Source: an uncultured Chloroflexia bacterium (GTDB taxonomy: Bacteria > Chloroflexota > Anaerolineae > CG2-30-64-16). Taken from it: a DNA stretch of 64,000 bases. A program made the translations under genes and the position numbers. Below, piece by piece: positions 1 to 64,000 of the stretch. Below the pieces are notes generated by a model that was not told the origin of the DNA, made no database searches, and worked only from the letters and a program-made list of their open reading frames with translations. Location: assembly GCA_963810095.1 (NCBI GenBank), contig CAWEMM010000011.1, forward strand, positions 224,001 through 288,000. Direction: 5' to 3'. Within the stretch, counting starts at the first letter, position 1. Each line of letters starts with the position of its first letter.

Positions 1-380
1 TACTCGCGCCGCTCGTTACGCCAGGTGACGCGGCAGCTCAAGTGCGTGCAGACATTTGAAAGCACCATCACGTTCTGTCCGTCGGTCGTCAACGCATAAG
101 CCACGCCGCTCTGCGAAGACTCCACCCACCCGTCCTTCGAGCGGGTCGAATACGGGAACGCCCGCGGTTCGCCCGGTGTGAGGCTGCTCACGGGCCCGAG
201 GGTAATCCATTGATCTTCGTTCTGCTTCTTGAGGCCCGGGGAAACGAGATAACCGATGGCCGGGATACCGACCATCACGGCCACGGCGGTGGCGACCACG
301 CCGATAATGCCAGACAGGAACTTCCGACGACCGATATCGCCGCCGACCGACTCGGCGCTCACAGAGGTTTCTTCCGACAT
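1..380 (-). CDS. Rieske 2Fe-2S protein (cytochrome bc complex iron-sulfur subunit), runs off left edge
   Basis: Not in ORF track. Manual translation from ATG 380 (AAGGAGG RBS upstream): MSEETSVSAESVGGDIGRRKFLSGIIGVVATAVAVMVGIPAIGY...SNVCTHLSCRVTW. Shows Tat RRxFL, a TM helix and the Rieske box CTHLxC. Confidence 0.9.
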   Translation of the reverse strand, partial: MSEETSVSAESVGGDIGRRKFLSGIIGVVATAVAVMVGIPAIGYLVSPGLKKQNEDQWITLGPVSSLTPGEPRAFPYSTRSKDGWVESSQSGVAYALTTDGQNVMVLSNVCTHLSCRVTWRNERRE

Positions 381-480
381 CCAGATCGCCTCCTTGAGAC
401 GAGGACTGTGCGACTATGCAGGCGGATTATACTCGGTCATGACGCGGGCCGTCAAACAGGAAGGAGAATAGCACACTGAT

Positions 481-580
481 CTGGAATGGGACGCTGATGC
501 AACTGATTGAACTGATCTGCACTGTCCTTTGGGTAAAGATCATAGTCATCAGTCCGATCCGTTCAATCAGTGTCCTATTC
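481..580. repeat. REP-like palindromic element, family A (ACTGAT-rich arms)
   Basis: GGAATGGGACGCTGATGCAACTGATTGAACTGAT...ATCAGTCCGATCCGTTCAATCAGTGTCCTATTC; five further related copies in the window. Confidence 0.85.
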
Positions 581-2479
581 GGGCGTCAGCACCAATGCAG
601 TCCACGCGGGCACGGTGAAGTCCCGCCAATGGCCCTGGACATGGTGCCGGGTGCCCGCCAGTGGATTGCGCCACCAGCCATCAGTCGGGAAGCCGAGCCC
701 CATTTTTTGCGCCACGTTGTCGAAATTGGCCGCAACGACGACCGTGTCTTGTGTGGCCGCGTCCCAGCGCTTGTAGCGCACAACCTTGTAGCGCTTGAAG
801 TCGTCCCAATAATACTCGACCGCGTCCGAGCGGAGCGCGGAGTGCTGCCGGCGCAGCTTCAGAAGGCGCTGCAGGAAGTCGAACTGGCGGTGGCCCTGCG
901 GGCTCTCGAGCTTGGCCCAGTCCAGCGGCCAGAAGTCGATGGTCCGCGGGCAATCGTCGCCGAACTCCTGGCCCGCCAAGAGCATAGGAATGCCGGGCGA
1001 GGTCAGCAATACGGCCAGCCCCAGCCGTGCTTTCAGCAGGGCCAGCTCCCACCGGGACCCCGCCTGCGGGGTGCTGCCGTTCTTCCGCCCGCCGAGCTGG
1101 ACGTGGTCGCGCCAATGCTGGATCTCGTATTCGGGACGCCGCTCGTCGTGGCTCACGATGTAATTCACGACTTCCGTCGCCGTGTCGAAGCCCTGCTTTC
1201 GAAAGCCCCCGAGCACCGCGGGCATATCCTGGAACTCCCACTGCCAGGTTTGAAACAGGCAGTTCTCCATGCCGTGATGGAAGGCCCCATTCCACACCGC
1301 GTCGATCTCGGTCTCGCGCACCAGCTTGGCCGCCGTCTTGGCGGGGTTGGTGCCGTGGATCGGCCAATACTCGCCGATAAGGTAGCAGTCTGGACTGGTC
1401 TCGCGGGCGGCACGCGCAATGGGCGCGATGCCGGAGAAGGGATCAAAGCCCTCTTTCTGCGGCTGGAACGGGTCGTACTCCACGCCGCCCAGCCAATCGA
1501 AGCGGAAGCCGTCGACGTGGTACTCCTGCAGCCAGAAGCGCACGATGTCCTGCATGTACGCCACGGTATACTGCGAGGAGTGCTCCCAGTCCAGACCGCC
1601 CCACGCATTCGCATGGCTGTTGTGATGGTGGTGGAAGAAGGGGTTCAGGTCCTCCAGCATTTCGCCGTTCGGCCCAAACAGTGGGGGATACATCCGGTAA
1701 TAGGGGTGGTCGGGCCAGGCGTGGTTGAAGACCATGTCGAGGACGACGGCGATCCCGCGCTCGTGCGCCGCGTCGACAAGCGCCTTGAGGTCCGCGGGCC
1801 GGCCATAGACCCACTTCGGGGCCATGTAGAAGACCGGGTTGTAACCCCAGGAGCTGTCGCCGGGGAACTCGGTCACCGGCATCAGCTCAATCGCGTTTAC
1901 ACCCAGCTGCACCAGGTGGTCGAGCTTGCCCGCCACGTCGGAGAAGCGCCCGTAGCGCGCTTGCGGACCCGCCTTTTCGCCCGCAAAGTCTCGGACGCAC
2001 AGCTCATACATCGCCAGGTCGCGCAACCGCGGCCTGCGCCAGGGCTCGCCTGAGCGGCCGCAGTCGCGCCAGGCGTAGGGCGGCTCGGCCGCGAAATAGG
2101 CTTTGGGCCCGGCCGCGTCCCACCGTATCTCGCGGGCATAGGGGTCTGCCAGCGTGACCTGCTTGCCGCCGCCATCCATCGTCACGACGAACCGGTAGTG
2201 GGTGGGCCCGGAAAGCCGGACGGTCAGCCAAAACAGGCCGCGGCCGTCGGTCTCCATCGGATGGCTCTTGGGATTCCAGCCGTTGAAGTCGCCGGCCAAT
2301 GCGACGGCAGGCTTGAAAGGTGCGGTCAGATAAAAGGTAACCTGGTCGGGACGAACGGGATCGACGTGCGGGCCGCCGCGCGGGCGGGCCGGCCCGACAG
2401 AAGGCATGTTGGGCGCACCTGGGTTGTGCTGAGGTGAAATGTGCGGCGACGCTGCCGCGGTCGGCTGCAATTGACTCAA
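575..2479 (-). CDS. GH13 alpha-amylase family protein with N-terminal CBM48 (branching enzyme/trehalohydrolase-like)
   Basis: ALAGDFNGW (CBM48), SWGYNP, DMVFNH, DGFRFD, EYW and SHDE motifs; start uncertain (TTG 2479 or ATG 2407). Confidence 0.88.
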   Translation of the reverse strand: MSQLQPTAAASPHISPQHNPGAPNMPSVGPARPRGGPHVDPVRPDQVTFYLTAPFKPAVALAGDFNGWNPKSHPMETDGRGLFWLTVRLSGPTHYRFVVTMDGGGKQVTLADPYAREIRWDAAGPKAYFAAEPPYAWRDCGRSGEPWRRPRLRDLAMYELCVRDFAGEKAGPQARYGRFSDVAGKLDHLVQLGVNAIELMPVTEFPGDSSWGYNPVFYMAPKWVYGRPADLKALVDAAHERGIAVVLDMVFNHAWPDHPYYRMYPPLFGPNGEMLEDLNPFFHHHHNSHANAWGGLDWEHSSQYTVAYMQDIVRFWLQEYHVDGFRFDWLGGVEYDPFQPQKEGFDPFSGIAPIARAARETSPDCYLIGEYWPIHGTNPAKTAAKLVRETEIDAVWNGAFHHGMENCLFQTWQWEFQDMPAVLGGFRKQGFDTATEVVNYIVSHDERRPEYEIQHWRDHVQLGGRKNGSTPQAGSRWELALLKARLGLAVLLTSPGIPMLLAGQEFGDDCPRTIDFWPLDWAKLESPQGHRQFDFLQRLLKLRRQHSALRSDAVEYYWDDFKRYKVVRYKRWDAATQDTVVVAANFDNVAQKMGLGFPTDGWWRNPLAGTRHHVQGHWRDFTVPAWTALVLTPE

Positions 2480-2736
2480 CGAATGGGCCTCGACCGTCCA
2501 ATAAACTGCCTTTCGGCAGCCGTGAAAGCGTTTCCAGCCATTATAGTCCCAGATCGACAGGGCTCAAAGATTTGCCGCGCTGCGTTATCTCCCCACGAAC
2601 GCCCGCGTTCGAGCGTGGCGCAACATGCGCGCCGGGCAGCGAACGACCGCCAACGCGCTGCACGGTTCCGGTGAACCGTGGTACAATGCGCCGGGCCGCG
2701 CAGTTCGTGCACCCAGCTTCAATCCAATGTGAGATC

Positions 2737-3873
2737 ATGCGTCGATTCTGGCCCTTCAGTTTTTACTTCCTCTTTTTTGCCGCACTTGCCGGCTTTGCGC
2801 CCTACGTCGTGCTGTACTGGCAGTCACTCCAGTTCACCGGGCCCGAGATCGGCATCCTGACCTTCATTCCCCCGGTGGTCACGCTTTTCGCCGCGCCGCT
2901 GTGGACCGGTCTTGGCGACGCCCGACACGCGCACCGGTTGTTGATGGCGGTGGCGATTGCCGGGGCAGCGTTCATGGTGGCCCTTCTGCCGTTCATCAAG
3001 ACGTTTCCCGTCGCGCTGCTGGCCGGAACCGTGGGCGCGTTCTTCATGGCGCCTATCGTCGCCATGTCTGACACGGCCACGATGCATATCCTCGTCCAAG
3101 AGGGCCGGCCGCAGATGTACGGGCGTCTCCGTATCGGCGGCAGCTTCGGTTGGGCCATTGCCGCGCCGCTGATCGGCGCGCTGGTCGCCCTGCGCGGCAT
3201 CCCGTGGGCCTTCTGGACTTACGCGGCGGTGATGCTGGTGGCGCTGCTCGTAGCACTGCAACTGCGCTTTCCGGCCCACATCCAGCGGGTCTCCGTATGG
3301 AGCGGGATGCGCAACCTGGTCAGGCAGCGGGAGTGGTTCTTCTTCCTGATGATCGGCCTGGTGACGGGCATGGGGTTTGCGGCGGTGAACAGCTACCTGT
3401 TCGCATACCTGAAGGAACTACAGATCGGGACGGCGCTTGCAGGGATCGCGCTGACGGTCAGCACCATCTCCGAAATCCCCATCATGTTTTACGCCAACCG
3501 CATCCTGGAACGCCTCGGCTCGCGACGGATGCTGCTGCTGTCGGTTGCGATGACGGGCGTGCGGCTACTGCTCTATGCCGTCTTCACCTCGCCCGCCGGG
3601 ATCCTGGTGTTCCAGGTGCTGAACGGCTTCACCTTCCCCATGTATTGGATTGCCGGGGTCGCGTACGCCAACGAGCGCGCGCCCAAGGGCATGCAGGCCA
3701 GCGCGCAGGGCCTCTTTGGCGCCGCGACGACCGGCATCGGTGCGGCGCTGGGCGGGCTGCTCGCCGGCATCCTGCTTGCCAGCGTCGGCGGTCAGGTCAT
3801 GTACGCCGTCTTCGGCCTCATCGTCCTCGGCGGCCTTCTCATCCTGACGACGCTGGATCGCAGACATAAATAG
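2737..3873 (+). CDS. MFS transporter (MFS_1-like, sugar permease type)
   Basis: About 12 hydrophobic segments, YGRLRIGGSFGW motif; ATG 2737 downstream of TGGTACAAT; divergent from the GH13 gene. Confidence 0.85.
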   Translation: MRRFWPFSFYFLFFAALAGFAPYVVLYWQSLQFTGPEIGILTFIPPVVTLFAAPLWTGLGDARHAHRLLMAVAIAGAAFMVALLPFIKTFPVALLAGTVGAFFMAPIVAMSDTATMHILVQEGRPQMYGRLRIGGSFGWAIAAPLIGALVALRGIPWAFWTYAAVMLVALLVALQLRFPAHIQRVSVWSGMRNLVRQREWFFFLMIGLVTGMGFAAVNSYLFAYLKELQIGTALAGIALTVSTISEIPIMFYANRILERLGSRRMLLLSVAMTGVRLLLYAVFTSPAGILVFQVLNGFTFPMYWIAGVAYANERAPKGMQASAQGLFGAATTGIGAALGGLLAGILLASVGGQVMYAVFGLIVLGGLLILTTLDRRHK

Positions 3874-3970
3874 GACGCAGATCGAACTGATCGAACTGAT
3901 GACCCTGATCACGAAAGAGATCAGGAGAATCAGACTGATCAGCGTGATCGGTTCAATCTGCGTCCCATTC
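3868..3970. repeat. REP-like family A copy
   Basis: AAATAGGACGCAGATCGAACTGATCGAACTGAT...ATCGGTTCAATCTGCGTCCCATTC; contains the MFS stop codon; lies between convergent genes. Confidence 0.85.
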
Positions 3971-3974
3971 GGCC

Positions 3975-5219
3975 CTACAGCCGAGCGATCACCTCGGTCG
4001 CGAACTCCGACGTCTTCACCTCGCGCGCGCCGTCCATCTGGCGGGCGAAGTCATAGGTGACGATCTTGTCGGCCACGGTCTTGGTGTACGCCTCGATTAC
4101 CGCTTCGGCCGCCTCTTCCCAGCCGATGTAGTCCAGCATCATCACGCCCGACAGCAGCAGGCTGCCCGGATTCATCTTGTCCAGGTTCGTGTACTTGGGC
4201 GCGGTGCCGTGCGTGGCCTCGAACATGGCCATCGAGTCGCCGATGTTGGCGCCCGGCGCGATGCCCACCCCACCGACCTCGGCTGCGACCGCGTCGCTCA
4301 AGTAATCGCCGTTCAGGTTCGGGGTCGCCACGACGTCGTACTCGGCGGGGCGCAGGAGCATCTGCTGGAACATGATGTCGGCGATCCGGTCCTTGACGAG
4401 GATCTTGTCGCTCGGCTGCTTCCCGTCGTACTCGTCCCACAACTGCTGCTCCGTGATCGTCACGTCGCCAAACTCGTCCCGCGCCAGCTCGTAACCCCAC
4501 TGCATGAACGCGCCCTCGGTAAACTTCTGGATGTTCCCCTTGTGGACGAGGGTCACGCTGCGCTTGTGCTTCTGGATCGCGTACTCGAAGGCCTTGCGGA
4601 CCAGGCGCTTGGACGCAAACGCACTGATCGGCTTGATGCCGATTCCCGAATCCGGCCAGAACTTTGCGCCCATCTCGTCCTTCAGGAAGCGCTCGACCTT
4701 CTGCGCCTCGGGCGAGCCGGCCTTGTACTCGACCCCCGCGTAGACGTCCTCCGTGTTCTCCCGGAACACGACAATATCCACGAGCTCCGGGTGGCGCAGC
4801 GGGCTGGGCACGCCGGGGAACCACCGCACCGGCCGCACACACGCGTACAGGTCGAGTTCCTGGCGCAGGGCAACGTTGAGGCTGCGGAAACCGCCGCCGA
4901 CCGGCGTGGTCAGCGGGCCCTTGATGCCCACCTGGAACTCGCGGATCGCCTCCAGGCTCTCGGCCGGAAAGTAATCCCCCCCGAAGATCCCCGCGGCCTT
5001 CTCGCCCGCATAGATCTCCATCCACGAAATGCGCCGCTGCCCGCCATACACCTTCTGGACCGCCGCGTTCCAGATGCGGAGCGAAGCGCGCATAATGTCG
5101 GGGCCGATCCCGTCGCCCTCGATCCACAACAGGATAGGGTTATCCGGCACATGCAGCTTGCCTTCACGCACGGAGATGCGCTCGCCGTCGGGGGGAACTA
5201 CGATCTTCGAAAACGCCAT
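3975..5219 (-). CDS. icd: NADP-dependent isocitrate dehydrogenase
   Basis: [56 protein letters not shown]. Confidence 0.97.
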
Positions 5220-5274
5220 TATGTCACCTCGCCCTGAAAGGACCTTCGGGGGTTTCGCCCCCGAAGGTCTGCAT

Positions 5275-7959
<2,685 letters not shown>

Positions 7960-8127
7960 GCTCACACTCCTTTGGTCAAGGCGATCCATCCGGATCACCC
8001 CCACTCAACGCGAAACACGCGAGCCGTCGCATACCAGGGAGGTGCGGGTGCTCGCGTGCCGCGACCGGGGGACAAACAGACTCTCCAGACCCCACAAGCA
8101 GGCACTTGTGCGGTCAAGTCGAGGGCG

Positions 8128-8157
8128 ATTATACCGCGCTGAAAGAACGGGTGTCAA
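8128..8157 (-). promoter_or_regulatory. sigma70-type promoter of acnA-icd
   Basis: Minus strand TTGACA-18 nt-TATAAT. Confidence 0.75.
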
Positions 8158-8324
8158 CCCAAATGCGTGCAAATCCGGCAATGCTGCGAGTCCGGCGATG
8201 GTGCAAATCCGGGAATAGGGAATGTGTCTTGCGGCTTACTGTACCCTCGGGCATTAGGTGGTCATGTGAGCTTGGCGACAGTTGCCCTGTTCCCCCCATC
8301 AACCCAACGCCCGAGGTGCAGAAG

Positions 8325-8822
8325 ATGTCCGTCCTCACCGACTACACGACCGAAGAACAGCGCTTGCTGATGCAGGGCCCCCGGCTCGGCGCCATTGTGA
8401 TATCGGCGGCCAGCCCGGGCCGCTCGGCCGAGACCGCGGCCAAGGGTTATGCCGCGATCAGTTACGCGGCGACCGAGCGCCGCGAATTCCTCGGCAACAC
8501 CCTCATCAATTCGATCCTTTACGAGCTGAACGAGCTGACCAAGGCCGACTGGAAGTTCGCCGACTACAACAAGCTGGCGACCGAGGCCGGGGCTGAGGAC
8601 CGTTCGCTCGCGCAGTTGGGCCAGATCGCCGACCTGCTGGACGCCAAGTCGGACCCGGCCGAGGCGGCAGGGTACAAGCAGTGGGTGATGAACGCGGCCG
8701 TGGCGGCGAGTGAGGCCGGCAAAGAGGGCGGCAACTTCCTGGGCTGGGGCGCAGTCCAGGTGAACGACGCGGAACGGGCCGCGCTCGGGCAGATCGCCGC
8801 GGTGCTGCGGTTGCCCGCCTGA
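8325..8822 (+). CDS. hypothetical protein
   Basis: GAGG RBS, ATG 8325, strong GC3 codon bias; C-terminal ASEAGKEGGNFLGWGAVQVNDAE. Confidence 0.75.
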   Translation: MSVLTDYTTEEQRLLMQGPRLGAIVISAASPGRSAETAAKGYAAISYAATERREFLGNTLINSILYELNELTKADWKFADYNKLATEAGAEDRSLAQLGQIADLLDAKSDPAEAAGYKQWVMNAAVAASEAGKEGGNFLGWGAVQVNDAERAALGQIAAVLRLPA

Positions 8823-8882
8823 CGGTCAGCGGCAGCGGCGCCGGCTGGGTGTTGGCGTGCCAACACCCAGCCGGCGTTGGCT

Positions 8883-9323
8883 TCAGAACAACTCTTCGGC
8901 CAGCGCGACGATGATGCCCGCCGGGCCGCGCATGTAGCAGAGCCGGTACAGGTCCTCGTACTGGGCCACCTCGCCCATCAGTTCGCCGCCGTGCTCGCGC
9001 AGCCGCGCCACCGCCTCGTCCACGCTGTCCACGGCAAACATGACACTCCGCAGGCCGAGCGCGTTCGGCGGCGCGATGGCCGGTTCCAGCGCGACCAGCT
9101 TGGGATGGCGGAATCTCGTCACTTCCAGCTTCCCGTGTCCGTCCGGGGTGCGCAGCATCACGATGTCGACCTGCACGTCCGCGATCCCGTTCACGCGGTC
9201 CACCCACGGGCCCTCGACCGGCATTTGGTCTTCGACCGTCATGCCGAGCGCGGTGAAGAAAGCCACCGCGGCCGCCAGGTCGTCGACGACGACACTGATG
9301 TGATCCAGTCTTTTGATTTTCAT
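8883..9323 (-). CDS. VOC/glyoxalase family protein
   Basis: LDHISVVVDDLAAAVAFF...LCYMRGPAGIIVALAE. Confidence 0.88.
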   Translation of the reverse strand: MKIKRLDHISVVVDDLAAAVAFFTALGMTVEDQMPVEGPWVDRVNGIADVQVDIVMLRTPDGHGKLEVTRFRHPKLVALEPAIAPPNALGLRSVMFAVDSVDEAVARLREHGGELMGEVAQYEDLYRLCYMRGPAGIIVALAEELF

Positions 9324-9432
9324 GCTGCCAGTATAGCACAAGCGACGCGCAATAACGCAGACTAGCCCTTCTCGCCCTTAGCACCGTCTCGCGCCAAGCG
9401 TGCGGTGCAAGATCTCGCGCAACGGGAGGCGC

Positions 9433-9557
9433 TTTGGAACGCTAAGACGCGAAGGTGGACGAAGATCGGGAAGCGCGAGGTGCGCGAAGAACGCACGACC
9501 GGGCGGGAGCCTTCGTGCTTCGCGTCTTCAGCGCGCTTCGCGGCTTCGTGTTCCAAA
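9433..9557. repeat. REP-like palindrome, CGCGAAG family
   Basis: TTTGGAACGCTAAGACGCGAAG...CTTCGCGGCTTCGTGTTCCAAA; the same termini recur near 29870 and 39696. Confidence 0.65.
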
Positions 9558-9621
9558 CCGTCTCGCGCAGAACCGGTCTTGACAACTGCGCCTGATCATC
9601 GCAGAAGTCCTCGGCCGCCCC

Positions 9622-10191
9622 CTACACGCCCTTCTCCACCACCACCCACACCGCCAGCGGATCGTCCGCGTGCACCGTCACCCGCGCGCCGCGGCCCTCA
9701 AACAGCCGGCGCAGCCCTGCGGGCCGGTAGAAGTGGCTGCCCATCAGCAGCAGCTTCTCGCCCAGTGCCACCAGCTTAACGGGCAGGCGCTCGTAGTTCA
9801 TCTCCTCGACCACCAGCCGGCCGCCCGCCGCCACCACCCGCAGCAGCTCGCCCGCGGCCTGCTCGTGCTGACCGAAGTGGTGGAACGCATCGACCACCAA
9901 CACCCGGTCGAAGCAGCCGTCGGGGAATGGCAGCCGCTCGGCATGGGCGCACGCGGGAGCGAGGCCCGGCTTGGCCCTGGCCCCGTCGAGCATGCCACGC
10001 GACGCGTCCGCGACGACGACCTTGCCCACGTCGCCCGCCAGCAGCTCGGCAATCCGCCCCGTGCCGCCCCCCACGTCGAGCAGGCGGCCGGCGGGCAGCG
10101 CCAGCAGCTGGCGCAGCCGCGCGGGGTCGGGCCGCGCAAAGATGCGGTCGTAATAGGGCGCGATCAGGCCGAAGTGATCGAGATGGGGCAT
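9622..10191 (-). CDS. class I SAM-dependent methyltransferase (UbiE-like)
   Basis: LLDVGGGTG, AERLPFPDGCFD, DAFHH. Confidence 0.9.
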   Translation of the reverse strand: MPHLDHFGLIAPYYDRIFARPDPARLRQLLALPAGRLLDVGGGTGRIAELLAGDVGKVVVADASRGMLDGARAKPGLAPACAHAERLPFPDGCFDRVLVVDAFHHFGQHEQAAGELLRVVAAGGRLVVEEMNYERLPVKLVALGEKLLLMGSHFYRPAGLRRLFEGRGARVTVHADDPLAVWVVVEKGV

Positions 10192-10287
10192 GGTGGTTTT
10201 CCTCTCAATGTCTGGCAGGGGCCTGCCCCCGCCGCCCCTGTTTCCTCTTAACCCTTTTGGCGGGGGCGAGCCGCCCCCGCCACCCCG

Positions 10288-10527
10288 GCTTCAGGGGCTT
10301 CGCCCCCGAAACCCCCAAAGGCTACGCTCCTGGCCCATTTAGCGGCAAGCGTCGACCACGCCTCCATGACGCCGGTGGACCGATCAAACTGCGCGCCCCA
10401 CAATGCTGCTGCCGCGGAGACGTTTCGCTGTCACCCCGACAAGGTCTGCACACAACGCTTGACTCACCCCACGAATGACCCTTCCCCCACGTACCATTGG
10501 GGGTTTCGGGGGCGAAGCCCCTGAAGC
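10288..10527. mobile_element. MITE-like element with perfect 31-bp terminal inverted repeats
   Basis: GCTTCAGGGGCTTCGCCCCCGAAACCCCCAA (10288-10318) and its exact reverse complement (10497-10527); no transposase. Confidence 0.5.
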
Positions 10528-10532
10528 GGGGG

Positions 10533-10601
10533 CGCCGGGGGCCAGAGGTCCCCGGCAAAGTGAACACCTAGCCACGCCGGGGGCCAGAGGTCCCCGGCAA
10601 A
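10533..10601. repeat. 27-bp direct repeat (hairpin-forming), two copies
   Basis: CGCCGGGGGCCAGAGGTCCCCGGCAAA at 10533-10559 and 10575-10601. Confidence 0.85.
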
Positions 10602-10617
10602 AGAAAGCACCCTCATC

Positions 10618-11931
10618 TCAAGCGCTTGACTCCGCCGCCGGCCCGCTGCCATCCAGCGGCCCAAGCAGCACCTTGTCGACCCGCCGGCCGTCCATGTCCA
10701 TCACCTCGAAGCGGAAGCCGCTCCACTCGAACGCGTCCGCCGGCGCCGGGATGTGCCCCAGCTGCGCCATGATGAACCCGCCGAGCGTCTCGAACGTGTT
10801 TTCCGCCTCGCCCGGCAGCTGCGCCAGGTCGAACAACTCGCGGAAGTCGGCGACGGGCAGCCCGCCGTCGAGCAGCCACGTCCCATCCTCGCGGCGCACC
10901 GCCCGCGCCGAGTCGGCCTCGGTCGTCCCGATGACGTCGCCCACCACGGCCTCGAGCAGGTCGTGCACCGTCACCAGGCCCTGCGTGCCCCCGTACTCGT
11001 CGACCACCACCGCGACGTGCTGGCCGCTCGTGTAGAAAGAGTCGAGCAATTCGACCGCGGCCAGGGTCTCGGGCACGAACAGCGGCGGCCGCATGAGCGC
11101 GCCCAGGTCGGGCTCGGCGCCGGCGAGCGCGGCCGCCAGCAGCTGCTGCGCCTCCACGATGCCCAACACGTTGTCCAGGCGGCCGTCGCAGACAAGATAG
11201 CGGGAATGCCCGAAACGGGCGATGGTGTCGCGGGTCTCGGCCATGCCGCCCGCAATGTCGAGCCAGGCGATTTCCATGCGCGGGGTCATCAGCACGCCCA
11301 CCCGCCGCTCGGCCAGCCGGAACACGCTCTGCGCCACTTCGCTCTCGGTGGCCGAGAGCACGCCGGCCTGCGCGCCCTGTTCGAGCATCACTTCGATCTC
11401 AGCCTGGGTGACCGCGGGCTCGCCATCGGCTTGCACCCGCAAGAGGCGAAAGATCAGGTTGCTCGTCGCGGTCAGGAGCCACACCAGGGGGCGCACGATC
11501 GTCGTCAGCACCCGCATGGGCCGGACCGCACGCATGGCGATGTTCTCCGGCGCGTTGAGGCCGAGCCGCTTGGGCACCAGCTCGCCGATCACCAGCGAAA
11601 AGAAGGTGATGGTTGCGACGACGATGGCGACCGCGAGCGCGTTGGCATAGGGCGCCAGCGCGGGAATGGTCGCCAGTCGGGCCGCCAGCGGGTTGCTGAG
11701 CGTCGCGCCGCCGAACGCGCCGGCGAGGATCCCGATGAGCGTAATGCCGATCTGCACCGTCGAGAGGAACTCGTCGGGCGCCTCCGCCATCTTGAGCGCG
11801 GCCGCGGCGCGTGGGTCGCCCGCATCCGCCCGCTGTTGCAGTCGGGCCTTGCGCGCCGAAACCACGGCGATCTCGGCCATCGAGAAGGCACCGTTTGCCA
11901 GTAATAGAACGAAAATAATCAGGACTTGCAC
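10618..11931 (-). CDS. hemolysin family / CNNM (DUF21-CBS-CorC) transporter
   Basis: NGAFSMAEIAVVS, FLSTVQIGIT, GELVPK, VVDEYGG, ETLGG. Confidence 0.93.
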   Translation of the reverse strand: MQVLIIFVLLLANGAFSMAEIAVVSARKARLQQRADAGDPRAAAALKMAEAPDEFLSTVQIGITLIGILAGAFGGATLSNPLAARLATIPALAPYANALAVAIVVATITFFSLVIGELVPKRLGLNAPENIAMRAVRPMRVLTTIVRPLVWLLTATSNLIFRLLRVQADGEPAVTQAEIEVMLEQGAQAGVLSATESEVAQSVFRLAERRVGVLMTPRMEIAWLDIAGGMAETRDTIARFGHSRYLVCDGRLDNVLGIVEAQQLLAAALAGAEPDLGALMRPPLFVPETLAAVELLDSFYTSGQHVAVVVDEYGGTQGLVTVHDLLEAVVGDVIGTTEADSARAVRREDGTWLLDGGLPVADFRELFDLAQLPGEAENTFETLGGFIMAQLGHIPAPADAFEWSGFRFEVMDMDGRRVDKVLLGPLDGSGPAAESSA

Positions 11932-12154
11932 CCGTCACCCTGCGCGAGTCGATGCGCCGCCACTCAAGCGGCCGCGGCCAACTGGACCAGTGTAGCCCAC
12001 GGCGATGGCCGTGACTGTGGCACGCCTGACCAATCGCCACGCACGGCCCGGATCACGGCCGGGCCGCCGCCCCCGCATCAAAAAACCAGGTTGCTCGCAC
12101 GCCGGGCGAAGCTGGCGCAGAGTCCTGGTTTTGACGATGTGCTCCAAATCGAAA

Positions 12155-12186
12155 GGAACCAGGTCTCCCGAGGAAACCTGGTTCCC
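12155..12186. repeat. short palindromic repeat, family C (AGAAACC(A/G)GGTTTCT-like)
   Basis: GGAACCAGGTCTCCCGAGGAAACCTGGTTCCC. Confidence 0.6.
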
Positions 12187-12222
12187 GCCCACGATCCAGT
12201 CAATCCGTTACGAAGGCAACGG

Positions 12223-12711
12223 TCAGCTCCGCTCGCCCAGCCAGCGGTCGACCATGAAGAGGCTCGCGCCCTGCGTCCCAACGCTCTTCAGCGCGTCGAC
12301 GATCATGGTGGCGTTCTTTTCCTCTTCCACCTGCTCAGAGACGAACCACTGGAGCTCGATCTGGCTGGCGTAGTCGTTTTCCTTGAGCGCGATCTCGTAG
12401 AGCCGGTTGATGAGCCCGGTCACCTTGCCCTCGTGCTCCTTGACCTGCTCAAACACGTCGAGCAGCGAAGTGTACTCGCCCGCGGGCTGGGGGATAGCCT
12501 GGAGGGTGACCTTGGCGCCGCGGTCGTGGATGTAGCCGTACAGCTTCATCGCGTGCCCCGCCTCTTCGTGGGCCTGCTTGCCCAGCCACTTGGCCGCGCC
12601 GGGCATATTGTTCGATTCGGCCCAGGCCGACATCGCCAGGTAAAAGTAAGCCGAATAGAATTCGTGCTTGATCTGATCGTTCAGTGCCGTCAGCAGGTTA
12701 TTGCTCAGCAT
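12223..12711 (-). CDS. ftnA: non-heme ferritin
   Basis: LNDQIKHEFYSAYFYLAM, QAHEEAGHAMK, LQWFVSEQVEEE ferroxidase motifs. Confidence 0.95.
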   Translation of the reverse strand: MLSNNLLTALNDQIKHEFYSAYFYLAMSAWAESNNMPGAAKWLGKQAHEEAGHAMKLYGYIHDRGAKVTLQAIPQPAGEYTSLLDVFEQVKEHEGKVTGLINRLYEIALKENDYASQIELQWFVSEQVEEEKNATMIVDALKSVGTQGASLFMVDRWLGERS

Positions 12712-12852
12712 GGGGACTCTCCTCGAATCGGGTTAGTGGAATCAACGACAAGATTCTACTACAGAGCGTACTATCAGGCAACTATGTGCGCGCATCAGAG
12801 CAGAGCGAGGACGACGGTAGTGCGCTCGCAGTGTCTCTCGTGATCTCTACCC

Positions 12853-13633
12853 TCAGGCCTCGACCGCCGCGTCGTCCTCAGCCTCCACCTGCAGCGCCTC
12901 GAGTGCGGGCCCCACCGAGAGGATCAGCACCAGCGCCATCAGCACCGCCGAGCTCAGGCACCAGATACAAACCGCGTGGATGACGAACAGCTCGAGATAG
13001 GTGAGGTAGATCGTGAACAGCACGCCAAAAAGCGCCATGCCGAACATGAGCAGCGCCGCGATGCGGCTGTAGGCGCCGTTGCGGCGGGCCACGAACCAGG
13101 CAGCAATGATGCCGATATAACCCACCGCGCCCAGCAGGCCGACCGGCAGGACGCCGAAGAGCTTGGCGAACGGGCTCGACTGGACCGCGTTGCAGTCGCC
13201 CACGGGGCCACACACGGCTGCCACGTTGCGCGTCTCGACGTAGGTGAGATAGAAGGCGACGCCGAGGCCCAGGACCGACAGGATCGGGATGAGGATGCGC
13301 GAGCCGTCCGGCAAGGCCGGCAGATCACGCCCCAGGGTCGCAAAGACCGCGGCCACGATGGCGTAGAGCAGCGCCAGCACGAGCAGCGCCATGACCGCCC
13401 ACGCCAGGCCGAAGCCGGTGTTGACCGTCGCAGCCGCAGACTCGGTTGCGGGAGCGGCCGCCTGCGCAGCGAAGTTGCTGAGCCCCAGCGTCGCGGCCAC
13501 GGTGCCGGTGCAAGGGGTTGCCGGCGTGCACGCGCCGCCTTGAGACGCCGGTTCGGGCGTCTGCGCGAGCGCGGCGGGAACCGCTGAGCAGAACGACGAG
13601 AATCAGTGCGATCAAGAGGATTGAGCGATGCAT
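12853..13633 (-). CDS. vitamin K epoxide reductase (VKOR) family protein; frameshift near 13585
   Basis: CGPVGDCNAVQSS and CIWC redox motifs; the signal-peptide N-terminus (MHRSILLIALILVVLL) is in a different frame. Confidence 0.85.
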
Positions 13634-13709
13634 CTAGACGAAGTCTCCGTATCCTTGCTGTGGGGCGGCGGGTCTGTCGCCGGCGACCGGCTCGGGGATC
13701 CCTGCGCCG

Positions 13710-15152
13710 TCAGCCGTTCATCCGTTGCGCGCCCCGCCCCTGCCAAAGGGTGCTGCCCGCAACGATCGCGTACCCGGCGACATAAAGCGCCAGGAACGGG
13801 AGCGCGGCATATTGACCGCGCTGAATCGCGACCCCGGCAGTGACTACAGCATACACGAACAGGGCGATTTCGCCCAACACGGTCCAATCGGCGCCGAGGC
13901 GGTACGTGTTCGTGCTCCACTTCCCCCCGCGGCCCTCGAGCCGGAACTTCGGTGTGCGCTTGAACACGCCGCCCCAGGTGGTCAGCCCCTGCCACACGGC
14001 GCGGGTCGTGCTCCACGTCATCCCCGCGCCCACCGCCAGCAGCGCGGGCAGGTACAGGAAGCGCCGGCCCCAGTCGCGGTACAGGGCCGCTTGCGCAACC
14101 GCATACAGCAGCGGCGGGCCCACCGACGCAAAGACCAGGGCGATCAGGAACGCGGGCGTCGTCTCACGCAGCCACAAGATGGGCAGCAGGGTCAGGAGGA
14201 GCAGCACGATGAGCGGCTGGCTCAGGTAGCCGCTGACATGCACGAGCGCCATCAGCTTCTGGTGCCAGCGCAGGTCGCTGCGCAGGATGGGTGCGGCGAG
14301 CTTGCGCAGACACTGCACCGAGCCCTGGGCCCACCGCGCCTGCTGCCGCTTGAACGCTTCCATCTGGGCTGGCAGCTCGGCCGGCGCGTCCACGTCGGGC
14401 AGGTACAGCGTGCCCCAGCCCGCCAACTGGGCGCGGTAGCTGAGATCCATGTCCTCGGTCATGGTGTCCGCCTGCCAGCCGCCGGCATCCTCGATGCAAG
14501 CCCGGCGCCAGACCCCGCCCGAGCCGTTGAAGTTGATCAACAGGCCCGAGCGGCTGCGGGCGGTCTGTTCGACGACAAAATGCCCGTCGAGCGCCAGCGA
14601 CTGCGCGTGTGTCAGGTAGGAGTAGCCGTCGTTCAGGTGTGACCAGCGGGTCTGCACCATCCCGGCATCGGGCCGCGCGATCATGGCGGGCACGGTGCGC
14701 CGCAAGAAGTCGGGCTTCGGGCGAAAGTCGGCATCAAACACCGCCACGAACTCGCCCTCGACCTGCGCCAGCCCCCATGCCAACGCGCCCGCCTTGAACC
14801 CGCTGCGATCGGTGCGGTGCATGACCCGAACGTCGACACCCGCGGCTCGATGCAGCTCGGCGCACGCCTCCGCGATCGCCGTCGTGTCGTCGGTCGAGTC
14901 GTCCAGCACCTGGATGATGAGCCGGTCGCGCGGATAGTCGAGTGCGGCAGCCGCGTCGATAAGCCGCTCGACGACGTAACGCTCGTTATAGATGGGCAAT
15001 TGGACGACGACCGTGGGCCACTCACCCTCGGCCACCGAGGCCGCAGGGCTGGCCGCACGCCGGTGGCGGAAGTAAAGCAAGGTCAGCGCCAGGGCCTGGA
15101 ACCCGTAAAGGCTTAGCCACAGCGCCACGACCGTATAGAGTACGACGAGCAA
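13710..15152 (-). CDS. GT2 glycosyltransferase (cellulose synthase-like)
   Basis: QLPIYNE, LDDSTD, KAGAL, FDADF, TEDMD, QQARW; TTG start inferred after AAGGG. Confidence 0.92.
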   Translation of the reverse strand: MLVVLYTVVALWLSLYGFQALALTLLYFRHRRAASPAASVAEGEWPTVVVQLPIYNERYVVERLIDAAAALDYPRDRLIIQVLDDSTDDTTAIAEACAELHRAAGVDVRVMHRTDRSGFKAGALAWGLAQVEGEFVAVFDADFRPKPDFLRRTVPAMIARPDAGMVQTRWSHLNDGYSYLTHAQSLALDGHFVVEQTARSRSGLLINFNGSGGVWRRACIEDAGGWQADTMTEDMDLSYRAQLAGWGTLYLPDVDAPAELPAQMEAFKRQQARWAQGSVQCLRKLAAPILRSDLRWHQKLMALVHVSGYLSQPLIVLLLLTLLPILWLRETTPAFLIALVFASVGPPLLYAVAQAALYRDWGRRFLYLPALLAVGAGMTWSTTRAVWQGLTTWGGVFKRTPKFRLEGRGGKWSTNTYRLGADWTVLGEIALFVYAVVTAGVAIQRGQYAALPFLALYVAGYAIVAGSTLWQGRGAQRMNG

Positions 15153-15183
15153 TCGTTTATCCCTTCGAAGCCGGAAACAGGTC

Positions 15184-15230
15184 AAACAAAAGGCGACCGG
15201 CGCCAGTCAGTCGACCGACGCCGAGTCGCC
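15184..15230 (-). terminator. intrinsic terminator inside the 5' leader of the GT2 gene
   Basis: RNA GGCGAC-U-CGGCGUCGGUC-GACU-GACUGGCGCCG-GUCGCC followed by UUUUGUUU. Confidence 0.7.
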
Positions 15231-15251
15231 GTAGCATACTACTGACGCTCG

Positions 15252-15280
15252 ATTATACGTGTTTGTGCCGTGCCCGCCAA
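15252..15280 (-). promoter_or_regulatory. sigma70-type promoter upstream of the GT2 leader
   Basis: TTGGCG-17 nt-TATAAT on the minus strand. Confidence 0.65.
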
Positions 15281-15315
15281 AAATAGCACGCTCAGGTCGA
15301 TCTGCGTCCTTGTCT

Positions 15316-15414
15316 GAAGTGGGACACTGATGCAACTGAATGCGCTGATCTGCTCTCCCCTTTGGGCCAAGATCGTGCTAATCAGTCCGATCCGTTCGAT
15401 CAGTGTCCCGTTTC
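15316..15414. repeat. REP-like family A copy
   Basis: GGGACACTGATGCAACTGAATGCGCTGAT...ATCAGTCCGATCCGTTCGATCAGTGTCCC, close to 481-580. Confidence 0.85.
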
Positions 15415-15447
15415 ATCCCGCGTTGCCCAGCAGCGCGAGGTGCGGGT

Positions 15448-16566
15448 CTATTCCAGGATCACTGTCTTCAGCGCGGCCAGCAGCGTCAGCACATTCTCGG
15501 GCCGGGCCGAGTAGCCCATCAGCCCCATGCGCCAGCACGTGCCCTTGAACACCCCCAGGCCGCCCGCGATCTCGATGTTGAACTCGGTCAGCAGGTGCTT
15601 GCGCACTGCCATCTCGTCGACGCCTGCCGGTGCACGGACGGTCGTCAGGCTGGCCAGCCGGAACTCGGGCGCGACCAGCATGCTCATGCCCATCTCTTCG
15701 AGCCCTTCGTACAGGGTGGAGGCGCACGCGGTGTGCCGCGCAAACCGGGCCGCCAGCCCTTCCTCCCGCACGATCCGGAGCGCCTCGCGCATCGCAAATA
15801 TCATGTTGGCCGGGCCGGTGTGATGGTACACCCGCTCGGGCCCCCAGTACTTCCGCAGCAGGGTCAGGTCGAGATACCAGCTTTGCACCTTGCTCTTCCG
15901 CTGAGCCAGCGCCTCTTCCGCGCGCGGCCCGATCGTGATCGGCGCCAGCCCGGGAGGAGCGCTCAGGCACTTCTGCGAGCCCGTGTAGCAAATGTCGATC
16001 CCGATCTCGTCGACGGGCACCGACACGCCGCCCAGCGACGCCACCGTGTCGACCAGGAGCAGCGCACCGTGCCGGTGCACGATCTCCGCGATTTCGTGCA
16101 GCGGTTGTGCGACGCCGGTGGACGTTTCGCCATGGACGATGGCGACGAGCTTGGCCGGCCGTTCGCTCAGGGCCTGCTCCACCTGGGCCGGCGTGATGGC
16201 TTGGCCCCACGCTGCGTCGACCCGGCGCAGGTCTGCCCGGGCGCGCGTCGCCATCTCTGCGATCCGCTCGCCGAAGAACCCGGCGACGCAGACCAATACG
16301 GGGTCGCCTTCCTCGATGAAGTTGTAGAGCGCAGCTTCCATGCCCGCGCTGCCGGTGCCGGGGAGAATCAGTGTGAAGGGGTTCCGGGTCTGGAAGACGT
16401 AACGGGCGAGATCGGCCGTCTCGTCCATCACGGCGAGATACGCGGGATCCAGGTAGCCGATGGTGGGAGTTGCCATCGCGCGCAGCACCCGCGGCGGCAC
16501 AAGGCTTGGGCCGGGCCCCATCAACAGCCGGGCGGGGGTGTTCAGGTCGGTGAACTGGGAATCCAT
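15448..16566 (-). CDS. alanine-glyoxylate/serine-pyruvate aminotransferase (class V PLP)
   Basis: LLMGPGPS, HGETSTG, DTVAS, GSQKCL (PLP Lys), YHHT; ATG 16566 after AAGGAG. Confidence 0.92.
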   Translation of the reverse strand: MDSQFTDLNTPARLLMGPGPSLVPPRVLRAMATPTIGYLDPAYLAVMDETADLARYVFQTRNPFTLILPGTGSAGMEAALYNFIEEGDPVLVCVAGFFGERIAEMATRARADLRRVDAAWGQAITPAQVEQALSERPAKLVAIVHGETSTGVAQPLHEIAEIVHRHGALLLVDTVASLGGVSVPVDEIGIDICYTGSQKCLSAPPGLAPITIGPRAEEALAQRKSKVQSWYLDLTLLRKYWGPERVYHHTGPANMIFAMREALRIVREEGLAARFARHTACASTLYEGLEEMGMSMLVAPEFRLASLTTVRAPAGVDEMAVRKHLLTEFNIEIAGGLGVFKGTCWRMGLMGYSARPENVLTLLAALKTVILE

Positions 16567-16596
16567 GCGGTGCTCCTTAGTCAGAAACCAGGCGCA

Positions 16597-16629
16597 GACC
16601 TTCGAGGTCTGCGAGACCTCGAAGGTCTC
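16597..16629. repeat. palindromic repeat AGACCTTCGAGGTCT..AGACCTCGAAGGTCT
   Basis: Self-complementary unit; a related GACCTTCG...CGAAGGTC hairpin lies at about 5241-5269. Confidence 0.6.
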
Positions 16630-16780
16630 GGATGTTGCGTGAAAATAGTGTAGTGACTTGTAGCTGTTTTCGCAAGACCGGGCGGTGTCGCCGGCTTGCA
16701 CGAACACGATAACCCGCATACACTTTCGCTGCCGCTCCGGCTACACGGCGTCACCCGATCCTCTCGGCCTGAGTTCGACC

Positions 16781-19381
16781 ATGCTCAATCGAACACGTTT
16801 GCTCGGCGGTTTGTTCGTCCTGCTGCTGGTCCTTGGCATCACTTGCCGGCCGGCCGCGGCCGCGCCGCTCGAACCGTCGCCTGGCGCGCTTCGGATCTAT
16901 GTCGAGGACCCGACTGCGTCCCTGACTCCCGTCCTGGACCTGGCAGGCTTCGAGCGCATTGCGGACCCGGCGGATGCCGAGGTGATCGTCCTCAACGGCG
17001 CCGTCACCGATGCGGGCCGGCTGGCCGCGCTTGTTCGCGAAGGGCGCGGCCTCGTACTTGTCCCTGGCCCCGGCTTGAGCGCGGAGAGCGTCTCGGCCTT
17101 ACTCGGGCGGCCCATCACGCTCGCCCGCCAAACGGATCCGATTAGCCTGCAGAGCACCGCGGCGCCCGTCGGCAACGACCAGCGGGCCTGGCTCGACGCA
17201 GGCACGGTGGGCGATGTCCAGTGGAACAGCGCGCCCCAAGTGCGCGAACGGACGCGGGTCGAAGCCGCGTCCTTGACCCCGTTCGTCACCGCATTCGAGT
17301 CGGGCGAGACGGTGTTGGGGGGCGCGGCAATCGGGCAAGGCCGCGCCCTTGTCTTCACGCCGGCGCTCCAGCCCGGGCTCAACCAGCAGTTGCGCGACTG
17401 GGCCTACTTCAATTACCTGGTCTATGCACTGGTCGAGCAGGCGGGCGGACAACTCCCGCTCTCCTTCGCCGACTACAGCGGCTCACCCACGCCCCACGCG
17501 GCCGAGCGCGCCGTCATTGTCGGGCTCCTGCTCGCCATCATGGCGACGGCCTTCGTGGCCTTCCTCTTCGTCCGCCGCTACAGCCTGCGCCACCCCGAAG
17601 CGCTCGACTCGCTCATTGCCGATCCAACCCGATATCAGCAGCGCCAGGAGGGCACCGCCTGGGAAGACATCGGTTTTCACCGGCCCCTGGGCGGCTTCCT
17701 GCTCGCGGTGATGATCGGGTTGGTGCTCTTTGTCCCGCTGATCATCTACCAGAACCTGATCCTGCCCACCTACATCCTGCCCTCGGCCCAGGCGCTGGGC
17801 ATCTGGGGCCGCGTCACCCAGTTCTTCAATGTCGCCTGGCTCTTCTTCGACATGGGCACGAGTGCGGCCTTCGTGAAGTACCTGGCGGAGTACCGCGTCG
17901 ACGACCCCCGGCGCGGCATCATGTACGGTCAGCTGTTCGTCTGGTGGCAGGCACTGTCTGGCGCAGTGCAGGTCAGCCTCATCGTTCTCGCTGCCAGCAC
18001 CTTCGTGCCTCGGTCGGCGTATGCGATCTACTCCTGGAGTATCATCCTCCACGCATTCATCCAAATCCCCGGCTTTTACCTCGTCTTCCGTCACGCCCTG
18101 ACCGGGCTTCAGCGCTTTGACTATGCGCAATTGATCGACATGGCGCAGCAGACCCTGCTGCCTTCGCTCACCCAGGTGCCGCTGGTCATCCTCATGGTGC
18201 GCTGGGGCCAGGGCCAGCCGGTCTTCGGGTCGGCGATGGGCGGGTTGCTCGGCTTGGGCATGGCTGCCTACGTCACCGAGTTGCTTTGCTTCATCTTTGG
18301 GTGGCTGCTCTACCGCCGCGTCGGGCTCAGAAGCCGCATCCTGTTCATGGCGCATTTCGATTGGCAGGTGGTGCGTACGGGCTTCCGCTTCGGCGGCTTC
18401 GAAATGCTGGGCTCGCTGGCATGGGCTGCTGGCCAGGCAGCCGAGGTCGCCGTCACCCAGCACAGGCTGATCAATTACGCGGAGACATGGGGCAACTGGG
18501 TCGTCGCACAGAACTTCGTCTTTGCGTTCAACGTGATCAACATCTTATTTTACAACCTCATCGCGTCGATTTCGGAGGCCATTTCGCACGGCCGGCGTGT
18601 GCTCAGCGAGTATTACGCCGCGCAGGCCTACCGCTACGGCGGCTTCTTCAGCGCGTTCATCGCGGCAGTGCTCCTGGCCGTAGCCGACCGCTTCATCCTC
18701 GGGGCAACCGGGCCAGAGTTTGCGCGGGCGGCGGTGTTGGCCGGGCCACTCATCCTCTGGGGCGCCATTCAATACCCTTCGTGGGTGGGCGACGCCGTGC
18801 AGTTGGGGTCGAACAAGCCCTGGCTCAAGGCGCTGCTGGTGGCAGGCGAGCAAATCATCCGGGTCACCCTCCTGGCGGTCTTCCTCGCCCGCTTCCAGAT
18901 CTGGGCGATGATCGGCGCCTATTTTATCGGGCTGTTGACCAAAGACATCGTCAGCTTCTTTGTCAGCGACCGGTTCTGCTTCAAGCAGCGGCTGTATGCG
19001 TGGCCCGCCCTCGCCGCGCCGCTGCTGGCCGGCGCGACGCACTATGCCGTGCTCAGGTGGGTCACCGGGCTCATCTGGCAGGGCGACCAGGTGACGAGCG
19101 TCGTGATCATGTTCGTGGGCATCCTGTTAAGCTTCCCGCTGTTTGCGTTCTTTTACGGGCTGTACGGTGGCTGGAACGATGCAGCGCTGGGCGAACTGCA
19201 CAAGGGCAGCGAGTTGGCGGGGTTCATGCGCCCGTTGGCGCTGCTGTTCTGGCGGGCATCGCGCCTTGGTGCGCGCGTCAGCCCGCTGCACGGCCGCGGC
19301 GGCGTATCCATCCAGCCCGCGGCTGAAGCCGATGCGGCCGGGCTGATGGCCGAGCGGGTGGACCTGGCGACCGAGGCGTGA
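16781..19381 (+). CDS. large membrane protein: signal peptide, extracytoplasmic domain and polysaccharide flippase-like (MOP) C-terminal part
   Basis: Signal peptide, ~240 aa soluble domain, then ~14 TM segments with FDMGTSAAFVKY (Wzx-like). Confidence 0.7.
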   Translation: MLNRTRLLGGLFVLLLVLGITCRPAAAAPLEPSPGALRIYVEDPTASLTPVLDLAGFERIADPADAEVIVLNGAVTDAGRLAALVREGRGLVLVPGPGLSAESVSALLGRPITLARQTDPISLQSTAAPVGNDQRAWLDAGTVGDVQWNSAPQVRERTRVEAASLTPFVTAFESGETVLGGAAIGQGRALVFTPALQPGLNQQLRDWAYFNYLVYALVEQAGGQLPLSFADYSGSPTPHAAERAVIVGLLLAIMATAFVAFLFVRRYSLRHPEALDSLIADPTRYQQRQEGTAWEDIGFHRPLGGFLLAVMIGLVLFVPLIIYQNLILPTYILPSAQALGIWGRVTQFFNVAWLFFDMGTSAAFVKYLAEYRVDDPRRGIMYGQLFVWWQALSGAVQVSLIVLAASTFVPRSAYAIYSWSIILHAFIQIPGFYLVFRHALTGLQRFDYAQLIDMAQQTLLPSLTQVPLVILMVRWGQGQPVFGSAMGGLLGLGMAAYVTELLCFIFGWLLYRRVGLRSRILFMAHFDWQVVRTGFRFGGFEMLGSLAWAAGQAAEVAVTQHRLINYAETWGNWVVAQNFVFAFNVINILFYNLIASISEAISHGRRVLSEYYAAQAYRYGGFFSAFIAAVLLAVADRFILGATGPEFARAAVLAGPLILWGAIQYPSWVGDAVQLGSNKPWLKALLVAGEQIIRVTLLAVFLARFQIWAMIGAYFIGLLTKDIVSFFVSDRFCFKQRLYAWPALAAPLLAGATHYAVLRWVTGLIWQGDQVTSVVIMFVGILLSFPLFAFFYGLYGGWNDAALGELHKGSELAGFMRPLALLFWRASRLGARVSPLHGRGGVSIQPAAEADAAGLMAERVDLATEA

Positions 19382-19435
19382 GGGGCCTATCACGGGAAGT
19401 AACGATAAGCGTCTCTGCGTTTGCTCTCAGTCTCC

Positions 19436-19478
19436 CCGAGAACTAGCTGGGGCCGGTCTCTGACCGTGCCCCGTCTGG
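19436..19478. repeat. 43-bp dispersed repeat, copy 1
   Basis: CCGAGAACTAGCTGGGGCCGGTCTCTGACCGTGCCCCGTCTGG; 42/43 identical to 41968-42010. Confidence 0.9.
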
Positions 19479-19671
19479 CCCAGCGCCTGCATTTTCGGAT
19501 ACTTCTGGGCCCACGCGTCGTCTGTCGCACGAAGCCCGTAATTTTCCCTCTTGTGTCGTTCACTACAATTGACTGCGTAATCCGGCCGGTGTTGCTGTAC
19601 GCCGGCGGCAAGTGGCGATTTCGTTCGAAATCGCCTTCATTGTCCCTCTTTCTATTGGTAAAGGAGCCAAC

Positions 19672-22600
19672 ATGAAAGCCCATCCACTACTCCTCCTGTC
19701 CCTTGTCGTGCTGATCGCATTCTCCCTCGCCGGGCCCGCTGCAGCTCAAGGCCCTGTGCTCGACCCCGCACGGTCGCCCTCCCCGCCCGTGTCGCGAGGC
19801 TTGGGGCCCCAGCAGGACCGCGACGGCCTGTGGTTCATGCCCGTCTCCCACGTGTGGCCGGCTGCCCAAGCCGCGGCGCCGGCCAACAGCGGTGGCCCCG
19901 ACGATTTCGGCTACACCTGGACGGACATTGCGCCGAACTGGATCGACGCCGGCGGCGGAACGGACACAGGTATCACGATGAGCACCAGCGGAGCCGGTCC
20001 GCTGGACATCGGCTTCCCCTTCAAGTTCTATGAGACCACCCGCACGCAGCTCTGGGTGTCCCGCTACGGCTACCTCGCCGTCAGCGACTCGACCTGGCGC
20101 TCGCAGTCACAAATCCCCAGCGCTTCGGCGCCGAACGACGTGATTGCCCCGCATTGGGCGCCCAATTACGGCAGCATGAACTATGTGCGTTACCTTCGCG
20201 GCGGTTCAGCACCCAACCGGTGGTTCGCAGTGGAATGGAACAACATGCGATCGGACTGCTGCAGCGACGGCCAGGAGGAATATACCTTCGAGGTCATCTT
20301 GCGGGAGAACGGCGACATCGTTTTCCAGTACGGCAACATGCTCACGGTCGGCAACTACTCCTGCCAGGTGTCGGGCATCGAGGACTCGACGGGGCTGGAT
20401 GGCCTCAGGGTCACCCCATTCTGCCAGCCGGTGCAGCCCAATCACGCCGTCAAGATCGCCCGGCCGCCCGCGAGCGTGTGGGTCACCCTCTTTCCTCGGG
20501 CGCAGGGGCAGTTCGGCACGCCCGGCGGCACGGTGACCTTCGCCCAGACCGTGCGGAACACGGGTGAGCTCGGCGTCGATACGTACGACCTGTGGCTCGA
20601 AGCGGACGGCCAGTGGCCTACCTCGCTCTACTGGGCCGACGGCGTCACGCCCCTAACCGACACCGACGGCGACGGCCAGCCGGATACCGGCCCCATTAAC
20701 CAGGGCAGTTCGACAGACATCGTCGTCAAGGTCGCTCTACCCGCCGGTGCGACGGTGGGGGACCGCAGCAGTCCGGGCGTCACTGCGATTTCGTCGCGGA
20801 ATCCGACGAAGCTCAAAACTGCACGCTACCAGGTCGGCGTGCCCGCGTCGTTTGCCAGCAGTTACGCGCAGTCTGGCAAGCCCACCCTCGGGTACCATCG
20901 CCCGGGTGGTCAGCAGACGCGTCAGACGGCGGACGGCAGCGCATCCGGATATGACGCGGCTGCAGCCACGCTCCCCGACGGGCGGATCGTCCAGGTCTGG
21001 AGCCAGGGCCGCGACCTCGGCAGCAGCCGCTGGGTGAACGAGTTGTACTACGCGCTGACCGACAACAAGGGCCAGGTGTTGAGGCCGGCGGCGCGTCTCA
21101 CAGACCTCAGCAGTGCGACCGGCAATGCCTATGATTCATCGCCATCGGTCGCCGTCTCACCCGACGGTCACATCGGCGTCGCCTGGTATCGGGAGCTCTC
21201 TCGTAACGGCTACAACGAGTACAACTATAACATCTACCATCTTGTTCTCGATTCGAACGGCAACATGGCCGTACAGCCCAGAAACCTGACCAACAACCAG
21301 GTCTGGTTCTCGTGGAGCGGCAACACCCGTTTCGAGGTGTACGATGCCGTGATTGCGTCCACGGGAAGCAACCGTTTCGGCGTCGCCTGGACGCGCTATA
21401 CGGCTAACGGCTCCCAGTCAGCAGACACGACCTGGTACACGGTGCGCGGAGCAGATGGGAGCGAGGTGCGGGCACCGGGGCAGGTCTCGGCCGGCACGCA
21501 GAGCTGGTATCCGAACCTGACAAGCCTGGCCGACGGAACGATCTTCCTCGTGCAGATGAGCGCCGGCGAGCTGTCATTTGCACGCATCGACGGCGCGGGT
21601 AACCAGGTCACTCCCCTAACGCCAACGGGCGTGAAGAACATCTCGGCGCCCGACGCGGTCCAGCTGCAGAACGGGAATATCGTTATCACCTGGACCACCG
21701 GCTACGTGGGCTACCTGGTGCTGAACTCGTCGCTTCAGGTTGTGCGCGGCGCCAGCTCGCTGCCTAAAATCTCGCCCACATACGATTACTATGTGAGCGT
21801 GACGCGGAGCGGCGATCGGGCAGTGCTCACGTGGGGCGACGACTGTTGCGACTTCCAGCCCAATCTATACTACGCCCTGCTCGACGGGTCCGGCTCGGTG
21901 ATCACCGAGCCCATGATCTTCTTCAGTGACTACGCGAACTACGATGTCAACCTGCCGAGCAACGGCCAGGGCAACACGCCTCTCATCGGAGACACCACCC
22001 CGCCGGCAAACCCCACGGCCCTGGCCAGCCCCAGCCACGAAGTCAACGTGTGGTCCAGGGACACCACGGTCGACCTCACTTGGAACGCGGCCGTGGACGA
22101 CGACACCGGGGTAGCCGGCTATTCGGTCCTGTGGGACCACTCGGCCAACTCGACGCCGGATGCGGTCACGGATATTGGAGCGGTGACGGCGGCGACCGGC
22201 CCGGCGCTGGGGGATGGCGGGTGGTACGTCCACGTGCGGGCGGTGGATGGCGCCGGCAACTGGGCCAGCGGCGCCGCACACGCGGGTCCGTTCAAGATCG
22301 ACACGACCGCGCCCAAGTGCGACGCGTATTCCCCTGCATACTCGGTTGGGCCCATCCCCGTGACATGGGGGGGCGCCGATGCGGGCTCTGGGATTGCGAC
22401 TTACGACATCTGGGCAGCCTCCGAGATGAATGGCGGCCCCTGGTCCAAGTGGCTTGCTGACACGACGAGCACAAGCGCAGCGTACTCCGCGCCGGTCGGC
22501 GACGTCGTGCACTTCCAGTGCGCGGCGACTGACGCCGTCGGCAACGTGGAGGTAGAGGGCTTCAACGTCGAATGGAGCCAGACGCGCGTGGCTGCCCGGG

Positions 22601-23328
22601 CAGCCAGCGGACGCGTCACGAATATACGGGGCGAAGGGGTCTTCAACGCCGGGATTTGGCCGCATGCGGGCTTCGGGGTGCTTGGCGGCGGTCGGTCCGA
22701 TCTGCGGGGCCAGTACACACTGTTCTTCGGCGCCGAATCAGAGCGCTTCATAACCCTCAGCGCCGACCGCGCCGGATTCGGCGCCCTGGCACCCCGTGCG
22801 GGCGTCGACACGGAAGCGACGCCGTCCGACATGGATTTCGTGCTGCCGCCTTCGCTCGACCTGGTCACGAACGGGCAGTTCGAAGCCGGCGACCTTTCGG
22901 CATGGCAGGCCTGGATGCCGAGCGATGAATACACGGCGACCGCAACTTCCACTGCAGCCCACAGCGGTTCCTATGGTCTGCACATCGTCACGTCGGCGCC
23001 GGGAGGCATTCTCCCGATCGCAATCCTCGAGCAATCCGTGCAGATCCCTGCTGATATGCGGGCGCCGACGCTGTCGTTCTGGTACAAGTCAGCGGGGCCA
23101 GCCGAGGGCTCGGTCAGCTTCTCGGGATACTCGGGACCGTGGCTTACCTTGCCCACGGAGGGATGGAAACACGGATGGCTTGACTTGAGCGAGTACAAGG
23201 GCAAGACGTTCAACCTTTTCATCCTCCTCAGCAACCGGACCAAGCTCGACGTGTCCATCGACGAGATCAGCGTGGGCGACGCGGCCCCCGGCAGCTACCC
23301 GATCTTCCTGCCGCGGCTGCAGCGGTAA
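19672..23328 (+). CDS. large secreted multidomain protein (Ig/FN3-like and carbohydrate-binding-like domains) with C-terminal FLPxxxR tail
   Basis: AAAGGAG RBS, signal peptide, GGPDDFGYTW, DTDGDG Ca-type loop, DTTPP..RAVDGAGN Ig-like repeats, NGQFEAG CBM-like start, ends YPIFLPRLQR. Confidence 0.8.
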   Translation: MKAHPLLLLSLVVLIAFSLAGPAAAQGPVLDPARSPSPPVSRGLGPQQDRDGLWFMPVSHVWPAAQAAAPANSGGPDDFGYTWTDIAPNWIDAGGGTDTGITMSTSGAGPLDIGFPFKFYETTRTQLWVSRYGYLAVSDSTWRSQSQIPSASAPNDVIAPHWAPNYGSMNYVRYLRGGSAPNRWFAVEWNNMRSDCCSDGQEEYTFEVILRENGDIVFQYGNMLTVGNYSCQVSGIEDSTGLDGLRVTPFCQPVQPNHAVKIARPPASVWVTLFPRAQGQFGTPGGTVTFAQTVRNTGELGVDTYDLWLEADGQWPTSLYWADGVTPLTDTDGDGQPDTGPINQGSSTDIVVKVALPAGATVGDRSSPGVTAISSRNPTKLKTARYQVGVPASFASSYAQSGKPTLGYHRPGGQQTRQTADGSASGYDAAAATLPDGRIVQVWSQGRDLGSSRWVNELYYALTDNKGQVLRPAARLTDLSSATGNAYDSSPSVAVSPDGHIGVAWYRELSRNGYNEYNYNIYHLVLDSNGNMAVQPRNLTNNQVWFSWSGNTRFEVYDAVIASTGSNRFGVAWTRYTANGSQSADTTWYTVRGADGSEVRAPGQVSAGTQSWYPNLTSLADGTIFLVQMSAGELSFARIDGAGNQVTPLTPTGVKNISAPDAVQLQNGNIVITWTTGYVGYLVLNSSLQVVRGASSLPKISPTYDYYVSVTRSGDRAVLTWGDDCCDFQPNLYYALLDGSGSVITEPMIFFSDYANYDVNLPSNGQGNTPLIGDTTPPANPTALASPSHEVNVWSRDTTVDLTWNAAVDDDTGVAGYSVLWDHSANSTPDAVTDIGAVTAATGPALGDGGWYVHVRAVDGAGNWASGAAHAGPFKIDTTAPKCDAYSPAYSVGPIPVTWGGADAGSGIATYDIWAASEMNGGPWSKWLADTTSTSAAYSAPVGDVVHFQCAATDAVGNVEVEGFNVEWSQTRVAARAASGRVTNIRGEGVFNAGIWPHAGFGVLGGGRSDLRGQYTLFFGAESERFITLSADRAGFGALAPRAGVDTEATPSDMDFVLPPSLDLVTNGQFEAGDLSAWQAWMPSDEYTATATSTAAHSGSYGLHIVTSAPGGILPIAILEQSVQIPADMRAPTLSFWYKSAGPAEGSVSFSGYSGPWLTLPTEGWKHGWLDLSEYKGKTFNLFILLSNRTKLDVSIDEISVGDAAPGSYPIFLPRLQR

Positions 23329-23384
23329 CGCAACCTCGACCCGGTTGCTGTGTGCGCAACCGGCACAACTTTCCGCTCCCGTCG

Positions 23385-23417
23385 AGAAACCGGGTTTCTT
23401 CCAGAAGCCCGGTTTCT
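23385..23417. repeat. family C palindromic repeat
   Basis: AGAAACCGGGTTTCTTCCAGAAGCCCGGTTTCT. Confidence 0.8.
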
Positions 23418-23488
23418 GGCGTTATTGTGCGGCTCGCGCCCCTATGGTAACATGCCCGGCAGGCTCGCATCTTCGATTCGGAGCGAAT

Positions 23489-24554
23489 ATGACGCACCCT
23501 CTCCTGCAACGCGCGCAGTCAACCGGGACGCCCGTCGTCGAGGGCAATCGTGCCACGTTCCTGTGGCAGAGCGACGCAGACGACGGCACACCACCCTACC
23601 TCGTGGGCGACTTCAACGGCTGGGACGCCGGCAACGCCGCCCCATGGTCGCAAATCGAGCCGGGACTGTGGTCGTTCTCTCGAACTGCCGGCCGACGCCT
23701 ACATCGAGTATGCACTGCTGCTGGACGCGCGCGACGACTCGCGCACCCCTGACGTATTCAACGACCACACGACCCCGAACGGCATGGGCCATGTCAATCA
23801 CTACTTCTACATGCCCGCCGGCGGCCCAACGCCCCTGGCAGACCGCGCCACGGGCGTTCCACAAGGCAAACTGACACGGCACCGCATCGACAATAGCTGG
23901 CTGCTCGCCGACGGCAAACGCTGGGTGCACTTCTACCAGCCGCCTGTGACGCAGCCCGTCCCGCTGCTGGTGGTGTACGACGCACAGGACTATCTCACCC
24001 GCGGCCGCATCACGCAGATCGTCGACAACCTGATCGTACAAGGTCGCATCGAGCCCCTTGCGCTCGCCCTCATAGACAACAGCAAGACGGCCCGCGGGAT
24101 CGAGTACTCGTGTAATGAGGCGACGATCGCGATGCTCGCCACCGAGCTCCTGCCGCTGGCGGCGCAGCATCTGAACCTGGTCGCGCCCCGCGAGCGGCCA
24201 GGCTCGTACGGCGTCTTGGGCGCGTCCATGGGCGGCCTCATGGCGATGTACACGGGGCTGCGCATGTCCCAGGTATTCGGGCGCGTGCTCAGCCAATCCG
24301 GTGCGTTTGCGATGGGCAAGCACGAGACGGTCGTCAGCGCGCTCGTGCGCCATGTCCCGCGTCTGGCGCTGCGCGTCTGGATGGACGTGGGCCGCTACGA
24401 GTGGCTGCTGGAATCGAACCGCAGCCTGCACGCGCTGCTCGGGGAACGCGGCTACGACGTCACATATCGGGAGTATAACGGGGGTCACAACTACCCGGCC
24501 TGGCGTGACGACCTGGCGCACGGTCTGGAGGTGTGTTTTGGCGCGAGGAAGTAG
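23489..24554 (+). CDS. enterochelin-esterase-like alpha/beta hydrolase with N-terminal CBM48-like domain; frameshift near 23680
   Basis: LVGDFNGW N-terminus, GASMGG nucleophile, GGHNY His. Confidence 0.85.
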
Positions 24555-24555
24555 G

Positions 24556-25537
24556 GTGTCGCCTGAGACCGCGAGAGCCACAAAGATCTCTAGGGTTGGG
24601 CGGCACGCATGGTTCCTAGTGGTCCTTGCGCTTTTGCTGGCCGGCTGCGCGCAGGCCACGCCCTTGCAGCCGGTGACAGCAACGTCCCCGCTCGCAGCGC
24701 CTACGCCCGGCGCGCTGGCCCTGACCATCGTCCACAGCAACGACAGCTGGGGCTATCTCGACCCCTGCGGCTGAAAACCCACCATCGGTGGAGTGGCCCG
24801 GCGGGCCACAATGATCCAGGGGGAACGGGCGGCCGCAAGGGGCCGCGGGGTACTCGTGTTGGATGCCGGTGACAGCCTGATCGGCGACCGTGAGCCGGCC
24901 ATGAAGACGCAAGGCGCGACGAGCGTCGAGGCGCTGAATCGCATGGCTTACGACGCAGTCGTGCTTGGCCCGGCCGACCTCTCGCTCGGCCCCGACCTGG
25001 TCCAGGCACGCATTCGCGAGGCGAAGTTCGCGGTCCTCTCGGCAGACATGTCCGACGCCGCGACCCACGCGCTCGATCGCGAAGCCATACGTGATCAAGG
25101 ACGTGCAGGGCCAGCGCGTCGCCATCGTCGGCCTGAGCGGGGCGCCGGACAAGAACGGGTTCAAGGGGGCAGATGGCGTCGCCACGGTACGCCGCGTGCT
25201 GCAGGAACTGCAGGGGCAGGCGGACGGGGTTGTGCTGCTCTCCCACGCCGCGCCGGACGTGAATGACCGCATCGCAGACGAGGTGCCCGGCATTGCCGCC
25301 ATCGTCGAAGGCGGAACTGCACCGCTAAACGGGCCGCGGGTCAGCAAGGTAACCGGCACACCCATCTACCATGCCGACACGCCCGCCTCGGGCCATGCGG
25401 GCCGCATCATGGGCATCGCGAAGCTCGTGGTCGACGGGGGAAAGCTGATGGAGCAAAGCTGGCGCTCCGTCCCCCTCAACCCCGAGTTCGCCGACGACCC
25501 GGCGATGGCCGCGTGGGTGCTAGAAGTCTACCAGTGA
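24556..25537 (+). CDS. UshA-like selenoprotein lipoprotein (C-G-U motif); in-frame TGA 24772-24774; frameshift near 25075
   Basis: Lipobox LLAGC; LTIVHSNDSWGYLDPCG-TGA-KPTIGGVARRAT...LVLDAGD is continuous in one frame; then KPYVIKDVQGQRVAIVGL...LLSH. Confidence 0.82.
24775..24810 (+). promoter_or_regulatory. putative bacterial SECIS hairpin
   Basis: GTGGCCC-GGC-GGGCCAC stem-loop starting 18 nt after the UGA. Confidence 0.55.
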
Positions 25538-25540
25538 GGA

Positions 25541-25638
25541 CTGGAATGGGCCGCTGATTGAACTGATGGAACTGATTCTGACTGATCCTAAGAAGGATCA
25601 TGCCAATCGGTCACATCAGTCCCATCTGCGTCCCAAAT
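25541..25638. repeat. REP-like family A copy
   Basis: CTGGAATGGGCCGCTGATTGAACTGATGGAACTGAT...ATCAGTCCCATCTGCGTCCC. Confidence 0.8.
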
Positions 25639-25658
25639 ATCCTGACGGAGGACGAATC

Positions 25659-26651
25659 GTGGCTACACGCATTCTAAAGTGGGGCATCCTGGGCACGGGG
25701 CGGATTAACCGGGCGCTGATTCCGCCGCTGACCATTTCGCCGCGCAACAAGCTGGTGGCCGTGGCGAGCCGCGACCTGGATCGCGCACAGGCGTATGCGG
25801 CCGAGAAGGGCATCGAGCGCGCGCATGGCAGCTACGACGCGCTCCTCGCCGACCCGGAGATCGACGCAGTCTACATTTCTCTGCCCAACACCTTGCATGC
25901 CGAGTGGTCGATCAAGGCTGCCGCGGCGGGGAAGCACGTACTCTGTGAGAAGCCGCTGGCAATGTCGGTCGAAGAGGTCGACCAGGTCGGAAACGCTGCG
26001 CAGCGCTACGGTGTGGTGATTGCCGAAGCATTCATGTACCGCCACCACCCCCAGACGCTGAGGGTCGTCGAGTTGATCCGCGAGGGCGCCATCGGCCGGC
26101 TCCAGCTGATTCGCGGGGGCTTCACCTTCATGCTCGACCGGCCGGGCGATATCCGCCGCAAGCCCGAGCTGGGCGGCGGCAGCATCTGGGACGTCGGCTG
26201 TTACCCGATTAGCTACGCGCGCACCGCGGCCGGCGGGATCGCGCCCGCAGAGGTCTTCGGCTGGCAGGTCACCGGTCCATCGGGCGTGGACGACGCCTTC
26301 TTCGCCCAGATGCGCTTCTCCACCGGGGTCATCGCACAGGTCGACAGCGGCTTCAATTCGGCATTTCGCACCAATATGGAGTTCATCGGCGACGGCGGCA
26401 GCATCGCCGTCACCAATTCCTTCAAACCCGAGGCAGCGGGCCACGTGTACGTACGCAAGGGCGATGGGCCGGGCGAGCGGCTGCATTTTCCCGACCAGGA
26501 GCTGTACCTGGGCGAGGTGGAGGACCTGTACGACGCGGCGGTCTATAGCAAGCCCCAACGCGTCCCCCTCAGCGACACCCGCCAAAACATCGCCACCATC
26601 CGCGCGCTACTCGCCTCAGCCGAGAGCGGTGCGCCGGCAAGCTTGGAATAG
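25659..26651 (+). CDS. Gfo/Idh/MocA oxidoreductase (sugar dehydrogenase-like)
   Basis: WGILGTGRI, HVLCEKP, EAFMYRHHP, GGGSIWDVGCY; GTG after GGAGG. Confidence 0.92.
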   Translation: MATRILKWGILGTGRINRALIPPLTISPRNKLVAVASRDLDRAQAYAAEKGIERAHGSYDALLADPEIDAVYISLPNTLHAEWSIKAAAAGKHVLCEKPLAMSVEEVDQVGNAAQRYGVVIAEAFMYRHHPQTLRVVELIREGAIGRLQLIRGGFTFMLDRPGDIRRKPELGGGSIWDVGCYPISYARTAAGGIAPAEVFGWQVTGPSGVDDAFFAQMRFSTGVIAQVDSGFNSAFRTNMEFIGDGGSIAVTNSFKPEAAGHVYVRKGDGPGERLHFPDQELYLGEVEDLYDAAVYSKPQRVPLSDTRQNIATIRALLASAESGAPASLE

Positions 26652-26741
26652 CACGCAGATTGGACTGATCTGACTGATTGACTGGATTTCCAGAGGCAAA
26701 TCCTGAAGATCGGTCCAATCAGTTCGATCTGCGTCCGATTC
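26645..26741. repeat. REP-like family A copy
   Basis: GGAATAGCACGCAGATTGGACTGATCTGACTGAT...ATCAGTTCGATCTGCGTCCGATTC; contains the Gfo stop codon. Confidence 0.8.
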
Positions 26742-26762
26742 ATCGCGACTTTCGGAGGTCCT

Positions 26763-28286
26763 ATGCCGCAGTATCTGATGGGGATTGACGTCAGCACCAC
26801 GGGCGCGAAGGCGCTGGTGATCGACGCACAAGGGAACGTGATTGCCTCGGCAACGGAGGAGTACCCGCTCTACACACCAAAGCCGCTGTGGAGCGAGCAA
26901 AACCCGGAGGACTGGTGGCAAGGGGTGATCCGCGCGGTGACCCGGGTGTTGGCCGCGCCCGGGGTTACGGCAGAAGAGATTGCCGGGATCGGGCTAACCG
27001 GGCAAATGCACGGCATGGTGCTGTTGGACGACGCGGGCCGGGTGCTGCGGCCGGCCATCCTGTGGAACGACCAGCGGACCGGGCCGCAGTGCGAGGAAAT
27101 CACCGCCTGGGCGGGCGGCCTCAAGCGAACGGTGGAGCTCACGGGAAACGCAGTGCTCCCGGGCTTCACCGCGCCGAAGGTCGTGTGGGTGCGCGAGAAC
27201 GAACCGGCTGTGTTTGAGCGGGTGGCGCAAGTGCTGCTGCCCAAGGATTATATCCGCTACCGGCTGACCGGCGAGTACGCAACCGAGGTGTCGGATGCGT
27301 CTGGCACCGCGCTGTTCGACGTCGGCAACCGGCGCTGGAGCGCGACGATGGCCGGCCTGCTCGCGATCCCGATGGGCTGGCTGCCGCACGTAGACGAGTC
27401 GCACGTGGTGACAGGCCGGGTCGCGGAAAGCGCGGCCAGGCTGACCGGGCTTAAGGCCGGCACACCCGTGGTGGGCGGCGGCGGCGACCAGGCCGCGCAG
27501 GCGGTTGGCAGCGGGATCGTCCGGCCGGGCATCGTGTCGGTGACCAGCGGCACCAGCGGCGTCGTCTTCGCCCACGCGGACTCCTACGCGCCCGAGCCGG
27601 CCGGCCGGGTCCATGTCTTTTGTCATGCGGTGACGGGCGCGTGGCATGCCATGGGCGTGATGCTCTCCGCGGGCGGCGCCTTCCGCTGGCTGCGCGACGC
27701 GATGGCAGGCGAAGAGAAAGCTGCGGCCGCGGCATCCGGCCGTGATCCCTATGAGCTGCTAACAGAACAGGCCGCAAGGGTGCCGCCCGGCAGCGAAGGG
27801 CTCCTCTTCCTGCCCTACCTGACCGGCGAGCGCTGCCCCTACCCCGACCCGAACGCACGCGGGGCGTTTGTGGGCCTGACGCTGCGGCACGGCAAGGGCC
27901 ACCTGGTCCGCTCAGTGCTGGAGGGCGTGTCGTACGGGCTGCGCGACAGCCTGGAGCTGATCAAGGGTCTCGGCGTGCCGATCGATCAGGTCCGCGCGTC
28001 GGGCGGCGGCGCGAAAAGCCCGCTCTGGCGCCAGATCCAGGCGGATGTGTTCGGGACGGAACTGGTGCTCGTCGACGTGACGGAGGGCGCGGCGATGGGT
28101 GCTGCGCTGCTGGCCGGCGTCGGCGCGGGGATGTACGGCGACGTGCGCGAGGCGGTGGATGCGGCCGTGCATGTCACGAGCAGCACGAAGCCGCAGGCGG
28201 ATGCCGCGGCAGAGTACGAGCGGGGTTACGCGCTGTATCGGGACCTGTACCCGGCGCTCAAGCCGACGTTCGACGCGCTGGCATAG
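26763..28286 (+). CDS. xylB: xylulokinase
   Basis: GIDVSTTG, GLTGQMHG, ILWNDQR, SDASGT, GGGDQAA, PYLTGER. Confidence 0.92.
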   Translation: MPQYLMGIDVSTTGAKALVIDAQGNVIASATEEYPLYTPKPLWSEQNPEDWWQGVIRAVTRVLAAPGVTAEEIAGIGLTGQMHGMVLLDDAGRVLRPAILWNDQRTGPQCEEITAWAGGLKRTVELTGNAVLPGFTAPKVVWVRENEPAVFERVAQVLLPKDYIRYRLTGEYATEVSDASGTALFDVGNRRWSATMAGLLAIPMGWLPHVDESHVVTGRVAESAARLTGLKAGTPVVGGGGDQAAQAVGSGIVRPGIVSVTSGTSGVVFAHADSYAPEPAGRVHVFCHAVTGAWHAMGVMLSAGGAFRWLRDAMAGEEKAAAAASGRDPYELLTEQAARVPPGSEGLLFLPYLTGERCPYPDPNARGAFVGLTLRHGKGHLVRSVLEGVSYGLRDSLELIKGLGVPIDQVRASGGGAKSPLWRQIQADVFGTELVLVDVTEGAAMGAALLAGVGAGMYGDVREAVDAAVHVTSSTKPQADAAAEYERGYALYRDLYPALKPTFDALA

Positions 28287-28408
28287 GGGGGTGTTCTATG
28301 AATCGGGCGCTGCTTCCGCTTCTGGCTCCGTAGTCCTCCGCTTTAGAACTAGGCGGACTTGCGTCATAAGTAGAGAAAAAGTTTGCAGGAAAGTCCGACA
28401 TTCCGCCG

Positions 28409-28437
28409 ATGACTTTTCCAAAGTCCTCCCCTATACT
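28409..28437 (+). promoter_or_regulatory. putative sigma70 promoter of the candidate sRNA
   Basis: ATGACT-17 nt-TATACT. Confidence 0.5.
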
Positions 28438-28443
28438 CTTGCT

Positions 28444-28630
28444 TGGGTGTGGGGAGTTAGAGCTTCTTCTGAGTGGGTGTGAGGACACGTGGGATGGTCG
28501 TAGAGACTTGGGGGAGTTGAAGCGACCGGTTTTCCCTCCGTGGACGGGTGTGGGGACCGCGACGAGAGTTGGGTGGATGTGGGGTGAAGAGGGGAGAGCC
28601 TTGGGGGAGGCTCTCCCCTCTTCACTTTAA
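28444..28630 (+). ncRNA. candidate G-rich small RNA with repeated GGGUGUGGGGA/UUGGGGGAG motifs
   Basis: Bounded by a promoter-like site and a strong hairpin; motif repeats at 28445, 28475, 28508, 28546, 28569 and 28601; no credible ORF. Confidence 0.5.
28584..28630 (+). terminator. 18-bp perfect hairpin terminator
   Basis: GTGAAGAGGGGAGAGCCT-TGGGGG-AGGCTCTCCCCTCTTCAC then TTTAA. Confidence 0.75.
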
Positions 28631-28661
28631 CCGTCCTCTGGCATCAGGAGCGCCCGATCAG

Positions 28662-28734
28662 TACCCCCAGCAGGACTCGAACCTGCAGCCTTAGGCTTAG
28701 AAGGCCTCTGCTCTGTCCTTTGAGCTATGGGGGC
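28662..28734 (-). tRNA. tRNA-Arg(TCT)
   Basis: GCCCCCA-TA-GCTC..GAGC-A-GAGGC-CTTCTAA-GCCTA..GCAGG-TTCGAGT-CCTGC-TGGGGGT-A cloverleaf; CCA not encoded. Confidence 0.95.
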
Positions 28735-28745
28735 GCCTCCTGATT

Positions 28746-29189
28746 CTAGCGTTTGGGCGATTCGCTGTCAATTAACTGCGCCGGCGCGTCCAAGTCGTTC
28801 AGCCACGCCATAAACGCGGGCAGGTCGGCAAATACCTGGGCGGCGATGGCGCGGATCACCCAATTCTCGCGTAAGGGCGAAATGGCGATAACCGGCACGC
28901 CCTTTTCGTAGGCTGCGTTCATCTCCAACGCGGTGCCCATGCTCGCCTGTGGCACATAGGCGATGACGACATCGCAGGAACTGGCGAGCGTCACCAGGGC
29001 AAACAGCGTCTCGCGGGCCGCCTCGTCGTCGTACTCCACGCTGTTGGGGTGCAGCACCAACGGGTCGATCACGTCGAGGTCGGGCCACTTCGCCAGCAGC
29101 GCCTCCCCGATCGCATTCCGATATGACTGGTCGACAATGCCCTTCCCCGCCAAAGATGCCTGCATAACGCCTGCCAGAAACACCCGCAT
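28746..29189 (-). CDS. nucleoside 2-deoxyribosyltransferase-like protein
   Basis: MRVFLAG..., CDVVIAY...SMGTALE...KGVPV pattern of the NDT/DNPH1 fold. Confidence 0.6.
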   Translation of the reverse strand: MRVFLAGVMQASLAGKGIVDQSYRNAIGEALLAKWPDLDVIDPLVLHPNSVEYDDEAARETLFALVTLASSCDVVIAYVPQASMGTALEMNAAYEKGVPVIAISPLRENWVIRAIAAQVFADLPAFMAWLNDLDAPAQLIDSESPKR

Positions 29190-29191
29190 CG

Positions 29192-29812
29192 CTAGATCCT
29201 CCCGAAGGTATTTTCGACCACGCCCGGCAGCAGGTCATAGATACTGCACCCGGCGCGCCGCTCGAAGTCCGCACGAATTTCGAACTTCTTGCGCCACTTC
29301 CGCACGCTGTACGGGCTCACACCCACTTCCGCGCCGTACCGGATCGCCACATCCAGCATCCGCTTCTCCATCAACACGAACCCTTCGGCCATGGCGAGCG
29401 CGTCGCACAACTGGATCAGCCGGTCGTAGTCGTCGAACTCGACCCGTGCGAGGTAGTCCTGTATGAAGCGCAGCTCGGCCGGGTTGCAGTCCCACTCGCC
29501 GAAGATCTCGCGGTAGTCGCCGGCGGGGAAAGAGTGGGTCAGGCTGATGCGGGCTGCATCGTCGAAGCCGAGACCGGCAAGATAGTGATACCCGTCGAGC
29601 ACGTGGCGCATGCCCGTGACGCCCTCACGGCGGCCGATGTCGTGCAACAGGCCGAGCACATACGCCCCTTCCGCATCCAGGCCGGGTACACGGTCGGCGA
29701 TGCGCCGCGCGGCCTCGCCCACGTGTTGCGAGTGGGCCGTCCACGGCCCCGGATTCCGTGCGCCCGCCTCGGCAAGCAGCGCTTGGGCGGCAGCCAGTTC
29801 AGGTATCAGCAT
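29192..29812 (-). CDS. HD domain phosphohydrolase
   Basis: HS..V, GLLHDIG, H..G, LCDAL; ATG after AAGGAG. Confidence 0.88.
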   Translation of the reverse strand: MLIPELAAAQALLAEAGARNPGPWTAHSQHVGEAARRIADRVPGLDAEGAYVLGLLHDIGRREGVTGMRHVLDGYHYLAGLGFDDAARISLTHSFPAGDYREIFGEWDCNPAELRFIQDYLARVEFDDYDRLIQLCDALAMAEGFVLMEKRMLDVAIRYGAEVGVSPYSVRKWRKKFEIRADFERRAGCSIYDLLPGVVENTFGRI

Positions 29813-29960
29813 TCTCTCCGCTCCTTCACGTCTCGATCTTCGCGCTCCCCGCCCTGGACACCCTCGTGGCTTCGCGTTCCAAACCACCACATGATATACT
29901 CCGCTCGTCACTATCGGCCAAAATCCTTAACCGTCCCCACCGATCTGGAGCGGGTAGCTT

Positions 29961-31049
29961 ATGCAAATCGCCATTATCGGCCTGCCTAACAGCACGAAGA
30001 CCACCGTTTTCAACGCGCTGACGCGCGCCAACCTGGAAACGACCGCCTTCAGTTCGGGCTTGTTTGAAGTCCACAGCGCGGTCGTGGATGTGCCCGACGC
30101 GCGCGTCGACCGCTTGTCCGCGATGTACAAGCCGCGCAAGACCATCTACGCGAAAGTGACCTATGCCGACATCGCCGGCCTGGCGAAGGGCGTCGGGGCA
30201 GGCGGCCTGAGCGGACCGTTGCTCAACACGCTCAGCCAGTCGGACGCCTTGCTGCACGTGGTGCGCGCGTTCGAGGACCCCGACGTGCCCCACACCGAGG
30301 GCTCGATCGACCCCTGCCGCGACATCGCGATCCTCGACGACGAGCTCCTGCTGTCCGACCAGATCATCGTCGAACGCCGCATCGAACGGCTCGACGCGGG
30401 AATCAAGAAGGGCGGCGACAAGCTCCAGCGCGCCCGTGACGAGGCAGAGCTCGAATTGTTCCGCCGCCTCCTCGCGCAGCTGGAGACCGGCGCACCCCTA
30501 CGTGACATGGCCCTGGACGAGCACGAAGCGAAGTCGCTCCGCAACTACGGACTCCTCACGCTCAAGCCGCTGCTGATTGTGCTCAACGTAGGCGACAGCC
30601 CCACCGACGTCTCCGTCGAGCAGATGTGCAACTACCGTCACCAGAACGTGGTAACCGCCAGCATCCAGGGCCGGCTGGAGATGGAGCTTGCACAGATGCC
30701 GCCCGAGGACGCGGCCGAGTTTCTGGCGGGGTACGGCATCACCGAGCCCGGCCTCAATCGCGTGATCCGCATGAGTTACCGGCTCCTGGGCCTGCACAGC
30801 TTCTTCACCGTGGGCGAGGACGAGGTCCGGGCGTGGACCATCCATGCCGGCGAGAACGCGGTCGACGCGGCCGGCGTCATTCATACCGACCTCGCCCGCG
30901 GCTTCATCCGCGCCGAAGTGGTGCACTACGACGCGCTGGTCGCGGCGGGCAGCCATGCCAAGGCCAAGGAAAAAGGCTCGGTGCGCCTGGAGGGCAAGGA
31001 GTACATCGTTAAAGACGGCGACATCCTCAACATCCGCTTCAACGTCTAG
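29961..31049 (+). CDS. ychF: redox-regulated ATPase YchF
   Basis: IIGLPNSTKTT, DIAGL, FFTVGEDEVRAW, IHTDLARGFIRAE, EGKEYIVKDGD. Confidence 0.95.
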   Translation: MQIAIIGLPNSTKTTVFNALTRANLETTAFSSGLFEVHSAVVDVPDARVDRLSAMYKPRKTIYAKVTYADIAGLAKGVGAGGLSGPLLNTLSQSDALLHVVRAFEDPDVPHTEGSIDPCRDIAILDDELLLSDQIIVERRIERLDAGIKKGGDKLQRARDEAELELFRRLLAQLETGAPLRDMALDEHEAKSLRNYGLLTLKPLLIVLNVGDSPTDVSVEQMCNYRHQNVVTASIQGRLEMELAQMPPEDAAEFLAGYGITEPGLNRVIRMSYRLLGLHSFFTVGEDEVRAWTIHAGENAVDAAGVIHTDLARGFIRAEVVHYDALVAAGSHAKAKEKGSVRLEGKEYIVKDGDILNIRFNV

Positions 31050-31053
31050 AGAC

Positions 31054-31082
31054 GTAGGGGACGATGCACGGTCGCCCCCTAC
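31054..31082. repeat. GTAG-type REP palindrome
   Basis: GTAGGGGACGATGCACGGTCGCCCCCTAC; contains the stop codon of the convergent gene. Confidence 0.7.
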
Positions 31083-33476
31083 GCCTGCCGTTTCCCGGTC
31101 ATATTTGCCAGCCACAGCTCCCGCAGCGCGGTCCACAGCCTTCCCCAGCGGCGGGCCGGCGCGCGGGCCACCTCAGGCGGGGCAAACAGCCTCCGCTCCA
31201 CTTCCTCGGTCAACCCCAGCGCCTGGCCGTGCACCACTTCGGCGGCTTCAGCGGCCTGCAACCTGCGCCAGCGTGCCTGACCCGCGACCCTTTGTGCCGC
31301 CGACCCAAGTTCCGCTGCATACTCGCGCGGCGTCTCGCCCGGCTCCAGCGGCTGTCCGAGCCGGCCGCCCCAGGCCACCAGCCGCTCGAACGCTTCGACC
31401 GGTTCGCCTGCCGACAGCGGAACAGGGCGGGACGACGCACGGTTGAGCCAGATCGCCCACGCCAGGACGAGCCCCAACCCTGCCGCAAGGAGGATGCGCC
31501 GCGCCGTCTCTTGCCGCGCCACCGCCACATTCACGGACCGCGCGCTGCTGGATCTCGGCCATGCCCCCCGCCAGGTCCTCGGGGCCCCTTTCATACCCGA
31601 GCGGCGGCAGCGATGGCTCCGCGGTGGCGCGACGGGCAGGCGGCTGCATGTAGGCGGTCGGCTCGAACCCCACCCAGCCGATGCCGGGGAAATAGAGCTC
31701 GGGCCAGGAATGCGCCTGGGCCTCCGTCACGGAGTACTCGCCGGTCTCCTCGTCGAGATTGCCGGTCGCATACCCAATCGCAAGGCGTGCCGGGATGCCG
31801 CTCAAACGGGCCAGCACGACCATCGCCGACGCGTAGTAATCGCAGTAGCCCTTCTTCAAATCATAGAGAAACCAGGAGACAAGCTCGCGACCGGCCGGCG
31901 GGGTCGGCACGTCGAGCGAATAGGGGATCTTTCGCAGCTCGTTTTCGATGGCCGCAGCTTTATCGAACGGCGTGCCCGCGCCCGCGGTCCACGCTTTCGC
32001 CGTCTCTGCGAGCCGCGGGTCGAGGTCGGGGGGGAGCTGCAGGTAACGGGAAATCACGTTGCTCGGGTAGATGGTTCCGGTTGCGGCCAGGGTCGTCACG
32101 TTCTGTTCCGGAACGTGCGAGAGGGCCGTGTAGCTGCCCAGACCCGACGGCGAGGTCAGCGCGACCAGGTCGCCGGGCGCGCGCAAGAGGGCCTCGTAGG
32201 GCTGATCGATGCCGATTGGCTCCCCGACGGCGTAAAGAACCTGCCGGGAGGCCCTGACGACGTCGAACGACACGACGATTGGCCGGCGGCCCTCCGTCGA
32301 CGGCAGCTCCGCAGCCCACGGCTGGCCGGCTTCCAGCGAGCGCGCCTGCACCGCCGGCTCGTTCTCCCATCCGCGCCCCGTGTACCGGTCGTACGTCTGC
32401 CCCCGCCAGTAGAGCTGCAGGTTCGTTGGATCGCCCCGCACCCGCACCCGCAGCGCAAGCTCGCGGCCGAGTTCCGGCGCCGCGCCCAACAGGTGAGCGC
32501 GCGGCAGTCCGCCTTCCGCCGCGCCTGATGGCGGCACGAGGGACCGCACCGGCGCGGGAACCTGGAAGCTGGCACTCACCTGCTGCTCCACCCGCCGCCA
32601 GGGTGATTCGAACAAGCCCCAGAACCGCTGCGAAAACTCGCCGGAAGCAACGAACGGCACCGCCGGCGAAAGGGTGGTGACCAGCAGGGTCAGCGCAAGC
32701 CCGGTCAGGACTACGTCCAGGCGAATGTCTTCAGCATAGTCCACGCCGGACGCGTCCCACTCCCGCATGTTGAACACCAGCCGGGCCAACACGAGCAGGA
32801 ACACCGTGGTTGCCAGAAACAGGAGCATATAGCTGATGGTCTTGGGCGCCCAAAACGCCTGCTGGGCCAGGAAGACGCCGGTCGGCAGCAGGCCCACGAG
32901 GGGCTGCCCGCGGCGAGCAACCCACCACGCCGCCCACCCGGCGATGCACCAGCACAGGAGGATGATTAGCCCGATGACGACGAGGTTGTCGGGCGCGCCC
33001 GGCCCAACGACAAGGCCCTTAACCCACCAGGCCACCCGCTGCAAGTAGCCCGCCAGCACCGAGCCCTGCTCGCGGAAGAACGTCACCGCGGGCTCGTGGG
33101 CGCTGCGCCCGCTCAGCGCCCACGACCACCAGCGTCCGAGTTGTCCGGCCAGCGGCAGGGGCCGGAGCACGAACACGCCCCAGAGGAGGTCGGCCACGAC
33201 TCCCGTCGTAACGATGATGACCGACGCAGCCACGCCCGACATGCGCCGGCCCGCCAGCCACCACGCCAGTGCGAACCCGACGATGGAGAGCGTAAGCGCG
33301 GGGTTGAGGCCGGGGAACATCTCGCTGCCGATCAGCGCGACCGGCAGCAGCAGCACTGCGCCGAGGGCTAACCAGAAAACACCCCATCCCGTCGTGGGCC
33401 GGTAGCGCTCCCACAGCCGCATGAACCAGGGCTGCCGCTCGACAAGGGCAGCTGCGTTCTCCCCGGTCGCGCTCAT
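31079..33476 (-). CDS. membrane transglutaminase-like protein (TgpA-like, DUF4129 C-terminus); frameshift near 31530
   Basis: Multi-TM N-terminus, YWRGQTYD, GYCDYYASAMVV, AHSWPE..GW..FEPT, ETPREYA. Confidence 0.87.
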
Positions 33477-34777
33477 ACCTCCTCCTCGACGTCGACCCGG
33501 ATCACCCGCCCAAAGCCGGACAAGGTCCGGCTCTCCGTGCGCTGGCGCCGAATTTTGTCGATCGGATCGAACGGGAAGCCCTGTGCGAGCACGTTGCTGG
33601 GGATGCGATGCTGAGTGAGCAGCCCGCGCAACCCGAGCAGGGTGCTCGCGTTGCCTTGCGGGGGATCGAACGTCGACGCGTCGAGCAGTACTGCCGTCGG
33701 CGCATTCCCGCGTGAGATGAGCGGCAGCAGCGGCGCGACCCAGGCCGGGTCTTGCGAGGGCGTGATGATGACGAGCGTCCGGCCGCTCCCCAGGCTGGGC
33801 CCGGATTGGCGGATCAACTCGGCCAGGGACATCCCCGCCGCAGGCTCGACCAGCGCCAGCGCTTCGAGGATGCGCCACAACTGGTCCTGTCCGCGACCCG
33901 GCGGCAGCATGAGCGAATTCCGGCCGGAAGCGATCAGGCCCACTGCCCGGCGCTCCCCCTGGCGCAGGTACTGCGCGGCGAGCGACGCGGCCAGGATGAC
34001 GCTGTACTCCTGGGTGGCCTCGGCTTCCTGGCCGGCCTGCACCGCCGCATCCAGGTCGAGGATCAGCCACAGGTCGCCGGACGGCTCGCGGTCGAACTCG
34101 TGCACCATCAACTCGTCGTGGCGGGCGGTCGCCTTCCAATGAACGCGGCGCAGCGCATCGCCCGGCGCATACGGGCGCAAGCCCCCCACAAGAATGGTTT
34201 CTTCGTTCGCGCGGAGGGATGAGGTCGAGCGGCCGGGCGCGCGGCCGCGGGGCAGGTCCAGGTCGGGGAGCCGGGAGGCCCGCGGGTAGACCATGATCGT
34301 CGTGCTCTCGGGATGGCGGTGCATGACCTTGAAAAACCCGAGGGGGTCGCCCATCTCCACGTCCCACGGCCCCAGCCGGAAGACACCCCGGCGCTGGCAC
34401 ACGCCCGCAGTCGTCCAGGAGCGCTCACCCCCGGACTCGGCCGTCTCCACCCGGTCCACCCGGTAGCCGGGCACCTCCGACCGGTCCCACACCCGCGCCC
34501 ACAGCACCGGCAGCTGGCCCCGGTTCGTCAGCGTGAACTGCTCGCGCAGCCGGTCGCCGGCGACCACCCAGGCCCCGTAGGTTCGGCGCTCGACGGTCAC
34601 CTGGTCGCGCAACATCCGTGCCCAGAAATAGGCGACCAAGATCAGAAAGCCGAAACCGACCAGGAGCCAGCTCCAGACCCGATCCGGCGAAACCAGCTGC
34701 AGCACCAACGTCACGCCCCACGCGATGAAGGGCAGCGGCGTGGTCGGGCGCAGCGTGGCTCGTGCGGTAGGCATCAT
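33473..34777 (-). CDS. DUF58 domain protein
   Basis: RRGVFRLGP, DPLGFF, VYP, LRPYAPGDALRRVHWKATAR; overlaps the next start (ATGA). Confidence 0.9.
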   Translation of the reverse strand: MMPTARATLRPTTPLPFIAWGVTLVLQLVSPDRVWSWLLVGFGFLILVAYFWARMLRDQVTVERRTYGAWVVAGDRLREQFTLTNRGQLPVLWARVWDRSEVPGYRVDRVETAESGGERSWTTAGVCQRRGVFRLGPWDVEMGDPLGFFKVMHRHPESTTIMVYPRASRLPDLDLPRGRAPGRSTSSLRANEETILVGGLRPYAPGDALRRVHWKATARHDELMVHEFDREPSGDLWLILDLDAAVQAGQEAEATQEYSVILAASLAAQYLRQGERRAVGLIASGRNSLMLPPGRGQDQLWRILEALALVEPAAGMSLAELIRQSGPSLGSGRTLVIITPSQDPAWVAPLLPLISRGNAPTAVLLDASTFDPPQGNASTLLGLRGLLTQHRIPSNVLAQGFPFDPIDKIRRQRTESRTLSGFGRVIRVDVEEEV

Positions 34778-34924
34778 AACGGCATTATAGCACTCACCGA
34801 GAAACCAGGTCGACGCCGCAAGTGGCTGCTTGCCTGCGAGGGTGGCATTCGTGGCAACTTGGTTTGTCGGTGATGGGGGCAGCGTGCTACAATCTCGACG
34901 ATCTCTGACCGGACGGTTCGAGGC

Positions 34925-35716
34925 ATGTGCAAATCAGGACAGCCCTCCATAACGCAACAGCACATCGAAACGGAACAACTCATCGAGGAGTCGGTTAACG
35001 CCCTCACGTGCGACTATGCGTTATACTACCGACCTCAGAACGGTCGCGCCGTGCTGCGACGCAACTGCGACCGCTTCCTGTCCGCTTCCATCATCAAGGT
35101 GCCGATCCTGTTTGCCTGGGCGCACCTGGAGCGGGCCGGCGCCGTTAGCTTACGCGACGCCTGTAACCTGGACGCCGAGGCGCCGGTGGAGGGCGCGGGC
35201 CTCTCGTGGCTGCTTCACCAGCGCACGCTGCCCTTTCACGACGTGCTGCTCCTGATGACGGCGCTCTCCGACAACCTGTGCACTAACCTGGTCATAAGGC
35301 ACGTTGGGCTGGAGCGACTCAACGCGGTCTTCCGCGAGTTGGGTCTGCCCGACGCCAGCTTGCAGCGCAAGCTGTTTGACTACGAGGCGCGGGCGCGGGG
35401 ATTGGACAACTGGGTGTCGGCGGCCGATTGCATCCGGCTTTACGAGCTGCGCGATGCGCTCTCTCCCGGCGAGCGCGCGTGGATCGAGCCGATGCTGCTC
35501 TGGAACTCGGACCTGGGCCTGTGGTTGCGGAATGTCCCGCGCGACACGGTCGAGTTCTATCACAAGTCGGGCAATGTCGAGCATGTGCTCCACGACTGGG
35601 GCTATACACGGCACGCCGACGCGTTCCTGCTCACGCAGAATGTCCGCGACGAGCGCGAGGTCTACCGCCTGCTTGACCTGCTGGGTCCGGCGCTCTTGGA
35701 GGATAAGGCGCCTTAA
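34925..35716 (+). CDS. class A beta-lactamase-like serine hydrolase
   Basis: ASIIK (SxxK), SDN and HKSG motifs; start uncertain. Confidence 0.82.
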   Translation: MCKSGQPSITQQHIETEQLIEESVNALTCDYALYYRPQNGRAVLRRNCDRFLSASIIKVPILFAWAHLERAGAVSLRDACNLDAEAPVEGAGLSWLLHQRTLPFHDVLLLMTALSDNLCTNLVIRHVGLERLNAVFRELGLPDASLQRKLFDYEARARGLDNWVSAADCIRLYELRDALSPGERAWIEPMLLWNSDLGLWLRNVPRDTVEFYHKSGNVEHVLHDWGYTRHADAFLLTQNVRDEREVYRLLDLLGPALLEDKAP

Positions 35717-35777
35717 TTGATGCGACCTCGGGGTCTGCCCACGCGCCGAGGTCTGACTGCGATGACGGGGAACTTTG

Positions 35778-36077
35778 CTACAGCTGGAAACGTCCGCTCG
35801 CGGTAATGACTTTCTGACTGTAGTTGTGGACATGTTCGAGAAGTCGTTCGCGCAGCTGCCGCCAGTCTTCGCTCTCGAGGATCTGGTGCATGGTCGGCAG
35901 GTCGTTAGCCACCGCACCCGTCAGAATCTGGGGCCCGCTGCCATGGACCGTATACCAAGCCTCGGTCGGCTGGAGGCCCAGCCGCATCAGTCCCGGGGCA
36001 AACTCTTGCATCACAAATTCAAAATAGGATTGCTCGTGCCCGGTCTTGATGTCCCAATTCATGAGTAGCTTAACCAT
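35778..36077 (-). CDS. small hypothetical protein
   Basis: GGAAGGTGG RBS-like site, ATG, protein-like composition MVKLLMNWDIK...RFQL. Confidence 0.7.
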   Translation of the reverse strand: MVKLLMNWDIKTGHEQSYFEFVMQEFAPGLMRLGLQPTEAWYTVHGSGPQILTGAVANDLPTMHQILESEDWRQLRERLLEHVHNYSQKVITASGRFQL

Positions 36078-36154
36078 GCGGACCCACCTTCCCTCGCTGC
36101 GGAGACGGTTGGTCGGAGGATACCAGAATCACCTACATTAAGCAAGTCACCATC

Positions 36155-38209
36155 GTGCTTGGCATCGTCTTGTGCTTGCTTTCACTCGGACGATTGGTCG
36201 CGCAAGCGGGCTCCCTGCCGCAGGTCGCCACCCCCGGCAGTGCGGCCGTGGGCGTCGTTCCGGCGGACGGCAAACCGCCGCGGCATCCGCCTCCGCAGCC
36301 AGACCGTCAACGCCGTCATCACGGAAGCTGCGGACGGCGTGTGGGCCGACACCGACCTGCAGGTGCAGTTACAGAACCGGGGCAAGACGCCCATCGTCGT
36401 ACCGGTCGGCCTGCCTGGGCCACAGCCGGCGGCTTATGTCACCACTACGCTCGGCCTTCCCGAGATTTACGAAGTGACGCTCGACAAGAAGCCCCTCGCC
36501 CTTGTGCCGCTCGGGCCTGGAGAGCGACCCGGGATTCGGGCCTCGGCCGTGATCACCGTCCCCGAGCAGGGCACCGTGTCGCTGCGGGTGCGCTACAGGC
36601 AGGCCGTGCCGGTGCGCGACGACCTGGCAGCGTACGTGTATCCGCTGGCCAGCGGGAACGTTTGGGCAGGCGCGCCTGAGTCGTTGAGCGTGCTCCTGAC
36701 TTTCAAGCGGGCCGTTTCACGCGAGCAAGTGATGTTCCTCACGCCCGGATGGCGCACGCCCCGGCCGGGCGCCTATGCCTGGGGCTGGAGCGGGGCCAAG
36801 GCGTCCTCGAATGCCGCCGCAGTGTTCGTGACGAATCGATGGTGGCAGGAGCTCGAAGCTGCCCGGGCGGCGGCTGCAGGGTCCAATTCGGGGCTGGCCG
36901 AACACGCAGCCCTCGCGGAGCATTACTGGCGACTCGCCACACTCGCCCCGCCCGCCTTTGCACCGGGCGCATCCTTCTATGACCGGGCGTTCCCGCTCGC
37001 GGTTGCCGCTTGGCGGGCCGGGCTCGCCCGGGCCGGCGCAACGACACCCCCCGCCGACCTCGCCCGTGCACACGAACGCCTCGCCGGGTTGTACCTGGCA
37101 GAGGGTAATCGTGCCGGGGGGGCTGCCGCGCAGACGTATCTGCAGCTCGCAGCAGACGAAATGGCCGCAGGCGTCGCCCTGGATCCGGGCAACGAGGAGC
37201 TGGCCTCCTCCGCGAGCGCCCTAGAGGAACGGTTGGCGGCGGGCGCGGCAAACCGCGGCGACGGTATGCTCGCCTCGGCCCACTCCGCGCGTCTCGCGGC
37301 ACTTGCCGCGGGACAGTACGCGTCGACCTCGGCGCAGGTCGCCCAGCAGCAGGCGCTGGCTCTTGCGGAGGCGGCCGTCACCGCCGGCGACCTCGCCGGC
37401 GCGCGACATTTGCTGGCCGAGGCTTATGGGCCCGAGGTGCTCCAGGTCACGAATGCCCGCCCGCCCCTGGTCACGCAATCGATTGTGCACGTAAAGAGCC
37501 GGCCGGCGGGCCGGGAGATCTCGCTGCGCCTGGTCGGAGGTAGCGCCGGGTCGGCGACGGGCCTGGTCGAGGAAACGGCCGCTGCGCTGCGCCGGGTGGC
37601 GCCCGTGACTTCAGCGGCCGACACGCTGACCGTCACCCTGGCGTATACGGATCCAGCCGCGCTCATCGCCGCACAGGGCCGGCTCGCCGCCGCCCTGCCC
37701 CACTTGCCCGAACTGGCCCTGCTTTCATCCGCACTGTCGACGCGCCGGCTGGCCTGGCCCGAGCAGGCGAACCTGGTTTCGCGCACCTCGCGTTACGAGG
37801 AACGCGTCGACCTGACGCCGAGTGTTGCGGCCTGGGACGCCGAGGCGGCGAAGCTGGAGGCGGCGGCGGTCGAGGCCACAGGGGTCGGCGGGCCACTGGA
37901 CCGGCTGCGCGCGGCGCTGTGGCGGGCGCGGATGCGCGGGCCTGGCGGGATATGGGGGCGCTGAGTCGGGCCACGTACGAGGTCGAGCTGCAGGAGCAAG
38001 GCGCGGGACCGGATTGGCTACAGGCCCGCGTGCATCAGCTGTACCAGGAAGGCTCGGTGGGCCGCGAGTGGGTCATCCGCGCCGGCGAAACCCGTCAGCT
38101 CGAAATGGCAGTGCTCGGATGGCGGTACGACCGGGTCGCGCTGGCGACAGGCGTCGCCCTCCTGATGGCCGGTCTCGCCGTGGTCGTCCTGTGGTTGGCC
38201 ACGAGCTAA
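36155..38209 (+). CDS. hypothetical membrane-anchored secreted protein; frameshifts near 36260 and 37925
   Basis: Signal peptide (36155 frame), long Ala-rich ORF 36159-37964 and C-terminal TM (37919-38209) join into one gene. Confidence 0.6.
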
Positions 38210-38280
38210 ACAGACGGAAGCGGCGCTGCGCCCAGTCCCCCCCGCCTCGAATGGCCGCGCCCTTGCGGAAGCGCCCAAGT

Positions 38281-39611
38281 CTAGCGGCGCCGGATCATAG
38301 GCAGGTAGAGGTGGTTCTTCAGCTTCGCGGGATCGGTGGTCGGACGGGGGGTTGGCGTACGGGTCGGCGTGCTGCGTGCGGGTCGGCGTGTGCGTGCGGG
38401 TGGGCGTGGAAGTCCGCGTTGGCGTTCGCGTCGGGGTGAAGGTCGGCCGCCGGCTGTCCCGCGCCATAGATCGCCTTGATCCCGGCGATATCGTTTGCGC
38501 CCAGCGACCGCTTCACCGTGCCCATGACATACGACGCGCACATGACAGGCGTGCTGTAAGGACAGTTGCCATCGGTGTCGTGCGCCAGCGAAAGGAAATG
38601 GCCCAACTCGTGCGTTGCGACGGTTTGCAGGTCCGGCTCGTTGCTCGAAGGTGAGCCGGTCGCGTCCCACGCATAGTAGTCGTTGAAACGGAGATCGACG
38701 TCCACGATCTGCCCGTTGTCGTATTTCCACCACTGCGTCTCCGCGAGCGTCGTCACGTTCCCCAAATCCTGCCAGTAGATCACATTCTGGTCGTCTGCCG
38801 CCCACGAGGTCGCGCCCGTGGTCCCGCCATACTTGAAGGAAAACGCAGCGCCCGCGTCGTTCCACGCACCGGCTGCCCACAGGATCGCGTTACGAAACGC
38901 TTCATACGACCCGTTCGCACCGCCGGCGTCGCCCGTGTTGATGTTGATACGGTAACTCTCTTCCATGGGATTGGGGCCGAACCACTTTGCATTGTTGTAC
39001 TGGTAATCGTCGGGCCCCGCGCCAGCGAGCGCGGATGGTCCCGGCAAGAGCGCCTGGGGCGCGGCGCCTAAGGACGGTGCACTGCTGTCCGGCGTGTTCG
39101 GCTCGGCCGGCCAGCGTCCTTCGATCACGCCGGCATCGAGGTCCGAAAGCTGCAGGTCCGCCTGCCACGCTCGGTTAACAGCCCGGCCGCCGGCGATGGT
39201 GAACTTGCCCTGCTCGCCCGCGGTCACCCGGTACGCGCCGCGTTTCAGCTCCCCCAGGAAAAGGTAGACGTCCTCGCCCGCCTCAAAGACCGGCTCTTCC
39301 GAAGAAACCATCGTCAAGCCGTCTACCGTGCCCCCGAGCACCCGCACGGGCAGCAGCGCGCCGGTGGAGAGATGGCCGCGCGGAATGGCACTCAGCCGCA
39401 CGTACACAGTGCTTTCGATCTGTCGCTCCGCGTTCCACCCGGACTCAATGCGTTCTACTTGCCCCCGCACGACCAGGGCGCTGCGCGCGTCGATTTCCGA
39501 AAGCGGGAGGCGAATACTGGTCGCGTCGATGCGACCGGCCAGCAGAAAGGCAGCGAGCGCCGCGAGAAGGCACGCGACGACCGCCCGCCCGTAACGTGAG
39601 TAGTAGGTCAT
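38281..39611 (-). CDS. matrixin (M10)-family zinc metalloprotease with PT linker and C-terminal YLPxxxR tail; frameshifts near 38450 and 38370
   Basis: HELGHFLSLAH, Met-turn PVM, signal peptide; PTRTPT repeats and HLYLPMIRRR* in shifted frames. Confidence 0.85.
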
Positions 39612-39750
39612 GGGAACCGTTCCATGAGGAGGATGACGAACTTTATGTGCAGTATAAGCGCGAAGCTTACAAGTTTTCAAGTTCGGAGGAAGGGGTTTGG
39701 AACGCGAAGGCGCCAGCGCTGCTGGCGTCAGCGAATGCGGGTGAAGACAT

Positions 39751-39787
39751 GTAGGGGCAAGGCATCCCTCGGATGCCTTGCCCCTAC
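39751..39787. repeat. GTAG-type REP palindrome
   Basis: GTAGGGGCAAGGCATCC-CTC-GGATGCCTTGCCCCTAC, perfect. Confidence 0.85.
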
Positions 39788-39791
39788 CGGG

Positions 39792-40796
39792 CTAGAGTTC
39801 GATGGGCTTCGCGAGAAACGCCTTCAACAAGTTCACCGTAGCGCGCACGTCGCGCTCGTCCACAATCTGCGACGGCGTGTGCACGTGGCGGCTGGGGATC
39901 GAGAGCGCCGTGGCCGGCACACCGGCTCGTCCGACCTGGATCGCGAAGGCATCGGTTGTTCCGCCCTGAAGGACTTCGAGTTGGTACGGGATGCCCGCCG
40001 CCTCGGCTGTGTCTTCAAGGCGGGCGTTGAGACCGGGGTGGCCGATCATGCCCGAATCGAGCACCTTGACGGCCACGCCCTTGCCAATCCCGACCTCCAT
40101 GGCCGGCGAGGCATAGGGAACGTCGCCCGTCATCGTGACGTCCAGCGCAATGGCGAGGTCGGGATCGATGGCATAACCAGACGTACGGGCCCCGCGCGTC
40201 CCCACTTCCTCCTGCGTCGTGAACACCGCGTACAGGTCATGGTCGACCGGCGCCTCTTTCAGCTCGCGCAGCAGTTGCACGAGGACGACACAGCCGGCCC
40301 GGTCGTCCATGTTCGGCGAGAACCAGGTGTGGCCTTGCGCCACAAAGCCCGGCCAGAAGCCGCACACCGAGCCGACCTTCTGCTTCACGTCTGCCTTGCC
40401 GCCGGCGCCCACGTCGATATAGAAGTCGCGCAGCTCGGGCAGCTTGTGCCGCACGTCGATCCGGCCGTCCACACCGATCGTGCCGATCGTCCCGTCGGCA
40501 AACCGCACCTGCCCGCCCCACGACGCCAGGCTGTAGATGAAGCCGACGTTGGTGAAGCGCATGAACCCCTTCTCGTCGATATGGGTCACCATCAGGCCAA
40601 TCTGGTCCATGTGCGCGGCCAGCATCACCCGCTTGCCACCGCCGCGGCCCCGCTTCAGGGTCACCAGGTTCCCGAGCGCGTCGACCTGCACCTCGTCGAC
40701 CAGGCCGTTCAGCTCGGCACGGATGACGTCGCGGATCTCGTCCTCGAAGCCCGACACGCCGAATGCCTCGGCCAGACGCTTTGCCAGTTCTTGCAT
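39792..40796 (-). CDS. M42 family aminopeptidase
   Basis: AAHMDQIG, DDRAG, QEEVG, GGTTDA, RHVH. Confidence 0.92.
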   Translation of the reverse strand: MQELAKRLAEAFGVSGFEDEIRDVIRAELNGLVDEVQVDALGNLVTLKRGRGGGKRVMLAAHMDQIGLMVTHIDEKGFMRFTNVGFIYSLASWGGQVRFADGTIGTIGVDGRIDVRHKLPELRDFYIDVGAGGKADVKQKVGSVCGFWPGFVAQGHTWFSPNMDDRAGCVVLVQLLRELKEAPVDHDLYAVFTTQEEVGTRGARTSGYAIDPDLAIALDVTMTGDVPYASPAMEVGIGKGVAVKVLDSGMIGHPGLNARLEDTAEAAGIPYQLEVLQGGTTDAFAIQVGRAGVPATALSIPSRHVHTPSQIVDERDVRATVNLLKAFLAKPIEL

Positions 40797-40808
40797 AGCG
40801 AGTGCTCC

Positions 40809-41878
40809 TTATCCGCGCGCGAGGTGCTCTGGCGACAGGCGCCGCAAGGCGGCATCCATCAGCCGGACCGTCGCGTCGAGATCGTTCAGGTTGAGAATCG
40901 AAGCCGGCCCGTGGATGTAGCGGCAGGGGACGGCCACGGCAACCGAGGGCACGCCGCTGCGCGCCAGGTGGATGGCGCCGCTGTCAGTGCCGCCCAACCC
41001 AGGAGCCTTGTACTGGACCGCGATCCCCTCGGCTGCGGCCGTCTGCTGCAGCAGTGCAACCAGCCCCGGGTGTGCGAACAGGCTCCGGTCCATCAAGGTG
41101 ATGGCCGGCCCGTCGCCAAGGCGCGTGACGGCGGTGCTGTCCTCGTCCGCCGGCCGTGGCAAATCGTCGCAGATGGTGCCTTCGAGTGCAAAGGCGGCTT
41201 GCGGGTCGAGACGGTGGGCAACCACCCGCGCGCCCCTCAGGCCCACTTCCTCCTGCACGGTGAAGACGCCGTAGATGTCGACCGGATACGGCTCGCCCTG
41301 CAACAGCGTAACCAGGGCCGCACAGCCTGCCCGGTCATCAAACCCCTTGCCGCGGACCGTCGGCCAGGCCGGGATCGTCGCTCAGGGCGACAAAGCGGGT
41401 GGCGAAGGTGGCATAGTCGCCCACCTTCGCCTTGCTCGCTGCGCCCTTCTCGTCCGATGCGCCGATATCGATAAAGAGATCGTCCGCGTCCACCACGCGG
41501 CTCGCCGAATCGCCCTTCTGCAAATGCGGCACGGGCGAGCCGATAATGCCCGGGCACGCGGCTTTCGCCGATGACGAGCCGCTTCGCCAGCAGCAGGCGA
41601 GCATCGATCGAGCGGGCGGAAAACGATAGCGTGCCGTTCTTGTTCACTTTCGTGATCATGAAGCCGACTTCGTCCATGTGCGCGCTCAGCATGATCCGCG
41701 GCCTAGGCTCGGCCCCCGTCCCGGCCTTGAACGCAATCAGGTTTCCCAGCGCGTCGATCTCGATCCGGTCCACCCGCGCCTCGATTTCCTCTCGGACGAG
41801 GGTTCGGACCGCTTTTTCGTTTCCCGATGGGCCAAACGCCTCAGACAGCCGGCCCAGCAACTCGCGCAGTTCGGTCAC
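40809..41878 (-). CDS. M42 family aminopeptidase (frameshifted)
   Basis: SAHMDEVG, QEEVGLRGA, GGTDSG and RYIH distributed over three frames. Confidence 0.88.
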
Positions 41879-41903
41879 TTGCTGCTCCTACAGAGGAACG
41901 TCG

Positions 41904-41961
41904 ACACAAAGACACGAAGACACAGGGTGGCGACGTCGGCTTCGTGCCCTGGTGACTTTGT
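41904..41961. repeat. REP-like palindrome, ACACAAAG family B
   Basis: ACACAAAGACACGAAGACACAG...GTGCCCTGGTGACTTTGT. Confidence 0.7.
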
Positions 41962-41967
41962 ATCTAT

Positions 41968-42010
41968 CCGAGAATTAGCTGGGGCCGGTCTCTGACCGTG
42001 CCCCGTCTGG
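41968..42010. repeat. 43-bp dispersed repeat, copy 2
   Basis: 42/43 identical to 19436-19478. Confidence 0.9.
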
Positions 42011-42011
42011 G

Positions 42012-43139
42012 CTACCACAGGTCTTCGGCCAGGCCCGCCAGGGTCTCGCCGTCCAGCCGGCCGATGAAGGCCGCGAGCAAGCGGGCCGTCCGGTCCAGGT
42101 CGGCCGTCGCAACCGTCTCCACCGATGAGTGCATGTAGCGAATGGGGACGCTCAGCAAGCCAGTGGGGATGCCCTCCTGGCTCACCTGGATGGCCCAGGC
42201 ATCCGTGCCGGTCGGGCCATACATCGGCTCCACCTGGTAGGGGATTTCGAGCGCATCCGCCGCCTCCTTCAGGCGCTTCACGACGCCCGGGTGCAGGTTC
42301 GGTCCGATGCCAATGGTCGGCCCACGATCCATTGCGTAAGTCTCGTCCTCACTCACCCCCGGCGTATTCCCGAAAGTCACGTCGAGCGCGATGGCGACGT
42401 CGGGCGCCACCCCGAACGCAGCGGTGGTTGCGCCCCGCAACCCGATCTCCTCCTGGACCGTAGCAACAGCCAGTACGTCCCATGGGTGCTGCATCTGTGC
42501 GAGATACCCCAGCGCGCCGAGCATGATCGCGACGCTGGCCCGGTTGTCCAGCGCCTTCGTGGCGATCCGGCCGTCCAGCAGCTCCGTGGCCGGCCCGCGC
42601 CAGACTGCCCGGTCACCGACACGGACGAGCCCGCCGTCGAGAAAGCCGGGCGGCAGCCCAAGGTCGATGCGCAGATCGGTGCATCGGGATGACCTTGTGC
42701 CGCTCCTCCTCCGTCAGCAGGTGGGGCGGGCGGCTGCCAATATAGCCGGGCAAGCCATCTGGATAAGCGTCGGCGCCGGGGCCTGACGGATAGACGGTTA
42801 CTTCCTGGCCCAGGGCAGAGCGGGGATCGACCCCGCCGACGCGGGTCACGTGGAGGAACCCGCGGTCTACCTTGGTGACGACCAGGCCGATCTCGTCCAT
42901 GTGCGCCGCGATCATCACGCGTCCGGGCGCATTTGAGACCTCGCTTGTCGGGCCGGCGCCGCCCCGCGCACCCCTTGCGGCGCGCGCGCGATCAGGTTCC
43001 CGAGCGCGTCGGTGCGCAGGTCTGCGACGGTGTCTTCCGCCAGGCTGCGCACGAGCCCGGCCACCTTCGTCTCGGCGCCAGACGGGCCGTCGATCGCGCA
43101 CAGCTGTTTCAAAATGTCTGTGATCCGCGCTTTGTCCAT
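42012..43139 (-). CDS. M42 family aminopeptidase (frameshifted)
   Basis: DGPSGAE, AAHMDEIG, QEEIGLRGA, TGTDA and RYMH over several frames. Confidence 0.87.
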
Positions 43140-43338
43140 GCAGCGTATCCTTTGGAAGGGGGCTGACTGCGGTTTCCGGCCAACAGCCGCAGGATTGTAC
43201 CCCGCGCTCATTTGTCCGTCAAACGTCCCTTGGCTGGACGATGTACCGAGACAGGGTCGCACACAGACTTCTGTGAACTTTGGGACCGCGCGCGTCGCCC
43301 GCGACGCCACTGGCGCGGTCAGCGAAAGTCCTGGGGAC

Positions 43339-43368
43339 TTGACGCTATGTCAACAAAACGGTTAAAAT
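43339..43368 (+). promoter_or_regulatory. sigma70 promoter with palindromic operator over the -35
   Basis: TTGACG-18 nt-TAAAAT; TTGAC-GCTAT-GTCAA palindrome at 43339-43353. Confidence 0.6.
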
Positions 43369-43413
43369 AGTCTTGTCCGGATTCAAGAAGGAGCGGCTGA
43401 CCCGAGAAGCTTT

Positions 43414-45752
43414 ATGACCACAACTACAACAACCATCCCCGTGCAGCACGTGGAGGCACCCCCGGCGAACACGCCCGCCGAACGTCTCGCCCGTGGCGGC
43501 GGCTGGTGGACCTTAGTCCTCGCCCTGATCATGCTCCTTGCCGTTACAGAAAGCCTGAATGCGGCCGCCTGGAGCGAGGGGCTGGAGGTCGTTCGATTGG
43601 CGGTGCTGGGCGGCGCGCTGCTCAGCTTCATGTTGGCACTGACACGCTGGGATGGCCCGTTTCCCGTCGTTTATGGCATCCTCGCCAGCATTGTCTGGAT
43701 TGCCACCCTGTTCACACAGCTCGTCTTTCAGCACCTGGGCTGGCGCGAGGGTGCGCTCGAGCTCTTCCAACGGAATGTAAACTGGGTTCGGGCGCTCATG
43801 GAGGGCACCTCGGGCGCGGACAACCTGATCTTCGTAACCCAGCTCAGTTTTCTCGGGTGGTGGATCGGCTACCTCGCAATCTGGAGCCTGTTCCGGCACC
43901 AGCGCCTGCTCAGCGCCATCATTCCTGCGGGCGTCGCATTGGTCGTCAACGCCTACTACTCGACGAGTAGCATGACCGGGTACCTGGTTCTGTATGCGGG
44001 GGCGGTCCTCATGCTGGCCATCCGCGTCGAGTTGGCGCGCAACGAGACGCGGTGGCAGATGACGCGCGTCCGGTATGCGCCGGACATTACCCTGGACTTC
44101 CTCAAGGCGGGGGCGGCGTTCAGCGCGCTCGTGCTGATCCTGGCCTGGTCGCTGCCCGACGTCAGCCAGAGCCTGACGGTCGAGCGCATCATGCGTCCGT
44201 TCGAGGCGCCGTGGCACCGGGTCGAAGACACGTGGAACCGGATGTACAAGTCGCTCAACTACTCGCGCTCGGCGGCTTCGGTCGCCTCGTTCGGGAAATC
44301 GATGAGCTTCGGCGGCCCGGTGAGCCTGACCGACCGGCCGATCTTCGATGCTCAGACCCCCGAGCGCAATTACTGGCGGGCGGCAGTCTATGACGAATAC
44401 ACGAGCGATGGCTGGCAGAACACCGCCGCTGACGTCGCCGTCGTAGACAGCAATGAGGCATTGCGCGAGCCGCTCGCCCGGCGACGACCCAGATCACGAC
44501 CACCGTTTACCCGCTGGAGCAGGGGCAAGAGCTGATCTTTGCGCCCCCCCAGCCGCTGCGGGTGAGTATCCCCGTCAACGCCGACCTGCGGCTGGTGCCA
44601 AATCCGGGTAAGCCGAACGAGCCACTGCGCTCGATCTCGCTGCTGCGGAGCCGGGTGCGGGTGGACGCCCAGACCGGTTACCAGGTCGTGTCGGCCGTCA
44701 GCGACGCGTCGCCCGACAAGCTGCGCGCGGACAGCACGGACTATCCCGAGTGGATCAAGCAACAGTACCTCCAACTGCCCGACAGCGTGTCGGCGCGGGT
44801 GAAGGACCTGGCAGCCAAGACCGTGGCGAACGTGGACAACCCGTATGACAAGGCCGACGCGATCGAGTCGCTTTTGCGGACATACACGTACAACCAGGGC
44901 ATCGCCGCCCCGCCGGCCGGCCAGGATGGGGTCGACTACTTCCTGTTTGACGTGAAGGAAGGGTACTGCGACTACTACGCCAGCGCGATGGTGGTGATGC
45001 TGCGCTCGGTGGGGGTGCCGGCCAGGTTCGCCGTGGGGTATACGCCTGGGCAGTTGAAGCAGCAGAACGAACAGAACGACGAGGCCCCGCTCTACCGCGT
45101 GCTCGAACGCAACGCGCACGCTTGGCCCGAGGTGTACTTCCCCGCTTACGGCTGGATCCAGTTCGAGCCCACCGCGTCCGAGCCGCTGATCTCCCGGCCC
45201 GCGCCCGAGATTCAGGACAAGCTCGACGCCGGCTTGGTGCCCGACCCGGGCCAGCAGGCGCACAATACCGAAGAGGACATGCCCAACGTGCCGGAAGGCC
45301 AAATGCCGGCCAACATCCAGACGCCCAGCGCGTTCGTAAACTGGCTGCGCGGGAACTGGGGCTGGTTAGCGGCCTTGGTGGTCGTTGGTGCGGGAGCCAT
45401 TGCGGCGTGGCGTTACCTGAAGTGGCGGCAAATTGACCTGTTCCGCGATTCGCAGGTGCTTGGCCGGTTGTTCGGGCTGCTCGGCCTGTGGGCCCAGCGC
45501 CTGCACGTGCCGTGGCGGGCCAGCCAGACGCCGCTGGAGCGGGCCGCCGAGTTCAACGCCCGCCTGCCCGAGGCAGCGCCGGCCGTCGACACCATTGCGA
45601 CCCTCTTCATCGCCCAGCAGTACGGTCGCCAGGACCCGCCGCCGGATTCAATCCAGCACCTTGCGCGTTACTGGCAGCAACTGCAGCCGCGGCTGTGGCG
45701 GCAGTGGGTGGTGGCCCAGGTGCGGGGGCCGGGCCGCCAGGCCGATAAGTAA
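43414..45752 (+). CDS. membrane transglutaminase-like protein (TgpA-like); frameshifts near 44480-44520
   Basis: YWRAAVYD, GYCDYYASAMVVMLR, AHAWPEVY..GWIQFEPT, QTPLE. Confidence 0.87.
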
Positions 45753-45765
45753 GGTGGACGCCTAA

Positions 45766-45837
45766 GCACAAAGACACCAGGACACAGAGAACCGCGAAGC
45801 ACGTTCTTCGAGGTTCTCGTGTCCTGGTGTCTTCGCG
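45766..45837. repeat. REP-like family B copy
   Basis: CACAAAGACACCAGGACACAGAG...CTCGTGTCCTGGTGTCTTCGCG between convergent genes. Confidence 0.7.
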
Positions 45838-45850
45838 ACGAGGTAACCTA

Positions 45851-46591
45851 CTACTGCCCCTTCAGCGTCTTAAGTTGCTTGCGCGCCTCGTCCATGGCCG
45901 TCGGGTCCTGTGCGGTGCCCAGCGCCAGGAACTTTTCGAACGCAGCAATGGCTTCCGCCTTCTTCCCCTGCAGGTTGTACAGCGCACCCAGCCCGTAATA
46001 CACCTCGGCGAGTCCGGGCTGCGCGGCCTTGGCCCGGTTCAGGAGGGTTTCGGCGTCCGACAGCTGGTTGTTCTGGATGTGCACCGCGGCCAACAAGTAG
46101 AGCGTGGGAGCATCATCCGGCTTCAACTTCAGAGCCGCGTTGAACTCGTCCTCCGCCTTCTTCATCTGGCCCTGCTGGTAGTACACCACGCCCAGGTTCG
46201 AGTGTGCAGAGGTGAGGTTAGGGTCGACGGCGAGCGCAGCCCGGTAGGCCGTTTCCGCCTCCGCCAGCCGGCCCTGCCGGAAGTAGACGTTGCCGAGGCC
46301 AAACTGGGCCTGGGCCGAGTTTCGGTCTGCGGCCGCGGCCTGTTTGAACAATCGCTCGGCGTCGGGCATTCTTCCCGCATCCAGCGCCACCTGCCCCTGC
46401 TTGACGAGGTCTTGGGCATTCCCCACCGGCATGGGGGTGCCCGCCCGCTGCGGCGGCAGCACGGTGGGCGCCGTCGAGCCGGCGGCTGGCCGCGTTTCGG
46501 GCGCGCCCGCCCCGCACGCCCCAAGCACAATGATCACCACCGTCATGACAATGAGGAGGGTCGCCCGCCTCCCCCGTATCACTCCATTCAT
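45851..46591 (-). CDS. tetratricopeptide repeat lipoprotein
   Basis: Lipobox LGAC; repeated AQFGLGNVY/AHSNLGVVY/VYYGLGALY TPRs. Confidence 0.88.
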   Translation of the reverse strand: MNGVIRGRRATLLIVMTVVIIVLGACGAGAPETRPAAGSTAPTVLPPQRAGTPMPVGNAQDLVKQGQVALDAGRMPDAERLFKQAAAADRNSAQAQFGLGNVYFRQGRLAEAETAYRAALAVDPNLTSAHSNLGVVYYQQGQMKKAEDEFNAALKLKPDDAPTLYLLAAVHIQNNQLSDAETLLNRAKAAQPGLAEVYYGLGALYNLQGKKAEAIAAFEKFLALGTAQDPTAMDEARKQLKTLKGQ

Positions 46592-46626
46592 AGCCTGCCC
46601 CTGCTCAATGCTACCCCTGCTCGATG

Positions 46627-47271
46627 CTACGCCTGTTTGCACTCGAGCACGATCACTTGCGTCTGCTCGGGCAGTGCGCTGCGGCTGACTCGCAGCGACT
46701 CCTGCGGCTCGTGTTCGGTCACGCCCATTTCCTTGAGGAACTTCGCCAGGGGGTCGAGCTTGAGCGTCGTGTACTGCGTGAGGTAGTGCATCGGTACGAC
46801 GATGCGCGGCTCGAGCTGAGCAATGACCTCGGCAGCCTTATCCGCGTCCAGGGCGCCGCCGCCCCCTACTGGCACCAGGAGCACGTCGACGTCGGGCATG
46901 GATTCTACCTGCGCCTGCGTCAGCACCTTGCTCAGGTCGCCCAGGTGGCACACCGTCATCTCGCCAAACTCGAACACAAAAACCGTGTTCTCTTCCTTCG
47001 CCTCGCCCTTAACGGCCGAACCACGCCAGGTCTGGATGCCCGTTACGAAGACGCCCTTGATCTCGTACTCTCCCGGCCGCGTCAAAACTTTCGGATCGCC
47101 CTTCACCCCCGCGCCGTTCGAATGGCCCGGCGCGTCGTGGCTGATCGTCACGAAGTCGGCCCGCAGCTTGGGCACCGAGTAGCCGATGCTCTTGTCATAC
47201 GGGTCCGTGACGACTGTCACGGCGCCCTCTTTGATGCGGAAACAAGACTGGCCAAACCAATCAATATCCAC
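46627..47271 (-). CDS. MBL-fold metallo-hydrolase (Lactamase_B_3-like)
   Basis: WFGQSCF, TISHDAPGH, HLGDL, PMHY. Confidence 0.9.
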   Translation of the reverse strand: MDIDWFGQSCFRIKEGAVTVVTDPYDKSIGYSVPKLRADFVTISHDAPGHSNGAGVKGDPKVLTRPGEYEIKGVFVTGIQTWRGSAVKGEAKEENTVFVFEFGEMTVCHLGDLSKVLTQAQVESMPDVDVLLVPVGGGGALDADKAAEVIAQLEPRIVVPMHYLTQYTTLKLDPLAKFLKEMGVTEHEPQESLRVSRSALPEQTQVIVLECKQA

Positions 47272-47424
47272 TAGGATTGCTCCCTTCTTTCGGTGTTACG
47301 GGTTGATTATACCCGTGAGGGGTCACTTTGGACAAGGCTTCACCGCCCTCGTCCCAACCGCCCCCGGCTGAGGCCGGCAGCGCTCAGACCGACGGCATTG
47401 CCACGACGAATGATTTTTGGGGTC

Positions 47425-47453
47425 TGGACAACGAAAAGAATATAGTGTATAGT
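47425..47453 (+). promoter_or_regulatory. sigma70-type promoter of the amidase gene
   Basis: TGGACA-17 nt-TATAGT. Confidence 0.55.
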
Positions 47454-47507
47454 AGTCAACAGGTAAATATTGCTGTGGTTTTGCACAGCCAGGCTAAAGG
47501 AGCGCCC

Positions 47508-49914
47508 ATGGCGAGGCCTTTGAACGACTCACCCTACCTGTACGGACTGCATGACCCGGGCGGCGAGCAGTTGATGGCCCAGGCCGGCGCGCGTGGCTGG
47601 ATCCTGTTCACGGAGGAGTTGGGCGCCGATCCCAACAACCGCCGCGGCGTGGACTACAGCCGCTGGGCGAACGACGGCTTTGGCATCATCGTCCGGCTGA
47701 ACCACGGCTACGAGCCGAACGGCACCTTGCCGCGCGCCAGCCGCTACCGGGACTTCAGCCGCCGGGTAGCGAACTTCGTCGCGGGCTCGGCCGGCTGCCA
47801 CATCTGGATTATCGGCAACGAGATGAACTTCTCCGTCGAGCGCCCGGGCGGCGAGGCGATCCTGCCGAAAATGTACGCCTCGTGCTACACGCTCTGCCGC
47901 AACGCCATCAAGGCACTCGCTGGCCACGGCGCGGACCAGGTGATTACGGGCGCGGTGGCGCCGTGGAACGTGCAGACCGCGTACGATGGCAATCCGTCGG
48001 GTGATTGGGTGCGATACCAATCGGACCTATTGAGCGAGTTAGGGCCCTTGGGGTGTGACGGGATCGCCATTCACGCCTACACCCACGGCTCGGATCCCAG
48101 CCTGATCCACACGGACCGCTACATGGATCCCCCCTTCGCCAACCGGCAGTACAACTTCCGGGTCTACCAGGACCTGATGCAGGGCATCCCGCTCGCCATG
48201 CGCCACTTGCCGGTCTACCTCACGGAGGTGGATCAGAACGACGCGTGGCAGAACGTGAACCGAGGCTGGATCCAGCGGGCTTACGGGGAAATCGACTGGT
48301 GGAACCGCCAGCCGGAGACCCAAGTCATCCGCGCCGTGATCCTTTACCGCTGGCCCAACATCGACCGGTGGGGGCTCGAAGGGAAGACTGCGCTGTACGA
48401 GGACTTTCGGCAGGCAATGTCACACAAATACAACTGGGAGGCCGCGATGACCAGCAAGCCGTCCGCCCCGCCGCCGAGTGCAGGCGGCGTTGCTCAGCCC
48501 GAATTTGTCGATATCACCAACCAGTTGTCGCGCGATCCCGGCGGCTTCGTAAAGCGCACGCGCGGCGACATCAAGACGATCGTCATCAACCACACGGGCG
48601 TGCGCCCCGAGATCGGCGCGGACCGGGTGGCCACCGCGCAGCGACAGCGCTGGCCCGGCATCCTGAGCCAGTTCTTTATCACTGGCGACGGCAAAATCCA
48701 GCGCACCGAACCTGACCTCGAGGCTGTGAGTAAGGACCAGGCGTGGATCTTCAACGGCCTCAACATCTATGTCGCAGGCAATTTCGACGCCACGGTGCCA
48801 AGCGACGGGCAGATGGCCGCGCTGGCCCACCTGTGTGCGTGGCTGCTCGACCAGTACGACTTGAAGGCCGACGCCTTGAAGGGCGTCAGCGAGTTTATCG
48901 AGACCCATTCGCCCGGCCTGCAGTGGCTGACCGGCGCCCGGTGGAAGGACAAGCTCATGACACTCATCGCCGCCGTGCCGGGCTCGCCCACGGGTTCGGA
49001 CGACCAGTTGGTCCAGCAGCTGCGGGCCGAGATCACGCAGGCTTAACACCCAGGTGCAGACGCTGACCGCGCAGGTGGGCGCTCTCACGGACCAGGCGAA
49101 CCAACTCGTCACGGATAAGGCCGCGCTGGCTAAGGAGCTTGACGCACTGAAGGCGGCGAACGCCGCGCTCCTGCTGCAGGTCAAGAACCTGACAGACGCC
49201 AACGCCAGCCTGAAGGCGCAGCTCAAGACAGCAGACACCGAAAAGCAGGCGCTGCAGAAACGGATTGCGGAGCTGGAGGCGAAAATCGCGGAGCTGACCG
49301 GGGGCAGCAGCCAGGTTGCCGCGCCGCCCATCCGCAACGTCGTAGACACCCTGCCCAAGCATCCCACCGACCGGTACGCCACGCGTACCCTCGACAAGAT
49401 CACCGCGCTTGCCATCCATCACAGCGCCGCGGCGGGAGACATCCCGCCCCAGAATGTCGCCGCCTACCATGTGCGCCGTGATTGGCCCGGCATGGGGTAT
49501 CACTTCTACATCATGGGTGACGGGACGATCTACCAGTGCAATAACCTGGAATCGATCTCATACCATTCGGGCTACGCCAACACCTATTCGGTGGGCATCT
49601 GCCTCGCGGGGCGCTTCATGGACGGCGCACTGCCGCCCGACAAGCAGCTTGCGGCGGCCACACAGCTCGTGGCGTACCTTTCGAAGAAGCTCAACGTGAA
49701 GCTCGAAAACGTCAAGGGACACAAGGAACTGCCCCAGACGCAGACGGCCTGTCCGGGCGCGGACTGGATCACCGGACAGCGCTGGAAGGATAGGTTCCTC
49801 GCACAGGTCAGAGTCCAGGCTCGGCTAGTTGGGCCACCCCACGCCTGGTTCCTGCGGGCGGGCGAACTGCCTGGGAGGAACCAGGCGTTTGCGCGCCTAC
49901 TGCCCGAGGAGTAA
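47508..49914 (+). CDS. multidomain N-acetylmuramoyl-L-alanine amidase (GH-like domain, degenerate Amidase_2, coiled coil, Amidase_2); frameshift near 49042
   Basis: IGNEMN/HAY/TE GH-A-like motifs; IVINHT..HSPG; heptad coiled coil; AIHHS, GYHF, GHKE, TACPG. Confidence 0.8.
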
Positions 49915-50046
49915 GATGCAGTAAACAGACAGGGGCGAGACCGTGAGCGCCGGGCCGAGCCGTTTGGCGTCGTGGAGTGGGGTGGTACGGGCGAACCAAG
50001 AAGCTGGCTAATGGCGATGGATGGGGTGGACAGGAGGTGGGCGAAG

Positions 50047-50532
50047 ATGACTGAGTTTGCGACGATCGGCGTGTATGGTTGGGATGAGCACCGGTTCTTC
50101 GATGCGATCCGGGCTGCCGGCGTCGACCTGTTGGTCGATATCCGCCGGCGCAGGGGCGTGCGCGGGTCGGAGTACACGTTTGCCAACAGCGCGCGCCTTC
50201 AAGCGACGCTCGCCGAGCTCGGCATTTGTTACCTGCACCGGATAGACCTGTCGCCGTCTGACGCGGTCCGCAAGGCCCAGGGCCAGGTGGACCAGGAAGA
50301 ACACGTGGCGCGGCGCCATCGTGCGGAACTGAGCGACGCGTTCAAGCAAGCCTATCGGAAAGAGGTATTGGACCACTTTGACAGCCGGCAGTTCGTGGCC
50401 GAGCTTGGGCCCGAGACCAAGTGCGCCGTGCTGCTCTGCGTCGAGAGCGAGCCGTCCGCGTGCCACCGCGGGCTGCTCGCCGAGCGGTTGGAGCAAGACC
50501 TCGGCGTCAAAGTCACGCATCTGACGCCCTGA
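50047..50532 (+). CDS. DUF488 family protein
   Basis: TIG, LVDIRR, LLCVESEPSACHR. Confidence 0.85.
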   Translation: MTEFATIGVYGWDEHRFFDAIRAAGVDLLVDIRRRRGVRGSEYTFANSARLQATLAELGICYLHRIDLSPSDAVRKAQGQVDQEEHVARRHRAELSDAFKQAYRKEVLDHFDSRQFVAELGPETKCAVLLCVESEPSACHRGLLAERLEQDLGVKVTHLTP

Positions 50533-50541
50533 ACCGATTTG

Positions 50542-50639
50542 ATATAGGACGCCGATACAACTGATTTAGCTGATCCGGACCGTCCTTTGGTAAATGATCG
50601 TGATCATCGGTCCGATCCGTTCAATCAGTGTCCTATTTC
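50542..50639. repeat. REP-like family A copy
   Basis: ATAGGACGCCGATACAACTGATTTAGCTGAT...TCCGATCCGTTCAATCAGTGTCCTAT. Confidence 0.85.
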
Positions 50640-50766
50640 GCCCCCCGAGGCATCTTCGCAACCGGCAGCAGGCCCATCCGTATTATCGAGCAGGACGGGA
50701 CGATGTGTCATGTCCGGTTACGTAGCGCACCACGCGGGCAAGGCCCGCGGCCCACAGACTGCAGGA

Positions 50767-52485
50767 ATGTCAGCGGCAATGAAAGAAGATAGCGAATTCG
50801 CAGAACTGGCGCCCTGGCTGGTGCTGGTCGTTACGCTGATCGGTGCCGTGGTGCGCGTCTTGCTGCTCGGTGGCAAGGGGATGTGGCTCGACGAAACGTT
50901 CAGCGTCTGGCTGGCCAACCACCCTCTTGGCGATCTGCTCCACTGGACCGCCACGATTGACCAGCATCCGCCCCTCTACTATCTGCTGCTCCACTACTGG
51001 ATGGCGCTTACCGGCGACTCGCCGTCCGACGTCCGCCTGCTCTCCGTCGTGTTTGGCACGGCGACGATCCCGGTTATCTACCTGATCGGCAAACGCATGT
51101 CGGGCGCAGTCGTGGGAGTTGCCGCGGCCGTTCTACTCGCCTTCTCTCCCTTCAACATCCGCTTCGCGGAGGAAACGCGCATGTATACCCTCCTGACCTT
51201 CAATGCGGCGGTCGCGATGTACGCCCTGGTCAGGCTGCTGACCGATCCCCGAGCGACAAGCCCCATTGGCAGCCAGTTCCGGGAATACGTGCGCGCCTGG
51301 CGCACCGCCGGGCCCGTGGAACCCGCCGGCGAAAAGAACTTCAGCTACAGGGAAGCCGGCCGAACTCAGACTGGCTGGCGGGGCTGGGTCGGCCGTCACA
51401 CGTGGTCGCCCATCCAGACCGTCGAGACCGATCTGGCGTGGATTGCCTTCGTTGCCTTCTCGGCCACGACCATGCTCACCCACAACACGGCGGTCTTTTT
51501 CGTCCTGGCCACAAACGTCTTCGTGCTCGGCCTGCTGCTCTACCGGCGGCCTAGAAGAGCGGGGGCGCCGTCACAAATCAGCTCGCCCGCGTTCCGGGCG
51601 CCGTCCCTGGGAAACTGGGTGAAGGCACAAATTGCCATCCTGGTCTTGTGGAGCCCCTGGCTGGTGGCCTTCACCAGGCAGGCCACGGGCGTCTACCGTG
51701 AGTTCTGGATTCCGGCGCCGGACTGGGACGTCCTTGTCCAGGCGGTGCAGTCCTTGCTGAATGCTTCGACGCCGGTACCGGGCCAGGCGAACGAGCTGGC
51801 GTTCGTGTGGGCTCTGTTCGCGCTGGTGCTCGTTCTGGGCGTGCTGTACTTCCGGAAGCATGCCTCACAGTTCATGTTCCTCGCCGCCCTGATCGCCACC
51901 CCGATCGTGGGCGAGTTGGTCGTGAGCCTGCGCCGGCCGATCTTCTACGATCGAACCCTGATCTGGGTGTCGATCCCACTGCTGCTGTGGCTGGGGGCCG
52001 GCATTGCCCAACTGAGATTTCGTCCCCTCATGATCCTGGCGCTGGTGATTCTCGGATCACTCAACGTGTTCTCCGCCAGCGACTATTTCCGATTCATGCA
52101 AAAGGAAAACTGGAGCGACGCGGCGGGCTATGTGGCCAATTTTGCGCAGAAGGATGACCTGGTCCTGTTCAATGCCGGTTGGGTGCAAATCCCGTTCGAC
52201 TACTACTTCCAGGACTTCGAAGCGCAGTACGGTGTCCAGGTGGAGAAACGTGGGGCGCCTGCCGATATGTTCGAGCGGGGGGTTCTGGAGCCCAAGATGA
52301 CAGAGAGCGACGTCCCCAGGCTTGCCGCCTTACTGAACGGGCGCAAGCGCGCTTGGCTGGTCTACAGCCACAATTCCTATACCGATCCAGAGGGATTAGT
52401 CCCGCAAACCCTGGCTGCGACCATGAAGCTGACGCAACAGCGCCCGTTTTATGGGGGGCAGGTTCAACTGTACGAGGCGCCCTGA
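50767..52485 (+). CDS. GT39/PMT-like (GT-C) membrane glycosyltransferase
   Basis: WLDE, DQHPPLYY, EETRMY, multi-TM; start uncertain. Confidence 0.87.
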   Translation: MSAAMKEDSEFAELAPWLVLVVTLIGAVVRVLLLGGKGMWLDETFSVWLANHPLGDLLHWTATIDQHPPLYYLLLHYWMALTGDSPSDVRLLSVVFGTATIPVIYLIGKRMSGAVVGVAAAVLLAFSPFNIRFAEETRMYTLLTFNAAVAMYALVRLLTDPRATSPIGSQFREYVRAWRTAGPVEPAGEKNFSYREAGRTQTGWRGWVGRHTWSPIQTVETDLAWIAFVAFSATTMLTHNTAVFFVLATNVFVLGLLLYRRPRRAGAPSQISSPAFRAPSLGNWVKAQIAILVLWSPWLVAFTRQATGVYREFWIPAPDWDVLVQAVQSLLNASTPVPGQANELAFVWALFALVLVLGVLYFRKHASQFMFLAALIATPIVGELVVSLRRPIFYDRTLIWVSIPLLLWLGAGIAQLRFRPLMILALVILGSLNVFSASDYFRFMQKENWSDAAGYVANFAQKDDLVLFNAGWVQIPFDYYFQDFEAQYGVQVEKRGAPADMFERGVLEPKMTESDVPRLAALLNGRKRAWLVYSHNSYTDPEGLVPQTLAATMKLTQQRPFYGGQVQLYEAP

Positions 52486-52569
52486 GCCCGTACTGCACCT
52501 TCATTTGCCCGCACCCTTTCCGCCGACTATACTGTTACGCACAACATCCCACTCGACGACGAGGCGTGC

Positions 52570-54359
52570 ATGTGCGGTATTTTCGGCATCGTGACAAACA
52601 AAGAACAGCCGCTCGGCGAACTCCTGACGGATGCCGGGCGGCGTCTTTCGTACCGGGGCTATGACTCGGTGGGCGCTGCGACGATCCACTCGGACGGCGC
52701 GATCGACCTGCGAAAGGACGTCGGCAAGGTCGACGCAGTGGCGGCCCGCCACCACTTCTCAGAGATGACCGGCACGCGCGGCATCGTGCAGCTCCGGTGG
52801 GCGACCTTCGGCAACCCCTCGCAGGCCAATTCCCAGCCTCACCTCGACTCAGACGGCGACCTGGTGGGTGCTCACAACGGCAACGTGGTCAACAACGTCG
52901 AACTGCGCCGCCAGTTTGTGGCCGAGGGTATGGTGGTTCGCTCGGAGAACGACGGCGAGTCGTGTGTGCACGCGGTCGAGCGCTACGTCGACCGCGGGCT
53001 GGAGATGGTCGAGGCGATCCGGTGCGCATACTCCGACCTGCACGGCGACTACGCCTTTGTGATCGGCCACGTGAGCGAGGATTGCCTGCACGCGCTCAAG
53101 AAGGGCTCCGGGCTCGTCGTCGGCCTGGGCGATGGGTTCACCGTCGTTTCTTCAGACATGCCCTCGGTTCTGCCTCTGACCCGGAAGATTCTCCGTGTGC
53201 GCGACGGCGAGATCGTGACGTTCCGGGCCGACGCGCGGCAATTCACCGGGTCTCGGACGGCGCGCTGGTCGAGCGCGAGGCTGAGACGGTGACTGAGACC
53301 ATGGAGGCCGCGGCCAAGGGCGGCTATCCCCACTTCATGCTCAAGGAAATTTACGAGCAGCCAAAGCTGGCCGGCGACCTGCTCCACTTGCTCGACGAGA
53401 AGGCCGACGTGGGCGAGATCGCGCAGGCCCTCACGGCCGCTCGCCATCTCTACTTTGTCGGCTGCGGCACCAGCTACCACGCGTGCATGTTGGGCGCGCT
53501 CTACGTGGCCCGGCTGGCGGGCCGGCCCGCGATCCCGATCCTCGCGCCGCAGTTCATCGCCCAGTACGGCCCTACCCTCGGGCCGGGCGACGTGGCCGTG
53601 TTCGTCAGCCAGAGTGGGGAAACCAAGGACGTGCTGCTGGCGCTGGAGGCGGCACAGGCTCGGGGGGCGACCGCTTTCGGCATGGTAAACGTCATCGGCT
53701 CCACCCTGATGATCCAGTCCGAGCGCCACATCCCGCTGGCCTGCGGGTATGAGATCAGCGTTCCGGCGACCAAGACCTTCCTCAATCAGTGCATCGCGTT
53801 CCTCTACACGGCCATGCGCATGGGCGGGCACGACACGAGCGCGCTGCACGCCCTGCCCGGGCTCATTCAGCAGACGCTCGAAGTCGTCGACGGGCCGGTC
53901 GCAGCCCTGTCGACCGCTCTGATTCCCCAGGATGACTTGTACTGCTTGGGTTACGGGCTCACCTACCCCATCGCGCTCGAGGGCGCACTCAAGTTCAAGG
54001 AAATCACCTACGCGGACTGCGAGGGCATCCTGTCGACAGAGTTCAAGCACGGGCCGCTGTCCGCGGTGCATGAGGGCTACCCCGTGCTGTTCGTCGCCGG
54101 CTCGGAGGACTCGGCCGTGTTGGTCAGCGGGATCAACGAGGTGACCTGCCGCGGCGGTCGGGCCATCGCGTTCGGCGAGGATGACAGCCGGCTGCACAAC
54201 AACGCGTCCAGCCTGATCGTCATCCCCCCGAGCGACGCGCACTTCAACCCAATCCTCGCGGTGCTGCCGCTGCAGTTGCTGTCCTACCGGGTCAGCGTCG
54301 GGCGCGGCTACGACCCGGACTTTCCGCGGAATCTCAGCAAGACGTTGACGGTGGATTAG
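52570..54359 (+). CDS. glmS: glutamine-fructose-6-phosphate transaminase; frameshift near 53240
   Basis: MCGIFG, RGYDS, RWAT, HNG, SQSGET, EGALKFKE, KHGP, PRNLSKTLTV. Confidence 0.93.
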
Positions 54360-54361
54360 TT

Positions 54362-55603
54362 GTGACTGAGCAGAACCCGAAACTGAGGCCGCTGGATATC
54401 AAGCCCTACCAGCAGGACGGGCAAAACATGCTCCTGCTGCGCGACCCGCTGGAGCTGTCCGACCACATGCTGGGGCTGCCCCAGCCGCTGGCGCCGCTCC
54501 TGGCCCTGTGCGACGGGACCCGCGATCTCGTCGGCATCCACACCGCGCTGACGGTGCGGTGGGGCGTGCGGGTTAAGGCGAGCATGTTGAACGAAGTGAT
54601 CGACATGCTCGACGAGGCGTGCCTGCTCGACAACGCGCGCTCGCAGGCAGCAATGCGGGTCGCGCTCGAAGCGTACCGGGCGCTCCCTCAGCGGGTCCCT
54701 GCGCTGGCCGGCGGCGCCTACCCGGCCGATGCCGGGGCGCTCGGGCCCTTCCTCGACGCGTTCGACACGAGCGGCGTGTCAAAAGGCTGGGCGCCGCGGG
54801 CTCCCGGCCCGGTTCGGGGCGTGGTCAGCCCCCACATCGACTACGCCCGCGGCGGCCCGGTCTATAAGGCCGTATGGGGCGCGGCGCAGGACGCGGCCCG
54901 CGATGCGGACCTGGCAATCATCTTTGGCACCGACCACAGCGGGGGGCTCGGCAAGGTCACCCCCACCAGGCAGAGCTATGCCACCCCCTACGGGGTGCTG
55001 CCGACCGCCCGCGCGATCGTCGACCGGCTGGCCGAGGCGCTCGGCGCAGACCCCTCGCTCGGCGAGGGCGACGCGTTTGCCGAAGAGCTGCACCACCGCA
55101 GCGAGCACTCGATCGAGCTAGCGAGCGTGTGGCTGCACCACGTGCGCGGCGGCCGGCCGGTGGAGGTTGTGCCCATCCTGTGCGGCTCCTTCGCGGACTT
55201 CGTGGCCGGCCAGGCCGACCCGGCGACTGACGAACGATTTGCGAAGGTCGTGGCGGTGCTGCGAGATGCGATGCGGGGGCGAAACGCGCTGGTCGTCGCC
55301 GCGGCCGACCTCGCGGACGTCGGCCCTGCGTTTGACGGCGACCCTGTCCGAGCCGAGGGACAGGCGAAGTTGCGCCGGGCGGACGACGCGATTCTGGCAG
55401 CGATGGCGGCGGGCAGCGCGGCGCGGTTCTTCTCCGAGCTGCGGGCAGTCGAAGACGCCAACAACGTCTGCGGGCTGCCGCCGATCTACCTGGCGCTCCG
55501 TCTTCTGGGCGAAACGGCCGGCGAGACGGTCGCGTACGACCAGTGCCCGGCCGACGAAGAAAACACCTCGTGGGTGTCGGTGGCGGGCATGCTCTGGCGG
55601 TAG
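54362..55603 (+). CDS. amrB: AmmeMemoRadiSam system protein B (MEMO1 family)
   Basis: PHIDYARG, GTDH, EHSIE, CGLPPI; GTG 2 nt after the glmS stop. Confidence 0.85.
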   Translation: MTEQNPKLRPLDIKPYQQDGQNMLLLRDPLELSDHMLGLPQPLAPLLALCDGTRDLVGIHTALTVRWGVRVKASMLNEVIDMLDEACLLDNARSQAAMRVALEAYRALPQRVPALAGGAYPADAGALGPFLDAFDTSGVSKGWAPRAPGPVRGVVSPHIDYARGGPVYKAVWGAAQDAARDADLAIIFGTDHSGGLGKVTPTRQSYATPYGVLPTARAIVDRLAEALGADPSLGEGDAFAEELHHRSEHSIELASVWLHHVRGGRPVEVVPILCGSFADFVAGQADPATDERFAKVVAVLRDAMRGRNALVVAAADLADVGPAFDGDPVRAEGQAKLRRADDAILAAMAAGSAARFFSELRAVEDANNVCGLPPIYLALRLLGETAGETVAYDQCPADEENTSWVSVAGMLWR

Positions 55604-55736
55604 GCCGGGGGACGAGGCATTCGGACAGCGAGCGCCTACCGGGCGTAGACGTTCATGGCTGGGTCGGCGATCAGAACGCTTCGTCCACCCGCTACGTCGA
55701 CGACGTGCGCATCACGCCGGCACGCTGATCCGCCAT

Positions 55737-55801
55737 TTAGGGGCGAGGCATTCAGACGGCGAGCGCCGAGGGCGCTCGCCGTCTGAATGCCTCGCCCTTA
55801 C
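55737..55801. repeat. long GTAG-like REP palindrome
   Basis: AGGGGCGAGGCATTCAGACGGCGAGCGCC-GAG-GGCGCTCGCCGTCTGAATGCCTCGCCCTT. Confidence 0.85.
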
Positions 55802-55821
55802 GCGCCCTCGGCCGCGCCGCC

Positions 55822-58145
55822 CTACCGGACCGTGATCTCGCCCAGTACCACCGCGTCCCCGCCTGTGCTGGCCGGCAGCCGCACCCCGTCCAGCAGCCCG
55901 TACATCCCCACTTCCACCCGGTACGTACCGGCCGGCGCTTTCGGATCGACCTTGATGCGGTAGCGGTCCACGACGACCTCGCGCGGCGCCCAGCGGGTCG
56001 TGGGGAGCTGGTCGGTCTGCGGCTCGTTGTCCTGCTGGCCCCACAGGAAGTTGCCCCCGTCCGCATTCCAGGTCTCTCCGACCAGGTGGGTAAACACCTT
56101 ATAGCGCTCGGTCAGGACCGCATCCGTCTGCCAGTAGAGCGTCAGGTCGACGTAGTCGCCGGGACGGACGGGATCGGTGGCAAGGTCGTAGCCAAGCAGA
56201 TGCACGTACCCGCCGAAGCGAACTTCCAGCGGGTGTTGTGGGTTGGCGACGGCCGCCCGAGCCGGACCTGCGGCCACGAGTTCGATCGTGCCAAGTTGGG
56301 CCACCTCGCGCCCCTGGTCGCGGAGAACGACATGGTACACGCCGGGCCTCAGGTCAGGCGTGAGCGGCAGGCGGCCGACGACCCGCTGGGTGCCGCTCGT
56401 CACGGTCGGAGGCGGAGGAAGAAGCTCCTGCGGGGCGGTCACCTCCCGCAGTCCCAGTTCCAACAGCGCCCGTCGGTGGGTTCAGCCAGTACACTGTCGC
56501 GTAGAGCGGTATCGCCGATGCGGTAGCGGCGCAGGGGCAGCCGGGGCGCGGCCAGCCGCTGGCCCTCAACTTCCGCCACCGTGCTGAAGGCGGGCAGGGG
56601 CGCCGGCAACGTCCCACATCTCCCCCGCTCGGCCGGCCGTACGCGCGTACAAGCGTCAGCCGGTTCTCGCCAAAATCCCAGTCGGTGCGGGCCGCTGCGT
56701 GCGATTCGAGCCACCCGTGCACCAGGCCCTGCCTGTCGGCCTCCTGCGCCTTGGGCGTCGTGACCACCCACAGCCCCTCGGCCCGCTCCCACACCGGCGC
56801 CAGCAACCCCCCGACGCTCTCGGGCGAGAAGTCCATCCCCGCGGGCGCCTTCTCCCACGGTCCGGGGAATCGCGCCGCGAACAGCGGCCAGTCCTGGTCC
56901 GGATAGAGCAACACCTTGTCGCCGGGCCGTTCGTGCGCCCGGAGCGTATCGACCAGCGACACGTACTGGTCACTTGCAACCCGGCCGGGCAGCACAACCA
57001 CGAGCGCGGCCACGGCGACTGCAGCGACGATGCCGGCGCCGGCGAGCGACAGGGCGCGTCCCACGCGGGGCGGCCCGAGGCGGCCCAACCCGGCGACGCC
57101 CCACCCGAGCAATGCGTAGAAGGTCCCTGCGAGCGGCAGGAAGTAGCGCGGGGCCAGCCGCGGCACGTAAAACGTGCGGCCCGGCAGTGCCGTCAGCGCG
57201 TAGACCATCAGCGCCGGCAGCGCGACGCCGAGCAGCAGCATAACCAGTCCGGCCGTCTGCAAGCGCGTCCGCCGCTTAAGGCTGAGTGTCACGACGCCCG
57301 CAGCAAAAACTGCGAGTACCAGCAGCGCCGGCGCCAGCCACGGCTCGATGTTTTCCGCAATCCCGGTCGTCAGCACGGTCGTGTAGAGCCGGGCGAAGAA
57401 CGCGGGCGAGTATGGTTCGGTCGACGACCAACTCATCATCCGCGGCAACGCGTACGCCAGCCACGGCGCAAACAGCGCGAGGACCGCCACTTGTGCGAGC
57501 GCCCACCGCCCCAGAATGCGCCCGGCGTCGCTCGGCACAGGCGAGGAACACGAGAAACGCGAGGTTGGCGACGAGCGTCACGGTGACAAACAAATACAAC
57601 GTCCACAGGCCGGCCGCCGACGCAAGCACGTACAAGACGAACCAGGCCGCGCCCGGTTGACCATCTGCGTGGGCCTGCCACATCTTGAGCACGGCGTACA
57701 GCGCCAGCGGCGCCCACAGGCTCGCCCACACATACATCCGCAGTTCCTGCGACCAGGTCACCGCGAACGCCGAAAGCGCCAGAAACGCGGCAGCCAACAA
57801 CCCCGCTCGCCGTCCCCCGAGCGTCCGGGCCAGCAGGTACACGCCGGCAACCGCCGCGGTCCCCGCCAGCGCCGAGATGAACCGCATGGGCCATTCGCCG
57901 TCGCCCGTCAGCAGCCACCACCCGCGTTGTATAAGGAAGTACAGCGGGGGATGGACGTCATGCGCAGTCCAGTCAAGGATGCGCAGCACGGGCAGCCGGC
58001 TGGCCCACGCGCTGAGCCCTTCGTCCCACCAGACGTTGTGCTGGTCCAGGCCCCAGAGGCGCAGCGCGAGCGCCATGAGCAGAATCATGCCCAGGATGAG
58101 TCGGGTGGTATGGGTCGACCGGGGAAAGGGTGCTTGCGGGCTCAT
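55822..58145 (-). CDS. GT39-like membrane glycosyltransferase with extracytoplasmic C-terminal domains; several frameshifts
   Basis: WWDE, DVHPPLY, SQELRMY; C-terminal LLGYDL..LTLYW..YKVFTHL..W..EVVVD..PAGTY..VGMY. Confidence 0.82.
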
Positions 58146-58165
58146 GTCGCGAGATAGTATAGCCC

Positions 58166-58198
58166 AGAAACCAGGTTTCTTCGAGAAACCTGGTTTCT
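58166..58198. repeat. family C palindromic repeat
   Basis: AGAAACCAGGTTTCTTCGAGAAACCTGGTTTCT. Confidence 0.85.
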
Positions 58199-58411
58199 TT
58201 CGGGCGCGTGTCGACGCACCTCGCTTGTCCCGGCCGCAGATCCGTCGCGGACTTCCAAAGCTGACGGTGGTATGCGCAGCGCTGACTGCCGGGCCCTCCC
58301 GGTTGCCCACGTCATCCAGATGGTCGCAGGCCTCCCAGTAAGGAGCGAAGTCATTGGCGGTCAAGGGGGCAGGGCCTGGCCCCGGCAAAACCATACAACC
58401 CAACTTTGCTT

Positions 58412-58440
58412 TTGCCACGGCTATGGCGCGGTGCTATAAT
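58412..58440 (+). promoter_or_regulatory. sigma70 promoter of the lepB-BMC operon
   Basis: TTGCCA-17 nt-TATAAT with TG extension. Confidence 0.7.
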
Positions 58441-58473
58441 GACTCGAACAGTCATTGCAAGGAAAGACTACTC

Positions 58474-59153
58474 GTGTCTGAACTCGAACCGACAACAGAA
58501 ACACCGCCGGCCCCCGTCGTCGAGGAAGCCGCCCCCGCCTCCGCCGCTGCGTCGCTTGGCCGCGGCGCGTGGGAGATCGTCCAGATCCTGGTGCTCGCCC
58601 TGCTGATGGTCATGGTGATCCGCAACTTCATCCATAACTATCGAATTGACGGTATCAGCATGGAGCCGAATTTTCACGACCAGCAGTTCCTGATCGTCAA
58701 CCGCTTCGCCTATTGTCCGGGGATCCACGTGGAAATCCCCGTCGTCAACATCTCGCTCTTTGACAAGACGTGGTGTGCGCGGGTTCCCAACCGCGGCGAC
58801 GTCGTCATTTTCCGCTATCCGCGCGACCCTCTCGCGACTTCATCAAGCGAGTCATCGGGCTGCCGGGCGAGACGGTCGAGGTTATTGCAGGCCAGGTTTA
58901 CATTAACGGGGAGCTCATGCCCGAGCCGTTCGGCCCGAACCCGGGGAGCTACAACGCGCCTCCCATTACCGTAGGCCCGGAAGAGGTCTACGTGATGGGC
59001 GACAACCGTAACAACTCGAGCGACTCACACCTCTGGGGGCCCTTGCAACTGGACCACATCATCGGGAAAGCCCTGGTTTCGTACTGGCCTCCGAAGGATT
59101 GGGCCATCGTGCCCCACTACAACCTGACTGACCTAAGTGCGCAGCAGCAATAA
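58474..59153 (+). CDS. lepB: signal peptidase I; frameshift near 58830
   Basis: SMEPNF, RGDVVIF, FIKRVIGLPGE, MGDNRNNSSDS. Confidence 0.93.
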
Positions 59154-59188
59154 GTCCGAGCCTGCCACTTGTGCCAAAGGAGCGCTCC

Positions 59189-59989
59189 TTGGGGCCAACC
59201 GAAGCTGAAGTCCGCGAGATCGTTCGCCGTGTCCTGACGCGGTTGACGGCAGCCCCTGCCCCCACGAGCACGAGCCCTTCGCCCGCCGCGCCGCCATCGG
59301 GCAGCCCGACTCGGCCTGCCGTACGGCGCCTGGTGGACGAGGCGGCAGTGCGCGAACTCGCGCCCGGCTCGCGCTTGAGCATCCCCCGGGGCGCGCTGGT
59401 CACTCCGCTCGCCCGCCAGGTCGCAGAAGAACGCAACATCCTCCTTGAAGAGGCCGGCGCTGCGGCTGCCCCGGGAGCGCGGCAGGGCAAGCCCTCGGCA
59501 GAGGCCCGACCGGGCGCCCGCGGCGCGGCTGCGGCGCAACAGCGGGTCGCGATCGGCGCGGACCACGGCGGCTATCCGCTCAAGGAGACGCTCAAGGCGC
59601 ATTTGCAGTCGCTGGGGTACGAAGTCGTCGACTGTGGGACCAACTCTGCGGACGCCGTGGATTACCCCGACTTCGCCTACGCGGTGGCCCAGCTGGTCGC
59701 CAGCGGCCAGTGCGCCAACGGGATCGTCGTGGACGGTGCGGGCATCGGGTCGTGCATGACGGCCAACAAGGTGCCGGGCGTGCGTGCAGCGATGTGTTAC
59801 GATCATGCCACCGCGATGAACAGCCGCGAGCACAACCACGCCAACGTGCTCACGCTTGGCGCAGGGCTCATTGGCGCCAACCTGGCCAAACAAATCGTGC
59901 AGACATGGCTGGCAACCCCGTACGGTGGGGGCCGGCATGCGGCGCGCGTCGCGAAGATTACGGCTATCGAGAAACGATTTACGAAATGA
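59189..59989 (+). CDS. rpiB: ribose-5-phosphate isomerase B with N-terminal encapsulation peptide and extra domain
   Basis: IGADHGG, DYPD, DGAGIG, ANKVPG, REHNHAN, RHAAR; N-terminal [13 protein letters not shown]; TTG after AAGGAG. Confidence 0.9.
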
Positions 59990-60872
59990 CAGCACCTACC
60001 ACGGGCGCATTGAGCGCCTACTCACTCGACCAACTGGTCGAGATCATTACAAGAGAAGTATTGGCTGCCTATCCTGCAGGCGGCCAGCAGTGCGAAGTCT
60101 GCAAGTCGGGCAACTGCCAGGGTCAGTGCGTCGAGACGAACCCGGACGGCGCGCGGAAGTGGTCAGCGCGGGCGCAGATCGCCTGAGCACGAGCCTTGGG
60201 ATTCGCAACGTTTCGTCCGACATGGCACGCATGATCGACCACACGCTGCTCAAGCCAAACGGCACGGAAGAGCAGATACGCCAGCTGTGCGCCGAGGCTC
60301 GGGAGTTCAGCTTTGCGACCGTGTGCGTTAACCCGGCCTGGGTGCCCCTCTGCGCCGAGCTGCTGCGCGGCAGTCCGGTCAAGGTCTGCACGGTCATCGG
60401 CTTCCCACTCGGCGCCACCCTGCCCGAGGTGAAGGCATTCGAGGCGCAGCGCTGTGCGAACCTGGGCGCCACCGAGCTTGACATGGTCATTAACGTCGGC
60501 GCGCTGAAGTCGCGACTGTACGACCTGGTCGAGGATGACATCGCGGCCGTCGTCGGCGCCGCGCATGGGCTCGGCGCCAGCGTCAAGGTCATCATCGAAG
60601 CCGCGTACCTCACCGACGAAGAGAAGGTCGAGGCGTGTGTCCTCTCCAAGGCTGCCGGCGCCGATTATGTCAAAACTTCGACGGGCTTTGCGGCGACGGG
60701 CGCGACCGTGGAGGACGTGGCTCTCATGCGCCGGGTGGTCGGGCCAGAGATGGGTGTGAAGGCGGCGGGCGGCGTCAAAACGGCCGAGGATGCGAAGGCC
60801 ATGATCGCGGCCGGCGCTACCCGTATCGGCGCAAGCGCCAGCGTGAAAATCCTGAGCGAGCTCAAGAAGTAG
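59986..60872 (+). CDS. deoC: deoxyribose-phosphate aldolase with N-terminal encapsulation peptide and Cys cluster; frameshift near 60157
   Basis: [40 protein letters not shown]. Confidence 0.93.
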
Positions 60873-60882
60873 GGGCGGCGCC

Positions 60883-60915
60883 AGGAAACCCGGTTTCTGG
60901 CCGAAGTCGGGTTTC
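60883..60915. repeat. family C palindromic repeat
   Basis: AGGAAACCCGGTTTCTGGCCGAAGTCGGGTTTC. Confidence 0.7.
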
Positions 60916-60935
60916 ACCCGCACGTGGAGTGGGCG

Positions 60936-61187
60936 ATGTCGCAGCGTGAGTTCATGATCGTGTTGGCCCACACGGGCAATTGCGGTATGTGCCGCGCCCG
61001 GTTGCTCGGCGATCCGCCGGCGGTCTTCAACGGCCGCTCGCTCACCGAGGGCGAGCGAGAGATCCTATCGGGGCTCAAATTCGAGGATTTCCTGACCCCC
61101 GAAAGCCTGTCACGGGCGGCGCATGTGGTGCGCGAGGAACTGGAGCGTTTTTACAGCGAGCCGGTCGTCCGGCTGCGACATCTGTAG
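60936..61187 (+). CDS. small protein, NHLP/Franean1_4349-like with CxxC
   Basis: [35 protein letters not shown]; GGAG RBS. Confidence 0.6.
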
Positions 61188-61193
61188 TCGATC

Positions 61194-61226
61194 AGGAACC
61201 GGGTTTCTGGCAGAATTCCGGCTTCT
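61194..61226. repeat. family C palindromic repeat
   Basis: AGGAACCGGGTTTCTGGCAGAATTCCGGCTTCT. Confidence 0.65.
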
Positions 61227-61239
61227 TAAGGAGCAACGA

Positions 61240-61878
61240 ATGGCCGTCGATCTTCGTTCTTACGTCTTCCTCGATAGCCTGCAACCGCAGCACGCGGCAT
61301 TCCTTGGCACGGTGGCCAAGGGCTTTTTGCCGCTGCCCGGCGATGCGTCGCTGTGGATCGAGATTTCCCCCGGCATCGAGATCAACCGGATCACGGACGT
61401 GGCGCTGAAGGCCACGGGCGTGCGGCCCGGGATGCAGATCGTCGAGCGGCTCTACGGCCTGCTCGAGGTTCACTCGGAAAGCCAGGCCGAAGTGCGCGCG
61501 GCCGGCGCGGCGATCCTGGCCGCACTGGGCGCCCGTGAAGAGGACCGCCGCAAGCCGAAGGTCGTCTCGAGCCAGATTATCCGGGCGGTCGACGCGCACC
61601 AGGTGCAACTGATCAACCGGATGCGCCACGGGCACATGCTGCTGGCGGGCGAGACGCTGTACGTGCTCGAGGTCGAGCCAGCCGGGTATGCCGCCTTGGC
61701 AGCCAACGAGGCCGAGAAGGCCGCACACATCAACATCCTGGAAGTGATTGCGTTCGGTTCGTTCGGCCGGGTTTTCCTGGGCGGGGAAGAACGCGATATC
61801 ATGGCCGGCTATGGCGCAGCGCTCGCAGCGATCGAGGCTGTTGGCGGCCGGGTCGAGGCTCAGGGCAAGCGGGAGTAA
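61240..61878 (+). CDS. BMC-T tandem-domain shell protein (CcmP/CsoS1D-like)
   Basis: [56 protein letters not shown]. Confidence 0.92.
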
Positions 61879-61882
61879 TCTC

Positions 61883-61950
61883 AACACAAAGACACAAAGC
61901 CACAAAGCCTTGAGAGGTGTGGTGTGGTTGTGTCTTTGTGCCTTTGTGTT
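61883..61950. repeat. REP-like family B copy
   Basis: AACACAAAGACACAAAGCCACAAAG...TTGTGTCTTTGTGCCTTTGTGTT. Confidence 0.8.
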
Positions 61951-61971
61951 ATCGTACCTTTTGGAGGCAAC

Positions 61972-62262
61972 ATGGCAGAAGCATTGGGCATGATCGAGAC
62001 CAAGGGTTTCGCGGCGATGGTCGAAGCATCAGACGCGATGGTGAAGGCCGCCAAGGTCGAACTGATCGGCTACGAGAAGATTGGCGGCGGGTATGTGACC
62101 GCGATCGTGCGCGGCGACGTCGCCGCGGTCAAAGCAGCGCTCGAAGCGGGCGCGCGCGGCGCGGAGAAGGTGGGGGAGGTCGTCTCCGTCCACGTCATCC
62201 CGCGGCCCCACGAGAACGTCGACCGGGCCCTGCCGCTCGGGCGCCAGCAGTCGAAGGAATAA
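61972..62262 (+). CDS. BMC-H hexameric shell protein (EutM/PduA/CcmK family)
   Basis: [33 protein letters not shown]. Confidence 0.96.
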
Positions 62263-62265
62263 CCT

Positions 62266-62808
62266 ATGCAGAATCTGTGGCGTGAGCTGCGGCCCGGGCC
62301 TAAGACGCCGGACACGATCTATGCCATCGTCGAAATCCCGAAGGGATCGCGCAACAAGTACGAATACAACAAAGAAAACGGCGTGATCGTGCTTGACCGC
62401 GTCCTGTTCTCGTCCCTGCATTACCCGGGCGATTATGGCCTCATCCCGCGCACCTTCTTCGACGACGGCGATCCGCTGGACATCCTCCTGATGACGAACG
62501 AGCCGACTTTCCCCGGGTGCATCATCCAGGCCCGGCCCATCGGCATCTTCCGTATGCTGGACCGCGGGGTCAGTGACGACAAGGTCCTGGCGGTGCCGGC
62601 GACCGACCCGCTCTTCGCCGAGTACCATGACCTGGCCGACGTGCCCCCGCACTTCCTCCACGAGGTCGCGCACTTCTTCGAGGTCTACAAGGATCTCGAA
62701 GGCGCGCGCACGAAGCCCGTGGGCTGGGAAGATGCGGCGGCGGCGAAGAAAGAGATCATGCGCTCCATCAAGATGTTCGACGATCGCTTTGGGTTGCCGG
62801 GCCTCTAA
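62266..62808 (+). CDS. ppa: family I inorganic pyrophosphatase
   Basis: EIPKGSRNKYE, YPGDYG, DGDPLD, DDK, FFEVYK. Confidence 0.95.
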   Translation: MQNLWRELRPGPKTPDTIYAIVEIPKGSRNKYEYNKENGVIVLDRVLFSSLHYPGDYGLIPRTFFDDGDPLDILLMTNEPTFPGCIIQARPIGIFRMLDRGVSDDKVLAVPATDPLFAEYHDLADVPPHFLHEVAHFFEVYKDLEGARTKPVGWEDAAAAKKEIMRSIKMFDDRFGLPGL

Positions 62809-63548
62809 TGGAACTCGTTCCGAATTTGCACCTTGTGGCCGGCGTCGGGTTGGGGGTCAATGCGTACCTCTGGCGGCCGGTGGTGGCGGGGAACGGGCGG
62901 GGCGCGGGTGAAAGCGTCCTGTTCGATTGCGGCTACCCCTGGCAGGCGCCGGCCCTTGTCGACAGCCTCGAACGCCTCGGCTGCCCGATCGACCAGCTCG
63001 CCGCGATCGCAATCACGCACGACGATTACGATCACTCGGGCGCGCTCGCCGAGCTTGTAGCGATGATCGGCGCCGGCGGCCCGGCCATCGTCGCACATCG
63101 ACTGGAAGCCGAGAGCCTCGAGAGCGAGGTGTGGCGCGAGATTCCCCGGCAGAAGAACCTGGGGAGCCTGGTCACCAGCGCGGTGATCGGGCTCGCGTAC
63201 GCGGCCAGGCCGAAGCAGCCCGTGAAGGTCACCCGGCCGGTGGAAGACGGCGCGCAGCTGCCGGGCGGGTGGGTTGCGATCCACACGCCGGGGCACACGC
63301 CGGGCCACCTGGCCTACTGGCAGCCGGACGCCCGCATCCTGATCGCAGGCGACGCGCTCGGTGGCCCGCAGGGCGATGGCGAGATTCGCGCCAACACGGG
63401 CTATTACTCGGTGAACGACGAGGAAGTCATTCGCAGCGTTCGCAAGCTGGCCGCGTTGCAGCCCGATACGATCTGCTTCGGTCACGGCCGCGAGATCGTG
63501 GGGGGCGCCGCGCCACGGCTCGACCGCCTTGCGCGGTCACTGCCGTGA
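62808..63548 (+). CDS. MBL-fold metallo-hydrolase
   Basis: THDDYDHSG, TPGHTPGH, AGDA, FGHG; start overlaps the ppa stop (TAATG). Confidence 0.88.
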   Translation: MELVPNLHLVAGVGLGVNAYLWRPVVAGNGRGAGESVLFDCGYPWQAPALVDSLERLGCPIDQLAAIAITHDDYDHSGALAELVAMIGAGGPAIVAHRLEAESLESEVWREIPRQKNLGSLVTSAVIGLAYAARPKQPVKVTRPVEDGAQLPGGWVAIHTPGHTPGHLAYWQPDARILIAGDALGGPQGDGEIRANTGYYSVNDEEVIRSVRKLAALQPDTICFGHGREIVGGAAPRLDRLARSLP

Positions 63549-63602
63549 ATTGGCATCGCTCCGCTCAGGATGCCCCTCTTCAAGACGGATACGAGGCGTC
63601 GC

Positions 63603-63911
63603 ATGCTCATCGGTAAAGTCGTCGGAACGGTGGTTGCCAGCCGCAAGGAAGAGAAGCTGGAAGGCGTCAAGCTGCTCGTCCTTAAGCAGGTCAGCGTGGA
63701 GGGACAGGTCGGGGCGGCCTACGTGGTCGCGGTCGACGCCGTGGGCGCGGGGCTCGACGAGTACGTGCTGTATGCCAGCGGCTCGTCGGCGCGGCAGACC
63801 CTCGTAACCGATAAACGCCCGGTCGACGCGGTGGTCATGGCGATCATCGACCAGTGGGAAGTCGGCGGCGAGGTCAAGTACCGGAAGGTCGAAGGCGAGT
63901 ACCAGTCCTAA
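63603..63911 (+). CDS. eutN: BMC-P vertex protein (EutN/CcmL family)
   Basis: [43 protein letters not shown]. Confidence 0.94.
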
Positions 63912-63962
63912 GTCACGCGTGGACGACGCAGGTTCCGGTCCATCTATGGGATCCATCAGTCT

Positions 63963-64000
63963 ATGGGCGAAAAACTAACAGACGCGCAGATCGAAGCGAT
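63963..64000 (+). CDS. start of the next ORF, possibly encapsulation-peptide-bearing cargo (truncated)
   Basis: MGEKLTDAQIEA(I) resembles the start of an encapsulation helix; only 12 codons visible. Confidence 0.35.
   Translation, partial: MGEKLTDAQIEA

Follow-up and report, generated by a model that had tools for sequence, protein, structure and literature searches.

What is encoded in the gap that separates a carbohydrate kinase gene from a convergent tRNA-Arg(UCU) gene in the genome of an uncultured member of the Chloroflexota? The window (the whole stretch of 64,000 nt that was analyzed) had been read earlier from its letters, and the original prediction placed in this gap a candidate sponge-type small RNA (sRNA), with a promoter, about 185 nt of G/U-rich non-coding sequence containing recurrent G-rich motifs, several short stems with G-rich loops, and an 18-bp hairpin followed by a T-run. 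All of these features were found where they had been placed (Table 1). The questions are whether they make up an RNA gene, what such an RNA would do, and how well other readings account for the same observations.

Table 1. Positions of the features discussed (numbered along the window unless another locus is named)
Feature	Position	Strand	Remarks
Window on source contig	C11:224001-288000		6.13-Mb assembly, 65% G+C, 88.5% complete
FGGY carbohydrate kinase gene, xylB-like	26763-28286	+	Upstream neighbor of sRNA; Pfam
Upstream block 1, TGCGTCAT	28360-28367	+	About 80 nt before inferred start; candidate regulator site
Conserved block 2, GACATTCCGCCGATGACT	28397-28414	+	Holds -35; imperfect palindrome GACAT-N7-ATGAC; candidate operator/activator site
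-35 hexamer ATGACT	28409-28414	+	Inside conserved block 2
-10 hexamer TATACT	28432-28437	+	Promoter scan; kept in homologues
Inferred RNA, about 185 nt	28445-28630	+	Start from -10 position and conservation onset; 3' end inferred in UUU after hairpin
Motif GGGUGUGGGGA, copy 1	28445-28455	+	Predicted mean unpaired probability 0.52
Motif GGGUGUGAGGA, copy 2	28475-28485	+	Predicted unpaired probability 0.58
Helix H2, nested hairpin GGUCGU..GACUU-GGGG-GAGUU..GCGACC	28496-28527	+	Covariation
Motif GGGUGUGGGGA, copy 3	28546-28556	+	Predicted unpaired probability 0.57
G-box GUUGGGUGGAUG	28568-28579	+	Best-conserved single-stranded segment, just 5' of terminal hairpin
Terminal hairpin	28584-28625	+	17 Watson-Crick pairs, tip UUGGGGGA; covariation
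Tail UUUAAC	28626-28631	+	Presumed 3' end, short U-tract
tRNA-Arg(UCU) gene	28661-28734	-	Convergent conserved neighbor; Rfam tRNA match 68.2 bits
tRNA-Arg(UCU) promoter TTGACA-17-TAGAAT	28771-28743	-	Near-consensus, 11/12 positions, directly upstream of tRNA
RNA-like locus, genus g4 (G052)	L081, about 1270-1651
RNA-like locus, genus g4 (G024)	L090, about 1260-1636
RNA-like locus, genus g4 (G051)	L110
RNA-like locus, genus g4 (G010)	L113

The locus and its promoter

The gap between the kinase and tRNA genes measures 370 nt and contains the promoter, the G-rich body and the hairpin; the kinase gene is itself preceded by a GFO/IDH/MocA oxidoreductase gene. The body is strongly skewed in composition: positions 28443-28583 hold 65 G, 35 T, 21 A and 20 C among 141 bases (46% G, 14% C). 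The excess of G over C per 140-nt window, 51 here, lies five standard deviations from the genome mean (mean 0, standard deviation 10.2) and is among the genome's highest values (peak 56; 73 merged regions of at least 40). This composition, an open reading frame (ORF) that is not conserved and helices that are (both described below) bear out the description of the roughly 185 nt as G/U-rich and non-coding. A mobile or REP-like repeat was rejected as an explanation: the complete element is present in a single copy in its own genome, its neighborhood is constant across the genus, and only its 3' module recurs in the genus.

The predicted sigma-70-type promoter, ATGACT-17-TATACT, is present, and a promoter scan of 28200-28800 returned two promoter-like sites, against 0.1 expected from shuffled sequences, the second being the promoter of the tRNA gene. 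Among the homologues the -35 hexamer is ATGACA/T and the -10 hexamer reads TATACT, TATCCT, TAACAT or TATGCT; their spacing of 17-18 nt is held while the sequence of the spacer varies freely. Because conservation of the RNA begins 5 nt past the -10 hexamer in five close homologues, we place the transcription start near 28445.

Conservation extends upstream of the hexamers as well. The 11 nt ahead of the -35 hexamer (GACATTnnGCC) are conserved among homologues, and about 35 nt upstream of that stretch the sequence TGCGTCA is found in six of the seven aligned genus loci (degenerate in G002) and at a metagenome locus (L056), with both of its flanks unconserved. The exact 17-nt block GACATTNNGCCGATGAC occurs at the sRNA locus only, in five of the eight genus genomes; at the same locus G001 carries one mismatch, the more degenerate G002 copy is unmatched, and G005 has no such block. 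In its own genome the promoter block is unique even under looser patterns, and a search for a regulon returned one-mismatch or looser matches lying mostly within coding-looking sequence, with no regulon or regulator found. We suggest that the promoter block GACATTCCGCCGATGAC is a candidate site for a dedicated transcription factor that would set the level of the sRNA. Judged from sequence, then, the sRNA gene is driven by its own sigma-70-type promoter, with the -35 hexamer lying within a 17-nt operator-like block, and ends in a predicted very stable G-tipped hairpin.

Conserved structure and phylogenetic spread

The expectation that the element would be conserved in relatives was borne out in seven of the eight genus genomes and on one contig from a metagenome. 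When 40 relatives were searched at the DNA level, matches to the intergenic part were confined to the genus itself. Public MAGs account for three relatives, and bear the labels Chloroflexia, Anaerolineae and Anaerolineales. A covariance model built on the whole RNA (R1) recovered the element in the same seven genomes, its own included and G005 being the one without it, matched end to end in eight loci, and gave no strong-scoring match in 16 other genera. One genome, G001, has a second, diverged copy (a paralogue) with a promoter of its own, ATGACA-17-TATTCT. A promoter-pattern scan of metagenome sequence gave 33 loci, of which one (L056) is a true homologue and 32 are chance matches. Every syntenic copy stands tail to tail with tRNA-Arg(UCU), and the gene upstream is that of the kinase or, in genomes that lack it, of the oxidoreductase. 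Identity in the five closest homologues is 75-86%, and much of the apparent conservation of motifs may therefore reflect shared recent ancestry rather than selection.

Covariation, proposed at the outset as a check, speaks to structure more directly: in an R1 alignment of nine sequences, standard pairs fill 94.8% of the pair cells and both sides have changed in 20 of the 30 pairs, values reached by none of 500 shuffles (slid controls pair 45-55%) and counted on an alignment fitted to R1's own structure. The changes fall on 8 of 9 pairs in helices 1 and 2 (at H2 of Table 1) and on 10 of 14 in the terminal hairpin (helix 4), and the G001 paralogue has fully compensated H2 stems (GGCCG/CGGCC with GCGAC/GUCGC). 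Single-sequence folds independently recover H2 and the terminal hairpin in most homologues. The plus strand folds at -86.6 kcal/mol, against -69.4 +/- 3.9 for shuffles (z -4.4); the minus strand also beats its shuffles (z -4.96), so the z-scores of the two strands are not discriminating. The pairs themselves do discriminate: 5 of the 30 are mostly G.U or U.G, combinations that the opposite strand would turn into C.A mismatches, and the RNA is therefore probably the plus strand, the only one that such pairs fit.

Three features persist in the distant copies, namely the H2 tip CUUGGGGGAG, the G-box GUUGGGUGGAUG and the terminal hairpin, whose tip is identical to that of H2. The G-box is unique in its own genome, recognizable in all nine homologues, and takes the form GGGUUGAGG in the sister loci considered below. 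The terminal hairpin is retained in 11 loci on differing stem sequences, always with a run of G at its tip. As for the predicted hairpin and T-run, the long hairpin stands, with 17 Watson-Crick pairs instead of 18 (G.U pairs lengthen it to 19-23 pairs, over 28580-28629), and the T-run is reduced to TTT (in TTTAAC). With a U-tract of only TTT, where a canonical intrinsic terminator has about five U or more, the site is probably not one of that kind, and a terminator scan flags it solely by counting Ts in the 3' arm of the hairpin. Of 11 tabulated loci, 7 have the tail UUUAA(C/G) after the hairpin; in G004 and G007 the predicted stem takes up the first U, so that UUAAG is left, and the remaining two loci have GUUAUGG or GUUCUGG.

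Elsewhere in the body the predicted details proved less uniform. Among the four small stems originally described, ACT-TGGGGG-AGT and the terminal hairpin are upheld by covariation, and GTGT-GAGG-ACAC and CCG-TGGA-CGG are lost in more distant homologues. The motif GGGTGTG(G/A)GGA does recur at 28445, 28475 and 28546, as does TTGGGGGAG at 28508 and 28601, and the exact 11-mer GGGTGTGGGGA has five occurrences on both strands of the 6.13-Mb genome, two of them within the sRNA. Overall, the G-rich motifs have predicted mean unpaired probabilities of 0.42-0.58. The G/U-rich repeat units vary in number: the region measures about 100 nt in G003, and in genus g4 it reaches about 400 nt.

The RNA matches no known family, in agreement with the original prediction: none of 4227 families of Rfam 15 matches in a scan of 27800-29300 at E <= 10, in which the neighboring tRNA alone exceeds the gathering score of its family. 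A further 35 rows lie far below theirs and are nearly all microRNA-precursor models placed on the hairpin, plus a few other weak ones; the best non-tRNA match, one of these precursor models, reaches 27.8 bits where 72 would be the gathering score. At E <= 0.01, Rfam likewise has no match in the tested stretch of the G001 copy (L007), the G001 paralogue (L082), or the sister loci L081 and L083, and a full-text literature search on sRNAs or G-rich RNAs in Chloroflexi/Chloroflexota found no such RNA described.

Four sequencing runs, all stored as contigs, were compared with the locus, and three RNA libraries, each of a different study, have contigs over the RNA body (X15, 28427-28681; X16, 28425-28584; X18, 28374-28753). 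These contigs are unstranded assemblies from relatives, with 4-34 differences; they may contain DNA, and they speak to presence in RNA libraries rather than to strand, ends or level, stretches without cover being uninformative. X15 and X16 extend past the inferred start on its upstream side, to about 28420, and that both of these short contigs end there may be because the assembly graph can branch where the variable spacer begins. Two of the three contigs run on into the tRNA gene; one of these two, X18, spans from the kinase gene to the tRNA. We take this cover as at best weak support for expression.

A separate observation concerns the neighboring tRNA gene in relatives. In G001 (L007:1826-2063) about 236 nt of inserted sequence split tRNA-Arg(UCU) at its anticodon loop, and the gene is also split in G014 (C9:6165-6456, about 220 nt) and G016 (C21:23799-24518, about 640 nt); ARAGORN finds no tRNA at the split genes. 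A group I intron was considered for the G001 insert and set aside, Rfam giving no such signal even at E <= 10; the insert could be a novel intron type, a disrupted gene or an assembly artefact.

Comparative evidence thus identifies the predicted sRNA as a lineage-restricted family in one genus of uncultured Chloroflexota. The family is, on the same evidence, real, conserved and previously undescribed, and of the putative stand-alone regulatory RNA kind.

Mode of action and competing explanations

For the locus as a whole, the best explanation, which we consider probable, is a stand-alone structured non-coding sRNA gene at 28445-28630 on the plus strand. Base pairing in trans, argued by analogy, is a more tentative proposal, the likeliest of the mechanisms considered but with less than even odds when taken by itself: C-rich RNA partners would be captured, with no need of Hfq, by exposed G-rich elements (the two CUUGGGGGAG hairpin tips, the three single-stranded GGGUGUGRGGA repeats and the GUUGGGUGG box), and the dedicated transcription factor at the conserved promoter block would set the amount of the sRNA. 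Hfq was not found in the element's own genome, nor did the models of the C-rich partner RNAs RsaE/RoxS (RF01820) and 6C (RF01066) match there at E <= 1; that genome is 88.5% complete, so Hfq, CsrA or a partner RNA may have been missed, and a partner may be specific to the lineage. Scans of the genome for complementary sites (including a 9-mer complement scan) returned noise and no clear partner, and the 14 genomic sites complementary to CUUGGGGGAG, besides the two in the RNA itself, have no common context.

One lead came from the rho gene of the same genome (C6:557150-557465, L092), whose leader measures about 270 nt and is preceded by a TTGACG-17-TATACT promoter. The first 30 nt of the leader, (A/G)UCCACCCACCCUCUC.., are C-rich and conserved in six genus genomes, and this C-rich 5' tract is probably a Rho-loading site for autoregulation. 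The tract (C6:557199-557230) is partly complementary to the G-box of the sRNA, to which the leader has a 10-bp match. By 7-mer complementarity to the sRNA the rho leader ranks 65th of 139,229 non-coding windows, by duplex energy (30-nt seed) it ranks 7,764th of 142,346 windows, and no joint change of leader and sRNA was seen in G002 and G003. Given these mixed statistics we treat the rho leader as a lead only; if it is a true target, the sRNA would mask a Rho-loading site, linking it to the control of transcription termination.

The titration mechanisms first put forward for the RNA did not fit. An architecture like that of CsrB/RsmZ finds no support in the count of CsrA (PF02599), which is 0 for the 37 genomes in the family (16 with a completeness of 90% or more) in a search whose control detected the protein in E. 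coli, B. subtilis and T. maritima, nor in GGA, which is not enriched (9 copies against 5.7 +/- 1.9 in composition-matched shuffles, with a fraction of 0.079 of the shuffles reaching 9); only two GGA lie at hairpin tips, and three have a mean unpaired probability above 0.6. A decoy for anti-Shine-Dalgarno pairing fails on GGAGG/CCUCC, which is unconserved in close relatives: G004, G007, G006 and the metagenome copy no longer have GGAGG at the tip of the terminal hairpin, which in them reads CCUGGGGGGGCU. A titrating, sponge-type RNA in the general sense may still be the right description, by analogy with RosA and RsaI only.

Part of the RNA reaches beyond the family. Its 3' module (the G-box, the G-tipped hairpin and UUUAAC) also closes other transcripts in two genera, and a covariance model of the module (R2) finds it in all eight genomes of the sRNA's own genus, g1, and in all four of genus g4; R2 scored 119 of roughly 450-1,300 first-look candidates per genome, so that copy numbers are lower bounds. 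Directly upstream of the module lie, in various genomes, genes for a GlsB/YmgE-like membrane protein (contig C10 of the sRNA's own genome, G001, G005 and G006), a response regulator (G007) and Hsp20 (G003). In its own genome there are 65 hairpins followed by TTTAA, and the sRNA and the C10 locus have by far the most G-rich upstream flanks. Sister RNAs in the second genus share only the 3' module with the sRNA.

Several loci around this module are worth describing in their own right. A second G/U-rich, C-poor stretch of about 270 nt in the sRNA's own genome (C10:109569-109939, minus strand; L083:270-640) follows the gene for the GlsB/YmgE-like small membrane protein and that gene's hairpin, and ends in a 20-bp hairpin with a GGG tip and then TTTAAT. 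It is kept in G001, G004 and G007, is shorter (about 100 nt) in G005 and G006, and could be a 3' untranslated region or a separate sRNA. In genus g4, the four RNA-like loci of Table 1 represent a G/U-rich region of about 400 nt with repeated CCUCGGUGUG..AACGAGG hairpins, which starts with UUGGGGGAGUU and ends with GAACCGGUGUAGC-UGGGGGG-CUGCACCGGUUUC and GUUUAAG. An Rfam scan of one of the four (L081) gave no match, and a 93-nt 'tRNA-Ala' called by ARAGORN beside the G052 sister RNA was rejected, with no Rfam tRNA match at E <= 0.01. In G006, three of four module loci are nearly identical (two on L123, C5:4647-4723 and 6137-6225; one on L130, C550:919-991), reading ..GGGGCAGGRGGGCUCAUGCC-UGAGGGG-GCAUGGGCCC..UUUAAC behind different genes, which suggests that the terminator module spreads by duplication. 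A larger picture can be drawn, which we regard as speculative and give a low probability: an uncultured Chloroflexota order would possess a group of G/U-rich, C-poor RNAs with the sRNA as its founder, defined by G-box, G-tipped hairpin and UUUAAC, some of them free-standing and some forming the mRNA 3' ends of stress genes (GlsB-like, Hsp20), in one post-transcriptional network around one factor or one set of C-rich RNAs.

The module also bears on two alternatives to a trans-acting, base-pairing sRNA. If its recurrence reflected recognition by an RNA-binding protein specific for the G-box and the G-tipped hairpin, the sRNA, which has two such tips, could be a decoy that titrates this protein in competition with module-bearing mRNAs. 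The presence of the module throughout both genera, also directly behind protein genes, would fit such a decoy, as would the tip (U)UGGGG(G/A), kept across 11 loci despite wholly different stems, and a number of repeat units that varies between homologues, as in sponge RNAs. We nevertheless think it unlikely, since there is no candidate protein (the CsrA and Hfq searches are given above), since a G-tipped hairpin at a 3' end requires nothing beyond termination and stability, and since the R2 scores of the module (30-36 bits) are not far above those of bare wrong-strand hairpins (21-27 bits). The same use of the module to end protein genes elsewhere in the genus, together with the position of the hairpin between convergent genes, could instead point to a cis element, a strong two-way transcription stop and insulator between the sugar-kinase and tRNA-Arg genes whose G-rich transcript would have no function in trans; G004 and G007 moreover have a second hairpin before the tRNA, with a T-run (GGAGGTTTTTCC) in G004 and none in G007. 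What makes this reading improbable is that a dedicated promoter with a conserved operator-like block transcribes into the hairpin, that conservation extends to the 140-nt body on the 5' side of the hairpin, in which the covarying H2 lies, and that G005 lacks the element at the same tRNA locus.

Two further alternatives change the strand or the nature of the product. The functional RNA might be the C/A-rich minus strand, as a 3' trailer of the tRNA-Arg transcript; the 3'ETS-leuZ of E. coli is an sRNA sponge cut from a tRNA precursor. Here, the tRNA promoter reads towards the element with no U-run terminator between, the minus-strand fold outscores its shuffles as noted above, and the RNA-library contigs are unstranded, one of them joining the RNA body to the 3' part of the tRNA. 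Against this, the five mostly-G.U pairs become C.A on the minus strand, the conserved hexamers make sense only as a plus-strand promoter, and the minus-strand z-score is due to the symmetric hairpin alone, so that we judge a functional trailer very improbable. Finally, the many G-runs raised the possibility of a G-quadruplex-forming RNA, as in the original prediction, and the coordinates 28409-28630 coincide exactly with a mechanical 73-amino-acid ORF, open in the window, whose ATG lies inside the -35 box; either product we hold to be exceedingly unlikely. The canonical G3+N1-7 motif is missing from seven of nine homologues, all minimum-energy structures are unchanged when quadruplexes are allowed in folding, and the G-tracts of G002 are broken (for example, GGUGUAGAGA). 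The ORF is shortened to 16-52 amino acids in the six homologues tested (G001 was left out because the wrong ATG was picked), a lone 1-nt indel separates the window from the 86%-identical G001, and a Pfam search in either frame gave no match.

Comparison with known regulatory RNAs

A stand-alone, pairing sRNA, the reading we prefer, resembles several known systems in part. Like the CsrA/RsmA sponges CsrB, RsmY and RsmZ, the sRNA has repeated purine-rich motifs, two of them at GGA-containing hairpin tips; it differs from them in the CsrA and GGA counts given above and in the lack of an Rfam match. Its 3' end can be compared with those intrinsic terminators of high-GC bacteria in which the U-tract is short or missing. 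The likeness is a long, perfect GC-rich hairpin followed by only three U; the difference is that here the tip and the G-box are conserved on unrelated stems, whereas a plain terminator requires neither.

A closer parallel is RosA (S345) of Bacillus subtilis, an RNA sponge for RoxS and FsrA (PMC8216469). RosA is a stand-alone RNA of about 200 nt that has a promoter of the housekeeping type and ends in a terminal hairpin (PMC8216469), features that the sRNA shares as far as its sequence alone can tell. RosA has several G-rich regions predicted to be accessible, and those of the sRNA, with the unpaired probabilities given above, may be so too; RosA has a regulator site at its promoter, for CcpA, where the sRNA has its candidate block; and RosA works without Hfq, as the sRNA would (PMC8216469 for RosA). 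There are also differences. RosA and the sRNA are unrelated in sequence and in Rfam, a C-rich partner like RoxS/RsaE could not be detected in the sRNA's own genome, the host belongs to the Chloroflexota, and no cre-like site for CcpA was recognized by eye; and the sRNA is G/U-rich over its whole body, whereas RosA is so in three patches (PMC8216469).

RsaI (RsaOG) of Staphylococcus aureus has two G-rich regions (PMC8216469), and its G-rich tracts bind the C-rich sRNAs RsaG, RsaD and RsaE, its expression being tied to sugar availability (bioRxiv 10.1101/278127; PMC8216469). The present sRNA adjoins sugar-metabolism genes, a likeness to the sugar-linked expression of RsaI. RsaI also has a C-rich region for mRNA targets, whereas the sRNA is C-poor throughout, and the two share no homology. 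The sRNA may, by analogy, work like RosA and RsaI, but it is not a member of either family.

Regulatory RNAs of the Chloroflexota appear to have been little studied, and work on the regulator, on the partner and on the annotation of these genomes can start from the promoter with its candidate operator and from the two covariance models, R1 and R2. Should the G-rich tips capture no C-rich RNAs, the family would be one more lineage-specific sRNA. If they do, the sponge principle of RosA and RsaI would extend from the Firmicutes to a distant phylum, in which it would operate without detected Hfq or CsrA.
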